Sequence record: DRR723986_9968
DNA length: 64,000 nt
Strand: one strand, 5' to 3'
Of the stretch, positions 1 to 64,000 are shown piece after piece (within the stretch, counting starts at the first letter, position 1; each line of letters begins with the position of its first letter). Made by a program: the position numbers and the translations under genes. A model generated the notes under the pieces. That model was given only the letters and a program-made list of their open reading frames with translations. It ran no database searches and was not told the DNA's origin.

Positions 1-36
1 CTGAAGCTTCGGCGCAAGCGAAAGGGGGAATGAGGA

Positions 37-1503
37 TTATTTCTTCAACAGCTTTAAAGGCCGCTCCATTTTGATGAAAATGAGCAAATAAATCAAAATC
101 AAAATGCTGCTAACAATTGTTTTCACTAAAACTGAGCCGTAATCAATAAAATAGCCGATTGAAAATAGAATTAGAGCTGAAAAAGTATACAGCCCTGCTT
201 TTCGTAAATTATATTTAATAGGATAATGCTTTTGACCTAAAATGTGAGAAGCCACCATCATTGAAAAATAAACCGCAAGCGTGGTCCAAGCTGCACCGAG
301 ATATCCAAACACTGGAATTAATGCAAAGTTTAATCCCAAGGTCAGTATGGCTCCACCAATGGCAATATATGCTCCAAATTTGGTTTTGTCGGCTAGTTTA
401 TACCAAATAGATTGGTTGTAATAAATACCCAAACAAATATTCGCCAACAAAAGAATAGGCACCACTTTCAATCCTTCATGATAAGCGGTGTTTGGAATAA
501 ACCATTTAAACAGATCAAGATTCAAAGAAATGACCAAAAACATCAAAGTCACAATGGCAATAAAATAGGTCATTACCTTACTGTAAACTTTGTCTTTTCC
601 TTCATCTTTTTCCAATGAGAAAAAGAAAGGTTCGGCTGCATATCTGAAAGCTTGAATAAATATCGTAATGAGTATTGAAAGCTTGTAATTGGCAGAGTAA
701 ATTCCTACTTGGGCTTGGGCATATTCTAATTGTTCAGGTGTTCCATCTCCCATCAACAAACGTTTCACTAGAATTCGATCAATGGTTTCATTTACGATTC
801 CCGCAAAACCGGCTATGGCGAGTGGTAAGGCGAAGATGAACATGGCTTTCGTCATAGCTTTGTCCCAAACAAACCTAAATAATGAAACTTCTTTGAATAA
901 CATCAACGGTTTAACAAAACTTGAGATAAGGTTCGCTAAGAAGATGAATCCTATTCCAAGGGATAATTCTGGCTGGGTATTGTTCCAGAATCCTAAAATG
1001 AAAATAAGGTTTAACAAGATGTTTACGCCTATCGAACTCAGTTGAATCAAAGCGAACTTCTTGGCTTCATTCCGGAACCTCAATTTGGCTAAAAACAAAG
1101 AGCTCGTTGCATCTACAGCGAGAATAGCACCAAACCAAATCACAAAATTCTGATAGTCTGGATAGCCCATCCAGTTGGCGATACTTTGAGAAAAAACCAC
1201 CACTGTTATTAAGAATAAACTACTTAAGACAATTACAATTGAAGCGGCTTGATTAAAGGTTTTTTCTTTGTCTTCAGATCGATTAACGAATCGGAAGAAA
1301 GTAGTTTCCATTCCGAAAGTAAGCAGCACAATAAAGAAGGCCACAAAAGCATAGAATTCTGAAATTATTCCGTAATCAGATTCTCCAAAACCATAGGTTT
1401 CACTGGTGTGCAAAGGAACTAGCAAATAATTGAGCAATCTTCCCAAAATAGAGGAGACCCCGTAAATGGCCGTTTGGCCTGCTAGTTTTTTAATTACACT
1501 CAA
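37..1503 (-). CDS. Polysaccharide biosynthesis/oligosaccharide flippase family membrane protein (Wzx/MATE-like)
   Basis: About 12-14 hydrophobic segments and a KKLAGQTAIYG N-terminus typical of Bacteroidota flippases. Start moved to TTG at 1503 because the extension to 1545 is translated heptamer repeat. Confidence 0.85.
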   Translation of the reverse strand: MSVIKKLAGQTAIYGVSSILGRLLNYLLVPLHTSETYGFGESDYGIISEFYAFVAFFIVLLTFGMETTFFRFVNRSEDKEKTFNQAASIVIVLSSLFLITVVVFSQSIANWMGYPDYQNFVIWFGAILAVDATSSLFLAKLRFRNEAKKFALIQLSSIGVNILLNLIFILGFWNNTQPELSLGIGFIFLANLISSFVKPLMLFKEVSLFRFVWDKAMTKAMFIFALPLAIAGFAGIVNETIDRILVKRLLMGDGTPEQLEYAQAQVGIYSANYKLSILITIFIQAFRYAAEPFFFSLEKDEGKDKVYSKVMTYFIAIVTLMFLVISLNLDLFKWFIPNTAYHEGLKVVPILLLANICLGIYYNQSIWYKLADKTKFGAYIAIGGAILTLGLNFALIPVFGYLGAAWTTLAVYFSMMVASHILGQKHYPIKYNLRKAGLYTFSALILFSIGYFIDYGSVLVKTIVSSILILIYLLIFIKMERPLKLLKK

Positions 1504-1607
1504 TTTCGATTCTCGATTTTCGAATCCCGATTTTCGTAAGCTCAAAATTCGATATATGCAGAATAATTATTCGCGAGAATCGAAAATCGAGCAACGAGAA
1601 TCGAAAT
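1503..1607. repeat. Inverted array of 7-bp tandem repeats (5 units + 35-bp loop + 5 units)
   Basis: Left arm ATTTCGA TTCTCGA TTTTCGA ATCCCGA TTTTCGT (1503-1537). Right arm GCGAGAA TCGAAAA TCGAGCA ACGAGAA TCGAAAT (1573-1607) is its imperfect reverse complement. Confidence 0.85.
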
Positions 1608-2380
1608 TATTTTCTAAACTCTGCTTTTCTCTTTTCTAAAAAGGCTGTAGTTCCTTCAACAAATTCAGGAGTTCCGAAGCACTTTCCAAATTCTTCAATT
1701 TCAGTTTGCATTCCGTTTACACCATCTACATAATTAGCGTTGATTGCTTTAATAGCCGCACCAATTGCGTTTGGTGAATTTTTCAAGATTTTGCTCGCGA
1801 TTTTATTCGCTAAATCCAATAATTCAGCTTGAGGAACAACGTGGTTAACTAATCCCCAAGATTGTGCTTCTTCAGCTGAAATCATTCCGGCAGTTGTTAC
1901 CATTTCCATTGCTTTTCCTCTTCCTACTAACTGCGCTAAACGTTGAGTTCCACCATATCCAGGAATCACTCCTAAAGAAACTTCAGGTAATCCTAATTTC
2001 GCATTATCAGAAGCTACTCTGATATGTGCTGCCATGGCTAACTCTAATCCCCCACCTAAGGCGAAACCGTTAACGGCAGCAATAACGGGAGTTGTCATGT
2101 TCTCAACAAAATTGAACAGTAGGTCGTGACCAACGGCGCTTAATTCTTTACCTTTTTCAACTGAAAAATCTGCAAATTCTTTGATGTCTGCACCAGCAAC
2201 AAATGCTTTTTCTCCTGATCCGGTAAGAATAACTACACCAACATTGGTATCATCATTCGCAGCTGAAAGTGCTTGATTTAGTTCAGAAATCGTTTCCTTA
2301 TTTAAGGCATTTAATTGGTTAGGACGGTTAATTGTGATGGTTAAAACATGTCCGTTTTGTTCAGTTAAGATATTATTCAT
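1607..2380 (-). CDS. Enoyl-CoA hydratase/isomerase (crotonase family)
   Basis: AFVAGADIKE, VNGFALGGGLELAMA and LPEVSLGVIPGYGGTQRL motifs. Confidence 0.95.
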   Translation of the reverse strand: MNNILTEQNGHVLTITINRPNQLNALNKETISELNQALSAANDDTNVGVVILTGSGEKAFVAGADIKEFADFSVEKGKELSAVGHDLLFNFVENMTTPVIAAVNGFALGGGLELAMAAHIRVASDNAKLGLPEVSLGVIPGYGGTQRLAQLVGRGKAMEMVTTAGMISAEEAQSWGLVNHVVPQAELLDLANKIASKILKNSPNAIGAAIKAINANYVDGVNGMQTEIEEFGKCFGTPEFVEGTTAFLEKRKAEFRK

Positions 2381-2410
2381 TGTTTATTACGATTTGGCCA
2401 ATTTGATTTG

Positions 2411-2451
2411 ACTTCGGCAACACTTCGACAGGCTCAGTGAAGCATCTCAGT
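2411..2451. repeat. REP-like short repeat CACTTCGACAGGCTCAGTG (apparently nested in a degenerate outer copy)
   Basis: CACTTCGACAGGCTCAGTGA at 2421-2440, flanked by ACTTCGGC...CTCAGT. The same core occurs at 6654 and 7758. Confidence 0.75.
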
Positions 2452-2635
2452 CAGGCATCAAGGCACTTAGGTTTAACTTTAACCTCTAAAATTACGCAAT
2501 GTTGTGTGGGAAGCGGAAAGAACTGTATCTTTTTTTAAACAGTTTTTTGTGTGCTGTACTTTGGGGATTATTCGCGAGATCAATTAGAATTCTCGATAAT
2601 TATCGCTATGTTTACTTAAGCCTAAACAATTCAAT

Positions 2636-3058
2636 ATGAAGTATTTATTCTTTTCACTCTCCTTAATTATCCTCCCTTGTTTAACTTTTACTTCTTGTGA
2701 AAACACTTCAAGCGCTGAATTGCTTATTGAATTAGAAACCAACATGGGTTGGAGCAGTGTAAACGATTCATGGCGATCTAGAAGAGACAGTTGGATTAGC
2801 GACACTCGAAATGCCTCAACCGCAAACGAAAAAGGTCATTACTTGATGGAGCTAGAGTCAATTGTGTTGTGGTCTGCGGTCAGTCCAAATTGGGCAGCTA
2901 AACGAGATGCTTGGATAGCCGATTGCCAAAACATCTCAACAGAAAACGAATTTGGAAACTGTCTTCAAACTTTTGAAGCACATGTATTATGGGATGTTGT
3001 AAGCCCTAATTGGAAAAGTAGAAGAACCAGTTGGGTGCAAGAGTGTGAATCACTTTGA
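2636..3058 (+). CDS. Putative lipoprotein made of three ~38-aa Trp-rich repeats
   Basis: Signal peptide ending FTSC, then three LxxxExxxxWxxVxxxWxxxRxxW units. Confidence 0.75.
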   Translation: MKYLFFSLSLIILPCLTFTSCENTSSAELLIELETNMGWSSVNDSWRSRRDSWISDTRNASTANEKGHYLMELESIVLWSAVSPNWAAKRDAWIADCQNISTENEFGNCLQTFEAHVLWDVVSPNWKSRRTSWVQECESL

Positions 3059-4006
3059 TTATTTCCAAGGAACAGCTGTTTTAAACGTTGACCCATCTGA
3101 CAGGCCGGCGTAAACTTCACCTGAGCTAGACCCTCTTCCAATAAGATCAGCCTTTCCGTCTCCATTTAAATCAACGTAATGATTGTCAAATGAAGTATTC
3201 CATTCTGTAAATTTTACCGCAGTTTTAAAAGAACTACCACTTGAAATACCTGCGTAAACCTCTCCCGTGTTTGGACTTCTTCCGATTAAATCGGCCTTAC
3301 CATCTCCATTAACATCATGATATTGAGCATCAAATTTTAAATTCCACTCGCACCATTTCGTGGGATCAAGAAATTTCTCGCCTGTAGACAAGCATGCATA
3401 AACTTCACCTGTATTTTTACTTCTACCCACTAAATCAGCTTTTCCGTCTCCATCTACATCCGCATAATGCGTATCGTAATTTAAATTCCAAGTAGTCCAT
3501 TTGGTCGGAGATACAAACTTTGATCCATCAGAAAGAGACGCATACACTTCACCCGTATTTTTACTTCTTCCAACTAAATCAGCCTTTCCGTCTGCATTCA
3601 AATCAACATAGTATGTATCATAGTTGGTATTGAAGGTGGTAAATTTTACTGCACTTTTAAATGAGGTGCCGTTTGAAATCCCAACATATAATTCACCTGT
3701 ATTTGGGCTCCGTCCAACTAGATCAGCTTTCTTATCACCATTGACATCTGCGAAAAATAAATCAAATTTTAAATTCCATTCACACCATTTAGTTGGCTCT
3801 TCAAACTTACTCCCATTTGATAATGATGCATAAACCTCTCCTGTATTTTTACTGCGTCCCACTAAATCTGCTTTTCCGTCTCCATTGAGATCTGCATAAG
3901 CAGTTGAATAGTTTAAATTCCACGCGTTGATCGAATTAACTATACTAGAGGTTGCAAACAGTGGGATACAAAAAAAAGTAAATGAGATAAAAGCTATATG
4001 TTTCAT
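3059..4006 (-). CDS. Secreted FG-GAP/VCBS-like repeat beta-propeller protein (six 48-aa repeats)
   Basis: Signal peptide and six DxN/DGDGKADLxGR repeats. Confidence 0.85.
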   Translation of the reverse strand: MKHIAFISFTFFCIPLFATSSIVNSINAWNLNYSTAYADLNGDGKADLVGRSKNTGEVYASLSNGSKFEEPTKWCEWNLKFDLFFADVNGDKKADLVGRSPNTGELYVGISNGTSFKSAVKFTTFNTNYDTYYVDLNADGKADLVGRSKNTGEVYASLSDGSKFVSPTKWTTWNLNYDTHYADVDGDGKADLVGRSKNTGEVYACLSTGEKFLDPTKWCEWNLKFDAQYHDVNGDGKADLIGRSPNTGEVYAGISSGSSFKTAVKFTEWNTSFDNHYVDLNGDGKADLIGRGSSSGEVYAGLSDGSTFKTAVPWK

Positions 4007-4036
4007 AATTAGGGCGTTGATTCAAACTAAATATAG

Positions 4037-4195
4037 TTAAATTCTTAAGATCCAGTGATCTTCTTCAGTTAAATCTTCTGCTTTAACTTTTCCTTTTTTA
4101 GTCAACCCAATTTTATCTTTCCACCCTTGAGCAAAAGATTCGGCAGGGCCAAATGCTACTAATGTACCGATTGCCATAATACATAATGTTTTCAT
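4037..4195 (-). CDS. Small secreted protein, 52 aa, not in the ORF track (possibly truncated)
   Basis: MKTLCIMAIGTLVAFGPAESFA|QGWKDKIGLTKKGKVKAEDLTEEDHWILRI*; signal peptide with SFA-Q cleavage; TAAGTTTG promoter element at 4220-4227. Confidence 0.6.
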   Translation of the reverse strand: MKTLCIMAIGTLVAFGPAESFAQGWKDKIGLTKKGKVKAEDLTEEDHWILRI

Positions 4196-4219
4196 AATTG
4201 TTTGATTTAAAATTTAAAC

Positions 4220-4289
4220 CAAACTTAAGCTGGTGATCAGCTTTTTACATGCCAAAATGAGTAATTAACAGCATTCAATGAGTGATTAA
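4220..4289 (-). promoter_or_regulatory. Bacteroidota -7 element plus a direct-repeat pair with 21-bp period (LytTR-like)
   Basis: TAAGTTTG (rc of 4220-4227); AATGAGTAATTAA at 4256 and AATGAGTGATTAA at 4277. Confidence 0.55.
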
Positions 4290-4549
4290 AGGTTCTCTAG
4301 AATTAACAGATTCCATTCTTTAGACTCGTTTAAGTATGTTAAAACTTAAAAGAATTATCCGCGGTATAGAATATCGGGTCAATACAGAGATGATTAATAA
4401 TTTCGTAAATATTATCGAGTTCATTTACAACATTTATGAATCTTGGCCAAAGTGATACAGAATTTCTGTTTTGTGGAATGTTATATAACCATGTTGGAAA
4501 AGTCTCAGAGCAAGTTTGGTTTAAGAGAGTAGGCCGATTGATACAATAG

Positions 4550-5956
4550 TTATTTACAATGATACTTAACATATTTCTTGGCTTCTTTATCACCCAAATT
4601 TGCAGCTTTTCTCATGCTTTGACAATACTTAAACGTCCTATCCTGATGATAATAGCATAAAGCTAAATTAAAATAGGCGTCAATAAATTGATCATCCAAT
4701 TCTATAGTCGATTCAAAATCTTTTATCGCTTTGGCATAATCCTTATTTTTCATATGAATAACACCACGATTATAATAAACAGTAGGTTTAGGCTTTAAAA
4801 GAATAGAGGTTTCATAATCTTCCAAAGCTTTATCTTTATTGCCCATTTCACTATAAGTCCATCCTCGATCATAGTAATATGACGCATTAGAATCATCTAA
4901 TTGAATTGCTTTTCCGAAATTTATTATTGCCTCATTGAAATCACCCTTATCAGATAACAAACAAGCTTTTAAATATGGGTAATATGCATCAGTGCTGTCC
5001 ATTTCAATTACTCCGTTAATGTAGGTAAGACCTTCATCAAAATAGCCTAATTGGAGACAATAAAAAGCTAAATCTCCAAGCTTATGAATTGCTGTTTCAA
5101 GATCAATTGACTTTTCTACCATCTCTTTTGCTAATTCATATTTTTCTTGATAATCATAACAAATTGATAAACGATAAAAATTATAAGAATCTGGCTTTAG
5201 ATCGATCGACTTTTTAAAATACTTCTCTGCTTCTTTAAAATGATTGTCATCCATCATGAAATAAATCTCTGCTTTAGTCAAGAAATTGTCAGCATCCTTT
5301 TTATTCAATTTAATGGCCCTTTCAATATCTAGTAATGCATCAGAAAAATTCTCAAGTTCAAGATAAACATTGGACCTCCCGTATAAAGCTATTTCATTCT
5401 CAGGATTAAACTCCAGAGCTGTGGTATAGGCCTCAATTGCTTTTTCATTCAAGGTATCCATCCAGTAAATATCACCTAAAAGTGCAAAGGCTCCATCATC
5501 TTTCGGAAACAATTGTATAAAATCCAGTACATCTATTTTTGCCGAATCAAGCACTTCCATTTCATAATATACCATTGCTCTATTCAATTTTCCATAATGA
5601 TGATTTGGTTCAAGCTCTACTACTTTATGGTACCAATTAAGTGCTTCTACATATTTTTTTTGTCGGTGAAAAGATGCTGCAAAAGAATTAATCACGTCTG
5701 TATTCAAGGAATCTTTCGCTAAAACTTCTGCATAAATTTCGTTTGCTTTGTTGAACTGCCCTAGATACATATAACAATTACCCTTGTCTATTTTAAGTGT
5801 ATCAATTTTTTCTACTTCAAGACAAGAAGTTGAATACTCTATTGCTTCTGCATACTTCTGTTTTTGATATAATTGAATAAATTTCTCTTCACAATTTTGT
5901 CCAAAAACAAAATAAGTTAAGAAAAACATAAATGAAGTAAATAAACTTTTTAGCAT
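4550..5956 (-). CDS. Tetratricopeptide repeat protein, secreted
   Basis: Signal peptide, many TPR units (YYDRG, YYNRG, AYFNLA) and a C-terminal KAANLGDKEA motif. Confidence 0.9.
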   Translation of the reverse strand: MLKSLFTSFMFFLTYFVFGQNCEEKFIQLYQKQKYAEAIEYSTSCLEVEKIDTLKIDKGNCYMYLGQFNKANEIYAEVLAKDSLNTDVINSFAASFHRQKKYVEALNWYHKVVELEPNHHYGKLNRAMVYYEMEVLDSAKIDVLDFIQLFPKDDGAFALLGDIYWMDTLNEKAIEAYTTALEFNPENEIALYGRSNVYLELENFSDALLDIERAIKLNKKDADNFLTKAEIYFMMDDNHFKEAEKYFKKSIDLKPDSYNFYRLSICYDYQEKYELAKEMVEKSIDLETAIHKLGDLAFYCLQLGYFDEGLTYINGVIEMDSTDAYYPYLKACLLSDKGDFNEAIINFGKAIQLDDSNASYYYDRGWTYSEMGNKDKALEDYETSILLKPKPTVYYNRGVIHMKNKDYAKAIKDFESTIELDDQFIDAYFNLALCYYHQDRTFKYCQSMRKAANLGDKEAKKYVKYHCK

Positions 5957-6498
5957 TACTTTTTAATTTCTCGAATGCGCTTATACAGCTTTATAGCCAA
6001 CATTAAAATAATAGCAAAAAGAACGAAACCAACTGTTCCGTACACCCAGTTCAAAGTACTTTTCATGATGATAATGAACATAATGGCCACTAAAAACAAT
6101 GTCGCCAACTCATTCCAAATGCGATAAAAATTCCCAGAATTAGTATCCCTGTCATTTTGAAGTTTCTTATAAAAAGAATGACAGATTAAATGGTAAATAA
6201 TTAGTCCTCCAACAAAACCGAACTTAATTTGCATGTAATCTACCTTTAGCATAGCCGGTGTGTCTATAATCATCCAGGTACCAAAAGTTGTCGCCAAAAT
6301 CATGGATGGCCATGTTATTCCATACCACAGTCGTTTGGCCATAATTTTGAATTGTGGAACTAATACCGAGCGCTCATTTTCGGACTTATCCTTTGCTTCA
6401 GCTTGATACACAAACAATCTCACAATATAAAAGAGGCCTGCGAACCAGGTAACCACGAAAATAACGTGCAAGGCTTTTATGGCTAATAATGTGCTCAT
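5956..6498 (-). CDS. hemJ: Protoporphyrinogen IX oxidase HemJ (CopD-like family)
   Basis: KALHVIFVVTWFAGLFYIVRLFVY and RIWNE motifs. Confidence 0.9.
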   Translation of the reverse strand: MSTLLAIKALHVIFVVTWFAGLFYIVRLFVYQAEAKDKSENERSVLVPQFKIMAKRLWYGITWPSMILATTFGTWMIIDTPAMLKVDYMQIKFGFVGGLIIYHLICHSFYKKLQNDRDTNSGNFYRIWNELATLFLVAIMFIIIMKSTLNWVYGTVGFVLFAIILMLAIKLYKRIREIKK

Positions 6499-7142
6499 TT
6501 ATAAAAGTTCATTTCGTCTAAATACTGATAAACCGGTTCTGATAATAAATAACGAATGTCTTTACCTTCTTTAACAGCCTTTCTTATAAAACTAGAAGAT
6601 ATTTTCATCATAGGGACATCTTCAAGCAAGGTAATTGAATCAGACTGCAATAGCACTTCGACAGGCTCAGTGTGACTATTTTGTCTGATCTCTCCTTTAT
6701 TAAGAATCTTATTTTCAGATTCTTCTTCCTGAATTGTTCTGATTCTTGGATACACCAAAATTTGATGATTTTCTAAAATATATTCGTAGTTTTTCCATTT
6801 ATGAAAAGACCTCAAATTGTCCTCTCCCATAATTAATACGAATTCTTTGTCAGGATGATCTTCCTTGAGTTTTTGCAGAGTAAAAACGGTATATGAAGGC
6901 TTAGGCAAATCGAATTCAACATCAGAGGCTTTGAGCTTGTTGTTATCCTCAACCGCAATTCTTACCATGGCCAAACGGTGATGATCCTCTAATAAATTGG
7001 CTTTCTTTTTATGCGGATTATGAGGAGAAACTACAAACCATACTTCATTCAAATCTGTACGATCTGCCAAATAATTCCCCAAAATAAGATGCCCAATGTG
7101 TATGGGATTGAAAGATCCGAAAAAGAGTCCTACTTTTTTCAT
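6495..7142 (-). CDS. nadD: Nicotinate-nucleotide adenylyltransferase
   Basis: GSFNPIHIGH, IMGEDN and ISSSFIR motifs; yicC-gmk-nadD synteny. Confidence 0.95.
   Translation of the reverse strand: MKKVGLFFGSFNPIHIGHLILGNYLADRTDLNEVWFVVSPHNPHKKKANLLEDHHRLAMVRIAVEDNNKLKASDVEFDLPKPSYTVFTLQKLKEDHPDKEFVLIMGEDNLRSFHKWKNYEYILENHQILVYPRIRTIQEEESENKILNKGEIRQNSHTEPVEVLLQSDSITLLEDVPMMKISSSFIRKAVKEGKDIRYLLSEPVYQYLDEMNFYK
6654..6676. repeat. REP-like repeat copy inside the nadD CDS
   Basis: CACTTCGACAGGCTCAGTGTGAC, which encodes SHTEPVEV on the minus strand. Confidence 0.8.
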
Positions 7143-7723
7143 CCAGCAATAAATTGAATCACTAATTCCTTCGCCTCATGGCAGGCCTTTTCAAGATTAT
7201 CATTCAATAAAACGTAGTCAAACTGCTCTGCCTTATCTAACTCCCCTTGCGCTTTTCCTAATCTTTTTTGAATGCTGTTTTCTGTTTCAGTTCTTCTATC
7301 TCGCAAACGTTGTTCTAAGACAAATAATGAAGGCGGTTTTACGAATATAGATAGCGCATGCTTTCCGAATATTTTTTTTAAATTAATTCCTCCTTCTGCG
7401 TCTACATCAAACACCACTGTTTTGCCTTTACTCCAGGCTTTTTCAACTTCCGACTTTAGGGTTCCGTAAAACATATTCGTATAAACTTCTTCCCATTCTA
7501 TGAATGCATTCTGATCTATTCTTTTTTTGAATTCATCAACGGATAAAAAATGATAATCTTCACCATCAATTTCTCTTCCTCTCGGTTCTCTACTGGCTGC
7601 AGAAACAGAAAACTCCAACGAATCAATATTTCTTAATAGGTAATGCACCAAGGTAGTTTTCCCCGCTCCTGATGGAGCAGAAAAAATTAAACATTTCCCC
7701 TTTATTTCGAAATCTTCGTTCAT
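7139..7723 (-). CDS. gmk: Guanylate kinase
   Basis: SAPSGAGKT P-loop, REPRGREIDGEDYHF and YGT motifs. Confidence 0.95.
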   Translation of the reverse strand: MNEDFEIKGKCLIFSAPSGAGKTTLVHYLLRNIDSLEFSVSAASREPRGREIDGEDYHFLSVDEFKKRIDQNAFIEWEEVYTNMFYGTLKSEVEKAWSKGKTVVFDVDAEGGINLKKIFGKHALSIFVKPPSLFVLEQRLRDRRTETENSIQKRLGKAQGELDKAEQFDYVLLNDNLEKACHEAKELVIQFIAG

Positions 7724-7757
7724 TAATATTTATACCGTTTCTATTTCGTTTATCTAT

Positions 7758-7780
7758 ACTTCGACAAGCTCATCATGACA
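7758..7780. repeat. REP-like repeat copy (degenerate)
   Basis: ACTTCGACAAGCTCATCATGACA in the yicC-gmk spacer. Confidence 0.7.
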
Positions 7781-7790
7781 ATTCACTCGC

Positions 7791-8663
7791 TTATAACGTA
7801 TTCAATACTTGCTCCTTAATTTTCTCCAATTCATCCTTCATCTCTACAACCAATTTTTGCATTTCTGAATGATAGGATTTAGAACCCAGCGTATTGATTT
7901 CTCTTCCTATTTCTTGACTAATAAAGCCTAGTTTTTTTCCTTGAGATTTAGGCTGATCCATTACCTCAACAAAGTACTCTAGGTGCTTTGCCAATCTTTG
8001 CTTTTCTTCAGCAATGTCAATCTTTTCTATGTAATAAATCAACTCTTGCTCAAATCTATTCTTATCTACTTTCGTCCCAGATGCAAATTCTTCTAAATTA
8101 GATTCGATTCTATTTTTAATATCCTCAATTCTGGCTTTTTCAAAATTCGGAACTTGTTCAAATGCATTTGAGATGTTTGTTATTCTCGTCTTGAACTCAT
8201 CATATAAAGCCTTACCCTCTTCATTTCTGAAATCAATGTGTTTTTGGGTTGCTTGCTTAACCAAGTCAAAAATAAACTCCCACTCTTTTTCATCTGCTTC
8301 TTCACTTTCAGATGAAAAAATATCTGGCATCTTCAACAAAGTCGCCAAAACATCATTTGTTGGAATTTCAAGGTATGCACCTAAGTCAACAAGTTCAGCA
8401 TAATACCTCCCCGCAACTTCTTTATTAATACTGTAAGACTTTGCTTCACCATTGGTTTCAACATTGATATTGCATTCTATTTTTCCTCTATCAAGTTGAC
8501 TGGCTAAGTACTTTCGCAAGTCAATCTCATGTTCTTTGTATTGCGGAAGCATACGAACGTAAAGATCAAGGTTTTTACTGTTTAAAGATTTTATCTCTAC
8601 AGTGATTTTTTTATTTTGGTAAGTTCCGGTCGCTTTACCGAAGCCTGTCATTGATTGCAGCAT
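7791..8663 (-). CDS. yicC: YicC/YloC family endoribonuclease
   Basis: SMTGFG N-terminus, GKKLGFISQEIGREINTLGSK and ELEKIKEQVLN motifs. Confidence 0.93.
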   Translation of the reverse strand: MLQSMTGFGKATGTYQNKKITVEIKSLNSKNLDLYVRMLPQYKEHEIDLRKYLASQLDRGKIECNINVETNGEAKSYSINKEVAGRYYAELVDLGAYLEIPTNDVLATLLKMPDIFSSESEEADEKEWEFIFDLVKQATQKHIDFRNEEGKALYDEFKTRITNISNAFEQVPNFEKARIEDIKNRIESNLEEFASGTKVDKNRFEQELIYYIEKIDIAEEKQRLAKHLEYFVEVMDQPKSQGKKLGFISQEIGREINTLGSKSYHSEMQKLVVEMKDELEKIKEQVLNTL

Positions 8664-8801
8664 GAGCTTTCAAATTTCAACAAAAATAGGAATTTAAACT
8701 TGGTTGATGAATTCAATCTTTAGTGAAGATGAAAAGGGCATAAGATTTGCATTGTGCAGATAGCTTTAAACTTCTTTTAAATCTGAGTGTTATTAAAGTG
8801 C

Positions 8802-8809
8802 TAAATTTG
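8802..8809 (+). promoter_or_regulatory. Bacteroidota sigma70 -7 element for the dar cluster
   Basis: TAAATTTG 24 bp upstream of ATG 8833. Confidence 0.6.
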
Positions 8810-8832
8810 AATGATTAAACCCTTTTGATAAA

Positions 8833-9303
8833 ATGAAAAACCTCTTGATTCTGCTGTTGATTTTTTCTACATACGCTGGGGCGCAAGTAGACCAAAGAGC
8901 TTACTACAAAGCCTTGGAAAGTGAAGAGCAGGCCATTTTAGATTCGAAAATTCAGGAACTTGAAAAAGTGAAATCCTCTACCCTGGTGAACGCCTATAAA
9001 GGAGCTCTGATTGCTAAAAAAGCATCTTTTTTGAAAGGAATGAAAGAGAAACTTGATACGTTTAAGCAGGGAGTTGATCTGCTTGAAACTGCTATTGAGA
9101 AATATCCAAAAAATACGGAATATCGCTTTCTCAGATTATCCGTTCAAGAAAATTGTCCGAAAATTCTGAAATACAATGTCAATATTGATGAAGATAAAAA
9201 ACATATAGTTGCTAACTTTAGCTCATTGAAAGATCAACTTCAACAAATCATTAGAGATTATGCTCGGAGTTCTTCAATTTTAGACCCAAAAGAACTGCAG
9301 TAG
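8833..9303 (+). CDS. Secreted helical hypothetical protein, first gene of the DAR cluster
   Basis: Signal peptide and EYRFLRLSVQENCPKIL motif; tightly linked to darA. Confidence 0.7.
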   Translation: MKNLLILLLIFSTYAGAQVDQRAYYKALESEEQAILDSKIQELEKVKSSTLVNAYKGALIAKKASFLKGMKEKLDTFKQGVDLLETAIEKYPKNTEYRFLRLSVQENCPKILKYNVNIDEDKKHIVANFSSLKDQLQQIIRDYARSSSILDPKELQ

Positions 9304-9306
9304 CAC

Positions 9307-10224
9307 ATGAAAAAAATCTTGCTCATCAATTATTCTCAATCTGGTCAGTTACACGAGATTTTAGAAAACTTTATCTCTCCTTTTACTGAATTTGATGTTG
9401 ACCGTGTAATTGTGGAACCTTTAAAAGAATTCGAATTTCCCTGGAAAACAGACAGATTCTATGATGCAATGCCAGAATCTGTCCTTGAAATCCCGGCCGA
9501 GATAAAACCGATTGATTATAAGCATGAACGGTATGATTTGATAGTTTTCGGTTATCAACCCTGGTTCCTTTCTCCATCTATTCCGGCCAATTCTTTATTG
9601 CATGATGAAGCATTTAAAGCGAAACTTAAAGGCACAGATGTGATCACCATAATTGGCGCCAGAAACATGTGGCTCAATTCACAAGAAGCAGTAATCAAGC
9701 AACTGAAAGAAGCGGGTGCCAATCTTGTTGGGAATATTCCATTAGCAGACCGAAGCTCAAATTTAGTGTCAGCTATAGCGATTCTGCATTGGATGTCAAC
9801 AGGAAAAAAGACTAAAAAATGGGGGATTTTCCCAAAACCTGGAGTTTCGGATGAAGACATAGCTTTTGCTTCAGAATATGGTAAGATGACCCTAAGCAAA
9901 TTGAATGAATCCAATCTCAAAGGTCTTCAAGATGATTTTCTAAATGCGGGAAAATTCCACTTGACTACAACCGTTTTATTCATTGAAGGCAGAGCAAAAA
10001 AGTTATTCCAAATTTGGGCGAATAAAATCATTAAAAAAGAAAAGCCCTCAGCACGAAAACGTTGGCTTGTAGGCTTTAGATGCTATCTTGTTTTCGCCTT
10101 ATTCATAGTTTCACCTATTATTGTCACGATTTATTCGATATTGGTGCGACCTTTTACGCAGAAAAAGATCAAAGCGCAAAAGCAACAATTTTTTTACTCA
10201 GGAATTCCATCAATGAAGCAATAA
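9307..10224 (+). CDS. darA: Dialkylresorcinol condensing/aromatising enzyme DarA
   Basis: YSQSGQL, FPW, YQPWFLSPSIP and GARNMW motifs; upstream of a darB-type KS. Confidence 0.88.
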   Translation: MKKILLINYSQSGQLHEILENFISPFTEFDVDRVIVEPLKEFEFPWKTDRFYDAMPESVLEIPAEIKPIDYKHERYDLIVFGYQPWFLSPSIPANSLLHDEAFKAKLKGTDVITIIGARNMWLNSQEAVIKQLKEAGANLVGNIPLADRSSNLVSAIAILHWMSTGKKTKKWGIFPKPGVSDEDIAFASEYGKMTLSKLNESNLKGLQDDFLNAGKFHLTTTVLFIEGRAKKLFQIWANKIIKKEKPSARKRWLVGFRCYLVFALFIVSPIIVTIYSILVRPFTQKKIKAQKQQFFYSGIPSMKQ

Positions 10225-11898
10225 ATGGAGAACAATTTTGATATCATTATAGCCGGTGGCGGTCTTGCAGGATTATGCTTAGGATTACAACTTAAAAAAG
10301 CAAATCCAGAAGCGAGTATTTTAATTGCAGAAAAAAACGCCACAAACCCAGTTGATTCTGCCCACAAAGTTGGAGAATCTACCGTAGAACTCGGCACCTA
10401 TTATTTACGAGAAATTCTCGGTTTAAAAGACTATTTAGATCAAGATCAATTGCCAAAACACGGATTGCGATTTTTTCTAACTCCAAGTAAAAGAGATCAA
10501 ATTGATCAACGTGCAGAAATCGGCCCCATAAATCCACCCCCTGTTCCAAGTCATCAATTAGATAGAGGAATATTTGAAAATGAATTGCTTAAAAGAAACA
10601 AGGAATTGGGCAATACGATTTTACAAGGTGCAACTGTAACCGGAGCAGAAATTGATGAAACAGGTCACAACATCAGCATTGAAACTGAAAATCAAACCAT
10701 TAATTATAAGGCAAAATGGTTAGTTGATGCCACCGGAAGACTAGCTTTTTTAAAGCGTAAACTTAAGTTAACCGAATCTGTTGAGCACAATATCAATACC
10801 TGCTGGTTCAGAGTTAAAGGTGAAATTGATGTAACAGATTGGTCTGATAACTCTGCATGGAAGTCAAAACTAAAACCTGGACTGAGAAGATTGAGCACCA
10901 ATCACCTGATGGGACCTGGATATTGGGTTTGGTTAATACCATTATCCTCAGGAAATACTTCTGTAGGCATTGTTGCAGATCCAAGGCATGTCGAATTCAA
11001 TAAAATCAATCGATTTGATAAAGCACTAGAATGGTTAAAAGAAAATGAGCCACAATGTGCTGCTGTAATTGAAGAAAAAAAAGATGACCTGCTCGACTTT
11101 ATGGTCTTAAAAAAATATGCTCATGGGGCCAAGCAATTATATTCTCATGAACGTTGGTGTGCCGTTGGGGACGCTGGTGTATTTGCAGACCCTTTCTATT
11201 CTCCTGGAACGGATTTTATAGGAATGTCGAACAGTTGGATCAGTGATTTGATTACACGAGATTTAAACCAGGAGGATATTCATGTACGAACTATCGTCTA
11301 TGAACGCACGCACAAAGCCATGTTTGAAAATTGGCTGCATATTTACACCAATAAATATCCACTATTTGGTCAAAGTCAAATAATGATTCCAAAGATTTTT
11401 TGGGATTGGGCAAATTATTGGGCTATTCCATCATTACTGTTTTTTAACGGTGGATATACTGATATGGATGTGCTGAGGGCACTCTTTTTTAACGAAGACA
11501 GTCCTGGTCAAAAATTTGGAAAGCTGAACCAAAGCGTGCAACAATTGTTCATGGATTGGGGCAAGTTTCAAGAGCAAGATCACAGCAATTTTTATATCGA
11601 CCCTTTTGAAATTAAATTCCTTGAAGATTTACATCTAGATTTAAAAATCAATTATACTGGAAATCAGTTGATTGTAAAAGTTGTTGATAATCTTCAATTA
11701 TTAGAGTCTATTGCTACTGAAATTATGAGATATACACAATTCATAAAAACCGGCTCCTATGAAAAAGGAGCCATTAATCCGTATCAATTTAAGTTGGAAA
11801 ATTCTCCATCTGAAAATCAAAATATAGATGGTGGAATAGACTATAACAAGGAAATTGCTACTCAATTGAACAAAATATGGCTTAAACAACGAAATTAA
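10225..11898 (+). CDS. Flavin-dependent halogenase-family oxidoreductase
   Basis: GGGLAG FAD motif, KVGES, PKHG (candidate catalytic Lys), WVWLIP (WxWxIP) and GDAGVFADPFYSPG. Confidence 0.8.
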   Translation: MENNFDIIIAGGGLAGLCLGLQLKKANPEASILIAEKNATNPVDSAHKVGESTVELGTYYLREILGLKDYLDQDQLPKHGLRFFLTPSKRDQIDQRAEIGPINPPPVPSHQLDRGIFENELLKRNKELGNTILQGATVTGAEIDETGHNISIETENQTINYKAKWLVDATGRLAFLKRKLKLTESVEHNINTCWFRVKGEIDVTDWSDNSAWKSKLKPGLRRLSTNHLMGPGYWVWLIPLSSGNTSVGIVADPRHVEFNKINRFDKALEWLKENEPQCAAVIEEKKDDLLDFMVLKKYAHGAKQLYSHERWCAVGDAGVFADPFYSPGTDFIGMSNSWISDLITRDLNQEDIHVRTIVYERTHKAMFENWLHIYTNKYPLFGQSQIMIPKIFWDWANYWAIPSLLFFNGGYTDMDVLRALFFNEDSPGQKFGKLNQSVQQLFMDWGKFQEQDHSNFYIDPFEIKFLEDLHLDLKINYTGNQLIVKVVDNLQLLESIATEIMRYTQFIKTGSYEKGAINPYQFKLENSPSENQNIDGGIDYNKEIATQLNKIWLKQRN

Positions 11899-11954
11899 CT
11901 GGCATTTGAATCTATAGATAAATGATTACTTTTACACAAATTTTTTAATTACAA

Positions 11955-13097
11955 ATGGGAGAGGTTTACATTACAAAAACAGCAAATTTTTTACCCAATG
12001 ACGTTGTTTCTAATGATGAGATGGAAGAATACCTAGGTTTGATTAATGGGAAAAAATCAAAGTCTAGATTACTCGTTTTACGAAATAATAAAATTAAACA
12101 ACGCTATTATGCATTAACTAAGGATGGTAAAACCACCCACACGAATGCTGAAATGGCAGCTCTTGCTATTCGTAATTTATTTGATAACAAAACAGAAGGT
12201 CTTCAATCAATAGATTTAATTGCTTGCGGAACATCAACTCCAGACCAAATGATGCCCTCTCATGCTGTTATGGTTCATGGTCATTTGCCTGAATCAAATG
12301 CGATTGAGGTTGTTTCTCCTTCAGGGGTTTGCTGCTCTGGAATGCATGCGTTGAAATATGCTTATAATGCCGTAAAGGTTGGCGATAAAAAAAATGCGGT
12401 CACAACGGGTTCTGAACGTTTAGCTAAAATATTAAGATCAGAACAGTACGAAGAAGAAATTTCTAAACTTTCAGAGCTAGAGGCTAATCCGCACTTAGCT
12501 TTTGAGAAAGACTTTTTAAGATGGATGTTGTCTGATGGAGCAGCCGCTTTTTTATTGCAAGATAAGCCATCAAGTGACGGAATTTCATTAAAAATTGATT
12601 GGGTTGATGGTGCTTCTTACGCCAATAATCAACCAGCTTGCATGTACATGGCCTCTGATAAAAATGAAGATGGTTCATTGAGAAGTTATTTAGATTTTAC
12701 ACCTGAAGAAGTATTCGATAAATCGGTAATGAGCATCAAACAAGATGTAAAATTATTGAGCGAAAATATCGTTAAACTAGGATTCGATCGACTGGTTGAA
12801 ATCTTTAAAGATAGAGGAGAAACAGTGGACAATGTTGATCACTTTTTACCTCACCTATCATCATTCTTTTTTGAAGATAAAATTGAATCCATTTTGATTG
12901 ATAACGGCATGCCTATTCCAAAAGAAAAATGGTTTACAAACCTAGCATACACCGGTAACGTTGGAGCAGGCTCAATTTATTTAATGGTTGACGAACTCTT
13001 CAATAGCGGTAAGCTTAAAAAGGGTGAACGGATTTTATTAGTAGTGCCTGAATCTTCAAGATTTTCATACATGTATGCCATGCTAACTGTTTGTTAG
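11955..13097 (+). CDS. darB: DarB/StlD-type ketosynthase III (dialkylcyclohexanedione synthase)
   Basis: GVCCSG active site, FLRWMLSDGA, HLSS, GNVGAGS and VPESSRF motifs. Confidence 0.9.
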   Translation: MGEVYITKTANFLPNDVVSNDEMEEYLGLINGKKSKSRLLVLRNNKIKQRYYALTKDGKTTHTNAEMAALAIRNLFDNKTEGLQSIDLIACGTSTPDQMMPSHAVMVHGHLPESNAIEVVSPSGVCCSGMHALKYAYNAVKVGDKKNAVTTGSERLAKILRSEQYEEEISKLSELEANPHLAFEKDFLRWMLSDGAAAFLLQDKPSSDGISLKIDWVDGASYANNQPACMYMASDKNEDGSLRSYLDFTPEEVFDKSVMSIKQDVKLLSENIVKLGFDRLVEIFKDRGETVDNVDHFLPHLSSFFFEDKIESILIDNGMPIPKEKWFTNLAYTGNVGAGSIYLMVDELFNSGKLKKGERILLVVPESSRFSYMYAMLTVC

Positions 13098-13496
13098 ATG
13101 AAAAAGAAAGACCTTCCTCAAGATAAAAGTGCTCTTGAAAACTTCACAAGAGAGGTGCATTATGTCAAAAACGAAGACAATAAATATGACACTGCTTTAA
13201 GTGAAGGCTGGGAAGTTAAGAAACAAGCGCTAGACAATGCTTGGGAAGATTTCAACGAAAAAACAGAAGCGGCAAGAAAAGCAGTAGCAGCAGGAACTAA
13301 AAGTCCAATATTTTATTTCATGGAAAAATCCGTGATGGATGTTAGCATTCTAGCCGCCTACTCTGGTCAATGGAAAATTACTGTTAAAAAGCACTTTAAG
13401 CCAGCTGTTTTCAAAAAGTTATCGGAAGAAAAACTCAATAAATACGCCGAAATATTTGACATCACTGTTGATGAATTAAAAAATTTTAAAGGATAG
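13098..13496 (+). CDS. Conserved hypothetical protein of DAR/flexirubin clusters
   Basis: PQD, GWEVK, SPIFYFM and KHFKP motifs; translationally coupled to its neighbours. Confidence 0.75.
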   Translation: MKKKDLPQDKSALENFTREVHYVKNEDNKYDTALSEGWEVKKQALDNAWEDFNEKTEAARKAVAAGTKSPIFYFMEKSVMDVSILAAYSGQWKITVKKHFKPAVFKKLSEEKLNKYAEIFDITVDELKNFKG

Positions 13497-14512
13497 TGAA
13501 AGTCGAAAACTACAAACATGTTCAAACCGCCCATTGCGAAAATGGGGTGATAACGAGTCTACTCAAACATCAAGGAATTGATAAGATAACAGAGCCTTTG
13601 GCTTTTGGTATCGGATCAGGTCTTTTTTACATTCATATCCCTTTTTTGAAAGTTCAAGGTGGTCCTGGAATTGCATACAGGAGTATGCCGGGTGCAGTTT
13701 TTTCGAGAACCTGCTCAGCTTTGAAAATCGACATGAAAAAGAAGAAATTCAAAGATCCTAAAGCAGGCATCAAGTATTTAAATGATAAAATTGCTCAAGG
13801 CATTCCGGTTGGTTGTCAAGTTGGCGTTTTTCATCTCGATTACTTCCCAAAAGAATATCGCTTTCATTTTAATGCGCATAACTTAATTGTTTATGGAATT
13901 GAAGGAGACGAATACCTAGTGAGTGATCCGGTAATGGAAGATGTTACGCGTTTGAACAGTTATCAAATGGAGCGTGCGCGATTCGCAAAAGGCGTTTTAG
14001 CACCCAAAGGGCATGTTTACTATCCGGAAAATGTAGGCGAAATCAGTGATGAGTTAATGCGCAAGGGAATCATTAAAGGCATCAAAAGAAATGCCTTTGA
14101 CATGTTGAAAATCCCTACAGGTATTGCTGGTGTTAATGGGATAAAATTTACGGCAAAAAAGGTAAGAAAACTTGGACTTCAAGGTGATCTGAAAGCTGCA
14201 AGTTTATATCTAGGGCAAATCATCCGAATGCAAGAAGAAATTGGAACAGGTGGAGGTGGTTTCAGGTTTTTATACGCCGCGTTTTTAGAACAAGCCGTAG
14301 CCTATGTCCAAGATGATAGATTACTGGGTATATCTGAAAAAATTACGAAAGCTGGAGACATGTGGAGAGATGCTGCGGTACAAATGGCAGGTATTTATAA
14401 AGGAAGATTAACCGAACAAAAAGACTTTGACGCTGTTGCAGACTTAATGGTATCCATATCTGAAGTTGAAAAAGATGCCTTTACCTCACTTAGAAAATTG
14501 AAATTGAAATAG
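13496..14512 (+). CDS. BtrH N-terminal / C39-peptidase-like protein
   Basis: AHCENG, AFGIGSG, HFNAHN and EEIGTGGGGFR motifs; GTG start. Confidence 0.8.
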   Translation: MKVENYKHVQTAHCENGVITSLLKHQGIDKITEPLAFGIGSGLFYIHIPFLKVQGGPGIAYRSMPGAVFSRTCSALKIDMKKKKFKDPKAGIKYLNDKIAQGIPVGCQVGVFHLDYFPKEYRFHFNAHNLIVYGIEGDEYLVSDPVMEDVTRLNSYQMERARFAKGVLAPKGHVYYPENVGEISDELMRKGIIKGIKRNAFDMLKIPTGIAGVNGIKFTAKKVRKLGLQGDLKAASLYLGQIIRMQEEIGTGGGGFRFLYAAFLEQAVAYVQDDRLLGISEKITKAGDMWRDAAVQMAGIYKGRLTEQKDFDAVADLMVSISEVEKDAFTSLRKLKLK

Positions 14513-15252
14513 TGTCAACTTTTGAATCTATAACAATTACCGATCTTAAAAAACGGTACAAGAAATCGCAAATTGATAGTTTAAAATCTATCAGTTTTAA
14601 CATCCCTAAAGGAAGTAGAACAGGAATTCTTGGACCAAACGGAGCAGGAAAATCAACACTTATTTCAATCATTTGTGGAATTCTAGAACCTTCTTCTGGA
14701 TCAGTAAAATTCTCTAAAGATGATGGATCAGCTTTTGAGGGCAACGATTTAAAAAAGCAAATCGGTTTCGTTCCGCAAGAATATGCCCTCTATGAAGATC
14801 TCACCCTCATGCAAAATATAGAATACTTCGGTGCTTTGTATGAATTGAGCAAAGATCAAATTCAAGAAAGAGCCAAATTATTGATTACTGAATTTGACCT
14901 TTTGGATGTTGGCAATAAAAAAGTAAAAGGATTTTCAGGAGGTATGAAAAGAAGAGTTAATCTCATCTTGAGCATCCTACATCAACCATCAATTCTATTT
15001 TTAGATGAACCCACGGCAGGAGTTGATGTTCAAAACAAACATGCCATCATTAATTATCTCAAAAAATTAAATGAATTGGGCATCACCTTAATTTATTCTT
15101 CGCATCATCTTGATGAAGCTGAACAACTGTGTGACAACATTATTTTGCTCAACAAGGGAGAAATTGTAGCGAACGACACCATTGATCAATTGATGAATCA
15201 AACGGAGTCAAAGTCGTTGACCGAATTATTTCTGAGTCTTACCAATGGTTAA
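14512..15252 (+). CDS. ABC transporter ATP-binding protein
   Basis: GPNGAGKS, FSGGM, LFLDEPT and SSHH motifs. Confidence 0.95.
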   Translation: MSTFESITITDLKKRYKKSQIDSLKSISFNIPKGSRTGILGPNGAGKSTLISIICGILEPSSGSVKFSKDDGSAFEGNDLKKQIGFVPQEYALYEDLTLMQNIEYFGALYELSKDQIQERAKLLITEFDLLDVGNKKVKGFSGGMKRRVNLILSILHQPSILFLDEPTAGVDVQNKHAIINYLKKLNELGITLIYSSHHLDEAEQLCDNIILLNKGEIVANDTIDQLMNQTESKSLTELFLSLTNG

Positions 15253-16516
15253 ATTAAGAGCGGCCATATTGAAAGAAATAAGACAGTTGAAAAGCGACTT
15301 TCTCGGTCTTATCATGCTTTTTGTGTTGCCAGTAATTTTAGTGCTCATCATTACACTGGTGCAAGACAGTGCTTACCGAATTGTCAATGAAAACAATATT
15401 TCTGTGCTTATTGGCAATGATGATGAAGGAGGTTCGTCTCAAAAACTCATTGAACTGCTTGATGATTCAAAAATGTTTATTGTACATCACACAGATGTTT
15501 CAGAAGCAGAATTGAAAGATGAATTGTTGGCGCAAGATATGCAAATGGCACTGTATATTTCTCCTGATTTCTCAGAAAAATTAGGAGCCAAAGCGAAAAG
15601 CACTAGTGACTTGATGATGTCAGAATTAGGAGTGACGGAAGCTGTTGATAATGGATCTACTATTCAATCACCCGAGCTTGATTTGTACTATGACCCTGTG
15701 CTACAAGACAACTTTACTTTATCGATAGTTGGCATCTTAAATTCATATTTAAGCATGGTAGAAAGTGAGTTAATGATTTCCTCAGTTTTTGCTGAGATGG
15801 AAATGGAAACTCCACCAGAATTAATGGAGAATATGAAGAATAACCAGGTTGCTATAAATCGTATTCCTGCTCAAATAAATGGAGGTAAAATAAATCCGAA
15901 CTCAACTCAACATAACGTTCCTGCATGGACCATTTTTGCTATGTTTTTTATGGTGATTTCATTAGGAGGAAACATTGTCAACGAAAGAACTTCTGGCAGC
16001 TTTCAGCGTTTAAAAACCTTGCCTACAAGTTTCGGTGTGGTTTTAACAAGTAAGGTAGCTGTTTTTGTAGTGGTCGCATTGCTTCAATTAACCTTGATTT
16101 TCTCCCTGGGTAAATTCTTATTCCCAGTTATGGGCTTACCAACCTTAGTGCTACCTTCAAATATTATTGGATTTATTCTGATTTCAATTTTATGTAGTTT
16201 GTCCGCAGTGAGTTTCGCACTCTTAATTGGTACCTACACCAAAAGTCAAGTACAAGCCAACGGAATTGGTGCTGTACTGGTCATCATATTTGCGGCAATT
16301 GGCGGAGTTTGGGTTCCACTTTTTATTATGCCTGACTATATGCAAACAATTGGATCGTTCTCACCACTCTATTGGTGCCTAGAAGGATTCTACATCTTAT
16401 TTTTAGAAAAAGGAGATTGGATGGCATTGCTTCCGGTTATTACTTTTCTAGTAATCTTTATATTTACATGTCAATTCTTAACAATATTAAAACTTCGAAT
16501 TGAAAAATTAATCTAA
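15245..16516 (+). CDS. ABC-2 type permease
   Basis: N-terminal TM, periplasmic loop, QHNVPAW and 5 C-terminal TMs. Confidence 0.9.
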   Translation: MVKLRAAILKEIRQLKSDFLGLIMLFVLPVILVLIITLVQDSAYRIVNENNISVLIGNDDEGGSSQKLIELLDDSKMFIVHHTDVSEAELKDELLAQDMQMALYISPDFSEKLGAKAKSTSDLMMSELGVTEAVDNGSTIQSPELDLYYDPVLQDNFTLSIVGILNSYLSMVESELMISSVFAEMEMETPPELMENMKNNQVAINRIPAQINGGKINPNSTQHNVPAWTIFAMFFMVISLGGNIVNERTSGSFQRLKTLPTSFGVVLTSKVAVFVVVALLQLTLIFSLGKFLFPVMGLPTLVLPSNIIGFILISILCSLSAVSFALLIGTYTKSQVQANGIGAVLVIIFAAIGGVWVPLFIMPDYMQTIGSFSPLYWCLEGFYILFLEKGDWMALLPVITFLVIFIFTCQFLTILKLRIEKLI

Positions 16517-16518
16517 CA

Positions 16519-16785
16519 ATGGCTTCAGAAGAATTAAAATTAGAAATTAAAAAACACATCATTAATTACTGTAATTTAATGGGTGTAGAACCTGAAAGCG
16601 TTGGTGATGACACCCCTCTTTTCGGAGACGGATTAGGTCTTGACTCAATTGATTCACTGGAGCTGGTTGTTTTACTTGAGCGTGAATACGGTATTAAAAT
16701 TAATAATCCACAAGAGGGGCGTAAAATTTTGGTAGACGTCAATCACATGGCTGACTATATCGAAGCGAATAAGACCAAAGGATAA
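16519..16785 (+). CDS. Acyl carrier protein
   Basis: GLGLDSIDSLEL phosphopantetheine site. Confidence 0.93.
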   Translation: MASEELKLEIKKHIINYCNLMGVEPESVGDDTPLFGDGLGLDSIDSLELVVLLEREYGIKINNPQEGRKILVDVNHMADYIEANKTKG

Positions 16786-17972
16786 TGAGTAAAGTTGTTG
16801 TTACTGGAATTGGAGTTATATCTGCCATTGGTAACAATGTACTTGAAAACCATCAATCATTAAAATCGGGTAAAACTGGGATTCGCAAAGCACAGTTTTT
16901 ATCATCCAATTATCAAAAAAACTACCTTTTTGGTGAAGTCAATTTGAGTAATGCAGCATTACTTGAAAACATTTCTTTTGCGGATAAAAAGGGGCTCAGC
17001 AGAACAGATTTACTTGCAATCACTGCATTTGAAGAAGCCATTCAAAATGCCCAATTAAGTGCTGACGATCTTTCTAACTTTGAAACCGGATTTATTTCAG
17101 GATCAACAGTTGGGGGCATGTGTGAAACCGAGCATTTGTTTGAGGATGCTACTGCAATTGAACATCCTTCAGAACATATTGATGCCTACACCTGCAATGC
17201 TCATTTATTGAAGATTGCTAAGAAATATCAAATCAAAGGCTATACGGATGTTATCAACACGGCATGTTCTTCTTCTGCAAATGCCATTATGTTAGGTGCC
17301 AAACTGATTAAATCTGGACGCGCTAAACGAATGATTGTTGGCGGAACAGATGCCCTAGCTAAATTCACGGTCAACGGATTTAACGCATTGCAGATATTTT
17401 CGCCCGAGATTTGTCAACCATTTGATCAGAATCGAAAAGGTTTAAATTTAGGAGAAGGCGCGGCCTATTTAGTTTTAGAAAAAGAAGACTTAGCTGCCGG
17501 TAAAACCATTTACGCTGAAATTAAAGGATACGGAAACAGTAATGATGCTTACCACGCCTCTTCTTTATCTGAAGAAGCGATTGGAGTCAGAGCTTGTATC
17601 ACTGAAGCATTGCATACCGCCCAGCTTAATGGCGCAGACATAGATTATGTGAATGCACACGGAACAGCAACAGAAAACAACGACATAACTGAGCTGAGAG
17701 GCCTCACAGAAACTTTAGGCGAACTACCTCCTTATAATTCTACCAAATCATACACAGGTCATACATTAGGTGCGGCCGGAGCAATTGAGGCAGTCTTCAG
17801 CATTCTTGCTTTGCAAAACAACGAACTGTACCAAAGTTTACACGTTGATCAGGCCATTGAAGGCTACCCCGGCCCAATTGCAAATCAAAGCTCAAAAGAA
17901 ATCAAACATGTATTGAGCAATTCGTTCGGATTTGCAGGAAATTGTAGCTCATTAATCATTAGTCAAGTTTGA
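16785..17972 (+). CDS. Beta-ketoacyl-ACP synthase (FabF-like, aryl polyene/flexirubin type)
   Basis: TACSSS, NAHGTAT, KSYTGHTLGAAG and SNSFGFAG motifs. Confidence 0.92.
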   Translation: MSKVVVTGIGVISAIGNNVLENHQSLKSGKTGIRKAQFLSSNYQKNYLFGEVNLSNAALLENISFADKKGLSRTDLLAITAFEEAIQNAQLSADDLSNFETGFISGSTVGGMCETEHLFEDATAIEHPSEHIDAYTCNAHLLKIAKKYQIKGYTDVINTACSSSANAIMLGAKLIKSGRAKRMIVGGTDALAKFTVNGFNALQIFSPEICQPFDQNRKGLNLGEGAAYLVLEKEDLAAGKTIYAEIKGYGNSNDAYHASSLSEEAIGVRACITEALHTAQLNGADIDYVNAHGTATENNDITELRGLTETLGELPPYNSTKSYTGHTLGAAGAIEAVFSILALQNNELYQSLHVDQAIEGYPGPIANQSSKEIKHVLSNSFGFAGNCSSLIISQV

Positions 17973-17973
17973 T

Positions 17974-18969
17974 ATGTATATCCATCAGATGACCTGCATA
18001 TCACCTCAACAATCACAAGATGATTCCTTCATCCAAGGAAAAATTCTATCAGCTAATGAAGGAAAATTCTTAGCCGTTGAACCCAACTATATGGAGTTGA
18101 TTCCATTGGGTTTACTGCGGAGAATGGGTAAAGTTGTGAAGTTAGGCATTGGAGCCGGACTTCCATTATTGAAAGATTATCCCAATTTGGACGGCATTAT
18201 TTTAGGTACAGCAAACGGTGGACTTGGTGATTGTTTTAAATTTCTAAATCAGATCATTCAATACGAAGAAGGAACCTTGACTCCAACGAGTTTTGTGCAG
18301 AGCACTGCAAATGCAGTTGCTGGTAATTTAGCCTTGATGGGAAAACGAACAGGCTATAATTCGACCCATGTAAACGGAGGATTATCCTTTGAATCTGCCC
18401 TAGCTGGAGCACAAATGTTATTAGAAGAGCATACAGACAACACCTATTTAGTTGGAGCCGCAGACGAATTTGACGAAAGTAATTTCAACATCAATCGATT
18501 ATTAGGATTGTATAATAATGGAGTTATTGCAGGCGAAGGATCTGCTATGTTTATTCTTAATAATCAATCTAAAAATGCGATTGCCAAAATTTTAGATGTT
18601 GATCAAATCACTTATCCATCTCGAGAAGATATCCATCAAAAACTGAATAATCTACTCAGCAAAAACAACTTGAAAAAAGAAGATATTGATGCTCTCGTTT
18701 TAGGTTATACTAGTCCATCAGCATCAGATGAATGGTATGATGAAATGGCCACACAATTCTCTGAGAAAACTGTTTATCAATTCAAAAATTTGGTGGGTGA
18801 ATATCCAACGTCTAGTGCCTTTGCTTGCTGGATGAGTGCCCAATTGCTGAAAACCGGTCAATTACCTGCTGATTGTCTGAAAAAAGGCGTGCCAGGAAAA
18901 GTAGATAGACTTCTTGTTTACAACCATTACAGAGGAGATCAGCATGGGTTTATTTTGATTGAGAGATAA
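17974..18969 (+). CDS. Ketosynthase chain-length-factor-like protein
   Basis: LRRM, LTPTSFVQST and GEGSA motifs; lacks the TACSS catalytic Cys. Confidence 0.8.
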   Translation: MYIHQMTCISPQQSQDDSFIQGKILSANEGKFLAVEPNYMELIPLGLLRRMGKVVKLGIGAGLPLLKDYPNLDGIILGTANGGLGDCFKFLNQIIQYEEGTLTPTSFVQSTANAVAGNLALMGKRTGYNSTHVNGGLSFESALAGAQMLLEEHTDNTYLVGAADEFDESNFNINRLLGLYNNGVIAGEGSAMFILNNQSKNAIAKILDVDQITYPSREDIHQKLNNLLSKNNLKKEDIDALVLGYTSPSASDEWYDEMATQFSEKTVYQFKNLVGEYPTSSAFACWMSAQLLKTGQLPADCLKKGVPGKVDRLLVYNHYRGDQHGFILIER

Positions 18970-18970
18970 G

Positions 18971-19393
18971 TTAATTGACTACCTCAACAGGCACCAGAGT
19001 ATCAAAAGTCTCTGAATAGAAATGAAACAAATATTGACCAGTAAATAAAGGCTTAAAAGAATATTCTATTTCTCCTCCATCTGGAACTTGTGGGCACATC
19101 TTGCACTTATCATAAGATGCCATTACATTGATTTCTTGATTAAACCCATTACCAACCCATTCAAATTCACCAAATTCACCGCATGGACTGTATACAGTAT
19201 ATATAAGTCCTATCTTAATTGTATCCCCAAATAGAACTGAATCGGGTACATTAACAAGCGATATATTACTACACAGCTGTAGGGTATCACACATAACTTC
19301 CTCAGGTTGGTTCTGACTTGATGATTCAACTTCTTCTTTTTGGCAAGAGAAAATAATAACCACAATGAATAAACAAGTTAGAATTTTGAGCAT
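18971..19393 (-). CDS. Hypothetical lipoprotein
   Basis: IIFSC lipobox, CGEF..C..CPQ and GQYLFHF. Confidence 0.7.
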   Translation of the reverse strand: MLKILTCLFIVVIIFSCQKEEVESSSQNQPEEVMCDTLQLCSNISLVNVPDSVLFGDTIKIGLIYTVYSPCGEFGEFEWVGNGFNQEINVMASYDKCKMCPQVPDGGEIEYSFKPLFTGQYLFHFYSETFDTLVPVEVVN

Positions 19394-19458
19394 AGTTAAA
19401 GATACCTCATTACGAGCTAACTAAAATACCATTCAATAGGTTAGGATATCCTTTTAAT

Positions 19459-19498
19459 AAAAAAAGGCTTCACTCAATTAAGAATGAAGCCCCTTTTT
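19459..19498. terminator. Intrinsic terminator (likely bidirectional)
   Basis: A-tract, GGCTTCA...TGAAGCC stem, T-tract; downstream of the LVIVD gene. Confidence 0.7.
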
Positions 19499-19515
19499 GC
19501 CATTAAGATTAACAC

Positions 19516-20775
19516 TTAGAAACTAAGCAAGCTAATCATTGTTAAATTGCTAGGGTTTGTATAATCATACTGATAAACCCCTTCTTCTGCGATCATAATA
19601 GCAGCTCCGTTGTTGAGTATAATATCTGAAGTTTGTACGGCTGGAAAGTGATACATCAAGTTGTCTCCACAATCGAGCGGATTTGAATTGTCAAATACTT
19701 TTAATCCATCTGATCCATCACAAACAAATAGTAGGTTTCCGTCAACAGCCAAACCATATGGGTCTGTCATATCAAATTGTTCTTTCAACTTTGGGAACTT
19801 TAAATTTCCGATATCAATGACTTGTAATTCATCATCAATTCCGCCACAATCGCTTCCGGTTCTGAGCGTTAAATAAGCATAGTTTCCTTGAACAACAACT
19901 GGATCACATGATTCAACATGCTCTATTTCAGAAACAAAATTTGGATTATCTCTATCCGCACCAGCATCATAAATTTTCATGCCTGTTGTTGTTCCAACAA
20001 ACAAATAATCACCTTCTGGGAAAAGAGTTTCGGGCTCATCCCAAGTTTTCTTTTCATGAGCAAAAATCGGACTTGTTGAATTCGAAACATTGAAGGACTT
20101 AATGCTCCCTTTATCGATAGCATATAAGTAATTATCAATTATTGCAAACTGGCTTCTTGAACCGGCTAAATTTACTCGAATTGAAGAAGCTGATTTTGTT
20201 TGAATTTCTTCTTTTTCGCACTCTGCACAATCTTTAGCAAAGAGTTTAGCCCCAAAACCTGAAACATCCTTTGTTTTTTCAATTTCCCATGCAATGACAA
20301 CTCCATTTTCTTTATTGATATCTGCCGTTGGATATTCGTCATTAATTGCTGGCGTGCAATATGAGAACACGTCATACATGCGGTTCACCAATTTAGGATC
20401 TTGAATATTTGAGATATCAATTGTCAGTAAATCAATAAAGCTATTCGCATATAAAATATTGTTTTTCACAGCTATTTGCGTATTCCCAGGAATATTCATA
20501 AACCCAATAAAATAAGGTGCTGACTTGTTTGAATTGTTAACAATATGAATGCCTTTGTCTTCGTCAGAAATAAAAATAATGTCATTATGAATAAAGATAT
20601 TTCCGGGAGCTGTCATAGGATGCATTCCGTCATAATATTCAAATGAACTTCTAAAATCTGAGTAGCTCATGTACACAGGTACATTCGCATAAACTTCTTT
20701 GTTTTTATATTTTTTACATGAGTTTAGGGACACCAACATGATAGCTGCGCCTAAAAAGAGTACTAGTTTATTCAT
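19516..20775 (-). CDS. LVIVD repeat lipoprotein
   Basis: LNSC lipobox; LLTIDIS, LQVIDI, CDPVVV and LFVCDG repeats. Confidence 0.85.
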   Translation of the reverse strand: MNKLVLFLGAAIMLVSLNSCKKYKNKEVYANVPVYMSYSDFRSSFEYYDGMHPMTAPGNIFIHNDIIFISDEDKGIHIVNNSNKSAPYFIGFMNIPGNTQIAVKNNILYANSFIDLLTIDISNIQDPKLVNRMYDVFSYCTPAINDEYPTADINKENGVVIAWEIEKTKDVSGFGAKLFAKDCAECEKEEIQTKSASSIRVNLAGSRSQFAIIDNYLYAIDKGSIKSFNVSNSTSPIFAHEKKTWDEPETLFPEGDYLFVGTTTGMKIYDAGADRDNPNFVSEIEHVESCDPVVVQGNYAYLTLRTGSDCGGIDDELQVIDIGNLKFPKLKEQFDMTDPYGLAVDGNLLFVCDGSDGLKVFDNSNPLDCGDNLMYHFPAVQTSDIILNNGAAIMIAEEGVYQYDYTNPSNLTMISLLSF

Positions 20776-20866
20776 AATTCGTGAGGTTTGGTTTCACGAA
20801 TCAAATGCAAAAAGTAGGCCAAAATGCTTGACCTACAATTTAATACGGTTTAGGTAGTTGTTGGAA

Positions 20867-21820
20867 TTACCAAATTAAGAATAATAACAAGGTTCCGAGT
20901 CCACCGATTAAAGCCATCCCAATAACACAAAGTCCAAGGATCATAAAAACAATAGCTCCTCTTCTTATGTTATTTGCTTTTCTGTTCATTCGTTGATTTT
21001 TGCCTTCTAATTCTCTTCGCAAAAGCTTGGAATTGTGAACCGAAGTGCACATCAAGATAAATGCGATTAAATACAAAATGCCTAGAACAATCAAAAGAGG
21101 CCAAAAGCTTACTAAAACAAAAATAGCCGCTGTAATTACCATAGCGACTACAAAACCTAATCCAGCGAAAAAAGTTTTGCGAGCCACTGTAGCTCTTTTA
21201 GATTTTTGATATTGTTCTACACTCATAGCTTGAATCGGAGTTTGTTTGACAGGTTCTTTTTCAATCTTCTCCTTTTCAATTTTTTCTTCGTCTGGAGATT
21301 TTTCTTCAACTGGCTCTTCAACTTTTTCTTTCAAACCGGATTTGGTTTGATAGAATTTCACATCATTTGTTGAAATTTCTGTAAGTCCGTATCTACTCTC
21401 TTTAACACCATCAACACTTAATTCTAAATACTCTTCATTTGGAACTTCATCCAACTCAACTAAGTCCCCAATCAGACTTCTAGCAATACCATCATAAAAT
21501 GGCTTTTTAATTTCATAAATGACATCACCATCTTTTATAACCATTGGTGTTTTACTTTTTATTGCTTTTTGAATTGCGAATATTTTAGGATCGTTTTCGG
21601 TTAAGCGATCCAAATCATCTTTGAAATTCTTATTCAATTCTGAATTGTTCTCTGTTAGCGCTGACGCATGTCCAGAAACTTCACGCTCCTGCTCTGGATA
21701 AGTGGCTTCAATTGGCTTCAAATTCGTGAACTTCTTTTTATTGAAATTGTTAAAATTTGCTGTTTGACACGAGGTAAACCCGAATGCCATTATTGCGAGT
21801 GAAATTATAAACGTTTTCAT
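20867..21820 (-). CDS. Hypothetical lipoprotein with C-terminal TM helices (paralog 1)
   Basis: FTSC lipobox, NFNNFNKKKFTNLKPI and 3 C-terminal hydrophobic helices. Confidence 0.75.
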   Translation of the reverse strand: MKTFIISLAIMAFGFTSCQTANFNNFNKKKFTNLKPIEATYPEQEREVSGHASALTENNSELNKNFKDDLDRLTENDPKIFAIQKAIKSKTPMVIKDGDVIYEIKKPFYDGIARSLIGDLVELDEVPNEEYLELSVDGVKESRYGLTEISTNDVKFYQTKSGLKEKVEEPVEEKSPDEEKIEKEKIEKEPVKQTPIQAMSVEQYQKSKRATVARKTFFAGLGFVVAMVITAAIFVLVSFWPLLIVLGILYLIAFILMCTSVHNSKLLRRELEGKNQRMNRKANNIRRGAIVFMILGLCVIGMALIGGLGTLLLFLIW

Positions 21821-21932
21821 TTTGTCTGTTTTACATGTTTACAGACCAAATTTAGGGCATTGATACACCTAGAAGTAATTGAATTGAGCAAGCACGAATT
21901 GTTGTTTGCGATTTCCGCAAACCTAGGTCAAT

Positions 21933-22952
21933 CTATTGATTTTCCATTTTTAATCTGAATCGTTTCTTAGAAAATTTTGCAATGAGTATCAAAATCAGTC
22001 CTGCTAGAGCAAAATAAGTTAAAAAAGACATCACAAAAATTCCAAACCAAAGAATTACGCGCATTAGTTGCACACCTGGCTTTGGTTTAACTCCTGCCAA
22101 TTTGCACTCGTCAATATACAGTCTAAAATTGAACGCTGAAACACAGCCAACACTGTAGGTAATAATTAATAATGCTGCTCCTAAAAAAATGAAAGCAAAA
22201 TTTGCAAATATTCCCAGCAACAAAAATATTGCGGCTAAAGGGAGGAAAACAAGCATAGTCAAGAGAAACTGTTTTCTACCTTTCTTAAAAGAATCTGAAT
22301 CATGCACTGCGGCTTCTGGGTTTGAATCGAGATTGTGAATTTTAACTTTTCTTACTCTAGACTTGTAGGTTTCTTTCCAATTCGCTTTTTCATTTTGATC
22401 GAATTGTCTTGATTCTTCAGGCTCTGTAACATGTGCCTCCTCCGCACCAACTTTTAAATTATCAAAACCGATAACAGTTTTGGCTGAGATGATGTCATTA
22501 GTGCTAATTTCAGTGAATCCAGCTTTGTTTTCTTTAAAATTGCTAACTTTTACTTCTAAAAAATCCTCATTCTCTGGTTTTTCAGCCTTTTCTAATCGTC
22601 CAATTAAATTCTCGGAAAAACCATCATAGAATGGATCATTTACTTGATAATAAGTGGTGTCGTTTTTAATGAAAATTTTAGTCCCATTTTTAATCGCCTT
22701 TTTAATCTCCAATATCTTGGGGTCATTCTCTGTTAGCCTATCTAGGTCATCTTTGAAATTTACCTTCTGGGGCGACTTACTATCCGAAAACGCTGATGAA
22801 TGAGTTTGAACTGGGGTATCTTGATCTGGGTATGTGGTCGAAATTGGTTTTAAATTCGTGAACTTCTTTTTATTGAAGTTGTTGAAGTTAGCTGTATGAC
22901 AAGAAGTGAATCCCAAAAGAACTAGAGTCATTAAAAAGAGAAGCGTTTTCAT
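21933..22952 (-). CDS. Hypothetical lipoprotein with C-terminal TM helices (paralog 2)
   Basis: Shares FTSCxTANFNNFNKKKFTNLKPI, NFKDDLDRLTENDPKI, PFYDG and TEISTND with paralog 1. Confidence 0.75.
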   Translation of the reverse strand: MKTLLFLMTLVLLGFTSCHTANFNNFNKKKFTNLKPISTTYPDQDTPVQTHSSAFSDSKSPQKVNFKDDLDRLTENDPKILEIKKAIKNGTKIFIKNDTTYYQVNDPFYDGFSENLIGRLEKAEKPENEDFLEVKVSNFKENKAGFTEISTNDIISAKTVIGFDNLKVGAEEAHVTEPEESRQFDQNEKANWKETYKSRVRKVKIHNLDSNPEAAVHDSDSFKKGRKQFLLTMLVFLPLAAIFLLLGIFANFAFIFLGAALLIITYSVGCVSAFNFRLYIDECKLAGVKPKPGVQLMRVILWFGIFVMSFLTYFALAGLILILIAKFSKKRFRLKMENQ

Positions 22953-23054
22953 AGATCTGTTTTACATGTTTGTGATCCAAAATTAGTCTGAACAAACGCC
23001 CTAAGGTAATTGAATGCAGCAAGGAAGAATCATTGTTTGCGGTTATCGCAAAAA

Positions 23055-24848
23055 CTAATTCTTCTCAAGATACTCCAGTAAAATTTTCGCCTTGGCTTTT
23101 CCAATAACTTTTTCGATTTGCTCTGGGTCAGCTTCTCGAACGCGTTTTACAGATTTAAAAGCAGTGATTAAATCCTGAGCGGTTTTTTCTCCTATACCAG
23201 CAATCATGGTAAGTTCCGTGCCTAAAGCATTTTTACTTCGCTTATTTCGGTGATGAGTAATACCAAAACGGTGCGCCTCATTTCTTAAATGTTGAATTAT
23301 TTTTAAGGATTCTGAACGCTTGTCAATGTAAATAGGAACCGAATCTCCAGGGAAGTAAATTTCCTCTAGCTTTTTAGCGATACCTACCAACGTAATCTTA
23401 CCCCTTAAGCCTAAGGCATCAATTGATTTTAGGGCCGAACTCAACTGTCCTTTTCCACCATCAATTATGATTACTTGAGGTAAAGGCTGGTCTTCGTCTA
23501 ATAGCCTTCGGTATCTCCTAAACACCACCTCTTCCATTGATGCGAAATCATCAGGGCCGGTAACCGTTTTAATATTGAAATGTCGATAATCTTTTTTTGA
23601 TGGCTTTCCGTTTTTAAAAACAACACAAGCTGCAACGGCATTGGTTCCTTGAAAGTTAGAATTATCAAAACATTCTATATGTGTAGGCCATTCTTTCAAC
23701 CTTAAATCTTTCTTCATGGTTTCCATGATGCGTTCTAAATTACGATCAGGGTTCACCAGCTTTTCTTGCTTGTGTTTTTCAAGCATGTAAAATTTTGCAT
23801 TGCGAAGCGATAAATCTAGCAATGCCTTTTTATCACCTCGTTGAGCATGTGTTATTTTGAGATTTGGAAAATCTTCAGCAATATCAGCCTCGCAAATAAT
23901 TTCTTTTCCTTCTGATCCGAAGCGTTCTCTCATTTCAACCAACACAATGGGAATAATTTGCTCAGGGCTTTCATCCAATTTCTTTTTCACTTCAACAGTG
24001 TGGCCATGAATTATTGCCCCATTATTCATCTTTAAATAATTGACATAAGCATATTTGTCATCCTCTACCATGGTCATGACATCAACGTTATGAATGGTTG
24101 GACTGACAATTGCGGATTTTGAGTAGTATCCTTCTAATAATCGGATCTTTTCTTTGATGTCTTGCGCTTCTTCAAATTTTAATTCAGCCGCCAGCTCATC
24201 CATCCAATTTTTTAAAGCAGAAATAACGGTTGAAACATTGCCTTTTAAAATGTTTCGAATCTCATCTAAATAACGGTCATAATTCTCAACTGACTCTTCA
24301 CCAATACAGGGTCCCTTGCAATTCCCAATATGATATTCTAAACAAACTTTGTACTGCTTTTTTTCAATTGCTTCAGGTGACAAATTGAGATTGCAAGTCC
24401 TGAGGGGATACACTTCTTTAATCAAGTCCATCAGTGTGTACAACATTTTCACTGAGGCATAAGGACCGAAATATTTGGAGCCGTCTTTAATAACTCTTCT
24501 TGTTTTAAAGATTCTTGGGAACGCCTCATTCTTAATGACAATCCAAGGATAGGTTTTATCATCCTTAAGTTGGATATTATACTTAGGCTGATACTTCTTT
24601 ATTAAATTATTCTCTAACAAGAGTGCATCCATTTCAGTATCTACCACCAGATATTTAATATCCTGGATTCGCTTGATGAGCATCAATGTTTTGCCATTAT
24701 CCTGCGATTTAGTGAAATAAGATGCTACCCTTTTTTTTAAGTTTTTAGCCTTTCCGACATAAATGATCTTTCCTGATTTATCATAATATTGATAAACCCC
24801 CGGATTATGAGGAATCGTTTTTATTTTATCCTTTAAATGATCAAACAT
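23055..24848 (-). CDS. uvrC: Excinuclease ABC subunit C
   Basis: PGVY..IYVGKAKNLKKRV GIY-YIG, IECFDNS, IIDGGKGQ, RNEAHRF and HhH motifs. Confidence 0.97.
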   Translation of the reverse strand: MFDHLKDKIKTIPHNPGVYQYYDKSGKIIYVGKAKNLKKRVASYFTKSQDNGKTLMLIKRIQDIKYLVVDTEMDALLLENNLIKKYQPKYNIQLKDDKTYPWIVIKNEAFPRIFKTRRVIKDGSKYFGPYASVKMLYTLMDLIKEVYPLRTCNLNLSPEAIEKKQYKVCLEYHIGNCKGPCIGEESVENYDRYLDEIRNILKGNVSTVISALKNWMDELAAELKFEEAQDIKEKIRLLEGYYSKSAIVSPTIHNVDVMTMVEDDKYAYVNYLKMNNGAIIHGHTVEVKKKLDESPEQIIPIVLVEMRERFGSEGKEIICEADIAEDFPNLKITHAQRGDKKALLDLSLRNAKFYMLEKHKQEKLVNPDRNLERIMETMKKDLRLKEWPTHIECFDNSNFQGTNAVAACVVFKNGKPSKKDYRHFNIKTVTGPDDFASMEEVVFRRYRRLLDEDQPLPQVIIIDGGKGQLSSALKSIDALGLRGKITLVGIAKKLEEIYFPGDSVPIYIDKRSESLKIIQHLRNEAHRFGITHHRNKRSKNALGTELTMIAGIGEKTAQDLITAFKSVKRVREADPEQIEKVIGKAKAKILLEYLEKN

Positions 24849-24923
24849 GCACTACAAAAATAGGGATGTTGGCACAGAACATGATATAAAACGTCAGAAT
24901 TCCGTTAAATTCAAAAACATCAA

Positions 24924-27038
24924 ATGCTTATCTTTATCAAAAATACATTCATGACCAAGCTCTCAATTCTCAGCATCCTTTGCATCCTATTCTCATTCAA
25001 TACCTCTGCTCAAAAATTTGAAGAATTTTTAGATGGATTTGAAAGCAATACGAATGGCTGGTTAGAAAAAGATGATAAAAAACAACGCTCTGTAATTAAA
25101 GACGGACGGTTTGAGATTGAACAAAAAGTTGAAGGGGCTTGCGGATTTGGAACCAAAATAAAAGTAAATCCGCAATATGACTATGAGATTGAGGTAGCTA
25201 TTCGTGAAGTTGAGGGAGTTGATAACAATGGTTATGGTATCATGTTCGGCCAATTTGATTGGGAAGATTATTTCACTTTCGTGATCAGTTCAAATGGTTA
25301 TGGGAAGATTTACGGAAAAGTAGATGATGAAAAAGTGATTATAAAAGACTGGGAAAAGTTTTCTGCAATAAAACCAATGCCACAAACCAACATTCTAAAA
25401 ATCAAGCAAAAAAATGATGTGGTTCGCTTTTACGTGAACGGAGAATTATTCCATTCCAACGAAAAAATACAGTTAGTTGGCCATAAAACAGGATTTAAAG
25501 TGGACAATAAAATGATTGTTGAGGCAGATTATATTAAGATCAACCGCTACACAGAGCCTATTTATCTGATTGAAAACCCCGTGAATGGACATAAAATGGA
25601 AAATCTAGGGCCAAACATCAACACTGATGATGAAGACAAAAGTCCCTTCATTACAGCTGATGGAAAACACCTATATTTCAACCGTAAAAATCATCCAGAG
25701 AATATTGCAAAAGACTATACAGATATTTGGATGTCAGAATTGGATACCATCACCAATACCTGGCAAAAAGCAAAACATTTACCTCCACCGCTTAATAATA
25801 ACGGCTACAATTATGTGATTTCAATGACGCCTGACAACAATAAAGTTTTGGTGGGGAATACCTATAAAGCTGACGGAACAAAAGGGTCAAGCGGAGTGTC
25901 AATATCCTACAAAAAAAATGGAGTTTGGACACTACCAAAAGAACAAGATATCAAAGAATTTAGAAATGATGATAAATACGTGAATTACTTTCTAACGACT
26001 GATGGCACTAAATTATTTAGTTCAATAGATGACGGCGATACCTATGGCAACAAAGATCTTTTTATCAGTTTTTTAAAGGCAGATTCTACCTGGACAAAAC
26101 CTATGAACTTAGGGCCTCAGGTTAATTCATTTATGACAGATTTTTCACCTTTCCTTGCGCCAGATGGCAAAACGCTTTTCTTTTCGTCATATGGCCATTC
26201 CGGTTACGGGAGTTCAGATATTTTCATGTGCACCAGAAAGGACGATACCTGGACCAATTGGACGAAACCGCTCAACCTAGGACCAGAAATCAATTCAGAT
26301 GACTGGGATGCCTATTTTGTTCTTGCTGCTCAAGGTGATTATGCTTATTTAGTTTCTTCGAAAGATGGATATGGTAGGTCTGATATTTTCAGAATCAAAG
26401 CTCCAGAATCCATCAAACCAGAACCCGTTTTAATTGTGCAAGGGATGGTGGTGAACAAAAAGGCAAATGAGCCAATTGACGCCTATGTAGAATATGAGAA
26501 TCTGCAAACTGGTGAACGTGTTGGAATGGCGCATTCATTCGGATGGGATGGGTATAAAATTGTGTTACCTAAAGGGTCAAACTATGGTTTCAGAGCTGAA
26601 GCAGAAGGTTTTATTCCCATATCACAAAACATTGATTTGAGCAATTTAGCTGCTTACAGTGATACCACGATCAACCTGTTCTTAGTGCCTGTTGAAAAAG
26701 GTCAAACAATTGCCCTAAATAATATCTTTTTTGATGAGGGAAAATCAGCATTACGAGATGAATCTGAACTTGAATTAAGAAGGATGATTGACATTTTAAT
26801 GACGCATAATAAATATAAGTTTGAAATTGGTGGACACACCGACAATAGCCAGGCAGATGCAGAAAACAAAAACCTGTCTGAATATCGCGCAAAAACGGTG
26901 TATACTTTTTTAATTAAACATGGAATTCCGGAAAATCGACTTACTTATAAAGGTTATGGCAGCAAATATCCAATAGATAGCAATGACACGCCAATCGGCA
27001 GACAGAACAACAGGCGCGTTGAAATTACGATTAAGTAG
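24924..27038 (+). CDS. OmpA-family protein with PD40 repeats and an N-terminal beta-sandwich domain
   Basis: NLGPxIN/SPFxxxDGK PD40 repeats; NIFFD, GHTD, NLSEYRA and NRRVE OmpA motifs. Start may be 24951. Confidence 0.88.
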   Translation: MLIFIKNTFMTKLSILSILCILFSFNTSAQKFEEFLDGFESNTNGWLEKDDKKQRSVIKDGRFEIEQKVEGACGFGTKIKVNPQYDYEIEVAIREVEGVDNNGYGIMFGQFDWEDYFTFVISSNGYGKIYGKVDDEKVIIKDWEKFSAIKPMPQTNILKIKQKNDVVRFYVNGELFHSNEKIQLVGHKTGFKVDNKMIVEADYIKINRYTEPIYLIENPVNGHKMENLGPNINTDDEDKSPFITADGKHLYFNRKNHPENIAKDYTDIWMSELDTITNTWQKAKHLPPPLNNNGYNYVISMTPDNNKVLVGNTYKADGTKGSSGVSISYKKNGVWTLPKEQDIKEFRNDDKYVNYFLTTDGTKLFSSIDDGDTYGNKDLFISFLKADSTWTKPMNLGPQVNSFMTDFSPFLAPDGKTLFFSSYGHSGYGSSDIFMCTRKDDTWTNWTKPLNLGPEINSDDWDAYFVLAAQGDYAYLVSSKDGYGRSDIFRIKAPESIKPEPVLIVQGMVVNKKANEPIDAYVEYENLQTGERVGMAHSFGWDGYKIVLPKGSNYGFRAEAEGFIPISQNIDLSNLAAYSDTTINLFLVPVEKGQTIALNNIFFDEGKSALRDESELELRRMIDILMTHNKYKFEIGGHTDNSQADAENKNLSEYRAKTVYTFLIKHGIPENRLTYKGYGSKYPIDSNDTPIGRQNNRRVEITIK

Positions 27039-27162
27039 ATACTGAATGGCTGGTTTATACCGAGTTTTCTTTTTACTTCTAAAAGCCGCCCAAATTAGCA
27101 GACGAACCGTTTGTCAATTCTTAATTCTTATGTAAGCACAGTTTTTCTACTTTAGAAAAAAA

Positions 27163-28437
27163 ATGTCCATGAAATCCATTATTCTAATTACTGCTATTTG
27201 CTTTTCAGCAATTGTTAATGCTCAAACTCATAAGTGCCAGACTTATGAATTGATGCAACATCAAGAATCTTTAACTCCAGGTTATTTAAATGCCGTCAAT
27301 GAAAGTTTTGATCGTGCAAAAATGATTCAAAGTCAAGATCGATCAACGGTTCATCAAATCAATGTGGTTGTGCATATCGTTTATAATCAACCAGAAGAAA
27401 ACTTGGCAGATAGTGTAGTATTTGATCAAATTGCACGTTTAAATGAAGACTTCAGAAGACTAAATGCCGATACGACTAATTTAAGAGACACGTTCAACAC
27501 TATAGTTGGTGATAGTTTTATTGAATTTCAATTGGCTACCATAGATCCTCAAGGAAATCCAACCAACGGAATTACACGAACGCAAACCACTGAAACCTCT
27601 TTTATTGATTTCTCTCAATTCCCAGCTGAAGGTGTAAAATCAACAGCAGACGGTGGAATTGACCCATGGGATCAAGAACATTATTTGAATATTTGGGTCT
27701 GCAATATGAGTTTTGCCGGAACACCTTTCTTGTTGGGTTATGCGACTCCACCAAACAACCTACCTCATTGGCCTCCAGGTTCTGCAGACAACATGAGTGA
27801 TGGCGTTGTCATTGAATATGAAGCTTTCGGTTCAAATAATCCAAACACCTTAGATTTAGGCTCTGGGCCCGTCACTGTTTTAGGCAGAACTTGCGTTCAT
27901 GAAATTGGTCATTATTTAGGTTTAAGACATATTTGGGGTGACGGAGATTGCGCTGAACAAGACGGAATTGATGATACTCCAAATGCCTTAGATCAATCAA
28001 ATCAAGATTGTGACACCACTAAAAACACGTGCACAGACGCCATTCCAGTATTAGGTGACTTGCCAGATATGGTTGAAAACTACATGGATTATTCGTCAGA
28101 AGAATGCCAAAATTCATTCACACAGGGGCAAATTGATTTAATGAGATCTATCATTGAAAATGAACGTGTTGGGCTGATCAGTCCTAACCCAGCAAGTTTA
28201 GGAACAGAAACTGAACTAAGTTTTAGTGTATTCCCGAATCCTACTAACGGGTCATCTATCATAAAAACCAATTTGATTGAGCCGGTACAATTTGAGTTAA
28301 TTTCTGAAACAGGGGCAATTTTGCGAACTGAAATGGTGCAGTCTACTATTGAAATTCATGATTTGAATCCAGGAGTTTACTTTGTACGAATGAGTACAGA
28401 AAATAATTCTAACACACAGAAATTAGTGGTGCTGTAA
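27163..28437 (+). CDS. M43 (pappalysin/ulilysin-like) zinc metalloprotease with T9SS type A CTD
   Basis: HEIGHYLGLRHIWGD and NYMDYS motifs; C-terminal VFPNP...GVYFV...KLVV. Confidence 0.92.
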   Translation: MSMKSIILITAICFSAIVNAQTHKCQTYELMQHQESLTPGYLNAVNESFDRAKMIQSQDRSTVHQINVVVHIVYNQPEENLADSVVFDQIARLNEDFRRLNADTTNLRDTFNTIVGDSFIEFQLATIDPQGNPTNGITRTQTTETSFIDFSQFPAEGVKSTADGGIDPWDQEHYLNIWVCNMSFAGTPFLLGYATPPNNLPHWPPGSADNMSDGVVIEYEAFGSNNPNTLDLGSGPVTVLGRTCVHEIGHYLGLRHIWGDGDCAEQDGIDDTPNALDQSNQDCDTTKNTCTDAIPVLGDLPDMVENYMDYSSEECQNSFTQGQIDLMRSIIENERVGLISPNPASLGTETELSFSVFPNPTNGSSIIKTNLIEPVQFELISETGAILRTEMVQSTIEIHDLNPGVYFVRMSTENNSNTQKLVVL

Positions 28438-29073
28438 TTAAACGGTTAACACAAAATTTTCTTGACTTCTTCTGACTTTTTTACGTTGAGCGTTGGCATC
28501 ATCTGTTGCTCTGTATCCGATAGGTAATACTAAAACTGCAGCCAAGTTTTGCTCTTCTAAATTTAGAATTCTGTCATATTCTTCCGGAATAAACCCTTCC
28601 ATGGGACATGAGTCTATGTCAAGCAATGCACATGCAGTCAACAAATTTCCGAGTTCAATATAAACCTGCTTTTCCAGCCAAAGGGTTTGTTCTTCATCTG
28701 ATTTGGTGAGAATTGAATTGACCATCATGTTTTTGAATCCATCTAAAGATTTAGGATCTTGATTTCTAGTGTCGGCCATTAAGTTGACATAATCCTCAAA
28801 ATGTTTTAAATCCAAATCTCTCTCTCGGCATAATACTAATAGATGCGAAGCGTCCGTTACCTGACGTTGACCAAAAGAACATGAAACCAACTTTTCTCTC
28901 ATTTCAGGATTTTCAACGACAACTATTTTCATCAGTTGTAAACCATACGAAGTAGCCGTTAATCTGGCAGCCTCTAGGACAGTTTGCAACTGTTCAGATG
29001 ACAACTTTTTAGTAGGGTCAAATTTCTTAACGGCGTATCTATTATTTAGACTTTTGATGAGTTTCTCTTTCAT
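28438..29073 (-). CDS. Nitroreductase-family NAD(P)H-dependent oxidoreductase
   Basis: RYAVKKFD, SYGLQ and IDSCPMEGF motifs. ATG 29073 preferred because TATCTTTG lies at 29091-29098. Confidence 0.9.
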   Translation of the reverse strand: MKEKLIKSLNNRYAVKKFDPTKKLSSEQLQTVLEAARLTATSYGLQLMKIVVVENPEMREKLVSCSFGQRQVTDASHLLVLCRERDLDLKHFEDYVNLMADTRNQDPKSLDGFKNMMVNSILTKSDEEQTLWLEKQVYIELGNLLTACALLDIDSCPMEGFIPEEYDRILNLEEQNLAAVLVLPIGYRATDDANAQRKKVRRSQENFVLTV

Positions 29074-29148
29074 GACAGTTGATTCTAGCACAAAGATACA
29101 TTTTCTGACATCATCAAAATAAATAGCTTGCTTTTCTGTTTATACCGT

Positions 29149-29958
29149 ATGAAACCCAAAATTCATGTCATCCTTGTTATTTTGATAGGATGCTACAGTT
29201 GCCGAAAAGAAGAAAGAATGGAGTCTAAAATCGAAGGCTATGATATTATCCTCAACATTGGACAATCAAATACCCATTATGGAGATGAAGGACCTTTTAG
29301 TGTCCCAAAAGTGCATCCCGACATCAAGCAGCTCGGACGATTTGGGGAGAACAACATGGAGATTATTGCAGCAAATGAACCCTTAGAGCATCATTCTCAA
29401 CTCGACAACAGTGTAGGATTGGCAACCACTTTTGCAGAATTATATCGGCAAGAATACCTCCAGGATAATCGGCAACTTTTAATCATTCCTTGTGGACAAG
29501 CAGGATCTGGGTTTCAAGATGATAAGTGGAGCATTGGCGGATATCTGTATACGGATGCGTTTAGAAGAGTTGAACACATCTATCAATTCGCCGATAAAAG
29601 TAAACTGGTTGCTATTTTATGGCATCAAGGCGAAAATGATATTGGTAACGAAAGTTATGAGCAAAATTTGGATGATTTTATAGAAGCGATCAGAACGCAA
29701 TTGAATAATAAAACTGTCCCGTTTATATTAGGAGGCATGGTGCCTTATTGGGTCAGTCAATCAGCAGATCGAAAAATGATACAATCCATTATTAAGGATA
29801 CCCCAAACCGTTTATTAAATACGGCCTATGCTGATCCAGATTTACCATTTGAAATCGAAAAAGAAATAAAAGATCAAAATGCTATTCATTATGATGGTGC
29901 TGGACTGATTGAATTAGGAAGAAGATACTTCAAATCCTATCAAAATATTGTGAACTAA
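29149..29958 (+). CDS. Sialate O-acetylesterase (SASA/SGNH) family protein, probable lipoprotein
   Basis: GQSN, LWHQGEND and IHY motifs; GCYSC lipobox region. Confidence 0.82.
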   Translation: MKPKIHVILVILIGCYSCRKEERMESKIEGYDIILNIGQSNTHYGDEGPFSVPKVHPDIKQLGRFGENNMEIIAANEPLEHHSQLDNSVGLATTFAELYRQEYLQDNRQLLIIPCGQAGSGFQDDKWSIGGYLYTDAFRRVEHIYQFADKSKLVAILWHQGENDIGNESYEQNLDDFIEAIRTQLNNKTVPFILGGMVPYWVSQSADRKMIQSIIKDTPNRLLNTAYADPDLPFEIEKEIKDQNAIHYDGAGLIELGRRYFKSYQNIVN

Positions 29959-30085
29959 ACGTTTTCTAAACTTTTATATTGTAGATTTTATAGGGGATAC
30001 ATGTGTTTTTGATGAAAAATTCAATCTCCAAGTCATTTTATAGCCTAATTCAATTATATTTGTTTCTATTCAAAAATTAGAGCGC

Positions 30086-30463
30086 ATGGCAGAGTTAGTA
30101 AGATATTCAGATTCAGATTTAAAAGAGTTTAGAGAAATTATTGAAGCTAAATTGAAGGAAGCGAAAGAAGATTTAAAGCTTTTAAAAGGACAGTTAGATC
30201 ATAGTGACGATCATGGAACAGATGATACAGGTAGATCATTTAATATGATGGAAGATGGATCTGAAACCATGTCCAGAGAAGAAATGGCTCAACTTGCTGC
30301 CAGACAAGAAAAATTCATCCAAAATCTTGGTAATGCGCTCATCAGAATTGAGAATAAGACTTACGGAATTTGCAGAGTTACAGGTAAATTAATTCAAAAG
30401 CAAAGATTGAAATTAGTTCCTCATGCTACGTTGAGCATTGAGGCTAAAAATGCCCAAGGATAA
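30086..30463 (+). CDS. dksA: TraR/DksA family protein
   Basis: ALIRIENKTYGICRVTGKLI..RL..VPHATLS; upstream TATATTTG at 30055. Confidence 0.9.
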   Translation: MAELVRYSDSDLKEFREIIEAKLKEAKEDLKLLKGQLDHSDDHGTDDTGRSFNMMEDGSETMSREEMAQLAARQEKFIQNLGNALIRIENKTYGICRVTGKLIQKQRLKLVPHATLSIEAKNAQG

Positions 30464-31178
30464 TCTCGTTTTGGGTAAAAAAGTAATCTTAGTAATTCTC
30501 GGCGTTTTACTTATCGATCAAATCGTTAAGGTATACATCAAAACGCAATTTGGTCCACACGAACAAGTTCCAATAATTGACGGATTTTTTCAGTTTTACT
30601 ACATTGAAAACCGTGGAATGGCCTTTGGCACAACCTTAGGTGCAGGAGTTTGGGCAAAATATGCGCTATCTATTTTCAGATTACTTGCAATTGTTGGTAT
30701 TGGATACTATATCAGAAAATTATTAAGTGAAGAAGGCACCTCTAAAGGAATGATAATCGCCGTAGGGCTAATTTTTGCAGGTGCTGCAGGAAATTTAATA
30801 GATGGGATGTTTTATGATTTCATCTGGGAATTAGATCCAAATATTTCATGGAATTGGGAGCTTGATGGCAACAACAGTTGGGTAATTGGTCCTGATGGAA
30901 ATCCCGTTTTACGTCCGCATGGTTTTCTTTTAGGCAGTGTTGTAGATATGTTTCAATTCACGGTTACCTGGCCTAGCTGGATGCCTTTTGATTTAGGAGG
31001 AAAAGAAGTGTTTGGTGCAATATGGAATGTAGCTGATGGATCAATTACGTTGGGTGTTGCCATCATAGTTGTAAGATATAAGACCTTTTTCAAAAAAGTT
31101 AGCCCGAAGGCTGAAGAAGAACAGCACAATGAAGCTGATGAACCTACGACTTCAACAAGTCCTCCAACAGCAGAATAA
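30450..31178 (+). CDS. lspA: Lipoprotein signal peptidase II
   Basis: IDQIVK, ENRGMAFG, GAAGNLID, VVDM and NVAD motifs. Confidence 0.92.
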   Translation: MPKDNLVLGKKVILVILGVLLIDQIVKVYIKTQFGPHEQVPIIDGFFQFYYIENRGMAFGTTLGAGVWAKYALSIFRLLAIVGIGYYIRKLLSEEGTSKGMIIAVGLIFAGAAGNLIDGMFYDFIWELDPNISWNWELDGNNSWVIGPDGNPVLRPHGFLLGSVVDMFQFTVTWPSWMPFDLGGKEVFGAIWNVADGSITLGVAIIVVRYKTFFKKVSPKAEEEQHNEADEPTTSTSPPTAE

Positions 31179-31806
31179 CTGATTCTTCATCAGCTGATTT
31201 TGGGACAAATATTTGGTCGGTTAAGCCTAAATTTTCAAAATGATTTTTGGACGTCTCACCAAGAACAATAAATCGGATATTGTCTGCTTTATTTTCTAAT
31301 AAAAAGCCGTCAATGTTTGAAGGTGAAGTCAATATCGCTATATCAATCCTGGTTTCATAATGACTGGCAAGACTAGTGTTATAAACCACTTTAACGATAC
31401 ATTCATTACCAGGATTGGCATTGGCAATGCTCTTTTTAGACAATTGACTTTGCGGAAAAAGCACCGTTGCATGTGGACCAATGAATTCAAAAAATTCTTT
31501 TCCAATTTCAGAAGGAGTCTTACTTGTATCACCAGTAAAATTGGCCTCAATCCCTCTAGCAGCCAATCTCATTTGAGTTCCTTTACCATACACCCCAATC
31601 TTCTTAGCTAATAAAGGGTAATTATTAAAGTAAACATCTAATCCGTTTGGAGATGAGAAAAACACCCAATCGGTTGAAGGAATTTCTATATCTAAAACCG
31701 GATCAATTCGAATAAAAGGAGCTTCAATTAATTCAATGCCTTTTTCTTGGCACCAAGTGCGTAATTGTGATTCACTGGGTAAATTTCGAGAAACTAAAAT
31801 TCTCAT
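31144..31806 (-). CDS. hemD: Uroporphyrinogen-III synthase
   Basis: WVFFSSPNG, GKGT, VYNT and LTSPS motifs; follows hemC. Confidence 0.85.
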   Translation of the reverse strand: MRILVSRNLPSESQLRTWCQEKGIELIEAPFIRIDPVLDIEIPSTDWVFFSSPNGLDVYFNNYPLLAKKIGVYGKGTQMRLAARGIEANFTGDTSKTPSEIGKEFFEFIGPHATVLFPQSQLSKKSIANANPGNECIVKVVYNTSLASHYETRIDIAILTSPSNIDGFLLENKADNIRFIVLGETSKNHFENLGLTDQIFVPKSADEESVILLLEDLLKS

Positions 31807-32696
31807 AGCTGCGACTTTAAATCTTCGATAATGGTATCAATTAGCTCATCTTTATTTGCAGACTGATAAGAATGTACATTCGCTACACTGGTCTTAGAAT
31901 TGGCAAAACTTGTATAAACAGTGAATTCGCTGTTATCGTTAGTACAATAAACACCCAATGGCAATTGACATCCACCATCCATTTGCTTCAACACTTGTCG
32001 TTCAATATAAATTTCTTTCTCAACTTTTTGATTGTGCAAGACGCTCAATGCCTCTATCAAATCACCTTCGCCTTCTCTAATTTGTAAACCAAGCACTCCT
32101 TGAGCTGGGGCCGGAACAAAAACAGTTGGATCCAATTCAACCAATTGCAAATCAGATAAATCTAATTCCAATCTTTTTAGGCCTGCAGCGGCTAAAATGA
32201 TAGCGTCATATTGACCTTCTCTCAATTTATTTACTCGCGTAGGAACGTTCCCCCTCAATTCTTTCAACTCAACATCAGTTCTTAATCGTCTCATCTGCGT
32301 TTGACGTCTTGCTGATGAAGTTCCGACTACGGCATTCTCAATCAAATCAAGGACATTCAGTTCATCAACTGATTCTTTTCGAATAATCAATAGGTCAGCA
32401 GGATCCGCTCGGTAAGAAACAGCTCCAATGATCAGCCCATCAGGAGAAGTCGTTTCTAAATCTTTATGTGAGTGTACGGCTAAATCAATTTCTTTATTTA
32501 GTAGACTCTCTTCAATCTCTTTAGTGAAAAAACCCTTGCCTTCAATTTTATCGAAGCTTAAATCTTGAATGGTGTCCCCACGCGTAATGATGATTTTTAT
32601 TTCCACCTCGTGACCAGCCTTCTCAAGCTCATCTTTAACATAATTTGCTTGCCATAAGGCCAAATCACTTCCTCTTGATCCTATTTTGATCTTCAT
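31803..32696 (-). CDS. hemC: Hydroxymethylbilane synthase
   Basis: GSRGSDLALWQ, AVHSHKD, GTSSARR, RGNV and GGCQLP motifs. Confidence 0.96.
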   Translation of the reverse strand: MKIKIGSRGSDLALWQANYVKDELEKAGHEVEIKIIITRGDTIQDLSFDKIEGKGFFTKEIEESLLNKEIDLAVHSHKDLETTSPDGLIIGAVSYRADPADLLIIRKESVDELNVLDLIENAVVGTSSARRQTQMRRLRTDVELKELRGNVPTRVNKLREGQYDAIILAAAGLKRLELDLSDLQLVELDPTVFVPAPAQGVLGLQIREGEGDLIEALSVLHNQKVEKEIYIERQVLKQMDGGCQLPLGVYCTNDNSEFTVYTSFANSKTSVANVHSYQSANKDELIDTIIEDLKSQL

Positions 32697-33928
32697 TTCT
32701 CAAATTCTTTATTAGCGACCATTTGTTTGGCCATGATCATAGGAACACTGACGTACTTTTTTTCCATATAATCTAAAATCTTGTCAACGACTTCACGAGA
32801 TTCATCATCTAGCTTTTCCAAATCTTTCGAAAAGACATTTTCAAGCGCGTTTTGTTTAATCTCTTTTACTTTTTCAGGAATAGACCTCATTTTAAGTTCA
32901 ACCTGGCGCATCTTAAAGATTTCTTTGAATTCTTCAACGGCCTCAAAAATAATTTGACGCACATGAATTAATTCCTTTTTACGAGACTTTAAATTCTTTT
33001 CAGAAATTTGCTTTAGGTAATCCACAGATATATGATCCACCGGATACTTCTCTTTTATTACAGGATCAAGATCTGAAGGTACTGCAAGATCAATTACAAT
33101 TTTTTTTCCTTTTTCACCAGCTAAAAGCGAAGCGTATATCTGCTCATTAATTGGATGTCCATTCGCAGCCGTACAACAGACTAATAAATCAAAACCTTGA
33201 TCATGCCCACTTATCGAACTCAATTTTTTGGCCTTACCATTTAACATTTCTGACAGTAACTCGGCTCTTTTTAATGATCGATTAAATACGGTGAAATTGG
33301 TAAACCCGTGTTTCAATAAAAACCTACCCATGTTGGTATTGGTTACGCCTGCTCCCACAAAAAGTACCCGAGCATCATCAGACAATCCTCTGTCTGCCAA
33401 CTCATGGTAAGCCAAAGACACCACTGAAACAGGCTTTTCTGCAATGCTAGTTTCTGTAAAAACTCGTTTGGCAGTTTGAACAACTTGTCGCATTACTATT
33501 CTGATCGTATCGCCAGAAAGTTTGTTCACACGTGCAAATTCAAATGCATCCTTCATTTGTGTAATTATCTCACGTTCTCCAATAACCATTGAATCTAAAG
33601 AAGAAGACACTTCAATGAGATGATTTACTGCATTAATTCCGTTCCACTGCTTAGCATTTTCTATTAAATGAAGTATATGATTCTGATCCCAATCAGGATT
33701 GAATTCATTGAGCAAATGAGTTAAAAATATTTGATCGACTTCTACATTGGTCACAAAAACGAATTCAACCCGGTTACAGGTGGATACATACATCAATTCC
33801 GAAATATTCAATTGATCCTTAAGATGTTGCATCCTTGGCTGAATCTCATCATTTTCCAAATGAAATTTTCCTATTTCTTCAACACCAATTGAATGATGCG
33901 TGAATGCTATGACGTTAAAGCGTAACAC
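32693..33928 (-). CDS. hemA: Glutamyl-tRNA reductase
   Basis: STCNRVE, SLDSMVIGEREI, GAG and IDLAVP motifs. Confidence 0.94.
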   Translation of the reverse strand: MLRFNVIAFTHHSIGVEEIGKFHLENDEIQPRMQHLKDQLNISELMYVSTCNRVEFVFVTNVEVDQIFLTHLLNEFNPDWDQNHILHLIENAKQWNGINAVNHLIEVSSSLDSMVIGEREIITQMKDAFEFARVNKLSGDTIRIVMRQVVQTAKRVFTETSIAEKPVSVVSLAYHELADRGLSDDARVLFVGAGVTNTNMGRFLLKHGFTNFTVFNRSLKRAELLSEMLNGKAKKLSSISGHDQGFDLLVCCTAANGHPINEQIYASLLAGEKGKKIVIDLAVPSDLDPVIKEKYPVDHISVDYLKQISEKNLKSRKKELIHVRQIIFEAVEEFKEIFKMRQVELKMRSIPEKVKEIKQNALENVFSKDLEKLDDESREVVDKILDYMEKKYVSVPMIMAKQMVANKEFEK

Positions 33929-34200
33929 AATGTTGGGGCTGCAAAATTGACTAAAGTTTGGACTCCTTTTGTCATAGAAATGTCATAACAAAAACTGATT
34001 ATTATCTGTTTTTTAAAGAGAAGTGATTTCACTTAAATAAATAAACATGTCTATACAATCAGTTAATACCTCATTAATATCATTTCTATCAACGGTATTG
34101 AAATAAATACCCCATATTGAATAAGAGATTAAGCGATTTTACTTTTGAAATATCACTGAAAGCATTTTCCTTTAACCTCAATCAAACCCAAATTTTATAT

Positions 34201-35742
34201 ATGTCTAATAAAGCATCAAATAGTCTACACGAGCTCATTACGAGTCTCAACAAAAGTGAAAAACGATACTTCAAAGTATTCTCATCACGTCATACAATTG
34301 GAGAAGAAAACAGTTACATCAAATTATTCGATTATATCGACAAGATGGACGAATATGATGAGGACAAACTGTTCAAACATTTTAAGGGTCAGGCCTTTTT
34401 AAATAAGTTTTCTATCACGAAAGCTAGGCTGTACAATAACATCCTCAAGAGTTTAGACACCTTTCACTCCACATCCTCAATTGACGCACAAATATTCAGA
34501 TCAATTCATAGTGCCGAAATACTGTATAATAAAGGATTATACCGGCAGTCTGAAAAAATCTTGAATTCAGCTGAGAAGCAAGCAAGAAAACATGAGAACT
34601 TCAATCTGCTACTTGAAATAAAAGAGAAGCAAAAAAAACTAATTGAAAACGAGCTATATACGGATGTCAAAGCTGCAGAAATTACCAAAATGTTCGCTGA
34701 TGAAAGTAGAATCGTTAAAGAAATATCCACTTTTCACAAGTTATGGAATGTTAAAAGTTTGTTGTTTCAAGAAATTAACAGAAATGGCAAAGTGAGGGAT
34801 GAAAACGAGACACTGAAATTAAGTGAACTCGTTGATCAAATTAAATCGATTACTAAAGAAGACAGTAGTACAAAATGTCGATACTTATTTCATCATATTC
34901 AGAGCGCATACTACTTTTCAGTCAATGATTTAAGCTTGTCACATTATCATTTAAATGCCATCATTGAGTTACTAGAAAAAGATCAGACATTGTCTAAACA
35001 GCAGCCCAATATTTATTTTTCATCACTAACCAATTTCATTTATATCTCAACTAAATTGAAAAAGTATGATTTGGCTCAAGATCACCTATTGAAACTTAAA
35101 AAACTTTCGAATCCCGGTAAAAACATTGATTTAGATATTAAATATTTTTCAAGCACAATGAGTTTAGAATTGTCTCTTCTTGCTGAAAAAGGGGAATACG
35201 AAAAGGCTTTGGAATTAGTCCCTCAAATAGAAGAAGCTTATCGCTTGTACGCAGGACATATTAATAGCCTGAGAAAAGCTCATATAGACTTTCAAGTTGC
35301 CGTAATTTATTTGGGGTTAGGTGAATTCTCGAAGGCACTAAGCTGGACAAACAACATCTTAAACGAGAATAAAATTGACCAAAAACAGGACATTTATTGT
35401 TTCGCACAACTGATCAATTTAATTCTTCATTTTGAATTAGATAACAGTCGTTTTTTACCTTATGCAATAAACAGCACTAAGCGTTATTTAAAAAACAGAA
35501 ACCGGATATATAAATTCGAAGAAATCTTTTTGAAATTAATTTCTCAGCTTTCTAAAACTACTAACGTGTTTGATTTACAAGAAAAACTAGCACCAATTGA
35601 AAGTCTGTTGGCGGATTTAAAAAATGATCCAAAAGAGCAAGTTGTTTTCGAATATTTTGATTTTCTAACTTGGGTACGAAGCAAATTGACAGGGAAAAAC
35701 TTTCTAGCACTTAAGCAACAAGAAATAGCAACAGTAGTGTAA
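34201..35742 (+). CDS. Conserved Bacteroidota helical/TPR-like cytoplasmic protein
   Basis: LHELITSLNKSEKRYFK N-terminus, TPR-like helices and C-terminal YFDFLTWVRSK; ATG 34201 preferred. Confidence 0.75.
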   Translation: MSNKASNSLHELITSLNKSEKRYFKVFSSRHTIGEENSYIKLFDYIDKMDEYDEDKLFKHFKGQAFLNKFSITKARLYNNILKSLDTFHSTSSIDAQIFRSIHSAEILYNKGLYRQSEKILNSAEKQARKHENFNLLLEIKEKQKKLIENELYTDVKAAEITKMFADESRIVKEISTFHKLWNVKSLLFQEINRNGKVRDENETLKLSELVDQIKSITKEDSSTKCRYLFHHIQSAYYFSVNDLSLSHYHLNAIIELLEKDQTLSKQQPNIYFSSLTNFIYISTKLKKYDLAQDHLLKLKKLSNPGKNIDLDIKYFSSTMSLELSLLAEKGEYEKALELVPQIEEAYRLYAGHINSLRKAHIDFQVAVIYLGLGEFSKALSWTNNILNENKIDQKQDIYCFAQLINLILHFELDNSRFLPYAINSTKRYLKNRNRIYKFEEIFLKLISQLSKTTNVFDLQEKLAPIESLLADLKNDPKEQVVFEYFDFLTWVRSKLTGKNFLALKQQEIATVV

Positions 35743-35745
35743 TTA

Positions 35746-37905
35746 CTACTTCATTAATATTACATGACCCTGCACCGTGACTGGTACATCTGTTTTAAAG
35801 TCATTGTAAATTATTTTCCAAGTATAAACGCCGTCATCTGCCATTACACCTTGGTATGAACCATCCCATCCTGCGTTTAATTCATGGGCATGATGAATAA
35901 GCTCACCCCAACGGTTAAAAATAAATAACTCGATTACTTGATCTTCGTAAAGCACTGGTTGCCAAACATTATTATAGGCATCACCATTTGGAGTAAATGC
36001 ATTGGGAACAATAATAGGAATAACTGGTGTTACCGTAATTTGTTTTTGTGACCAGTCTGAACAACCAAATTCATTGTAAACAATTTGTTTAGGATGATAA
36101 ACTCCCGGTTCATTATAAAAATGCCAAGTTGTATCAGCTGTTACAGTATAGCCATCACCAAATTGATAACTTACTTGGACGGCATCTGTTGACTGATCAA
36201 TAAAATAGAAGTTAGCCTCATACTCATTTGCTTCAGGAGGTGTAACATCAAACATTGAAGTTGGCCTAGGAAAAACTTCTATCAATCCAGGGCGGTCCAT
36301 TGTAAGAGTATCTATACACCCGGCATCTGTCCAAATGGTTAATGAAATATCATATACGCCAACATCATAAACATTTACGGGATGAGTGTCAGTAGATGTG
36401 GTTCCATCTCCCAAATCCCAGAGAGAGTATATTGTTGTACTTCCAGAAGATAAATTCACCAATTGCGCTTCATATGGAGCACATTTTAACTCATCTTCTA
36501 TTCCGAAATTAATTGCCGGTGGAGCTGCAACTTCTACATTGTCTGTATAGCTTGTTGCGCATTGATCGTACTTCACGATAAACGTAACTGGATGGGATCC
36601 AGGGGAATTGTACACAATATTACTTGGGTTTTGCGTTACGTCTGTCATTGGGTTCGCAACCGTTCCAAATAGCCATTCAAAAGTGGTTCCGGTAGCCGGG
36701 AATACCCCTTGACCATTAAAATCGTAACTATTGCCAACTATACACTGAATAGGCGGCGGTTCAAAAAATGCTTCTATTTCATCATTAATAATGAAAGTGT
36801 TAATTGCAGTGTCTGTACATGACCATCCTGGATTTACAACTAACATAACATCATACACTCCTGCTTGCGGAAAAGTATACGAAGGCTCAAATGAAGTACT
36901 TTGATCAGCAGTTGTTCCTGGAACTCCAAAATCCCACAAATAATTGGTTCCACCCCAACTCGTATTTTCAAAATCAATGGTCAATCCCTGACAGTATGAA
37001 ACAAAAGTTGACAGCTGATTTTGTGGTGTCATTTCTGCTTCCAGTTGCACTTCACAGCTAATCACTTTAAATAAAAAATCTCTCGTATTGACTCCAATTA
37101 AAACCCCGTTTCTATATTCTTTGACGCATACACCGACAGCAAATAACCCTTGAGCGCCTGGAGAAGCGATCATTTGACCTGTGTTAGGGTCAATCGATAT
37201 TGAGCCAGCACTAAATGGTGAAGCCGCGGATATTCCTGCCGCCCATTGAACATCAGTATACGGCGGTGGTGATGCAGGATTCGGAGCAGGAGCAAATGAA
37301 GTGCCTCCTTGATAAGGAGTACACATTTCATACACTAAAACGTCTCCATCAGGATCAGTTGCTGAATGATCGAAAATCAAGTCTTGGTCAGCACATAAAA
37401 ATATGGGTGGAAAATTATTAAATCTCGGACTACTATTTGTTGCCACTACCGAAGTGGGCGGAATAACAGTAGTTAAAGTAAGGCCTTGATCGCCAGGATT
37501 TATCAGGTTGGTTACATTTGGCCCACGACAACATCTTTGATAAGACAGGGTATATCCTGTACTTGACGCAGGTAATGTCACTACCTTCTCATAAATAGCT
37601 TCTTCAACACAAACACCTGATGGTGTTGTCACACAAGGATTAGAAAAAGTTATTGGTAACTCAACTTTTCCTGGAAAAGGAATAGTGAAGTTCATTAGTT
37701 GAATGTTGTTTCCGTCAAATACAGTAATTGGCAAGTTGGCATCATATGCTGCTCCGTCCGAATAACAGTCACGATAAAGTTTAACAGTGACACGATATTC
37801 AGTACCACCTAAATGATCATAGAAAATCTCACCACCAACAATGTGGGAAGCATACATGGTAACATGCATGCAACATAAAACTAATATGGCTGCAATTCTA
37901 GACAA
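35746..37905 (-). CDS. PKD-domain T9SS type B (gliding motility-associated CTD) cargo protein
   Basis: ASHIVGGE, QRCCR, PKD motifs (WDFG) and PNAFTPNGD..IFNRWGE CTD. Confidence 0.9.
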   Translation of the reverse strand: MSRIAAILVLCCMHVTMYASHIVGGEIFYDHLGGTEYRVTVKLYRDCYSDGAAYDANLPITVFDGNNIQLMNFTIPFPGKVELPITFSNPCVTTPSGVCVEEAIYEKVVTLPASSTGYTLSYQRCCRGPNVTNLINPGDQGLTLTTVIPPTSVVATNSSPRFNNFPPIFLCADQDLIFDHSATDPDGDVLVYEMCTPYQGGTSFAPAPNPASPPPYTDVQWAAGISAASPFSAGSISIDPNTGQMIASPGAQGLFAVGVCVKEYRNGVLIGVNTRDFLFKVISCEVQLEAEMTPQNQLSTFVSYCQGLTIDFENTSWGGTNYLWDFGVPGTTADQSTSFEPSYTFPQAGVYDVMLVVNPGWSCTDTAINTFIINDEIEAFFEPPPIQCIVGNSYDFNGQGVFPATGTTFEWLFGTVANPMTDVTQNPSNIVYNSPGSHPVTFIVKYDQCATSYTDNVEVAAPPAINFGIEDELKCAPYEAQLVNLSSGSTTIYSLWDLGDGTTSTDTHPVNVYDVGVYDISLTIWTDAGCIDTLTMDRPGLIEVFPRPTSMFDVTPPEANEYEANFYFIDQSTDAVQVSYQFGDGYTVTADTTWHFYNEPGVYHPKQIVYNEFGCSDWSQKQITVTPVIPIIVPNAFTPNGDAYNNVWQPVLYEDQVIELFIFNRWGELIHHAHELNAGWDGSYQGVMADDGVYTWKIIYNDFKTDVPVTVQGHVILMK

Positions 37906-38011
37906 TGGACGACTAATTTACAAAAATGACTGCTTATTTGTACTAAAATATTGATAAACAGTTGCATCTATTTATTGTATAACAATAATTAGGCCTAAAA
38001 GGTTGCCTTTA

Positions 38012-38584
38012 TTAAAATGTAAGACCCAAGCCAAACGCAAACCTTAGCTCATCTAAATACACCGGATAAGAATTTGTTTTATGCTTGCCGAATATGTATC
38101 TCGTCTCAAAAAACAAAAAGAAAAACTTCTCACCATAGTAGGTAAAACCAGCAACAGGAGACCCTACGGGATTAATAGATTTTTTATATTCAACCTCCCC
38201 TGTTTCGCTATTTAGCGTTCCATATTCTGATGATTGTGTTAAAGCGGCTCCCGGTTGGAATCCAATATAAGGCTGAAATTGTTTCTCAGAAAAGTGATAC
38301 AGTGCGCCAAAATAGAGTTGATGATTCATAGTAAACCTAGGTCTATCTCCAAATTGATTGAGAAAATAAAATCCATCACCTCTGATGTGAATACGATCTT
38401 TTAGAAAACCTAAATAGCCATTAAGAGAAATACTTTGTGTTTTCTCAGTTTGAAGACCCGGAGCAAAAGACAAAGCAGCATTTATTCTCCAGTCATCAGA
38501 AATCCTCCATTTTTTTTCTTGAGCAAAAGAGTTTAAAGCCAACAATAAGCAGCCAAGTAATGCAATCTTTTTAATTGTTACCAT
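38012..38584 (-). CDS. Putative outer-membrane beta-barrel protein
   Basis: Signal peptide, QPYIG, alternating strands and terminal Phe. Confidence 0.7.
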   Translation of the reverse strand: MVTIKKIALLGCLLLALNSFAQEKKWRISDDWRINAALSFAPGLQTEKTQSISLNGYLGFLKDRIHIRGDGFYFLNQFGDRPRFTMNHQLYFGALYHFSEKQFQPYIGFQPGAALTQSSEYGTLNSETGEVEYKKSINPVGSPVAGFTYYGEKFFFLFFETRYIFGKHKTNSYPVYLDELRFAFGLGLTF

Positions 38585-39276
38585 AAGTCTGCTATTCTAA
38601 AGTTCATACTTGCCGTTATCAAAACATGACCTTCTAAACGTGCTTGACCTGTTTGATTACTGTGATCGTGGGTCTCTAGATAAGCTCCAGAAGGGGTGTC
38701 CATAATTTCATAATCGAGATGTTTACCTAAATGCATCATGTATTGTGCATTTAAACTGATATCAAATCGATCTGTGATAAAAAAATGAGAGCCAAGCCCA
38801 GCTTGAATTGCCGAACTCCAACGTGTAACTGCTTCTGATGATCGATCTAAGTAGGGAGTGCTAATTGGTGTCACTTTCGCATAATCAAAGCAATGGCCTG
38901 CTATGGCGAACGGAATAATCCTGCCTGATTGTTTCGGATAAAACAAAACGGACCAACCGATATGCGCATTGTTTCTGGTACCGGCTCCATTTAGGTCCAA
39001 GGTGATCCAATCGGCAAACCATTCAGTATTTACATAATTGAAAATTTGCCAACGCATTTGACCTCCAACTCCTAACCCCGGAATCTTATCATGTCCAAAT
39101 AAGCTAGTTGTCGTTCTCATTCCTAATGAGAATTGACCTTTTTCAATATAGTTACTTGTCGTTTTTTTATTACCTATTTTTGAAGGGGTGATTTGACTCG
39201 TGGTTGAATCAGGTTGTGCGTAGGTTAATAAAGCAAAACAACAGCTAAGGGTGATAGCGGTTAATCTCTTTTTCAT
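38578..39276 (-). CDS. Putative outer-membrane beta-barrel protein
   Basis: Signal peptide (MKKRL...YAQ), amphipathic strands and QAGLGSHF. Confidence 0.7.
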   Translation of the reverse strand: MKKRLTAITLSCCFALLTYAQPDSTTSQITPSKIGNKKTTSNYIEKGQFSLGMRTTTSLFGHDKIPGLGVGGQMRWQIFNYVNTEWFADWITLDLNGAGTRNNAHIGWSVLFYPKQSGRIIPFAIAGHCFDYAKVTPISTPYLDRSSEAVTRWSSAIQAGLGSHFFITDRFDISLNAQYMMHLGKHLDYEIMDTPSGAYLETHDHSNQTGQARLEGHVLITASMNFRIADLW

Positions 39277-39409
39277 AGTATTTAAACTTTTAAACACTCA
39301 GTTTATTGCCTAAAGATAAATTTTAATTATCAGATAATCTTAAATCTTAATTTTCATTTATTCGTTTTGTTAAACTTCACTTTTTAAGTAGATTAGAAAT
39401 AAAAAAGAC

Positions 39410-39862
39410 ATGAGTAACATTCAACATTTTTATGATTTAATTGAACGAAGTATACAACAACTTGGTGTAGACCCGGTTATTACCAGGGGTCAAATTGCTG
39501 GCCAATGGTCCTTGGTTAAAGGAAGCGCTAAAGTCTATATCGATTGCTGGCACATAGAAAGTGAGGGTCGTTCTTACTTACAAGTTATGGCACCCGTTAT
39601 GCAAATTCCAGCAACTCAAAAAGAGTCATTCTATTTCGATTTACTATCATTTAATAATAAATTATATTCTTCAGCTTTTGTGCTGCATAATGATTGGGCA
39701 TGGGTAAAAATGTTGAGAGAATGTGATGGTTTAGATCAGGCTGAAACGTTTGCCATAATCTCACGAGTAGGGCATTACGCAGACCAATATGATGATTTGC
39801 TGAAAGCACATTATGAAAGTACAGCAGCCAAAGATTCGGCAGATGCAACTGGTTCACGATAA
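39410..39862 (+). CDS. YbjN-domain (T3SS-chaperone-like fold) protein
   Basis: WSLVKGSAKV, LQVMAPVM, LLSFN and VGHYADQYDD motifs. Confidence 0.7.
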   Translation: MSNIQHFYDLIERSIQQLGVDPVITRGQIAGQWSLVKGSAKVYIDCWHIESEGRSYLQVMAPVMQIPATQKESFYFDLLSFNNKLYSSAFVLHNDWAWVKMLRECDGLDQAETFAIISRVGHYADQYDDLLKAHYESTAAKDSADATGSR

Positions 39863-40255
39863 ATGCAAGATTTTAAATACGAAACCTACGTTGAATTATT
39901 TGATTCGCTTGAGCCCGAAGAGCAAATAATTGTTCAAACATTGAAAGAAATTATTGAGACAAACATTTCTGACATTAAATGTAAATTAAGTTGGAACATA
40001 CCAGCATTTTATAGAAACAAAAGTATTTGCTACATATGGCCGGGGAGTGTAGCCTGGGGAAAACAGACTTTTTCTGGAGTGCAATTAGGGTTTAATCACG
40101 CAAATAAGATGAATCCTAACAATTATCTTGAGCGCGGAAATCGCAAACAGGTCTATTGGAAAATATTTCACTCGATAGAAGAGATTGAAAATGACTATGA
40201 AATAATCTCCGAACTGTTGCAAGAAGCCAACGAGATTGATTTGGTGAAAAAATAA
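39863..40255 (+). CDS. DUF1801/YdhG-like protein
   Basis: KLSWNIPAFY, ICYI, VQLGF and LLQEA motifs. Confidence 0.75.
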   Translation: MQDFKYETYVELFDSLEPEEQIIVQTLKEIIETNISDIKCKLSWNIPAFYRNKSICYIWPGSVAWGKQTFSGVQLGFNHANKMNPNNYLERGNRKQVYWKIFHSIEEIENDYEIISELLQEANEIDLVKK

Positions 40256-40365
40256 AGGGAGTCCTTCCTGCTTACAAAAGAACTCCCCCTCCCTTTAGCG
40301 GAATCACCGCCCATGAAAAAATTACTATATCCCAAATTTAACTGCTCAGAATCGAGCAATTGACT
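40248..40365 (-). ncRNA. Candidate small RNA 1 (three hairpins, anti-ATGAAAAAA motif, intrinsic terminator)
   Basis: Hairpins at 40340-40361 and 40298-40310, terminator at 40257-40287 plus U-tract. G-U wobbles work only on the minus strand. No minus-strand CDS follows. The 5' end is approximate. Confidence 0.55.
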
Positions 40366-40489
40366 AAAACTATTTGTTAGGCAAAAATTAGACGTTCACT
40401 TGACAAACGGTGAACATAAAAGTTGATAAACGGTTTATTTGTAGGATGCATGATATATTCTGAATCAAACTCTTAATTTTGTCATCTAA

Positions 40490-41518
40490 ATGAATCAGTT
40501 TACAAAAGGTTATTTACGGTTTTCTTGGTTGACTTTGGTGTTTATTTACCTAGTTATTATTGCTGGTTCAGTTGTTAGAACATCTGGGTCGGGCATGGGC
40601 TGCCCAGATTGGCCTAAATGTTTTGACCAATACATTCCGCCCACTTCTGAATCACAACTGCCAATTGATTATAAAGATAAGTATGCTGAATATCGAGCCA
40701 AAAAGATCGAGAAGTTTTCGAAATTTTTAACCGCGATTGGATTTGAAGAAACTGCACAAGAGTTAAGAAATGATGATTCTTTGCTAATTGAGCAAGATTT
40801 CAATGCGCGTAAAACTTGGGTAGAATATGGCAATAGGTTAGTAGGATTTATCGCCGGAAATATGGTATTAATTCTATTCATTTGGACGGTAATCCGGTAC
40901 AGAAAAAAAAGAGCCCTACTTATCCTGACCTTTATAAACCTCATATTAATGGGTATTGAGGGGTGGTTTGGATCTATCGTGGTGGCAACGAATTTGGTTC
41001 CTTGGACAATTACCTTGCACATGTTCTTAGCTCTTGTAATCGTTGGTATTCACATCAAAATTATTCGTATAATCCGTGATAGGAGCTATCAATTGCAACC
41101 CCAGCCCCTATTTAAGTACCTTTTTTATTTCTCTGTCATCTTGACATTTATTCAGATAATTTTAGGTGCACAAGTCAGGCAAGAAATAGATTTTATGGTT
41201 TTTGAAATGGTAGATCGCAGTTCATGGATATCCAACATGGAAGGAGATTTTTATTTTCACCGATCATTTTCATGGCTTTTACTTGGTGTCAACCTCATCT
41301 TACTTTATTTGAATAAGAAAAAGAAATATGGTATTCCTACGATTAAAATAATTGTTGGATTACTGTTAGTTGAGTTCATAACCGGTGTGTTATTTTCATA
41401 TGCCAATATGCCAGCATTCACTCAACCAGTGCACCTCTTGGCTGCCTCAATACTCCTTGGTGTACAATACTTTACTTTTGAGTATTTCCATTTCAAGCGT
41501 GAAAGCATGATTCGTTAA
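40490..41518 (+). CDS. ctaA: Heme A synthase (COX15/CtaA family)
   Basis: VRTSGSGMGCPDWPKC, WVEYGNR, LHM, FHR and PVHLL motifs. Confidence 0.88.
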   Translation: MNQFTKGYLRFSWLTLVFIYLVIIAGSVVRTSGSGMGCPDWPKCFDQYIPPTSESQLPIDYKDKYAEYRAKKIEKFSKFLTAIGFEETAQELRNDDSLLIEQDFNARKTWVEYGNRLVGFIAGNMVLILFIWTVIRYRKKRALLILTFINLILMGIEGWFGSIVVATNLVPWTITLHMFLALVIVGIHIKIIRIIRDRSYQLQPQPLFKYLFYFSVILTFIQIILGAQVRQEIDFMVFEMVDRSSWISNMEGDFYFHRSFSWLLLGVNLILLYLNKKKKYGIPTIKIIVGLLLVEFITGVLFSYANMPAFTQPVHLLAASILLGVQYFTFEYFHFKRESMIR

Positions 41519-41621
41519 TTAGCATGGATTTAAAAAAAACCAAACTTTTGGCAAATTGAGTCGTCTTATTAAAAAATTGGCCTTAAATTTGCTGCTGCTT
41601 TAAGCAAACGAAAATAACTAG

Positions 41622-42002
41622 ATGCTACTTAAAAAAATTATTCTTCGAAACTCTGACCCTTTTGAAATGGCCATAGAAAAATGGTGTAAACAAAACAACG
41701 TGAATGTTGAAGTATTTGATGGCAAAGAGAGTTTATTCGAATTAGTTTCTGCTTTAGTGATTATGCATTCAGATCACAACATCTCTAAAGAAAATAAAGA
41801 CTTAAGAGATGCTATGGAGAAAAATCATAAACCAACTCAAGAAATTGACATTAATGGTACCATGAATGCTTCAATTTCATCACTGAGATTTTGGATTGAA
41901 AACAATCGACCTGAGAATATTTTAATGGTTGGTGATGAAAAACTTTTGGACAATACACGTTTCGAAGATTACTTCAATCAATTGAAGCAACATTTAAATT
42001 AA
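41622..42002 (+). CDS. Hypothetical protein, possibly a degenerate cpYpsA/SLOG-like fold
   Basis: KNHKPTQEIDI...RFWIENNRPENILMVG resembles the C-terminal part of molybdenum-carrier/cpYpsA proteins; TAAATTTG at 41584. Confidence 0.55.
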   Translation: MLLKKIILRNSDPFEMAIEKWCKQNNVNVEVFDGKESLFELVSALVIMHSDHNISKENKDLRDAMEKNHKPTQEIDINGTMNASISSLRFWIENNRPENILMVGDEKLLDNTRFEDYFNQLKQHLN

Positions 42003-42436
42003 GCGCCTGGCGTTTGATAAACCCATTTACCGCCTTCCCATTTGTAATACATTGAAAGATGCCCAAACGCAGTTACGATAGCCTGTTGCGTTTTTGCATC
42101 AGTTACTTCAGTCCGCATAATTTTGTCAACGTTCATAGCTTTGGAGGAGGCCGCACTGGCCGCTGCTGAACCTGCCATTCTAGTTGCTTGACCTGCAGCT
42201 CCGCCAATAACTCCTGAAAGAGCATTAGAGGCCATATTAATTCCTGTTCCAACTGCAGCTGCTTTTCCAGCTTGTTTCATGGCGTTTTTCATCATCTCAT
42301 CTTGATCGGGCATCACTACCGCCACAGTTTCTAAGGGCGTTTCTTGGCCCTCAGCTTGAAATTTTAACTTAATCATCATTCCCTCATTCTCCTGAGAAAC
42401 GATTAAAGATTTGATATTTTCATAGGTAATTTCCAT
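41999..42436 (-). CDS. Hypothetical protein with a central Gly/Ala-rich segment
   Basis: Clean ORF with an ATG start and A-rich leader. Confidence 0.65.
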   Translation of the reverse strand: MEITYENIKSLIVSQENEGMMIKLKFQAEGQETPLETVAVVMPDQDEMMKNAMKQAGKAAAVGTGINMASNALSGVIGGAAGQATRMAGSAAASAASSKAMNVDKIMRTEVTDAKTQQAIVTAFGHLSMYYKWEGGKWVYQTPGA

Positions 42437-42496
42437 ATCTCTAATTTACTTTATTCTGTTAAAATGCTTCAATTGACTGTTTAAATATCAACGCAT

Positions 42497-42530
42497 AAAA
42501 AAAGGTATGCCTTTTTACAAAACATACCTT
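42497..42530 (-). terminator. Intrinsic terminator downstream of the PPIase gene
   Basis: AAGGTATG...CATACCTT stem with an adjacent A7 tract (U-tract on the minus strand). Confidence 0.65.
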
Positions 42531-42552
42531 AAAGTTATTTTTTTAATTCAAA

Positions 42553-43959
42553 TTATTTGATTCCCAGCATTTCAACATCAAAAATTAAATGTGAATTGGC
42601 TGGTATTCCTGGTCGGGCATTGGCACCATAAGCTAGCCAATGAGGGATAATTAATTTAATTTTTCCTCCAACACTCGCCAAAGGAATTCCTTCGTCCCAA
42701 CCTTTAATAACTCTACCTTGACCTAAAGGGAAAGAAAAAGGTGTTCCCCTATCAACTGATGAATCAAACTTTGAACCATCTAATAATGTACCTGTATAAT
42801 GAACCTCAACTGTTTGCCCTGGTTTAGCAAAAGTGCCATTACCTTCTTTTTCAATGATATACATTAATCCAGATTCTGTTTGCTTAGCAGAAGGGAATCT
42901 TGAAGCCATTTGATCTTTAAATTCAGTTGCCAGTCTTTTATTTTCTTCAGCCAAATCCTTCACACTAATTAGCTCCATGTCAAAGGTTAATGTTGCATTG
43001 GGAGGTATAGAACCTTTTCCATGCTCGCCAAAACCTAACCAAGATGGCATAATTAACTTCATAGTTCCTCCCGCTTTCATCAATCCAATGGCCTCTTGCC
43101 AACCTGGCAGAATAGGCTGAACTTCATACTCAAATTTAAATGGAGTCCCTCTGTCTTTTGACGATTCGAATTTACTTCCATCAGGCAAATATCCAGTATA
43201 ATGTAGCTCTACTAAATCACCTTTTTTAGGAAATTCACCTTCACCAACAACCGTATGAATGTACATTAGTCCAGATTCTGTTTGTTGAGCATTAGGGTAC
43301 TTTTCAATGTTCTCTGCTTTAAAAATCTCGTTTCGTTTAGCCAATTTTTCAGCTTCAGCAGCCTTTAAAGCAGTAATTTTCTCATTAAAAACGGCTGAAG
43401 CCTTGAATTTTTTAGCCTCTTTTCCTACTCTGATTATTGTAACCGTATTCATGACATCATCTTGAACAATCTTGTTTACAACATCCATTCCTTGAACAAC
43501 ATGACCAAATACTGCATGCTTACCATTTAACCATGGAGTTGCTTTGTGCGTAATGAAAAACTGCGACCCATTAGTGTTTGGACCAGAATTGGCCATTGAT
43601 AAAATTCCCGGGCCACTATGAATTAAACTGGTATCAATTTCATCAGGAAAAGCATAACCTGGATTTCCAGATCCATTTCCTAAAGGATCTCCACCTTGAA
43701 TCATGAAATCATTTATTACTCTATGAAATTTAATCCCGTTATAAAACGGCTCAGTTATTTTTGTATCATTATATTCCAAATTACCTTCTGCCAATGCAAC
43801 GAAGTTCGCCACGGTCATAGGAACCTTCTTGAATTCTAACTGTATTGTTATATCACCTTTATCTGTCGAAATCAATGCATACAATCCGTCTTCAAGATCA
43901 CCTTGAGCCTGAGAAAATCCGGCAAGTAAAATGGATAATACCAATATTATTTTTTTCAT
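42553..43959 (-). CDS. Peptidyl-prolyl isomerase: cyclophilin domain plus two FKBP domains
   Basis: [15 protein letters not shown] and [18 protein letters not shown]; two HYTGxLxDGSKFxSS FKBP motifs. Confidence 0.95.
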
Positions 43960-44072
43960 CTTTAAATTTTATTTATCACAAATATAACAATTTGTGTGCC
44001 GTCCTAAAATTGACCTATTATTAACCCGATATTCAAATCGATTAGTTTCGTTTTTAACCTTAAATTTGACTC

Positions 44073-45080
44073 ATGGTTTTTGTCACTGGAGGAACAGGCT
44101 TAGTTGGATCACATCTCATTCTTGAATTATTATCAAGAGGTGAAGATGTGAGGGTACTGAAACGTAAAAATTCTAACCTCGCTCAGCTAGAATCCCTATT
44201 TGATTTCTATTTAGGAAATAAAGCCAGTGAACAACTACAAAAAATTAACTGGATTGAAGGAGATATTCTGGATATTACGTCATTGGAAGACGGAATAAAA
44301 GGATGTAATCGCGTTTTTCATTGTGCCGCAATCGTTTCTTTCGTTCAGCGAGATTTTAAGAGAATGATGAAAATCAACAAGCACGGAACAGCAAATGTTG
44401 TAAACGTATGCTTGGCAAATCAAGTAGATCACCTTTGCTATATTAGCTCTACTGCGGCAATAGGACGAAACAGTGACTCTGAAATTTACACGGAAGAAAA
44501 TAAATGGGTAAATGGGCCGGAGAACTCCAATTATGCTGTTTCTAAATATTCAGCCGAAAATGAAGTTTGGCGGGGAGTTGAAGAGGGGCTTGATGCGGTA
44601 ATAGTTAATCCGTCAGTAATTTTAGGCCCTGGGGATTGGAATCAGAGTTCATTAAGTATTTTCAAGGTTATCAAGAAAGGATTAAAGTTTTATACCCCAG
44701 GTGCAAATGCCTTTGTAGATGTGAGAGATGTGGCAACCGCAATTTGCGAATTATCAGAGCGCAAAATGTTCAACAGAAGGTATCTAGTGTTTTCAGAAAA
44801 CTTGAGCTTTAAAAGCTTGTTTGAAAAAATGGCAAAAGCATTTCAAGTTAAAGCACCGTCAGTTCGCGTAAGACCTTGGATGGTAGGAATTGCATGGCGA
44901 ATTGAAGCACTTTTAAGATTGATCTTCGGGAAAAAGCAAAATATTACTAAAGAAACAGCGAACAGTTCAATGAAAATTAGTGAATATTCTAATGAAAGAA
45001 TCAAAAATGAATTAAATTTTGAATTCATATCCATTGATGACTCTATAGAACACGCAGTTCAGTACTTTAGCCGATATTAG
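44073..45080 (+). CDS. NAD-dependent epimerase/dehydratase (extended SDR)
   Basis: VTGGTGLVG, HCAA, YAVSK and NPSVILG motifs. Confidence 0.9.
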   Translation: MVFVTGGTGLVGSHLILELLSRGEDVRVLKRKNSNLAQLESLFDFYLGNKASEQLQKINWIEGDILDITSLEDGIKGCNRVFHCAAIVSFVQRDFKRMMKINKHGTANVVNVCLANQVDHLCYISSTAAIGRNSDSEIYTEENKWVNGPENSNYAVSKYSAENEVWRGVEEGLDAVIVNPSVILGPGDWNQSSLSIFKVIKKGLKFYTPGANAFVDVRDVATAICELSERKMFNRRYLVFSENLSFKSLFEKMAKAFQVKAPSVRVRPWMVGIAWRIEALLRLIFGKKQNITKETANSSMKISEYSNERIKNELNFEFISIDDSIEHAVQYFSRY

Positions 45081-45221
45081 AGGATTTAACGGTAATTTTA
45101 GTTCAACACGAAAATAACGAATTTTAATTTAGTTGTTATTTTATCGATAATTAGCAACTGCTCAACGAATTAAGCGTCATAGAAATGAACGATTTATTAA
45201 TTTAATCGCTCTAACCACACT

Positions 45222-48200
45222 ATGAAAAAATTTATTCTAAGTCTAATTTGCCTATTTAGTCTTCTTGACGGATATTCTCAACTAGACGTAAAACACTTTA
45301 TTCCACCTTTGTATGGTAGAACGAATGTACAGAATCATTACATGATTCTGTCAACACCTTCTGCTGCACCAGTCAATGTTGACGTAAAAAACGGTCAAGG
45401 AACAATATTATTCAGTGTGGTGATTACTGATGTTGCTCCATCAACCACTCTATTAGGAACGGGATATGCCGCAGATGGAATAATAAATACTGCTGAACTA
45501 AACACTGTTAATCCTACTGACGGATTTATTGTAGAAGCGTCTGCTCCAATTTATGTAAACCTAAGACACGTGCAGAATGCCCAAGGTTTGAGTTTGAATT
45601 CGAAAGGAGCTAGTACTGGATTAGGAACACGTTTTCGTTCAGGACATATTTTTAACTCTGCCGCTCTTCCTCATGTAAAAGCCAGTGAAATTTCTGTAAT
45701 GGCTTCAGAGGATAATACCACAGTGACGTTTACTGATATCAAACCGAACGTTGTATTTAGAGGAACACCAACAACGGCGGGAACATCAAATGATATAGTT
45801 GTCAACTTAAACGCAGGTGAATCTTACACTATTGCGGCATGGCTTGACGAACCAGGAGCAACCGGAAATGTAAATGATGTAAACGGAACATTGATAACTT
45901 CAACAAAACCGATTGCATGTAACACAGGATCATGGCTAGGTGGAGCTCACGGAAATTTAAGAGATATAGGAGTTGATCAAATTGTACCTGCAGATTTAAT
46001 TGGTACACAATACATCTTCGTTGAGGGTGATGGAAATGCTAATACAGAGAGGCCACTTGTGGTTGCTGAATACAACAACACAGACATTTTTGTTAATGGA
46101 AACCCTGTACCTATAGCGAATATCAACGCAGGAGAATATTTTTATTTACCACAAACAGCTTATTCTGCAAATGACAATATTTATATTGAAACATCAGAAC
46201 CGGTTTTTATGTACCAGTCATTATCCGGTGCCAGCCCGGCTGCCACTAGCTTAAACTTTATTCCACCACTAAGATGTAACGGCTTTAAAAAAGTTGTTAT
46301 TCCATCAGTGAATCTTGTTGGTGTACCAACGGTGAGTATTACTGCAAGAACAAATGCAAGCGTTTTTGTAAATGGATCTGCAACTCCCTTGACTGGTGGT
46401 TTGACGGTACCTGGAAATGGATGTTGGGTAACTTATAAAATACCAGGTGGAGTTGGTGATTTTGTTGTAGAATCTGACAGTATCATCAATGTAGCTCTAT
46501 TGACTTTACAAGGGCCTAGAGGAAGTGCTGGTTACTTTACTGGCTTTGCCCAATTTACCCAAATCGATCAAGGTGATACCTCGTCTTTTATTGTTTGTGA
46601 GGATCAAGCGTCTAGCTTTGTCACCTATAATATTGACGGCCCGTTTTTTAATATTTCGACTAATTTTCACGACCCTTCTTTAGGTGGTGCCGTAACTGTT
46701 GATGGCTTTAATGCCGATACCTTATTCTTCACCTATACAAGGAACCCAGGAACAAATGGTCCAGACACTTTAGATCTAACTGTATGTAAATTACTAGATT
46801 GTTGTGGTGCTGCTCCAGATACAATTTGCGAAACCTCTACACTTGTTTTTACCAATATCAATGCAATTAATACGGGAATTGGTGACTCATTAACCGCTTG
46901 TGCAGACACAACAGATATTCAAGTTGCTGATATTTTACTAGGAACCCCTGACCCTGGTTATTGGGTAGATACAGACAATACCGGTGCATTATTTGGTAAT
47001 ACCATCAACACATCTTCATTAGCCCCAGGAGTGTATAATTTCACTTATTATGTGGATGGTGGATCTATTTGCTTCGACTCAACCATTGCGACTATTAACG
47101 TGCTGCCTATGTCAAGTTCAGAATGTTGTTCTATTGATCCAAATTTTGTACTGGCCGATCCGACCTGTTTTGGATTTACGGACGGTTCCATGGTAATTAC
47201 TGATCAATACGCAACAGATTATAGTATTGACGGAGGTACCACAACTCAAGGAAATGGTAACTTCCCTGGGATTGGTGCAAACAATTATAACGTGAACCTA
47301 TCCTTTGGACCGGATTGTATTTATGATACTGTAATCGTTATAAATGAACCTGCACAATTGGCATCAACTTTCGTGATTGATTCGGTTTCATGTAATGGCG
47401 ATTGTGACGGTCAAATTCAAGCTAACGCATCAGGTGGAACAACTCCATATACCTACTCATTAGGAGGTACTCCCGGACAAGCATCCAACACCTTCTCAAA
47501 CCTTTGTGCCGGACCAGCTACTATTACCATAACTGATGCAAATAATTGTCAAGAAGTATTTCCAAATACAATATTTGAACCAGCCGTACTCACCATTTCA
47601 GTGGGATCTGTAACTGACGAAACTTGTACACAAGCAAATGGTTCAATTACGGTTAATGCGAACGGCGGGACTGCTGCATATACTTATACTCTAGATGGTG
47701 GAGCTGCACAATCAAGTTCTACATTCAATAATTTAGCTGCTGGGACTTACACTTTAGAAGTTACTGATTTTAATGGTTGTACAGCATCCATGGACATAGA
47801 TGTTGTTGACAACCCACCTCCTGCTCCTTTTGTTGATGTTCTGAACAATGTGACTTGCGCAGGTGGACTTAACGGATCAGTAACAATTGGTGTAGTTGAT
47901 GGAACCGCACCTTTCCAATACAGCTTAAATGGTGGAGCAAATCAAGCCAGCAATACTTTTCCAGCAGTGCCTGCCGGAAACCATACGGTAGTTGTAACTG
48001 ATATCAACGGATGTACTGGATCAATAAACTTTGATATAACTCAGCCTACTGCCTTGAATTACTCAACAGTAGTAACTCAAGTAAGTTGTTTTGGTGATTG
48101 TGATGGTCAAATCGTTGTAACTGCAGGAGGAGCTACGCCACCATACACTTACAGCTCTGATAATGGCCTTACCTTTTCACCAATTAATACTTTAGATAAT

Positions 48201-51200
48201 CTCTGTGCTGGAAATGTTAATGTTGTGGTTCAAGACGCCAACGGATGTTTTGCAAATTCTATTGAAAATATAACAGAGCCTTCAGCTTTAACATCAATCC
48301 AAGGGTTTGTAGATCCGACTTGTCATCAAACACCGACAGGCGAGATTTCGTTTGCACCTGCTGGTGGAACGCCTGGTTACCAATTTAGTGTTGACAATGG
48401 CGCAACCTTTTTACCAGCTTCTCCAGTTCAAAATTTAATGGCTGGCGTGTATGATGTTATCGTAGAAGACGCTAACGGATGTCAGTTTATTGATCAAGTA
48501 ACATTAACTGATCCTCCGGCTTTCACGTTTAACTTTTTAGCAAACAACCCTTCAAATTGTGGAGCGAATGATGGCTCTTTTCAAATTACTGCAAATGGAG
48601 GACTAATCCCTTATACCTATTCAATTGATGGGGGTGTTACGACACAGGTAGGGAACGGATTATTTACTGGCCTCTTTTCTGGATTATACAATTTAATCGT
48701 GCAAGACGCAAACGGATGTATAGATTCAGTTTATTCTGCATTATCTGACCTGCAAATGACTACGCAAGTTGATGTTGAAAACCCAACAACCTGTTATAAC
48801 AGTTGTGATGGATTGGGAATTGTAAGTGTTCACCCATCAAGTGTTGCGGGACCATATACGTTTGATATCAATACTGGTGGTTCTCAGCCATTTGGAGTAT
48901 TCAATAATCTCTGCGCAGGAGATCATTATGTTACTGTTACTTCAGATGCCTTCGGATGCGTTAGTGTAGAGCAAATTACAATAGCTGAACCTGACACAAT
49001 TACATTTGATAGCCCTCAAATCGATATTACATGCCCTGGAGGTTCAGACGGTCAAATAGATATCATCAACGTACTTGGTGGTGATGGTGGTCCTTACACC
49101 TATTCTATTGATGGAGGTGCAACGTTTTTTGCCGCAAATTCCTTTCCCGGACTATCATCAGGCACATATACTATTCTTGTGATGGACGGTGTTGGTTGCC
49201 TTGGAGGCGGTCAGGTTACATTAACGGAGCCTCCAGCGTTCACTGCATTTATCAATTCAAGTAACTTGATCTGTAACGGAGATAATTCAGGATTCATACA
49301 AGTTGTTGCTGGTGGAGCAAACTCTCCATATACATATACAGTAGTTGGTACAAATGCAACCGGTATTTTCCCGGCCTTGCCTGCTGCTAACTACAATATT
49401 ACCATCACAGATGTAAATGGATGTACTTTTGATACTACTCAAAACATTACCGAACCAGCAGTTTTGGCTATAGCGAATAATTTAACAGATCCACAGTGTT
49501 TTGGAATTGCTGATGGCCAAATTGAAGTTATCGCAGCCGGTGGAACAACACCATATTTATTTAGTGAAGATGGTGGTGTCACACTTCAATCTTCAAACAT
49601 TTTGGACAATTTAGGTGATGGCTGTTATGATGTCTATGTTGAGGACGCCAATGGCTGCAATATTCAAATTAATGAATGTTTAAATGAGCCAAGCGAGATG
49701 ACTATGAACTTAGCCACTAATCCAGCTACCTGTGGATTGGATAACGCCACTTTATCGATTGTAGCAGCAAATGGCACACCCGGTTATTCATACAGTGTAG
49801 ATAACGGGGTTAGTTTTCAAGCTGGCAATAATTTTAATGGATTAGCACCTACAATAATAAACATTGTATTACAAGACAATAATGGCTGCCAAATTGATTC
49901 AACGATTTCATTGGTTGCTGATCCAGAACCTGTAATTGACAATGTTGCTACCACGAACCCATTATGTTTTGGCGGGAATGAAGGAACCATTTCAATTACT
50001 TCATCAAATGGAGTTGGGGTACATCAGTACAGTATTACGAGCGCGGCCGGACCTTATCAAGCGGCAAATAATTTTATCGGATTGGTTGATGGCAGTTACA
50101 CCGCATATATCCAAGATGCGAATGGATGTGTAGACTCTATAACCGTTAGCATCAACGAACCGGGATTAATGGATTTAACGATAACTCCTACTAATCTTAC
50201 TTGTTTTGAAAACGGAACGGGAGAAATCGACATTACTGTAAACTCGGGTGGTACTTTGCCATTCCAATTTAGTATCGACAATGGTGCTAGTTTCCAAGGA
50301 TCAGGAGGATTTACTGGACTTGCAGCTGCTAACTATCCTATAGTTGTTGAAGATGCAAATGGTTGCCAAGTTACCGCTAACCAAATTATTTCTGAACCAG
50401 CAGCAATAACTTTTGATCCATTCGATATTGATTCAACTTCTTGTTTCGGATTTTGTGATGGTACAATCACCCCAAATGCTATTGGAGGAACGGTTGCAGC
50501 AGGATACTCTTACAACTGGAGCGGAGGAATTGCAGGTCCTGCAGATGTAGTTGCCTCAAATGTTTGCGCAGGCACCTACTCAGTAATCGTAAGTGACGAT
50601 AATGGATGTTCTACAGACAGTTTAAACTTTGTGGTTCACGAACCAATTTTGGCTACCATTGACAGTGCATTGACAACTGGTGTGTCTTGTTTTGGAGATG
50701 CTGATGGCGAAATTGATATCTACAGTATTAACGCAGGTTTCTACAGCATTGGAGGTCCTTTTACTCCAGCAACAAACTATAACGGCTTGACGTCAAATAC
50801 TTATTGGGTTTATGTGCAAGATTTAAATGGATGCCCTGGTGACAGCGCTCAGGTTTTTGTTCCAACACCTCAACCATTAAATGGTTTTGTGACACCGGAT
50901 GTCTATATCTGTCAAGGGGATAGCATTTTCTTTTCAATTGTAGCAACTGGGGGAACTCAACCTTATAACTTTTTAGTAAATCAAGGGTTGGGAGGAAATG
51001 CAAATAGCGCCATAATTTACGAGCCTATCTTCTCAGATACTTCTTATTATGTGGAAATTACGGATGTTAACGGATGCCAATTTGATACTGACACTATGTT
51101 TGTTCATGTTGCTCCGCCACCTATTTTGATTACCTCTAATGACACAACCATCTGTCCTGGAGAACCTTTAATTCTGTCTTCTGAAGCAACAGACTTACTT

Positions 51201-52136
51201 GAAACCTATACTTATTTGTGGAGTACGGGAGACACTGGACCGTTTATCTACCCGAATGTTACTTCTGACACCACTTACTACGTAGATGTAACTGACGAAT
51301 GTAATGTCACTACAACTGATTCCATTCAAGTGAATTTATATGTTGACCCCGTTGTCAGTCTAAGTAACCTGGTTGGCGATTGTCCTCCTTTTCAACATGC
51401 TTACAGCATAACGGTTGATCAGACTCAATTGGCGAGTGACTTGTTCTGGTCTACCAACTTTGGAACAATTGATTCATCAAATTTCCAGAATCTGTATGTG
51501 ACTTATTTAACTGATGGCAATGGAATTATTGATGTATCATTCACTTCTGCAAATGGTTGCCAAGTAGACACTTCATTTACGAGTGTTACTGTTTACGGCT
51601 TACCAACTGCTCAATTTACAGTAAACCCAACAGCACCGACTATTTATGATGCTAATGTGCAATTGACAAACACATCTTTAAATTACGCCACAAGTGAATG
51701 GTTCATACTTGGAGATACCCTAACTACAACAGATGCAAGCATTAATTTGACAAATAGTAACACAGACAGCTCAATTACGGCATGTTTGGTAGTGACAAAT
51801 GATAATCAATGTACTGACACAATTTGTGATATTATCGAAATCATTAATGATCTGTACCTATTTGTTCCTAACACAATAATTCTAGATGGATGGTCAGATA
51901 ACGCAGTGTTTAAGCCGGTGACTAACTATTTCCACCCAGATTATTATCACATGTACATCTTTAATAGATGGGGTGAATTATTGTTCGAAACTGAAGATGT
52001 AAACGGAAGTTGGGACGGAACTTATAATGGAGTAATTGTACCAGACGGGGTATATGTTTGGAGAATTACCGGAGCACCGTTAAATAACGAAGCTGACTTG
52101 AAAGAGTATCACGGTCATGTCACCGTTTTGAAATAG
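45222..52136 (+). CDS. Giant T9SS type B cargo/adhesin: IgGFc-binding-like N-terminus, many SprB-type repeats, CTD
   Basis: Signal peptide, VMASEDNTTV..SxKPI IgGFc-like region, many Cx(3-5)G..GGTxPYxYS..DxNGC repeats and IFNRWGE..WDGT CTD. Confidence 0.88.
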   Translation: MKKFILSLICLFSLLDGYSQLDVKHFIPPLYGRTNVQNHYMILSTPSAAPVNVDVKNGQGTILFSVVITDVAPSTTLLGTGYAADGIINTAELNTVNPTDGFIVEASAPIYVNLRHVQNAQGLSLNSKGASTGLGTRFRSGHIFNSAALPHVKASEISVMASEDNTTVTFTDIKPNVVFRGTPTTAGTSNDIVVNLNAGESYTIAAWLDEPGATGNVNDVNGTLITSTKPIACNTGSWLGGAHGNLRDIGVDQIVPADLIGTQYIFVEGDGNANTERPLVVAEYNNTDIFVNGNPVPIANINAGEYFYLPQTAYSANDNIYIETSEPVFMYQSLSGASPAATSLNFIPPLRCNGFKKVVIPSVNLVGVPTVSITARTNASVFVNGSATPLTGGLTVPGNGCWVTYKIPGGVGDFVVESDSIINVALLTLQGPRGSAGYFTGFAQFTQIDQGDTSSFIVCEDQASSFVTYNIDGPFFNISTNFHDPSLGGAVTVDGFNADTLFFTYTRNPGTNGPDTLDLTVCKLLDCCGAAPDTICETSTLVFTNINAINTGIGDSLTACADTTDIQVADILLGTPDPGYWVDTDNTGALFGNTINTSSLAPGVYNFTYYVDGGSICFDSTIATINVLPMSSSECCSIDPNFVLADPTCFGFTDGSMVITDQYATDYSIDGGTTTQGNGNFPGIGANNYNVNLSFGPDCIYDTVIVINEPAQLASTFVIDSVSCNGDCDGQIQANASGGTTPYTYSLGGTPGQASNTFSNLCAGPATITITDANNCQEVFPNTIFEPAVLTISVGSVTDETCTQANGSITVNANGGTAAYTYTLDGGAAQSSSTFNNLAAGTYTLEVTDFNGCTASMDIDVVDNPPPAPFVDVLNNVTCAGGLNGSVTIGVVDGTAPFQYSLNGGANQASNTFPAVPAGNHTVVVTDINGCTGSINFDITQPTALNYSTVVTQVSCFGDCDGQIVVTAGGATPPYTYSSDNGLTFSPINTLDNLCAGNVNVVVQDANGCFANSIENITEPSALTSIQGFVDPTCHQTPTGEISFAPAGGTPGYQFSVDNGATFLPASPVQNLMAGVYDVIVEDANGCQFIDQVTLTDPPAFTFNFLANNPSNCGANDGSFQITANGGLIPYTYSIDGGVTTQVGNGLFTGLFSGLYNLIVQDANGCIDSVYSALSDLQMTTQVDVENPTTCYNSCDGLGIVSVHPSSVAGPYTFDINTGGSQPFGVFNNLCAGDHYVTVTSDAFGCVSVEQITIAEPDTITFDSPQIDITCPGGSDGQIDIINVLGGDGGPYTYSIDGGATFFAANSFPGLSSGTYTILVMDGVGCLGGGQVTLTEPPAFTAFINSSNLICNGDNSGFIQVVAGGANSPYTYTVVGTNATGIFPALPAANYNITITDVNGCTFDTTQNITEPAVLAIANNLTDPQCFGIADGQIEVIAAGGTTPYLFSEDGGVTLQSSNILDNLGDGCYDVYVEDANGCNIQINECLNEPSEMTMNLATNPATCGLDNATLSIVAANGTPGYSYSVDNGVSFQAGNNFNGLAPTIINIVLQDNNGCQIDSTISLVADPEPVIDNVATTNPLCFGGNEGTISITSSNGVGVHQYSITSAAGPYQAANNFIGLVDGSYTAYIQDANGCVDSITVSINEPGLMDLTITPTNLTCFENGTGEIDITVNSGGTLPFQFSIDNGASFQGSGGFTGLAAANYPIVVEDANGCQVTANQIISEPAAITFDPFDIDSTSCFGFCDGTITPNAIGGTVAAGYSYNWSGGIAGPADVVASNVCAGTYSVIVSDDNGCSTDSLNFVVHEPILATIDSALTTGVSCFGDADGEIDIYSINAGFYSIGGPFTPATNYNGLTSNTYWVYVQDLNGCPGDSAQVFVPTPQPLNGFVTPDVYICQGDSIFFSIVATGGTQPYNFLVNQGLGGNANSAIIYEPIFSDTSYYVEITDVNGCQFDTDTMFVHVAPPPILITSNDTTICPGEPLILSSEATDLLETYTYLWSTGDTGPFIYPNVTSDTTYYVDVTDECNVTTTDSIQVNLYVDPVVSLSNLVGDCPPFQHAYSITVDQTQLASDLFWSTNFGTIDSSNFQNLYVTYLTDGNGIIDVSFTSANGCQVDTSFTSVTVYGLPTAQFTVNPTAPTIYDANVQLTNTSLNYATSEWFILGDTLTTTDASINLTNSNTDSSITACLVVTNDNQCTDTICDIIEIINDLYLFVPNTIILDGWSDNAVFKPVTNYFHPDYYHMYIFNRWGELLFETEDVNGSWDGTYNGVIVPDGVYVWRITGAPLNNEADLKEYHGHVTVLK

Positions 52137-52139
52137 CAA

Positions 52140-52643
52140 TTACTTGCGTTTATAAACTGGTACTGCCGAACAAGGTTCTCCGAACATGAGACTCTTAACC
52201 ACTGGAGTTAACTTTTTGGTTAATTCTACATATGCTTTATTGGGATTAGGAATGTTTGAACATCCTTTGACCATTGCTCGTTTATCTTTCAAGTGTTGGA
52301 TGTCCCAATTATCTAGATTTTGAAAAAACAATTCAGCCTTTGCTTCTTTAACTGATCCACAAACAATATACTTAGCAGCTGAAAGATGAGAAGTAATAAG
52401 CATGTATGCCCAGGCCGGAATAATGGCGTCATTTGAACAATAGATGCAGACAACTTGGTCGGTATACTGGACCCAGTTATGGTTTTTTATCCAGTCCCTA
52501 AAATCCTTTTCCTTCAAAACCAATTCGTTCCACAAGAGTGGCTTTAAGTCGATTTCAAAAAATTCTCCTCTGTAAGTGAAGTCTATCAAATCTATTTGTT
52601 CGATTTGAGCACCTGCAACCTTATTTACTATTTCCTCAGCCAT
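52140..52643 (-). CDS. DUF2480 family protein
   Basis: EIVNKVA, LKEKDFR, DAIIPAWAYML and SLMFGEPCSAVP motifs. Confidence 0.88.
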   Translation of the reverse strand: MAEEIVNKVAGAQIEQIDLIDFTYRGEFFEIDLKPLLWNELVLKEKDFRDWIKNHNWVQYTDQVVCIYCSNDAIIPAWAYMLITSHLSAAKYIVCGSVKEAKAELFFQNLDNWDIQHLKDKRAMVKGCSNIPNPNKAYVELTKKLTPVVKSLMFGEPCSAVPVYKRK

Positions 52644-52670
52644 AACGTAAAGTTAAGCAAGAAAATTGAA

Positions 52671-53690
52671 TCAACGGCGCCCCTTTGATTTGATCTGATA
52701 AGCTAAAAACAGCTCCGTTCCTCCCCTAATTCTTGAAGAAGTTTGCAAACTGGAAATATTAAAATCATAAGAAAATCCGAATTTAAAATCTGCTAATTCT
52801 AATTGAATTCGAGTAATCAAGGCATCATCCCATCTATGATATAATCCTATAGATGCACTCAAGTTATTCATGGTTCCAACATATCCTCCTGATTTTTTCA
52901 TATCAAGTTTTAAAGCGGTACCATAAACAATTTCCTGAAACTGCCCTTGCCGGTGATAATACACAGCAGGTTGCAGACTCAGAATAGTACCAAATAAACC
53001 CAAATCCGAATGAATAAAAGCTGAATACCTATGGCTTAATCTATCTTTAGAATCGGTTAAAAAAGAGTTCTTAGGTTTATTCAAATTGTATACTGAAAAT
53101 CCTAAATCAACAGACTTTGAGTTATTTTGAATTTTACTTTTATTCCCACTTTCAAAATGATACGCTACCCCAAGTCCAGAATTAAAACTTGACCTTCTCA
53201 TTTTATCAAAGGATTCACCTGAAAGTATAGTAGCATCATAGATCTGACCATCAAATTGTGATCCCCATTCTCCATCCATTTGTTCAATGCTGATTTGTCT
53301 ATATCCTAAGAATAAACCGGCTCCCAAATAACTGGATTCAGATAATTTCACCTTTGATGCGAAGAATCCGTTTAATTGAGCTGTTCCAAGTTGTGGTGTT
53401 CCTGCCTGATCTTTGAACATCATCCCACCCATTGCAAATTTCCAATTAGATTTAGATTTTGGATTTAACACTCCGTCTCCGGCAAAGGCATATGTTTTAA
53501 AAGGTGCTAAAGTCGGATTCCATTGTGTCTTGTAATTGATTGACAGATTGAAATCGGAATTAAACCCAGCTAAGGCAGGATTCAAATTCAAATGGGCATT
53601 CTCAGTTTGAGAAAAATGAATGTCCTGAGCACTGGATGTTTGCACTCCCACAAACACCAGCAGTATTCCTATGTATCTTGTCCCCTTCAT
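52671..53690 (-). CDS. PorP/SprF family T9SS membrane protein
   Basis: AQDIHFSQ, LNPALAG, YKTQW, GFSYDFN and GGTE motifs. Confidence 0.92.
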   Translation of the reverse strand: MKGTRYIGILLVFVGVQTSSAQDIHFSQTENAHLNLNPALAGFNSDFNLSINYKTQWNPTLAPFKTYAFAGDGVLNPKSKSNWKFAMGGMMFKDQAGTPQLGTAQLNGFFASKVKLSESSYLGAGLFLGYRQISIEQMDGEWGSQFDGQIYDATILSGESFDKMRRSSFNSGLGVAYHFESGNKSKIQNNSKSVDLGFSVYNLNKPKNSFLTDSKDRLSHRYSAFIHSDLGLFGTILSLQPAVYYHRQGQFQEIVYGTALKLDMKKSGGYVGTMNNLSASIGLYHRWDDALITRIQLELADFKFGFSYDFNISSLQTSSRIRGGTELFLAYQIKSKGRR

Positions 53691-56600
53691 TATTTCATCA
53701 CTTTTACATTACCAGATTCAGACAGCATTTCGCCATCATGGAACTTGATCTCTAGTTGATAAACATAGCTACCATTATCAACCAATGCCCCTTTGAATTC
53801 TCCAGTCCAAGGATTGACTTGGGAATCTCCTGAATAGATGATTTCTCCCCAACGATTAAAGACTTTTAAACTAAACTCATCCACACAATCACCCATTAAA
53901 GTCCAATCATCATTTAAGTTATCCCCATTTGGTGAAAAGATGGTTGGCAAAAAATAGTCTTTACACCTATCCAATTTGATTTCAAGTTCTGCATAAGCTT
54001 TACAACCATTTGTATCAGTTACAGTTACCGAATACATTTCATCCATATTAGGACTGGCCGTTACGATTTGACAGGTATCACAGTCTAAGTTTGAGGAAGG
54101 TGTCCACAAATAAGCGTAAACACCACTCGGACTCACTTGAGCTTCTAAAGTTGCGGTTTGCCCGGCACCTACTAAAAGACTACTTGCATTAATCACTACA
54201 GAAGGTCCCGGATAATCAATCACTTCAATGGTTGTATCTGCACTACAGCTCAAAGAATCTGTAATCGTTACGGTATAAAAACCTGCTTCAAGATCAGTTA
54301 AATAATCGGCTGTTGATCCAGATGGTGACCAGAAATAGCTCAAGTTTCCTTGTCCTCCAGAAGCGGAAGTATAAATAAATCCATTCATTTCACTACAAAA
54401 CTCATGGCCCAATGAATCCAAATTAATCACAATTTCTGGTGCCGCTAAAATTTCAACACTATCAATTAATTCACATTCGAAAGCATCTGTAATTGTGACA
54501 ATATAAATACCTGCAGCAAGATCAGTTACTGAAGAAGAGTTTGTTAAAGTTGGATCCCAATTATAATTAAAAGGAACTTCTCCTCCAGCTAAAACTATAC
54601 TTGCAGATCCATCAGCATCTCCAAAGCATGTTTCATGACTTACGCTTATTGAATCAAGTGTCAAATTGTTTTGATAAGGAACAACAAAAGTTTCAATAAA
54701 ATCACAGGCGTTGCTATCAGTAACTGTTATGGTATAAGTACCGTCTCCCAGGTTCGAAATATTCTGAGTACCTGCGCTTGTTGGACTCCATGAGAATATA
54801 AAGTCTGCAGGATTTCCATTTATATCAACATCAATTGAACCATTATTTGCCTCACAATCATTAGGCACGATTGTACCATTAATTACTGGACTAGGTGGAT
54901 TTTGCACAACAATTGAATCTAAAGAAGAACAATTATTGGAATCAGAAACGGTCAATACGTACAATCCAGCTAACAAATTATTTAATTGATTGGTGTCAAG
55001 GCTGGTATGCTCCCACACATAGTTTAAATTTCCATTTCCAGCTGCGGCTACTTGAATAGCACCATCAGAATTTCCAACGCAAGTTGTATTTACAACTGAA
55101 ATAGATGTTGTTGGGTTTTCATTAACGATTATTTCGATAGAATCCTGTGCATAACAACCATGGTCATCAACAACAGTCAAATAATACGTCCCTGAATTGA
55201 CGGTATCCAACGAGTCAATTACCACCATCTGCTGATAATCACTGAATGCATTTGGTCCTGCCCATATGTACTGATCAAAAGTTGTTGTACTCAAGACTAA
55301 GCTATCATTGATGCATAGAACAGAATCATTTACTGTAATATCGACAGTTGGTTTAGGCACAACAAACAAGTCTAACCACATACAATTGGTAGCGTTGTTT
55401 ACACTTTCTGCTCGCACAAAAATTGAGACATTACCAGTAGAAGGATAATAGGAAATGGTTTCACCAATTCCAATTTGCGTACCTAGAGGCCCGCATCCAC
55501 CTTCATACCACACCCAATTTGCTCCTTGTCCCAAAGCTCCTCCCAACATGGATAGTATCAAGGTGTCTTGACATATAGTATCTGCAATTGAACCGTTACA
55601 AGTTAAGCCATTACAAATGGTGCTCTTTTTAGTATTAAACCGTGTCAAAAATGCGTCTTCTAATCCAGCCAATGTATCTTGAATATATGTATTGAACGCA
55701 ATTGAATCTATTGATTTAGTTGTACCACATAAGTATAAAGCGGTATTTCCATAAACATCTCCACCAGCAAGAATATCATCTTCTAACCCGCCATAGTAAC
55801 TGGCATGTAAGAAATAACCGTTGTAGTGAAATTTGGCGATAAATGCATCTATACCTCCATTGTACGTAGTGTCATAATTATCATAACTCGCGATATCAAG
55901 AGCAGATGTGGTGTTACCGAAAACATAAATGTTAGAATCAAGTTCAAGGCCTAATTCGATACCCTCATCAAAGCCTTCTCCACCAAAGTAGGTCCCCCAC
56001 ATTATGTTACCTAGTGTATCAAATTTTACCAAGTAAGCATCAACGCTATCTGCACTCATTTTATACGCACCTGCTGTTGCCATATTTGTATCACTGGCAG
56101 TTTTACCCAACATATAGATTCGCGTATTGTATATATCAACATCTGCTGCGTGATCATCATCAATATCACCGTAGTAAGTTGCCCAATTTCTATTTCCAGA
56201 TTGATCGAAACAGGCCAAAAATGCATCCTCCATTCCTGCCAAGGCCGATTGATGAGCACCTGAGCTTGAAATGTCACTAGGAGAGTTGGTTGTACCTGCA
56301 ATTACAATGTTATTTCCTTCTTGCGCTATAGAAAATATTTTATCCTCAGCTGGGCCTCCATAGTAGCTGCTCCACATTGGGAAACCGAACGTATCGAGTT
56401 TAACAAAAAACCCATCTGTTAATCCGTTATTACCCAATTGATGGGCACCAGAACTTGCCAAACCGCTAGAGCCTTGAGTATAACCAGCAACGTAAACAAA
56501 TCCATCATAATCAGTATCAACCGCAGTTCCTTCGTCATCTCCTGCACCACCTAAATAAGTGCTCCACAGCCTTAGTCCATTGTCATTAAATTGGGCAACA

Positions 56601-57694
56601 AAAATGTCTTTTCCTCCTGAATGTGTATTTAAAAAACATGAATCTGAAGCAATACCATCAACTGAATTGGTATAACCGGTAATCGTCACATTGAAAAAGG
56701 TATCTACCATTATTGAGCTCGCTAAATCTTCACCTAAACCGCCATAGTAAGTAGACCAGATTTTGCCCCCATACTGATTGGTTTTTACAACGAAAGCATC
56801 AAAAAGACCACCGGCCATGGTGTCTTGATGAACACCAGAAGTTGCCAAATTTGTGAAAGACTGCGTATATCCAGTCATGTAGACAAATCCATTGTTGTCA
56901 GTCATTACATCTGCTCCTCTATCAATTAAGGTATCGCCATAGTAAGTAGCCCAATCCATTGTAATCGTTGGGTCGATAATTAACGCTTGCTGATTCAAAT
57001 CAAGGCCCTTAGGTAGTTGATAGGTCAGTGTTAATTCATTTTGAGATTGCGAAGTTACGCGATAAGTAACTGCCACTTTTTCACCGCTACCTACAATCCA
57101 ACTTTCAGGAATAAATTCGGTTACCTGGCCAAAAGCCAATTCGAAATCAACATTTTCATCAATTTGAGCGCTGTTGAATCCTGAATAATTTAATTGGATA
57201 TTGGATGGATTCGCACCTTCATTCAGGATGAAATCAAACTTAAACTTTCCATCTTTCACATTAAATTTTAAATCAATTTGTGGATAGATGTCTTTATAAA
57301 TTATCGATTCATAATGACTAGACTTGAATGCTGAATTATCGCTAAGACCAGTAGTATAATAATTGATGTAATCACTTGAGGAATTCTCTGCTGTAATAAC
57401 TGGATTTTGATTAGCTCCAATTAATTTCACATCAATTCTGTGAAAAGCTAATTGCCCTCCGCCTATATTTTTATACAAATCATAGGCGAAGCCGTCAGTC
57501 TTAAGTTGAACATTTAACCTTTTCTGATCTGAAAATAAATAAATAACATCTGTGTTCTTTTTACCGTTTTGATCAATCAACTGACCTTTATTTTCGATAA
57601 AACCGAAGTTAGTGTTTGAAGATTTGTTTTGGGAGTTTACGCTAAACGGCAGGAGCAGACATAGCAGTAAAAATGATTTTACTAAGTTTTTCAT
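53690..57694 (-). CDS. T9SS type B cargo with SBBP-like propeller repeats, SprB repeats and CTD
   Basis: FIENKGQ N-domain, WxTYYGGxxxD repeats and PTIFSPNGD..VFNRWGE; coupled to porP/sprF. Confidence 0.9.
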   Translation of the reverse strand: MKNLVKSFLLLCLLLPFSVNSQNKSSNTNFGFIENKGQLIDQNGKKNTDVIYLFSDQKRLNVQLKTDGFAYDLYKNIGGGQLAFHRIDVKLIGANQNPVITAENSSSDYINYYTTGLSDNSAFKSSHYESIIYKDIYPQIDLKFNVKDGKFKFDFILNEGANPSNIQLNYSGFNSAQIDENVDFELAFGQVTEFIPESWIVGSGEKVAVTYRVTSQSQNELTLTYQLPKGLDLNQQALIIDPTITMDWATYYGDTLIDRGADVMTDNNGFVYMTGYTQSFTNLATSGVHQDTMAGGLFDAFVVKTNQYGGKIWSTYYGGLGEDLASSIMVDTFFNVTITGYTNSVDGIASDSCFLNTHSGGKDIFVAQFNDNGLRLWSTYLGGAGDDEGTAVDTDYDGFVYVAGYTQGSSGLASSGAHQLGNNGLTDGFFVKLDTFGFPMWSSYYGGPAEDKIFSIAQEGNNIVIAGTTNSPSDISSSGAHQSALAGMEDAFLACFDQSGNRNWATYYGDIDDDHAADVDIYNTRIYMLGKTASDTNMATAGAYKMSADSVDAYLVKFDTLGNIMWGTYFGGEGFDEGIELGLELDSNIYVFGNTTSALDIASYDNYDTTYNGGIDAFIAKFHYNGYFLHASYYGGLEDDILAGGDVYGNTALYLCGTTKSIDSIAFNTYIQDTLAGLEDAFLTRFNTKKSTICNGLTCNGSIADTICQDTLILSMLGGALGQGANWVWYEGGCGPLGTQIGIGETISYYPSTGNVSIFVRAESVNNATNCMWLDLFVVPKPTVDITVNDSVLCINDSLVLSTTTFDQYIWAGPNAFSDYQQMVVIDSLDTVNSGTYYLTVVDDHGCYAQDSIEIIVNENPTTSISVVNTTCVGNSDGAIQVAAAGNGNLNYVWEHTSLDTNQLNNLLAGLYVLTVSDSNNCSSLDSIVVQNPPSPVINGTIVPNDCEANNGSIDVDINGNPADFIFSWSPTSAGTQNISNLGDGTYTITVTDSNACDFIETFVVPYQNNLTLDSISVSHETCFGDADGSASIVLAGGEVPFNYNWDPTLTNSSSVTDLAAGIYIVTITDAFECELIDSVEILAAPEIVINLDSLGHEFCSEMNGFIYTSASGGQGNLSYFWSPSGSTADYLTDLEAGFYTVTITDSLSCSADTTIEVIDYPGPSVVINASSLLVGAGQTATLEAQVSPSGVYAYLWTPSSNLDCDTCQIVTASPNMDEMYSVTVTDTNGCKAYAELEIKLDRCKDYFLPTIFSPNGDNLNDDWTLMGDCVDEFSLKVFNRWGEIIYSGDSQVNPWTGEFKGALVDNGSYVYQLEIKFHDGEMLSESGNVKVMK

Positions 57695-57844
57695 TGTTTT
57701 GGGATTTACACTCTAAATTATGGCCTTATTATCAATTAAAAAAGACAAAGTCTCGCCAAAACTTAGATAATTATACAACTCAGAAAAGATCAATAAATTG
57801 TAAAAATGTATTTCAGTTTAATGAAGTGTAGCGCTCATTGATTA

Positions 57845-57955
57845 AACTAAAAAACGCCCAGAGTTATCTCCAGGCGTTATCCATGAAAAAATCTACCAAT
57901 GACTGTGCTTACTATTTCAATCATCTAATAGTTGATTCGCTACTTAAACAAATCT
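57845..57955 (-). ncRNA. Candidate small RNA 2 (anti-ATGAAAAAA motif directly before an intrinsic terminator)
   Basis: Minus-strand TTG-N17-TAAATTTG promoter (57960-57987); terminator AACGCCTGGAG-ATAA-CTCTGGGCGTT plus U-tract (57849-57878), with G-U pairs only on the minus strand. Confidence 0.6.
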
Positions 57956-58057
57956 TGTACAAATTTAAGCTAGATGCTCACGCTCAATGTTAACTGATTA
58001 TTGTCTATTAATTATTAAATTGATTGTAGCAATCAAAGACCTATCTTTGTCCTTGAA

Positions 58058-59296
58058 ATGAAATTTGAAGATTACCGCATATCTTATCAGCTGAAAAACA
58101 ATTTGGATCAAATGGGTTTTAAAAGACCCACCGATATTCAATTTAAATGTATTCCTGCGATACAAAAAGGTGAAGATTTATTAGCAATTGCTCAAACTGG
58201 GACTGGGAAAACTGCAGCTTTTGGAATACCCTTAATTGATAAAATTCAATTAATCAAACAAAAGACAAAGACGCATGCAATTCGGGGCATTATTATGGTG
58301 CCAACGCGTGAGTTAGCGGTTCAAATCACTGAAGTGCTACATCAATTAGGTAGAAATACAAGTGTACGAACACAAGTTATTTACGGTGGAGTTGAGCAAG
58401 ACGCTCAAATTGATGCCCTAATAAAAGGGGTGGATATTATTGTTACAACACCAGGTAGGATGTTTGATTTAACATCACAAGGCTACATCAAATTAGATAA
58501 GATAGAGGTGTTGGTTTTGGATGAAGCTGATCACATGTTAGATTTAGGTTTTTATAAGGACATTCAAGATCTCATAAGATTTTTGCCGGAACGAAGACAG
58601 ACACTTTTCTTTTCGGCAACCATAGATAAAAAAATTAAAAAATTAGCCTATTCATTGGTTCGTAACGCCATCAGAATCCAAATTTCACCAAAAGATCCAG
58701 TATCAAAAAATGTAGCGCATTCAGTAGCCTATGTTGAAATGGATGATAAACGTTTTTTCCTTGAACGCTTAATCAAAGAAAATCCTGATTTCAAATTTTT
58801 GGTCTTTGTACGGACAAAAGTTCGAGCTGAAAGAGTTAAAGCGGCTATGGCTAGAGTTGATTTGATTACAGACACCATTCATGGAGATATAGAACAGCAG
58901 CAACGAGAAGATGTGTTGGAGCAGTTTAAAAATGGAAGTTTAAAAGTGCTGATCGCTACAGATGTCAGTTCTCGTGGAATTGATATTCCCGGGATTGATT
59001 TTGTTGTTAATTATGATTTACCTGATCAGGCAGAGAATTATGTGCACAGAGTTGGTCGTACCGGAAGAGGCCGCGCAAAAGGTCAAGCTTTAACTTTCTG
59101 TAGTTCAGGTGAGAAAGAATTGTTAGAGGCAATTGAGAAATATACATCAGTGCCCATAGAAGTTGCAGAAATTAATAAGGCCGAGTATCAAGAAACCGTT
59201 ACTTTCACCGAACAAGGCACAGACAATTGGCAAGCTCTTTTAGAGAAAGACGAAGCCGATAAAAAGAAAAAAAGAAAAGGAAAGAAGAAAAAATAA
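58058..59296 (+). CDS. DEAD-box RNA helicase (RhlE-like)
   Basis: AQTGTGKT, PTRELA, TPGR, DEAD, SAT and HRVGRTGR motifs; Lys-rich tail. Confidence 0.95.
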   Translation: MKFEDYRISYQLKNNLDQMGFKRPTDIQFKCIPAIQKGEDLLAIAQTGTGKTAAFGIPLIDKIQLIKQKTKTHAIRGIIMVPTRELAVQITEVLHQLGRNTSVRTQVIYGGVEQDAQIDALIKGVDIIVTTPGRMFDLTSQGYIKLDKIEVLVLDEADHMLDLGFYKDIQDLIRFLPERRQTLFFSATIDKKIKKLAYSLVRNAIRIQISPKDPVSKNVAHSVAYVEMDDKRFFLERLIKENPDFKFLVFVRTKVRAERVKAAMARVDLITDTIHGDIEQQQREDVLEQFKNGSLKVLIATDVSSRGIDIPGIDFVVNYDLPDQAENYVHRVGRTGRGRAKGQALTFCSSGEKELLEAIEKYTSVPIEVAEINKAEYQETVTFTEQGTDNWQALLEKDEADKKKKRKGKKKK

Positions 59297-59318
59297 AAGG
59301 AGCCGAAGCCCCTTCTAT

Positions 59319-60512
59319 TTATTTTGATGCCATTATCCCTTTTTGATAGCAGAGATAGCTGTTTTCGTTTGATAAAATTTGAATCTCGACATCAGTTAAA
59401 TCCATTAATATTACCGAAAGCATTGTTCGTTCAAGTTGTAATTTTGAAACATCTACTTTTCTCAAAATTTCAAGCCCTTCAATATTTTTATTGTATTCTT
59501 CTATGGCCTTAGTAAATGCCTTGTGAGAATATTCATCATTGGCATGTGTGAAATGATTATGAATTACTCTTGTGTCATTAGGATTTGATAAATCTTCAAA
59601 ATCAATAGATGCGGCTTCCTCAATACTAACATTTTCAGATTTAGCGATTAAATTTAACCTCACCCCTTCAATGGTTTGCATAACGCTTTTCGTTGCTTCT
59701 CTTAATTGAAGTATTTGATCATCATTCTCAGACAAGGTTTGGAACAGATCGTCATTTTGGCTTTGGTATTGATTCAAGTTTTCTACCTGAAAATTGGCCT
59801 TAGACTCAACACTTTCCATCACATCTTTAGACGGTTTTAAATTTACCATGGCAAAAATGAGCCCAGTTCCTGCAACCATAAATGTGGTGTGCACGATTCC
59901 GTTAAATCTGGTTTCAGGGTTTCGATATCTCGTGATAAAATAGACCGGAATAAAGATAGCCGCGAACAGTCCAAGACTGCCAAGCACCATCATATTTGCT
60001 CCTGGCCAATGGAAGATCTTAAATAAAAACCCGATAGTAATAATTGAACCTAAAATAAATCCGAATGTGATAATAAATCGATTCGTTGGTTCGGTTTCAT
60101 CTCTAAATTTCATAACAATATTTAATGGAATAAAAACCAATCCGAAAAATCCAAGCGCCAACAAAAGTAGCACTCCGGCACCTGGCCAATGCTGAAGTTT
60201 GAATAAACTTCCTAAGAGGCATAAAACAACTGTAATACCCCCTGTAATTTTTAATGTACGTCTCATAGCACGATAGTATTTAAATGTTATTAATTGTTCT
60301 GTTTCTTCTTCGATTTCACGCAGTTCATTGCGATAAAATCGGGCAATAGTATTCTTATAGAACTCAATAAAATTGGTTCCAACAGGCATTTCATTTTCAA
60401 TGATACAACAGACGTGATCCAAGATATTGTACTTGACGTCCTCAGTTACAATTCCTTTTTTCGCTATATCATCTAAAATAAAATCTACTTCTTCGTCAGT
60501 AACTTTATGCAT
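59319..60512 (-). CDS. Membrane protein with two GldL-N-like TM repeats and a GldM-N-like periplasmic region
   Basis: LFKLQHWPGA and LFKIFHWPGA motifs; N-terminal ILDHVCCIIE domain; helical C-terminus. Confidence 0.65.
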   Translation of the reverse strand: MHKVTDEEVDFILDDIAKKGIVTEDVKYNILDHVCCIIENEMPVGTNFIEFYKNTIARFYRNELREIEEETEQLITFKYYRAMRRTLKITGGITVVLCLLGSLFKLQHWPGAGVLLLLALGFFGLVFIPLNIVMKFRDETEPTNRFIITFGFILGSIITIGFLFKIFHWPGANMMVLGSLGLFAAIFIPVYFITRYRNPETRFNGIVHTTFMVAGTGLIFAMVNLKPSKDVMESVESKANFQVENLNQYQSQNDDLFQTLSENDDQILQLREATKSVMQTIEGVRLNLIAKSENVSIEEAASIDFEDLSNPNDTRVIHNHFTHANDEYSHKAFTKAIEEYNKNIEGLEILRKVDVSKLQLERTMLSVILMDLTDVEIQILSNENSYLCYQKGIMASK

Positions 60513-60849
60513 TACTCGTTTTTGAATCTAAATCCAATAAAAAACGCATAGTGTTCATGAAATCTGATAATTCATTGACTCTTTCGTTGGCTGTGTTTAT
60601 ACCCTGATCAGTGAGCCGATAATACTTGCGAACGCGTTTCCCAATATATTCCTTCTCGGTAGTAACATCACCATGCTTTTCAAGCGCATGTAGAGTAGGA
60701 TAAAGTGCTCCCTCAGTAATTTGAATCTTATCTGAAGTCATTTCTTTTACCTTATGAGTGATTTCATACCCATACATTCTGTCATTGTCTTTTAACAGGT
60801 TTAAAACGATTGTTTTTAAAGTTCCTTTTATTAGTTCTGATGAATACAT
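60505..60849 (-). CDS. PadR family transcriptional regulator
   Basis: ELIKGTL, MYGYEI, EGALYPTLH and RKYYRLT motifs; ATG 60849 lies downstream of TATATTTG. Confidence 0.93.
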   Translation of the reverse strand: MYSSELIKGTLKTIVLNLLKDNDRMYGYEITHKVKEMTSDKIQITEGALYPTLHALEKHGDVTTEKEYIGKRVRKYYRLTDQGINTANERVNELSDFMNTMRFLLDLDSKTSNA

Positions 60850-60853
60850 AATA

Positions 60854-60911
60854 CAAATATACATTTGATTCTTATGTATTGCAAGTTTTAATACATAATT
60901 TTCTTAGGTAT
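60854..60911. promoter_or_regulatory. padR promoter with two palindromic operator candidates
   Basis: ATACAT-N9-ATGTAT (60859-60879) and ATACAT-N9-AGGTAT (60891-60911); -7 element TATATTTG at rc 60854-60861. Confidence 0.65.
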
Positions 60912-60959
60912 TAAATCGAAAAGAAATTAAAACTCAGATTTTACAGGCGTTTTAGGCAT

Positions 60960-60992
60960 AAAAAAAGAGAGGAAAAAAATCCTCTCTTTTTT
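60960..60992. terminator. Intrinsic terminator downstream of porP/sprF
   Basis: AAAAAAGAGAGGA...TCCTCTCTTTTTT perfect stem. Confidence 0.8.
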
Positions 60993-61014
60993 GTATACTA
61001 TTCAATTTAAGTAA

Positions 61015-62031
61015 CTAATGAATCCTTGGTGCACCCAATTTCGATTCGAGTTGAGGCACAAACTTCAAGAAACATTCGACCGCACCAACGCCTTTTGTTG
61101 CTGCTGAAAGCCCAGATAAATTCATGTCATAAGACACACCGGCTGATAAAGAACCTGCTTTATAAATAAGGTTTGCAATTATCGCGTCATTAGATCTGTA
61201 ATAGACTCCTAAAGACAAGGCCATGCCATCAAAATATCCTGTATGTTGAGAAACAGGTTTTAATTCAAATTCGAAATTATTTCCAAAAGTAAACTCGAGA
61301 TTTGGACCTTGTTTCATAGCGAATATTGCTGGATGATAAGACACTTTACTTTCGCCTTGCCAAATATTAAATTGACTATAGAGTGTAAAGTTTCTGTAGA
61401 GTTTCTCCGAGATTTGATAGAAACTTACTTTTTGTCCTGTTAAATGGAATCCGCTAAGTCCAACTTGATACGTGAAGTTTTCGTTCACGCTTGAATTGTA
61501 AAAAACCCCTGCAGAAAAATCAAATTTAGACAGGTTGAAATCACTTAAATTTTCTCCATTTGAAATGGTTTGGTCAAATCCACCACCGTTCCATTGACTA
61601 TCAAAATAAAGTTCATTTTCTTTTAAACTTTGCATGTACATCCCTGGTTGCAACCCAACAGCCAAATAAGACTTCGGTCCCACTTTTATTGAATAATTCA
61701 AAGGGATTGAGATTACGTTGAGGCTATATCTAGCATCTCCAGAAACATCATTGACAAAGTTAATTCCTGCGCCTATAAACCCATTTGATAAAGAACCTTC
61801 AAAAAGTTTAGTGTCAAAACTTGCAGAAATACTTCTAAAAGAAGAGTTTGATAGGGTGAACCACTGTGTTCTGAAATTCGTAAAGAAGCTCATTCCACCT
61901 GGGTTGTGACCTGCAGCACCCGGGTTCAATTGAACCGGATTTTCAAAGAACATAGAGTAATGTTTATCTTGCTGTGCTAAAGAACCAAATGTTAAGCCTA
62001 AAAGCACTGTTATTGTTGCTAATTTTTTCAT
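61015..62031 (-). CDS. PorP/SprF family T9SS membrane protein
   Basis: AQQDKHYSMF, LNPGAAG, FRTQW and GVSYDMN motifs. Confidence 0.92.
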   Translation of the reverse strand: MKKLATITVLLGLTFGSLAQQDKHYSMFFENPVQLNPGAAGHNPGGMSFFTNFRTQWFTLSNSSFRSISASFDTKLFEGSLSNGFIGAGINFVNDVSGDARYSLNVISIPLNYSIKVGPKSYLAVGLQPGMYMQSLKENELYFDSQWNGGGFDQTISNGENLSDFNLSKFDFSAGVFYNSSVNENFTYQVGLSGFHLTGQKVSFYQISEKLYRNFTLYSQFNIWQGESKVSYHPAIFAMKQGPNLEFTFGNNFEFELKPVSQHTGYFDGMALSLGVYYRSNDAIIANLIYKAGSLSAGVSYDMNLSGLSAATKGVGAVECFLKFVPQLESKLGAPRIH

Positions 62032-62037
62032 GTTGCT

Positions 62038-64000
62038 TTATTTGATTAGTGTTACATTACCTTTTTTCAAATTAGTACTTCCATCAATTAATGTGTACTC
62101 TAAATACCAGGCAAAAACTCCAGGATTCTCAGGTTTTCCTTTAAATGTCCCGTCCCATCCAACGTCTTGACTATCGGACTTAAAGACCTGTTGGCCATAT
62201 CTGTTATGGATGACAAAATTCATGGCAACAATACCTTCTCCTTTAACTAAAAGGATGTCATTTTTTCCATCCGAATTTGGTGAGAAACCATTAGGTACAT
62301 CAACAATGTCTTCAAACAATACGAAAACCATCATTGTATCTCTTGCAAGGCATCCTTCAGGTGTAAGGTATTCAACTATATATTCTGTATCTACCAAAGG
62401 AGATGTGTAATTACTTTGACAGGTTGGGCAATCTAAATCACCACCGTCCCAACTGTAATCACCTCCAACTGGAGTTCCGTTAGCTGAAACAAATGCGTCT
62501 GTATTCATATTGATAGTAGTATCTGGAAAAGCAACTAAAGTTGGTTGAACCACAATTGTAACATTAGCAGTTGCTGTAGTACTTCCATTAGCATTGGTTG
62601 CGGTCAGTGTAATTGTGAACACACCTACTGTATCAGGACAAATTGAAGGATGTTGCAGAATAGAAGTGTCTGGATCAGCAGCTCCACCAAAATCCCAGAA
62701 CCAAGATGTAGGACTAAAACTAGAAGTGTCAGTAAATTGAATGCATTCTCCAAAACAAATAAGGGTATCTGAGATTGTGAAACCTGCAGCTGGTGGCGCA
62801 CATGAATTTACGGTCACGACAACATTAGCCGTTGATGATCCACATGAATTGGTCACGGTGTAGGTATAGGTTCCTGCCGGATCTGATGCCGGGTCAAAAT
62901 TACCTGTTCCGGATGCCATTGCTGGCGACCAAGTTCCTCCAGCGTCAGGTCCTCCGCCTAAACTTGCGAATAAATCAGTAACAGGGTCGTCATCACAAAA
63001 GGTTATAGCACCATCTGTACCAGCGTTAGGGGCCGGATTAATCGTAACAACAACATCTGCTGTTAAAGGCGCTCCACCACAAGAATTGACAGAATAAGTA
63101 TAAGTACCTGCCGGATCAACTGATGGATCAAACATTCCTGAACCAGATGTTAAAGCGGGCGTCCACGTTCCACCAGCATCAGGCGTACCTCCTAAGCTTG
63201 CAAATAAATCAGCAGGCGCATCTGATGGACAGAATGCTATTGCTCCATTTGTTCCGGGACTTGGATTAGAATTTATTGTGACAACGACATCTGCCGTTGC
63301 ATTACCACATCCATTTGTAACTGTGTAAGTATAAGTACCTGCGGGGTCTACTGAAGGGTCAAAAACTCCTGTTCCAGAAGCTAAGGCAGGTGCCCATGTT
63401 CCACCGGCATCTGGTGTTCCACCTAAACTTGCAAACAAGTCAGCTGCTGCATCTGTCGGACAGAATGAGGTAGCGCCGTTTGTTCCAGCGTCCGGAGAAG
63501 GATTTAATGTAACCACAACATCAGCCGTAAGCGAACCACAACCGTTGGTCACAGTATAAGAATAAGTTCCTCCAGCATCAACTGCAGGGTCAAAAACTCC
63601 TGTGCCTGAGGCTAAAGCTGGTGCCCATGTTCCACCCACATCCGGAGTACCCCCTAAACTTGCGAAAAGATCAGCTGCGGGATCAGAAGAACAAAAAGAA
63701 ACTGCTCCATTTGTTCCGGCATCTGGTGCAGGGTTAATTGTAACAACAACATCAGCCATGGCATTACCACATCCATTAGTTACTGTGTAAGTATAAGTTC
63801 CTGCAGCATCTACAGCTGGATCAAAAACACCTGTTCCTGAAGACAAGGCCGGAGACCATGTTCCACCAGCATCTGGAGTTCCTCCTAGGCTAGCGAATAA
63901 ATCTGCTGCAGGATCTGTATTACAAAAAGCAATTGCACCGTTTGTTCCGGCGTCTGGTGCCGGGTTCATAGTTACAACGACATCCGCTGTTGCAACACCA
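62038..64000 (-). CDS. T9SS type B cargo with ~77-aa tandem repeats, PKD and CTD (5' end outside the window)
   Basis: The frame stays open to the window edge (GVATADVVVTM...). WFWDFGG PKD and VPNGFSPNSDG..NRYG..WDG CTD. Confidence 0.9.
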   Translation of the reverse strand, partial: GVATADVVVTMNPAPDAGTNGAIAFCNTDPAADLFASLGGTPDAGGTWSPALSSGTGVFDPAVDAAGTYTYTVTNGCGNAMADVVVTINPAPDAGTNGAVSFCSSDPAADLFASLGGTPDVGGTWAPALASGTGVFDPAVDAGGTYSYTVTNGCGSLTADVVVTLNPSPDAGTNGATSFCPTDAAADLFASLGGTPDAGGTWAPALASGTGVFDPSVDPAGTYTYTVTNGCGNATADVVVTINSNPSPGTNGAIAFCPSDAPADLFASLGGTPDAGGTWTPALTSGSGMFDPSVDPAGTYTYSVNSCGGAPLTADVVVTINPAPNAGTDGAITFCDDDPVTDLFASLGGGPDAGGTWSPAMASGTGNFDPASDPAGTYTYTVTNSCGSSTANVVVTVNSCAPPAAGFTISDTLICFGECIQFTDTSSFSPTSWFWDFGGAADPDTSILQHPSICPDTVGVFTITLTATNANGSTTATANVTIVVQPTLVAFPDTTINMNTDAFVSANGTPVGGDYSWDGGDLDCPTCQSNYTSPLVDTEYIVEYLTPEGCLARDTMMVFVLFEDIVDVPNGFSPNSDGKNDILLVKGEGIVAMNFVIHNRYGQQVFKSDSQDVGWDGTFKGKPENPGVFAWYLEYTLIDGSTNLKKGNVTLIK
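62806..64000 (-). repeat. At least five ~231-bp coding tandem repeats
   Basis: Unit NPAPDAGTNG..FC..D..DLFASLGGTPDAGGTWxPAL.SGTGVFDP..D.AGTYTYTVTNGCG...ADVVVT. Confidence 0.9.

Follow-up and report, generated by a model that had tools for sequence, protein, structure and literature searches.

Does the spacer between a DUF1801 gene and ctaA/COX15 encode a small RNA, and could this RNA act by covering start codons? A sequence-only reading of the 64,000-nt stretch of DNA analysed here (the window) had proposed a minus-strand sRNA in this 234-nt spacer, built from a 5' hairpin, an unpaired stretch complementary to Met-Lys-Lys gene starts, a small hairpin and a terminator. We followed up this proposal by comparison with related genomes.

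Layout of the locus and extent of the predicted RNA

All the minus-strand elements that had been listed (the hairpins, the unpaired stretch, the terminator and the U-tract) were found in place (Table 1). A U-G pair, which corresponds to a C-A mismatch on the plus strand, is present in the first hairpin and likewise in the terminator, and no minus-strand gene lies downstream, as both neighbours (DUF1801 and ctaA/COX15) are on the plus strand; these observations of the sequence-only reading hold. A terminator scan reported the terminator (40290..40254) on the minus strand only. When the region 40240-40440 was folded, the minus strand reached -50.0 kcal/mol (z -2.54; 3 of 200 shuffles folded equally well) and the plus strand -39.9 kcal/mol (z -1.98). 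Taken within the window alone, the fold signal is modest. It is the conservation in other genomes, and not the signal in the window, that lifts the locus beyond chance.

Comparison of the ctaA protein assigned the window to an uncultured genus of the Crocinitomicaceae (Flavobacteriales), next to Crocinitomix. G001, which is 99% identical at the locus, was used in place of the window's genome.

In the transcriptome of Flavobacterium psychrophilum, the sigma-A box is described as TAnnTTTG at -12 to -5 (PMC9723704). In the window, TAAATTTG lies 11 nt before the U-run, and a TAnnTTTG box with 0-1 mismatch was found 7-15 nt before the U-run in all seven ctaA-linked copies of the window's genus (see below). 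No consistently placed -7 box was found in the ctaA-linked copies of Crocinitomix. The position of this consensus box, from which alone the start was derived, suggests that transcription begins near 40328 and yields an RNA of ~80 nt, reaching from ~40328 to 40247. The RNA is thus probably shorter than the originally proposed 40248-40434, because the 5' hairpin region was not conserved in a four-genome alignment of the spacer within the window's genus, and because the 3' arm of this hairpin overlaps the -7 box. The 5' hairpin is probably promoter spacer lying outside the RNA. Among public RNA runs, a single one sharing words with the region was found, metatranscriptome X1 (share of sampled words 0.19). 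Its two contigs between 39600 and 41600 span 39600-40064 and 40522-41097, with the spacer uncovered; contigs cannot show small RNAs.

Table 1. Features of the ctaA-linked locus and of the second family copy in the window
Feature	Position	Strand	Remark
DUF1801 gene	39863-40255	+	neighbour of candidate sRNA
ctaA/COX15 (haem A synthase)	40490-41518	+	neighbour of candidate sRNA
Predicted sRNA, ctaA-linked copy, ~80 nt	40247..40328	-	5' end predicted; 3' end is the end of the U-tract
5' hairpin of the sequence-only reading, AAUUGCUC/GAGCAGUU	40361-40340	-	seen in letters and fold
-7 box, TAAATTTG	40340-40333	-	exact to Bacteroidota sigma-A consensus TAnnTTTG
Unpaired 5' region, AUAGUAAUUUUUUCAUGG	40328-40311	-	single-stranded
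Box, UUUUCAUGG	40319-40311	-	invariant save A/G at seventh position
Small hairpin, GCGG-UGAUU-CCGC	40310-40298	-	MFE stem reaches into one G of the CAUGG box
Terminator, GGGAGUUCUU/AAGGACUCCC	40287-40257	-	scan: 40290..40254, 15 pairs
Terminator-loop motif, GUAAGCAGG	40275-40267	-	loop of terminator stem-loop
U-tract, UUUAUUUUUU	40256-40247	-	overlaps stop codon of convergent DUF1801 gene
Second window copy, typical family member	57840-57922	-	R2 41.2 bits, E 1e-11
Parts of second copy: AGUAAGCAC...GUAGAUUUUUUCAUGG, terminator AACGCCUGGAG/CUCUGGGCGUU, U-run	57896-57881 (16-mer)	-	sequence and fold

Copies upstream of ctaA and a probable wider RNA family

In a plain DNA search of 41 relatives, the intergenic region was matched in G001 only, which belongs to the same species. 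Since the DNA search stopped there, homologues were sought by synteny with ctaA. This anchor gene could be located in 106 of the 121 family genomes, from which 30 loci were retrieved. Exact CCATGAAAA was present no more than 500 nt upstream of ctaA in ten of the 30; one of these (G108) was set aside, as it has no terminator and looks unrelated. At two further loci (G004 and G080), CCACGAAAA stands in place of CCATGAAAA, and two more ctaA-linked Crocinitomix copies came from named loci. The record of Crocinitomix algicola (L057) carries a ctaA-linked copy. G008, a genome of the window's genus, has a different neighbour and no element at ctaA. In all 13 distinct sequences, which represent two genera of Crocinitomicaceae, box and hairpin lie upstream of ctaA and point away from it.

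When the 13 sequences were aligned (A1), TTTTC-TGG formed the sole invariant columns. A minus-sense hairpin follows the box on its 3' side in every sequence, and in 11 of 13 it is followed in the same sense by a run of at least five U-rich bases, which is absent in G003 and G113. The fold was better in the minus sense in 12 of 13 sequences, and G-U pairs numbered 37 in this sense versus 8 in the other. Directly 3' of CAUGG, six of the seven copies of the window's genus form a small hairpin (none in G004), with the stems GGCGG/CCGCU, GGCAGA/UCUGCU, GGCGGU/ACUGCU, GGGCCU/AGGUCU and, twice, GGC/GCC. According to per-sequence folds, the stem sequences vary by species while the pairing is kept, and one G of the box lies within the stem. 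Among the six ctaA-linked copies of Crocinitomix, four carry GUAAGCC(A/G)A in the terminator loop, and GCC.A is invariant in all six (alignment A3). The CAU triplet varies only from A to G, a change that would keep the pairing to AUG through a G-U wobble and destroys the ATG of the plus strand.

A covariance model of the six ctaA-linked Crocinitomix copies (R1) was run against 151 family genomes. It gave one strong match per genome (E <= 1.5e-11) in six of the nine Crocinitomix genomes; four of the six lie at known ctaA-linked coordinates, and the context of those in G139 and G152 was unchecked. In the same search, R1 did not recover the copies of the window's genus. A weak match in G013 lies directly after a 471-aa gene on the same strand; it may be due to chance and was dropped. 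Another weak match, in G003, consists of UUUUUUCAUGG and a strong terminator and is antisense to both neighbouring genes. The complete genome of G003 contains 55 CCATGAAAAA sites: 12 head ORFs of at least 112 aa, five consist of the box followed by a terminator with no long ORF, and the rest lie inside genes.

Three loci, among them a second copy in the window, were found to have the 16-mer GUAGAUUUUUUCAUGG in common. On one side of this second copy is the start (57694) of a minus-strand 1334-aa CHU_C/SprB-repeat gene, on the other a plus-strand DEAD-box helicase gene (58058). The exact 16-mer GTAGATTTTTTCATGG has 27 occurrences among the 151 family genomes, spread over 18 of them. We inspected these sites and the window's own, 28 in total, and 26 of them show a conserved 5' region, (A/G)UAAGC(A/G)U...GUAAUAGUAGAUUUUUUCAUGG, followed by a GC-rich hairpin and a U-run; the two exceptions are the start of a DUF2911 gene and one site without a terminator-like hairpin. 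ORFs on the opposite strand of the 26 sites have only 5-41 codons. Matches to the 16-mer with one mismatch outside the carrier genera were mostly inside genes, not sRNA-like, and were discarded.

In an alignment of the 25 distinct family copies (A4), 16 nt are invariant across genera. The sequence of the hairpin stem differs from copy to copy, and for 22 of the 25 the RNA sense gives the more stable hairpin. G-U pairs were counted 43 times in the RNA sense versus 5 times in the opposite one, and the 8-nt tail contains on average 5.3 T's, compared to 1.0 in the opposite sense. The statements on differing stems rest on per-sequence folds and not on column-wise counts of covariation: the stems are out of register in the MAFFT alignments A1 and A4, for which RNAalifold therefore returned zero consensus pairs. 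The profile of the 25 copies (R2) is therefore sequence-only. (A/G)UAAGC appears as a second single-stranded motif, both in the 5' region of the family and in the terminator loop of the ctaA-linked copies. In many typical copies, the 16-mer is preceded at ~20 nt by a CTATT(A/T)TTT-type box, from which transcription would start near the (A)GUAAGC motif. Some family copies, found in a syntenic neighbourhood described by eye as hydrolase-like/DedA-like, follow a same-strand gene at ~115-120 nt, and these could instead be made from the 3' UTR of that gene.

How does the ctaA-linked locus relate to this family? R2 matches 40275-40332 on the minus strand weakly (17.2 bits, E 3.1e-4 in a 134-kb search), and the alignment pairs AUAGUA-AUUUUUUCAUGG with the consensus AUAGUAGAUUUUUUCAUGG over a 1-nt deletion. 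The exact 16-mer GUAGAUUUUUUCAUGG is absent from this copy, which is one base short and has an extra small hairpin beyond the typical layout. Box, terminator hairpin and U-tract follow each other in the same sense at 40247-40328, as in the family. For ctaA-linked copies of other species, R2 was not significant (E 0.069, 0.2, or no match). Because of the weak match, the missing base and the additional hairpin, we assign the ctaA-linked RNAs to a diverged sub-family, in which box and design would have been kept. The candidate is accordingly not the lone sRNA for which it had been taken, but a diverged copy of a multi-copy family.

R2 finds 1-4 matches per genome. They occur in all eight genomes of the window's genus, in all nine sampled Crocinitomix genomes and in two further genera (2/2 and 4/4 genomes), and at E <= 0.001 the overall count is 30 of 151 family genomes. 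Among 151 genomes sampled from the order, five, which belong to three other families, match at E <= 1e-4; the four of these matches that were inspected read AAUAAGC...AGUAG(U/A)UUUUUUCAU(G/A)G and are followed by a terminator and a U-run. The comparison with relatives strongly favours the earlier proposal of a minus-strand non-coding RNA gene, and we consider it likely that the locus is a real one.

Proposed start-codon pairing and competing explanations

The complement of the box is AUG-AAA-AAA. The invariant part, UUUUC(A/G)UGG, coincides exactly with the proposed anti-start-codon stretch; its terminal GG is apparently paired inside the RNA. The GG probably has a structural role and is not a partner for CC before AUG. 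This would explain that CC precedes none of the five gene starts with ATGAAAAAA to which the sequence-only reading had pointed. These starts are indeed present, and the window holds nine such sites versus 6.0 expected by chance. No true gene start in the window has CC before ATGAAAAA, and the window's two CCATGAAAAA sites are those of the two sRNA loci.

As had been reported, CATGAAAAAATTA matches the start of the PorP/SprF gene (62031) exactly over 13 nt; this match does not clearly stand out. The best complementary starts in the window, at 45222 (-17.1 kcal/mol) and 62031 (-16.9 kcal/mol), deviate by no more than ~2 sd from the average over 88 candidate starts (-11.3 kcal/mol, sd 3.2). In the best PorP/SprF homologues of five relatives, the complementarity at the start amounts to 7 to 12 nt (counted by eye), and with such variation PorP/SprF was rejected as a conserved target. 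The DUF2911 gene, whose start is the exact 16-mer in G002 and lacks it in the G007 orthologue, was rejected as well, and so was a multicopper oxidase that matches over 14 nt in G003, as four other genomes showed no equivalent match. In five carrier genomes, CCATGAAAAA is 1.0 to 2.1 times as frequent as a reversed control. In G003, the ORFs headed by CCATGAAAAA include genes for an M43 peptidase, the haem-uptake protein ChaN and an outer-membrane beta-barrel protein, and 11 of the 12 long ORFs at perfect matches begin like signal peptides (judged by eye), a property that in part follows from the Met-Lys-Lys motif itself. Across the genomes compared, near-perfect matches to the 16-mer do not recur in any one orthologous gene. 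Many AUGAAAAA starts are complementary to the box, and none is outstanding or conserved. The target predictions are not specific, and specificity is the weak point of start pairing as an explanation.

Can the conserved element be accounted for without an sRNA acting in trans? The plus strand contains a short ORF (MKKLLYPKFNCSESSN, 40313-40363) with a favourable start, an ATG followed by AAA AAA, which might encode a small protein, a leader peptide or a type I toxin. Among the ctaA-linked copies, however, the length of this ORF appears to vary from 4 to ~38 codons (by eye; 38 in G003), the sequences are unrelated, and ACG replaces the ATG in G004 and G080. Family indels between the GUAAGCAU and GUAAUAGUAGA blocks measure 2, 3, 5 and 9 nt (by eye) and are thus mostly not multiples of three; the ATG lies 0-5 nt after a strong GC-rich hairpin, and most copies have no plus-strand terminator after the short ORF. 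The ORF is not conserved among relatives, and the element lacks coding potential. As ORF length and sequence vary and the ATG becomes ACG, a peptide is very unlikely to be the functional product, a possibility that the sequence-only reading had also named. A passive element at the DNA level, with a two-way terminator for DUF1801 and CCATGAAAAA as an operator or promoter element of ctaA, would fit the hairpin that abuts the DUF1801 stop codon with A-rich sequence ahead of it on the plus strand, the T-run that also follows the hairpin on the plus strand of G006, and the other conserved blocks between element and ctaA, such as TTGAYRAACGG. We hold such an arrangement to be improbable: the position of the box is fixed to the hairpin and not to ctaA, from which the element lies at distances varying from 170 to 290 nt, the element is kept with ctaA where DUF1801 is not adjacent or not found (G003, G005 and Crocinitomix), the G-U pairs and U-tracts indicate the minus strand, and the box-plus-terminator unit is also found at unrelated loci. 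The same spread of family copies over unrelated loci speaks against an action in cis on ctaA, whether by promoter interference through divergent transcription or by pairing with the ctaA leader, in spite of the ctaA synteny across two genera. Moreover, the start of ctaA in the window (AAAUGAAUCAG) matches the box poorly, and the conserved -7 box of ctaA is only a few bases before the ATG, so there is almost no ctaA leader; cis control seems quite improbable to us.

A more serious rival, because the specificity of start pairing is weak, is a real RNA whose box binds a protein (e.g. a single-RRM protein like RbpB of Bacteroides, or ribosomal protein S1) or another abundant RNA, and which acts as a decoy or sponge or depends on this partner to be stable. 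The 16 invariant nucleotides are longer than typical seeds, the single-stranded (A/G)UAAGC motif recurs, no conserved specific mRNA target was found, and the Bacteroides sRNAs FopS and GibS are described as binding RbpB (PMC11697453). The A-to-G variant in CAU, on the other hand, keeps the pairing to AUG, and the bases 5' of the U-run differ among paralogues, as would be expected of diverged seeds. Overall, we regard a protein-binding or decoy role as rather unlikely. Our preferred reading, to which we assign a probability of about 0.42, is that the locus encodes an ~80-nt minus-strand sRNA, a diverged paralogue of the family, which would pair in trans with AUG-AAA-AAA starts. It has difficulties of its own: A-U-rich duplexes are weak, and an invariance of 16 nt across genera exceeds what an mRNA seed usually needs and could mark a protein site or an RNA partner. 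Taken by itself, start-codon pairing as the mechanism of the family box is a tentative proposal.

According to the trans-pairing model, the sRNA would have a sigma-A-type promoter of its own, with transcription pointing away from ctaA and ending at the intrinsic terminator that abuts the DUF1801 gene, and its relatives would be the multi-copy sRNA family of the Crocinitomicaceae with look-alikes in other Flavobacteriales. The predicted design comprises an unstructured 5' region, an almost invariant U-rich ...UUUUUUCAU box, a GG at the base of a helix, and the terminator hairpin. The free 5' box may pair in trans with AUG-AAA-AAA(-U..) initiation regions, the usual Met-Lys-Lys start of signal peptides, and the controlled mRNAs would be those of AUGAAAAAA-start genes. 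Pairing would cover the start codon and the first codons and hinder binding of the 30S subunit where there is no Shine-Dalgarno pairing, and the differing bases 5' of the U-run might give each paralogue a partly different set of targets. In a bolder form of this idea, which we think unlikely, the U6-CAU box would be a generic anti-initiation-region sequence, able to pair with the AUG-AAA-AAA starts that many signal-peptide mRNAs have in common, and the family a global post-transcriptional brake or tuner of the secreted and outer-membrane proteome across Flavobacteriales. If this were true, the individual paralogues, the ctaA-linked one among them, would respond to different signals, e.g. oxygen or haem status.

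Comparison with known systems

Rfam 15 gave zero matches at the gathering score for the whole window. At 40100-40600 and 57700-58060, no match was obtained even at E <= 10, and this includes FopS and GibS; the Rfam check proposed along with the candidate thus returned nothing at the locus. A full-text search of the literature, which did not extend to the Rfp sequences of PMC9723704, found no description of such an sRNA family. We rate the family as new, by kind a putative trans-acting 5'-seed sRNA, whose anti-start-codon box is unusually plain and whose distribution is wide. The comparative evidence is strong enough for an Rfam-type model. Bacteroidota riboregulation is known almost entirely from gut Bacteroides; for Flavobacteriales, which are abundant in the environment, little beyond the RNA catalogue of F. 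psychrophilum was found in the literature, and nothing for Crocinitomicaceae. The present family would be a rare conserved multi-copy sRNA family outside Bacteroides, and it is testable in cultured Crocinitomix.

The closest counterparts are GibS and the FopS family of Bacteroides thetaiotaomicron, which are described as having a single-stranded 5' seed and a terminator, as pairing at start codons, or directly beside them, in mRNAs without Shine-Dalgarno sites and repressing translation, and as targeting mRNAs for outer-membrane and exported proteins (PMC7366714, PMC11697453). With this precedent, start-codon blocking by the present family is plausible. As far as these descriptions go, the likeness concerns a host phylum without Shine-Dalgarno pairing (PMC11697453, PMC7366714), copies that are intergenic or at the 3' ends of genes with sigma-A-type promoters, and, as a matter of design only, a conserved single-stranded 5' seed, an intrinsic terminator and several paralogues per genome. 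In contrast, there is no similarity in sequence or covariance model between FopS or GibS and the present family, the hosts are Bacteroidales in one case and Flavobacteriales in the other, and the present box, U6-CAU, is simply complementary to the start codon and the Lys-Lys codons themselves. The copy number is lower here, 1-4 per genome compared to 14. The FopS authors state that their model was submitted to Rfam (PMC11697453).

Within the Flavobacteriales, the Rfp sRNAs of F. psychrophilum, e.g. Rfp18, belong to the same order, and some are described as conserved beyond the species (PMC9723704). Rfp sRNAs are predicted to pair with mRNAs for secreted proteases (PMC9723704). According to the published description, Rfp18 pairs through its third stem-loop and not through a 5' U-rich box (PMC9723704). 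It is possible that the present family overlaps one of Rfp1-89.

The family would show whether mRNAs for exported proteins are controlled as a class, and a conserved box that is plainly complementary to the start codon plus Lys-Lys codons offers a direct handle on the control of initiation without Shine-Dalgarno sites. RBS-occluding sRNAs of Proteobacteria usually pair over the Shine-Dalgarno sequence and require Hfq or ProQ. Start-codon- and RBS-occluding sRNAs of that phylum are described as blocking 30S binding by pairing over the initiation region (PMC7366714), whereas the box of the present family is complementary to the AUG and the first codons.

-7 box and upstream region of ctaA

The ATG of ctaA, the haem A synthase gene, lies only 7 nt downstream of a conserved -7 box (the Bacteroidota sigma-A promoter element, consensus TAnnTTTG), which reads TAATTTTG and in most of the genus is embedded in GTTAATTTTG. 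This very short distance suggests that the ctaA mRNA is leaderless or nearly leaderless. Approximately 55-90 nt upstream of the gene, TTGA(C/T)AAACGGT occurs twice, with the copies 23 nt apart. A related block, TTGATGAACGG (other strand: CCGTTCAT), is kept upstream of ctaA in the window's genus and in Crocinitomix. The block may represent a regulator-binding site, serving either ctaA or the promoter of the sRNA predicted next to it.

Features located in the window
Feature	Position	Strand
TTGA(C/T)AAACGGT, two direct copies	40399-40434	+
Conserved -7 box of ctaA, TAATTTTG	40475-40482	+
Second copy of the sRNA family, typical type	57840-57922	-

Complementarity to gene starts

The second family copy is located in the divergent spacer between a gene for a 1334-aa CHU_C/SprB-repeat protein (type IX secretion) and a DEAD-box helicase gene. 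By hand count, unscored, an uninterrupted duplex of 15 pairs, including two G-U pairs, is possible between its 5' region and the start of the gene at 45222 (2304 aa). In the relative G095, an exported protein of 234 aa beginning MKKSTTLII is encoded in apparently three copies on three contigs (L206). The start of this gene equals the complement of the family 16-mer, the stretch invariant in 25 copies, with one mismatch; a search of the G095 genome with R2, the profile built from 25 family copies, gave no match at E <= 0.001.

Copy-like units and a variant architecture in relatives

Two additional UUUUUUCAUGG units, each with a strong terminator, were observed in G003 (L165 and L166). Their opposite-strand ORFs comprise 21 and 64 codons, and their 5' regions differ from the typical family; these units may be further diverged paralogues. 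Another copy-like unit, consisting of GGUAGAUUUUUUCAUGU and a hairpin, was found in G007 (L268, G007:C10:3161-3174), on the same contig as ctaA and about 11 kb away from it. In one Crocinitomix copy (L209, G016), an extra hairpin of approximately 30 nt separates the GUAAGC...AAUAGUAG block from a second GUAGAUUUUUUCAUGG, and this insertion together with the repeated element suggests a partial duplication within the predicted RNA.
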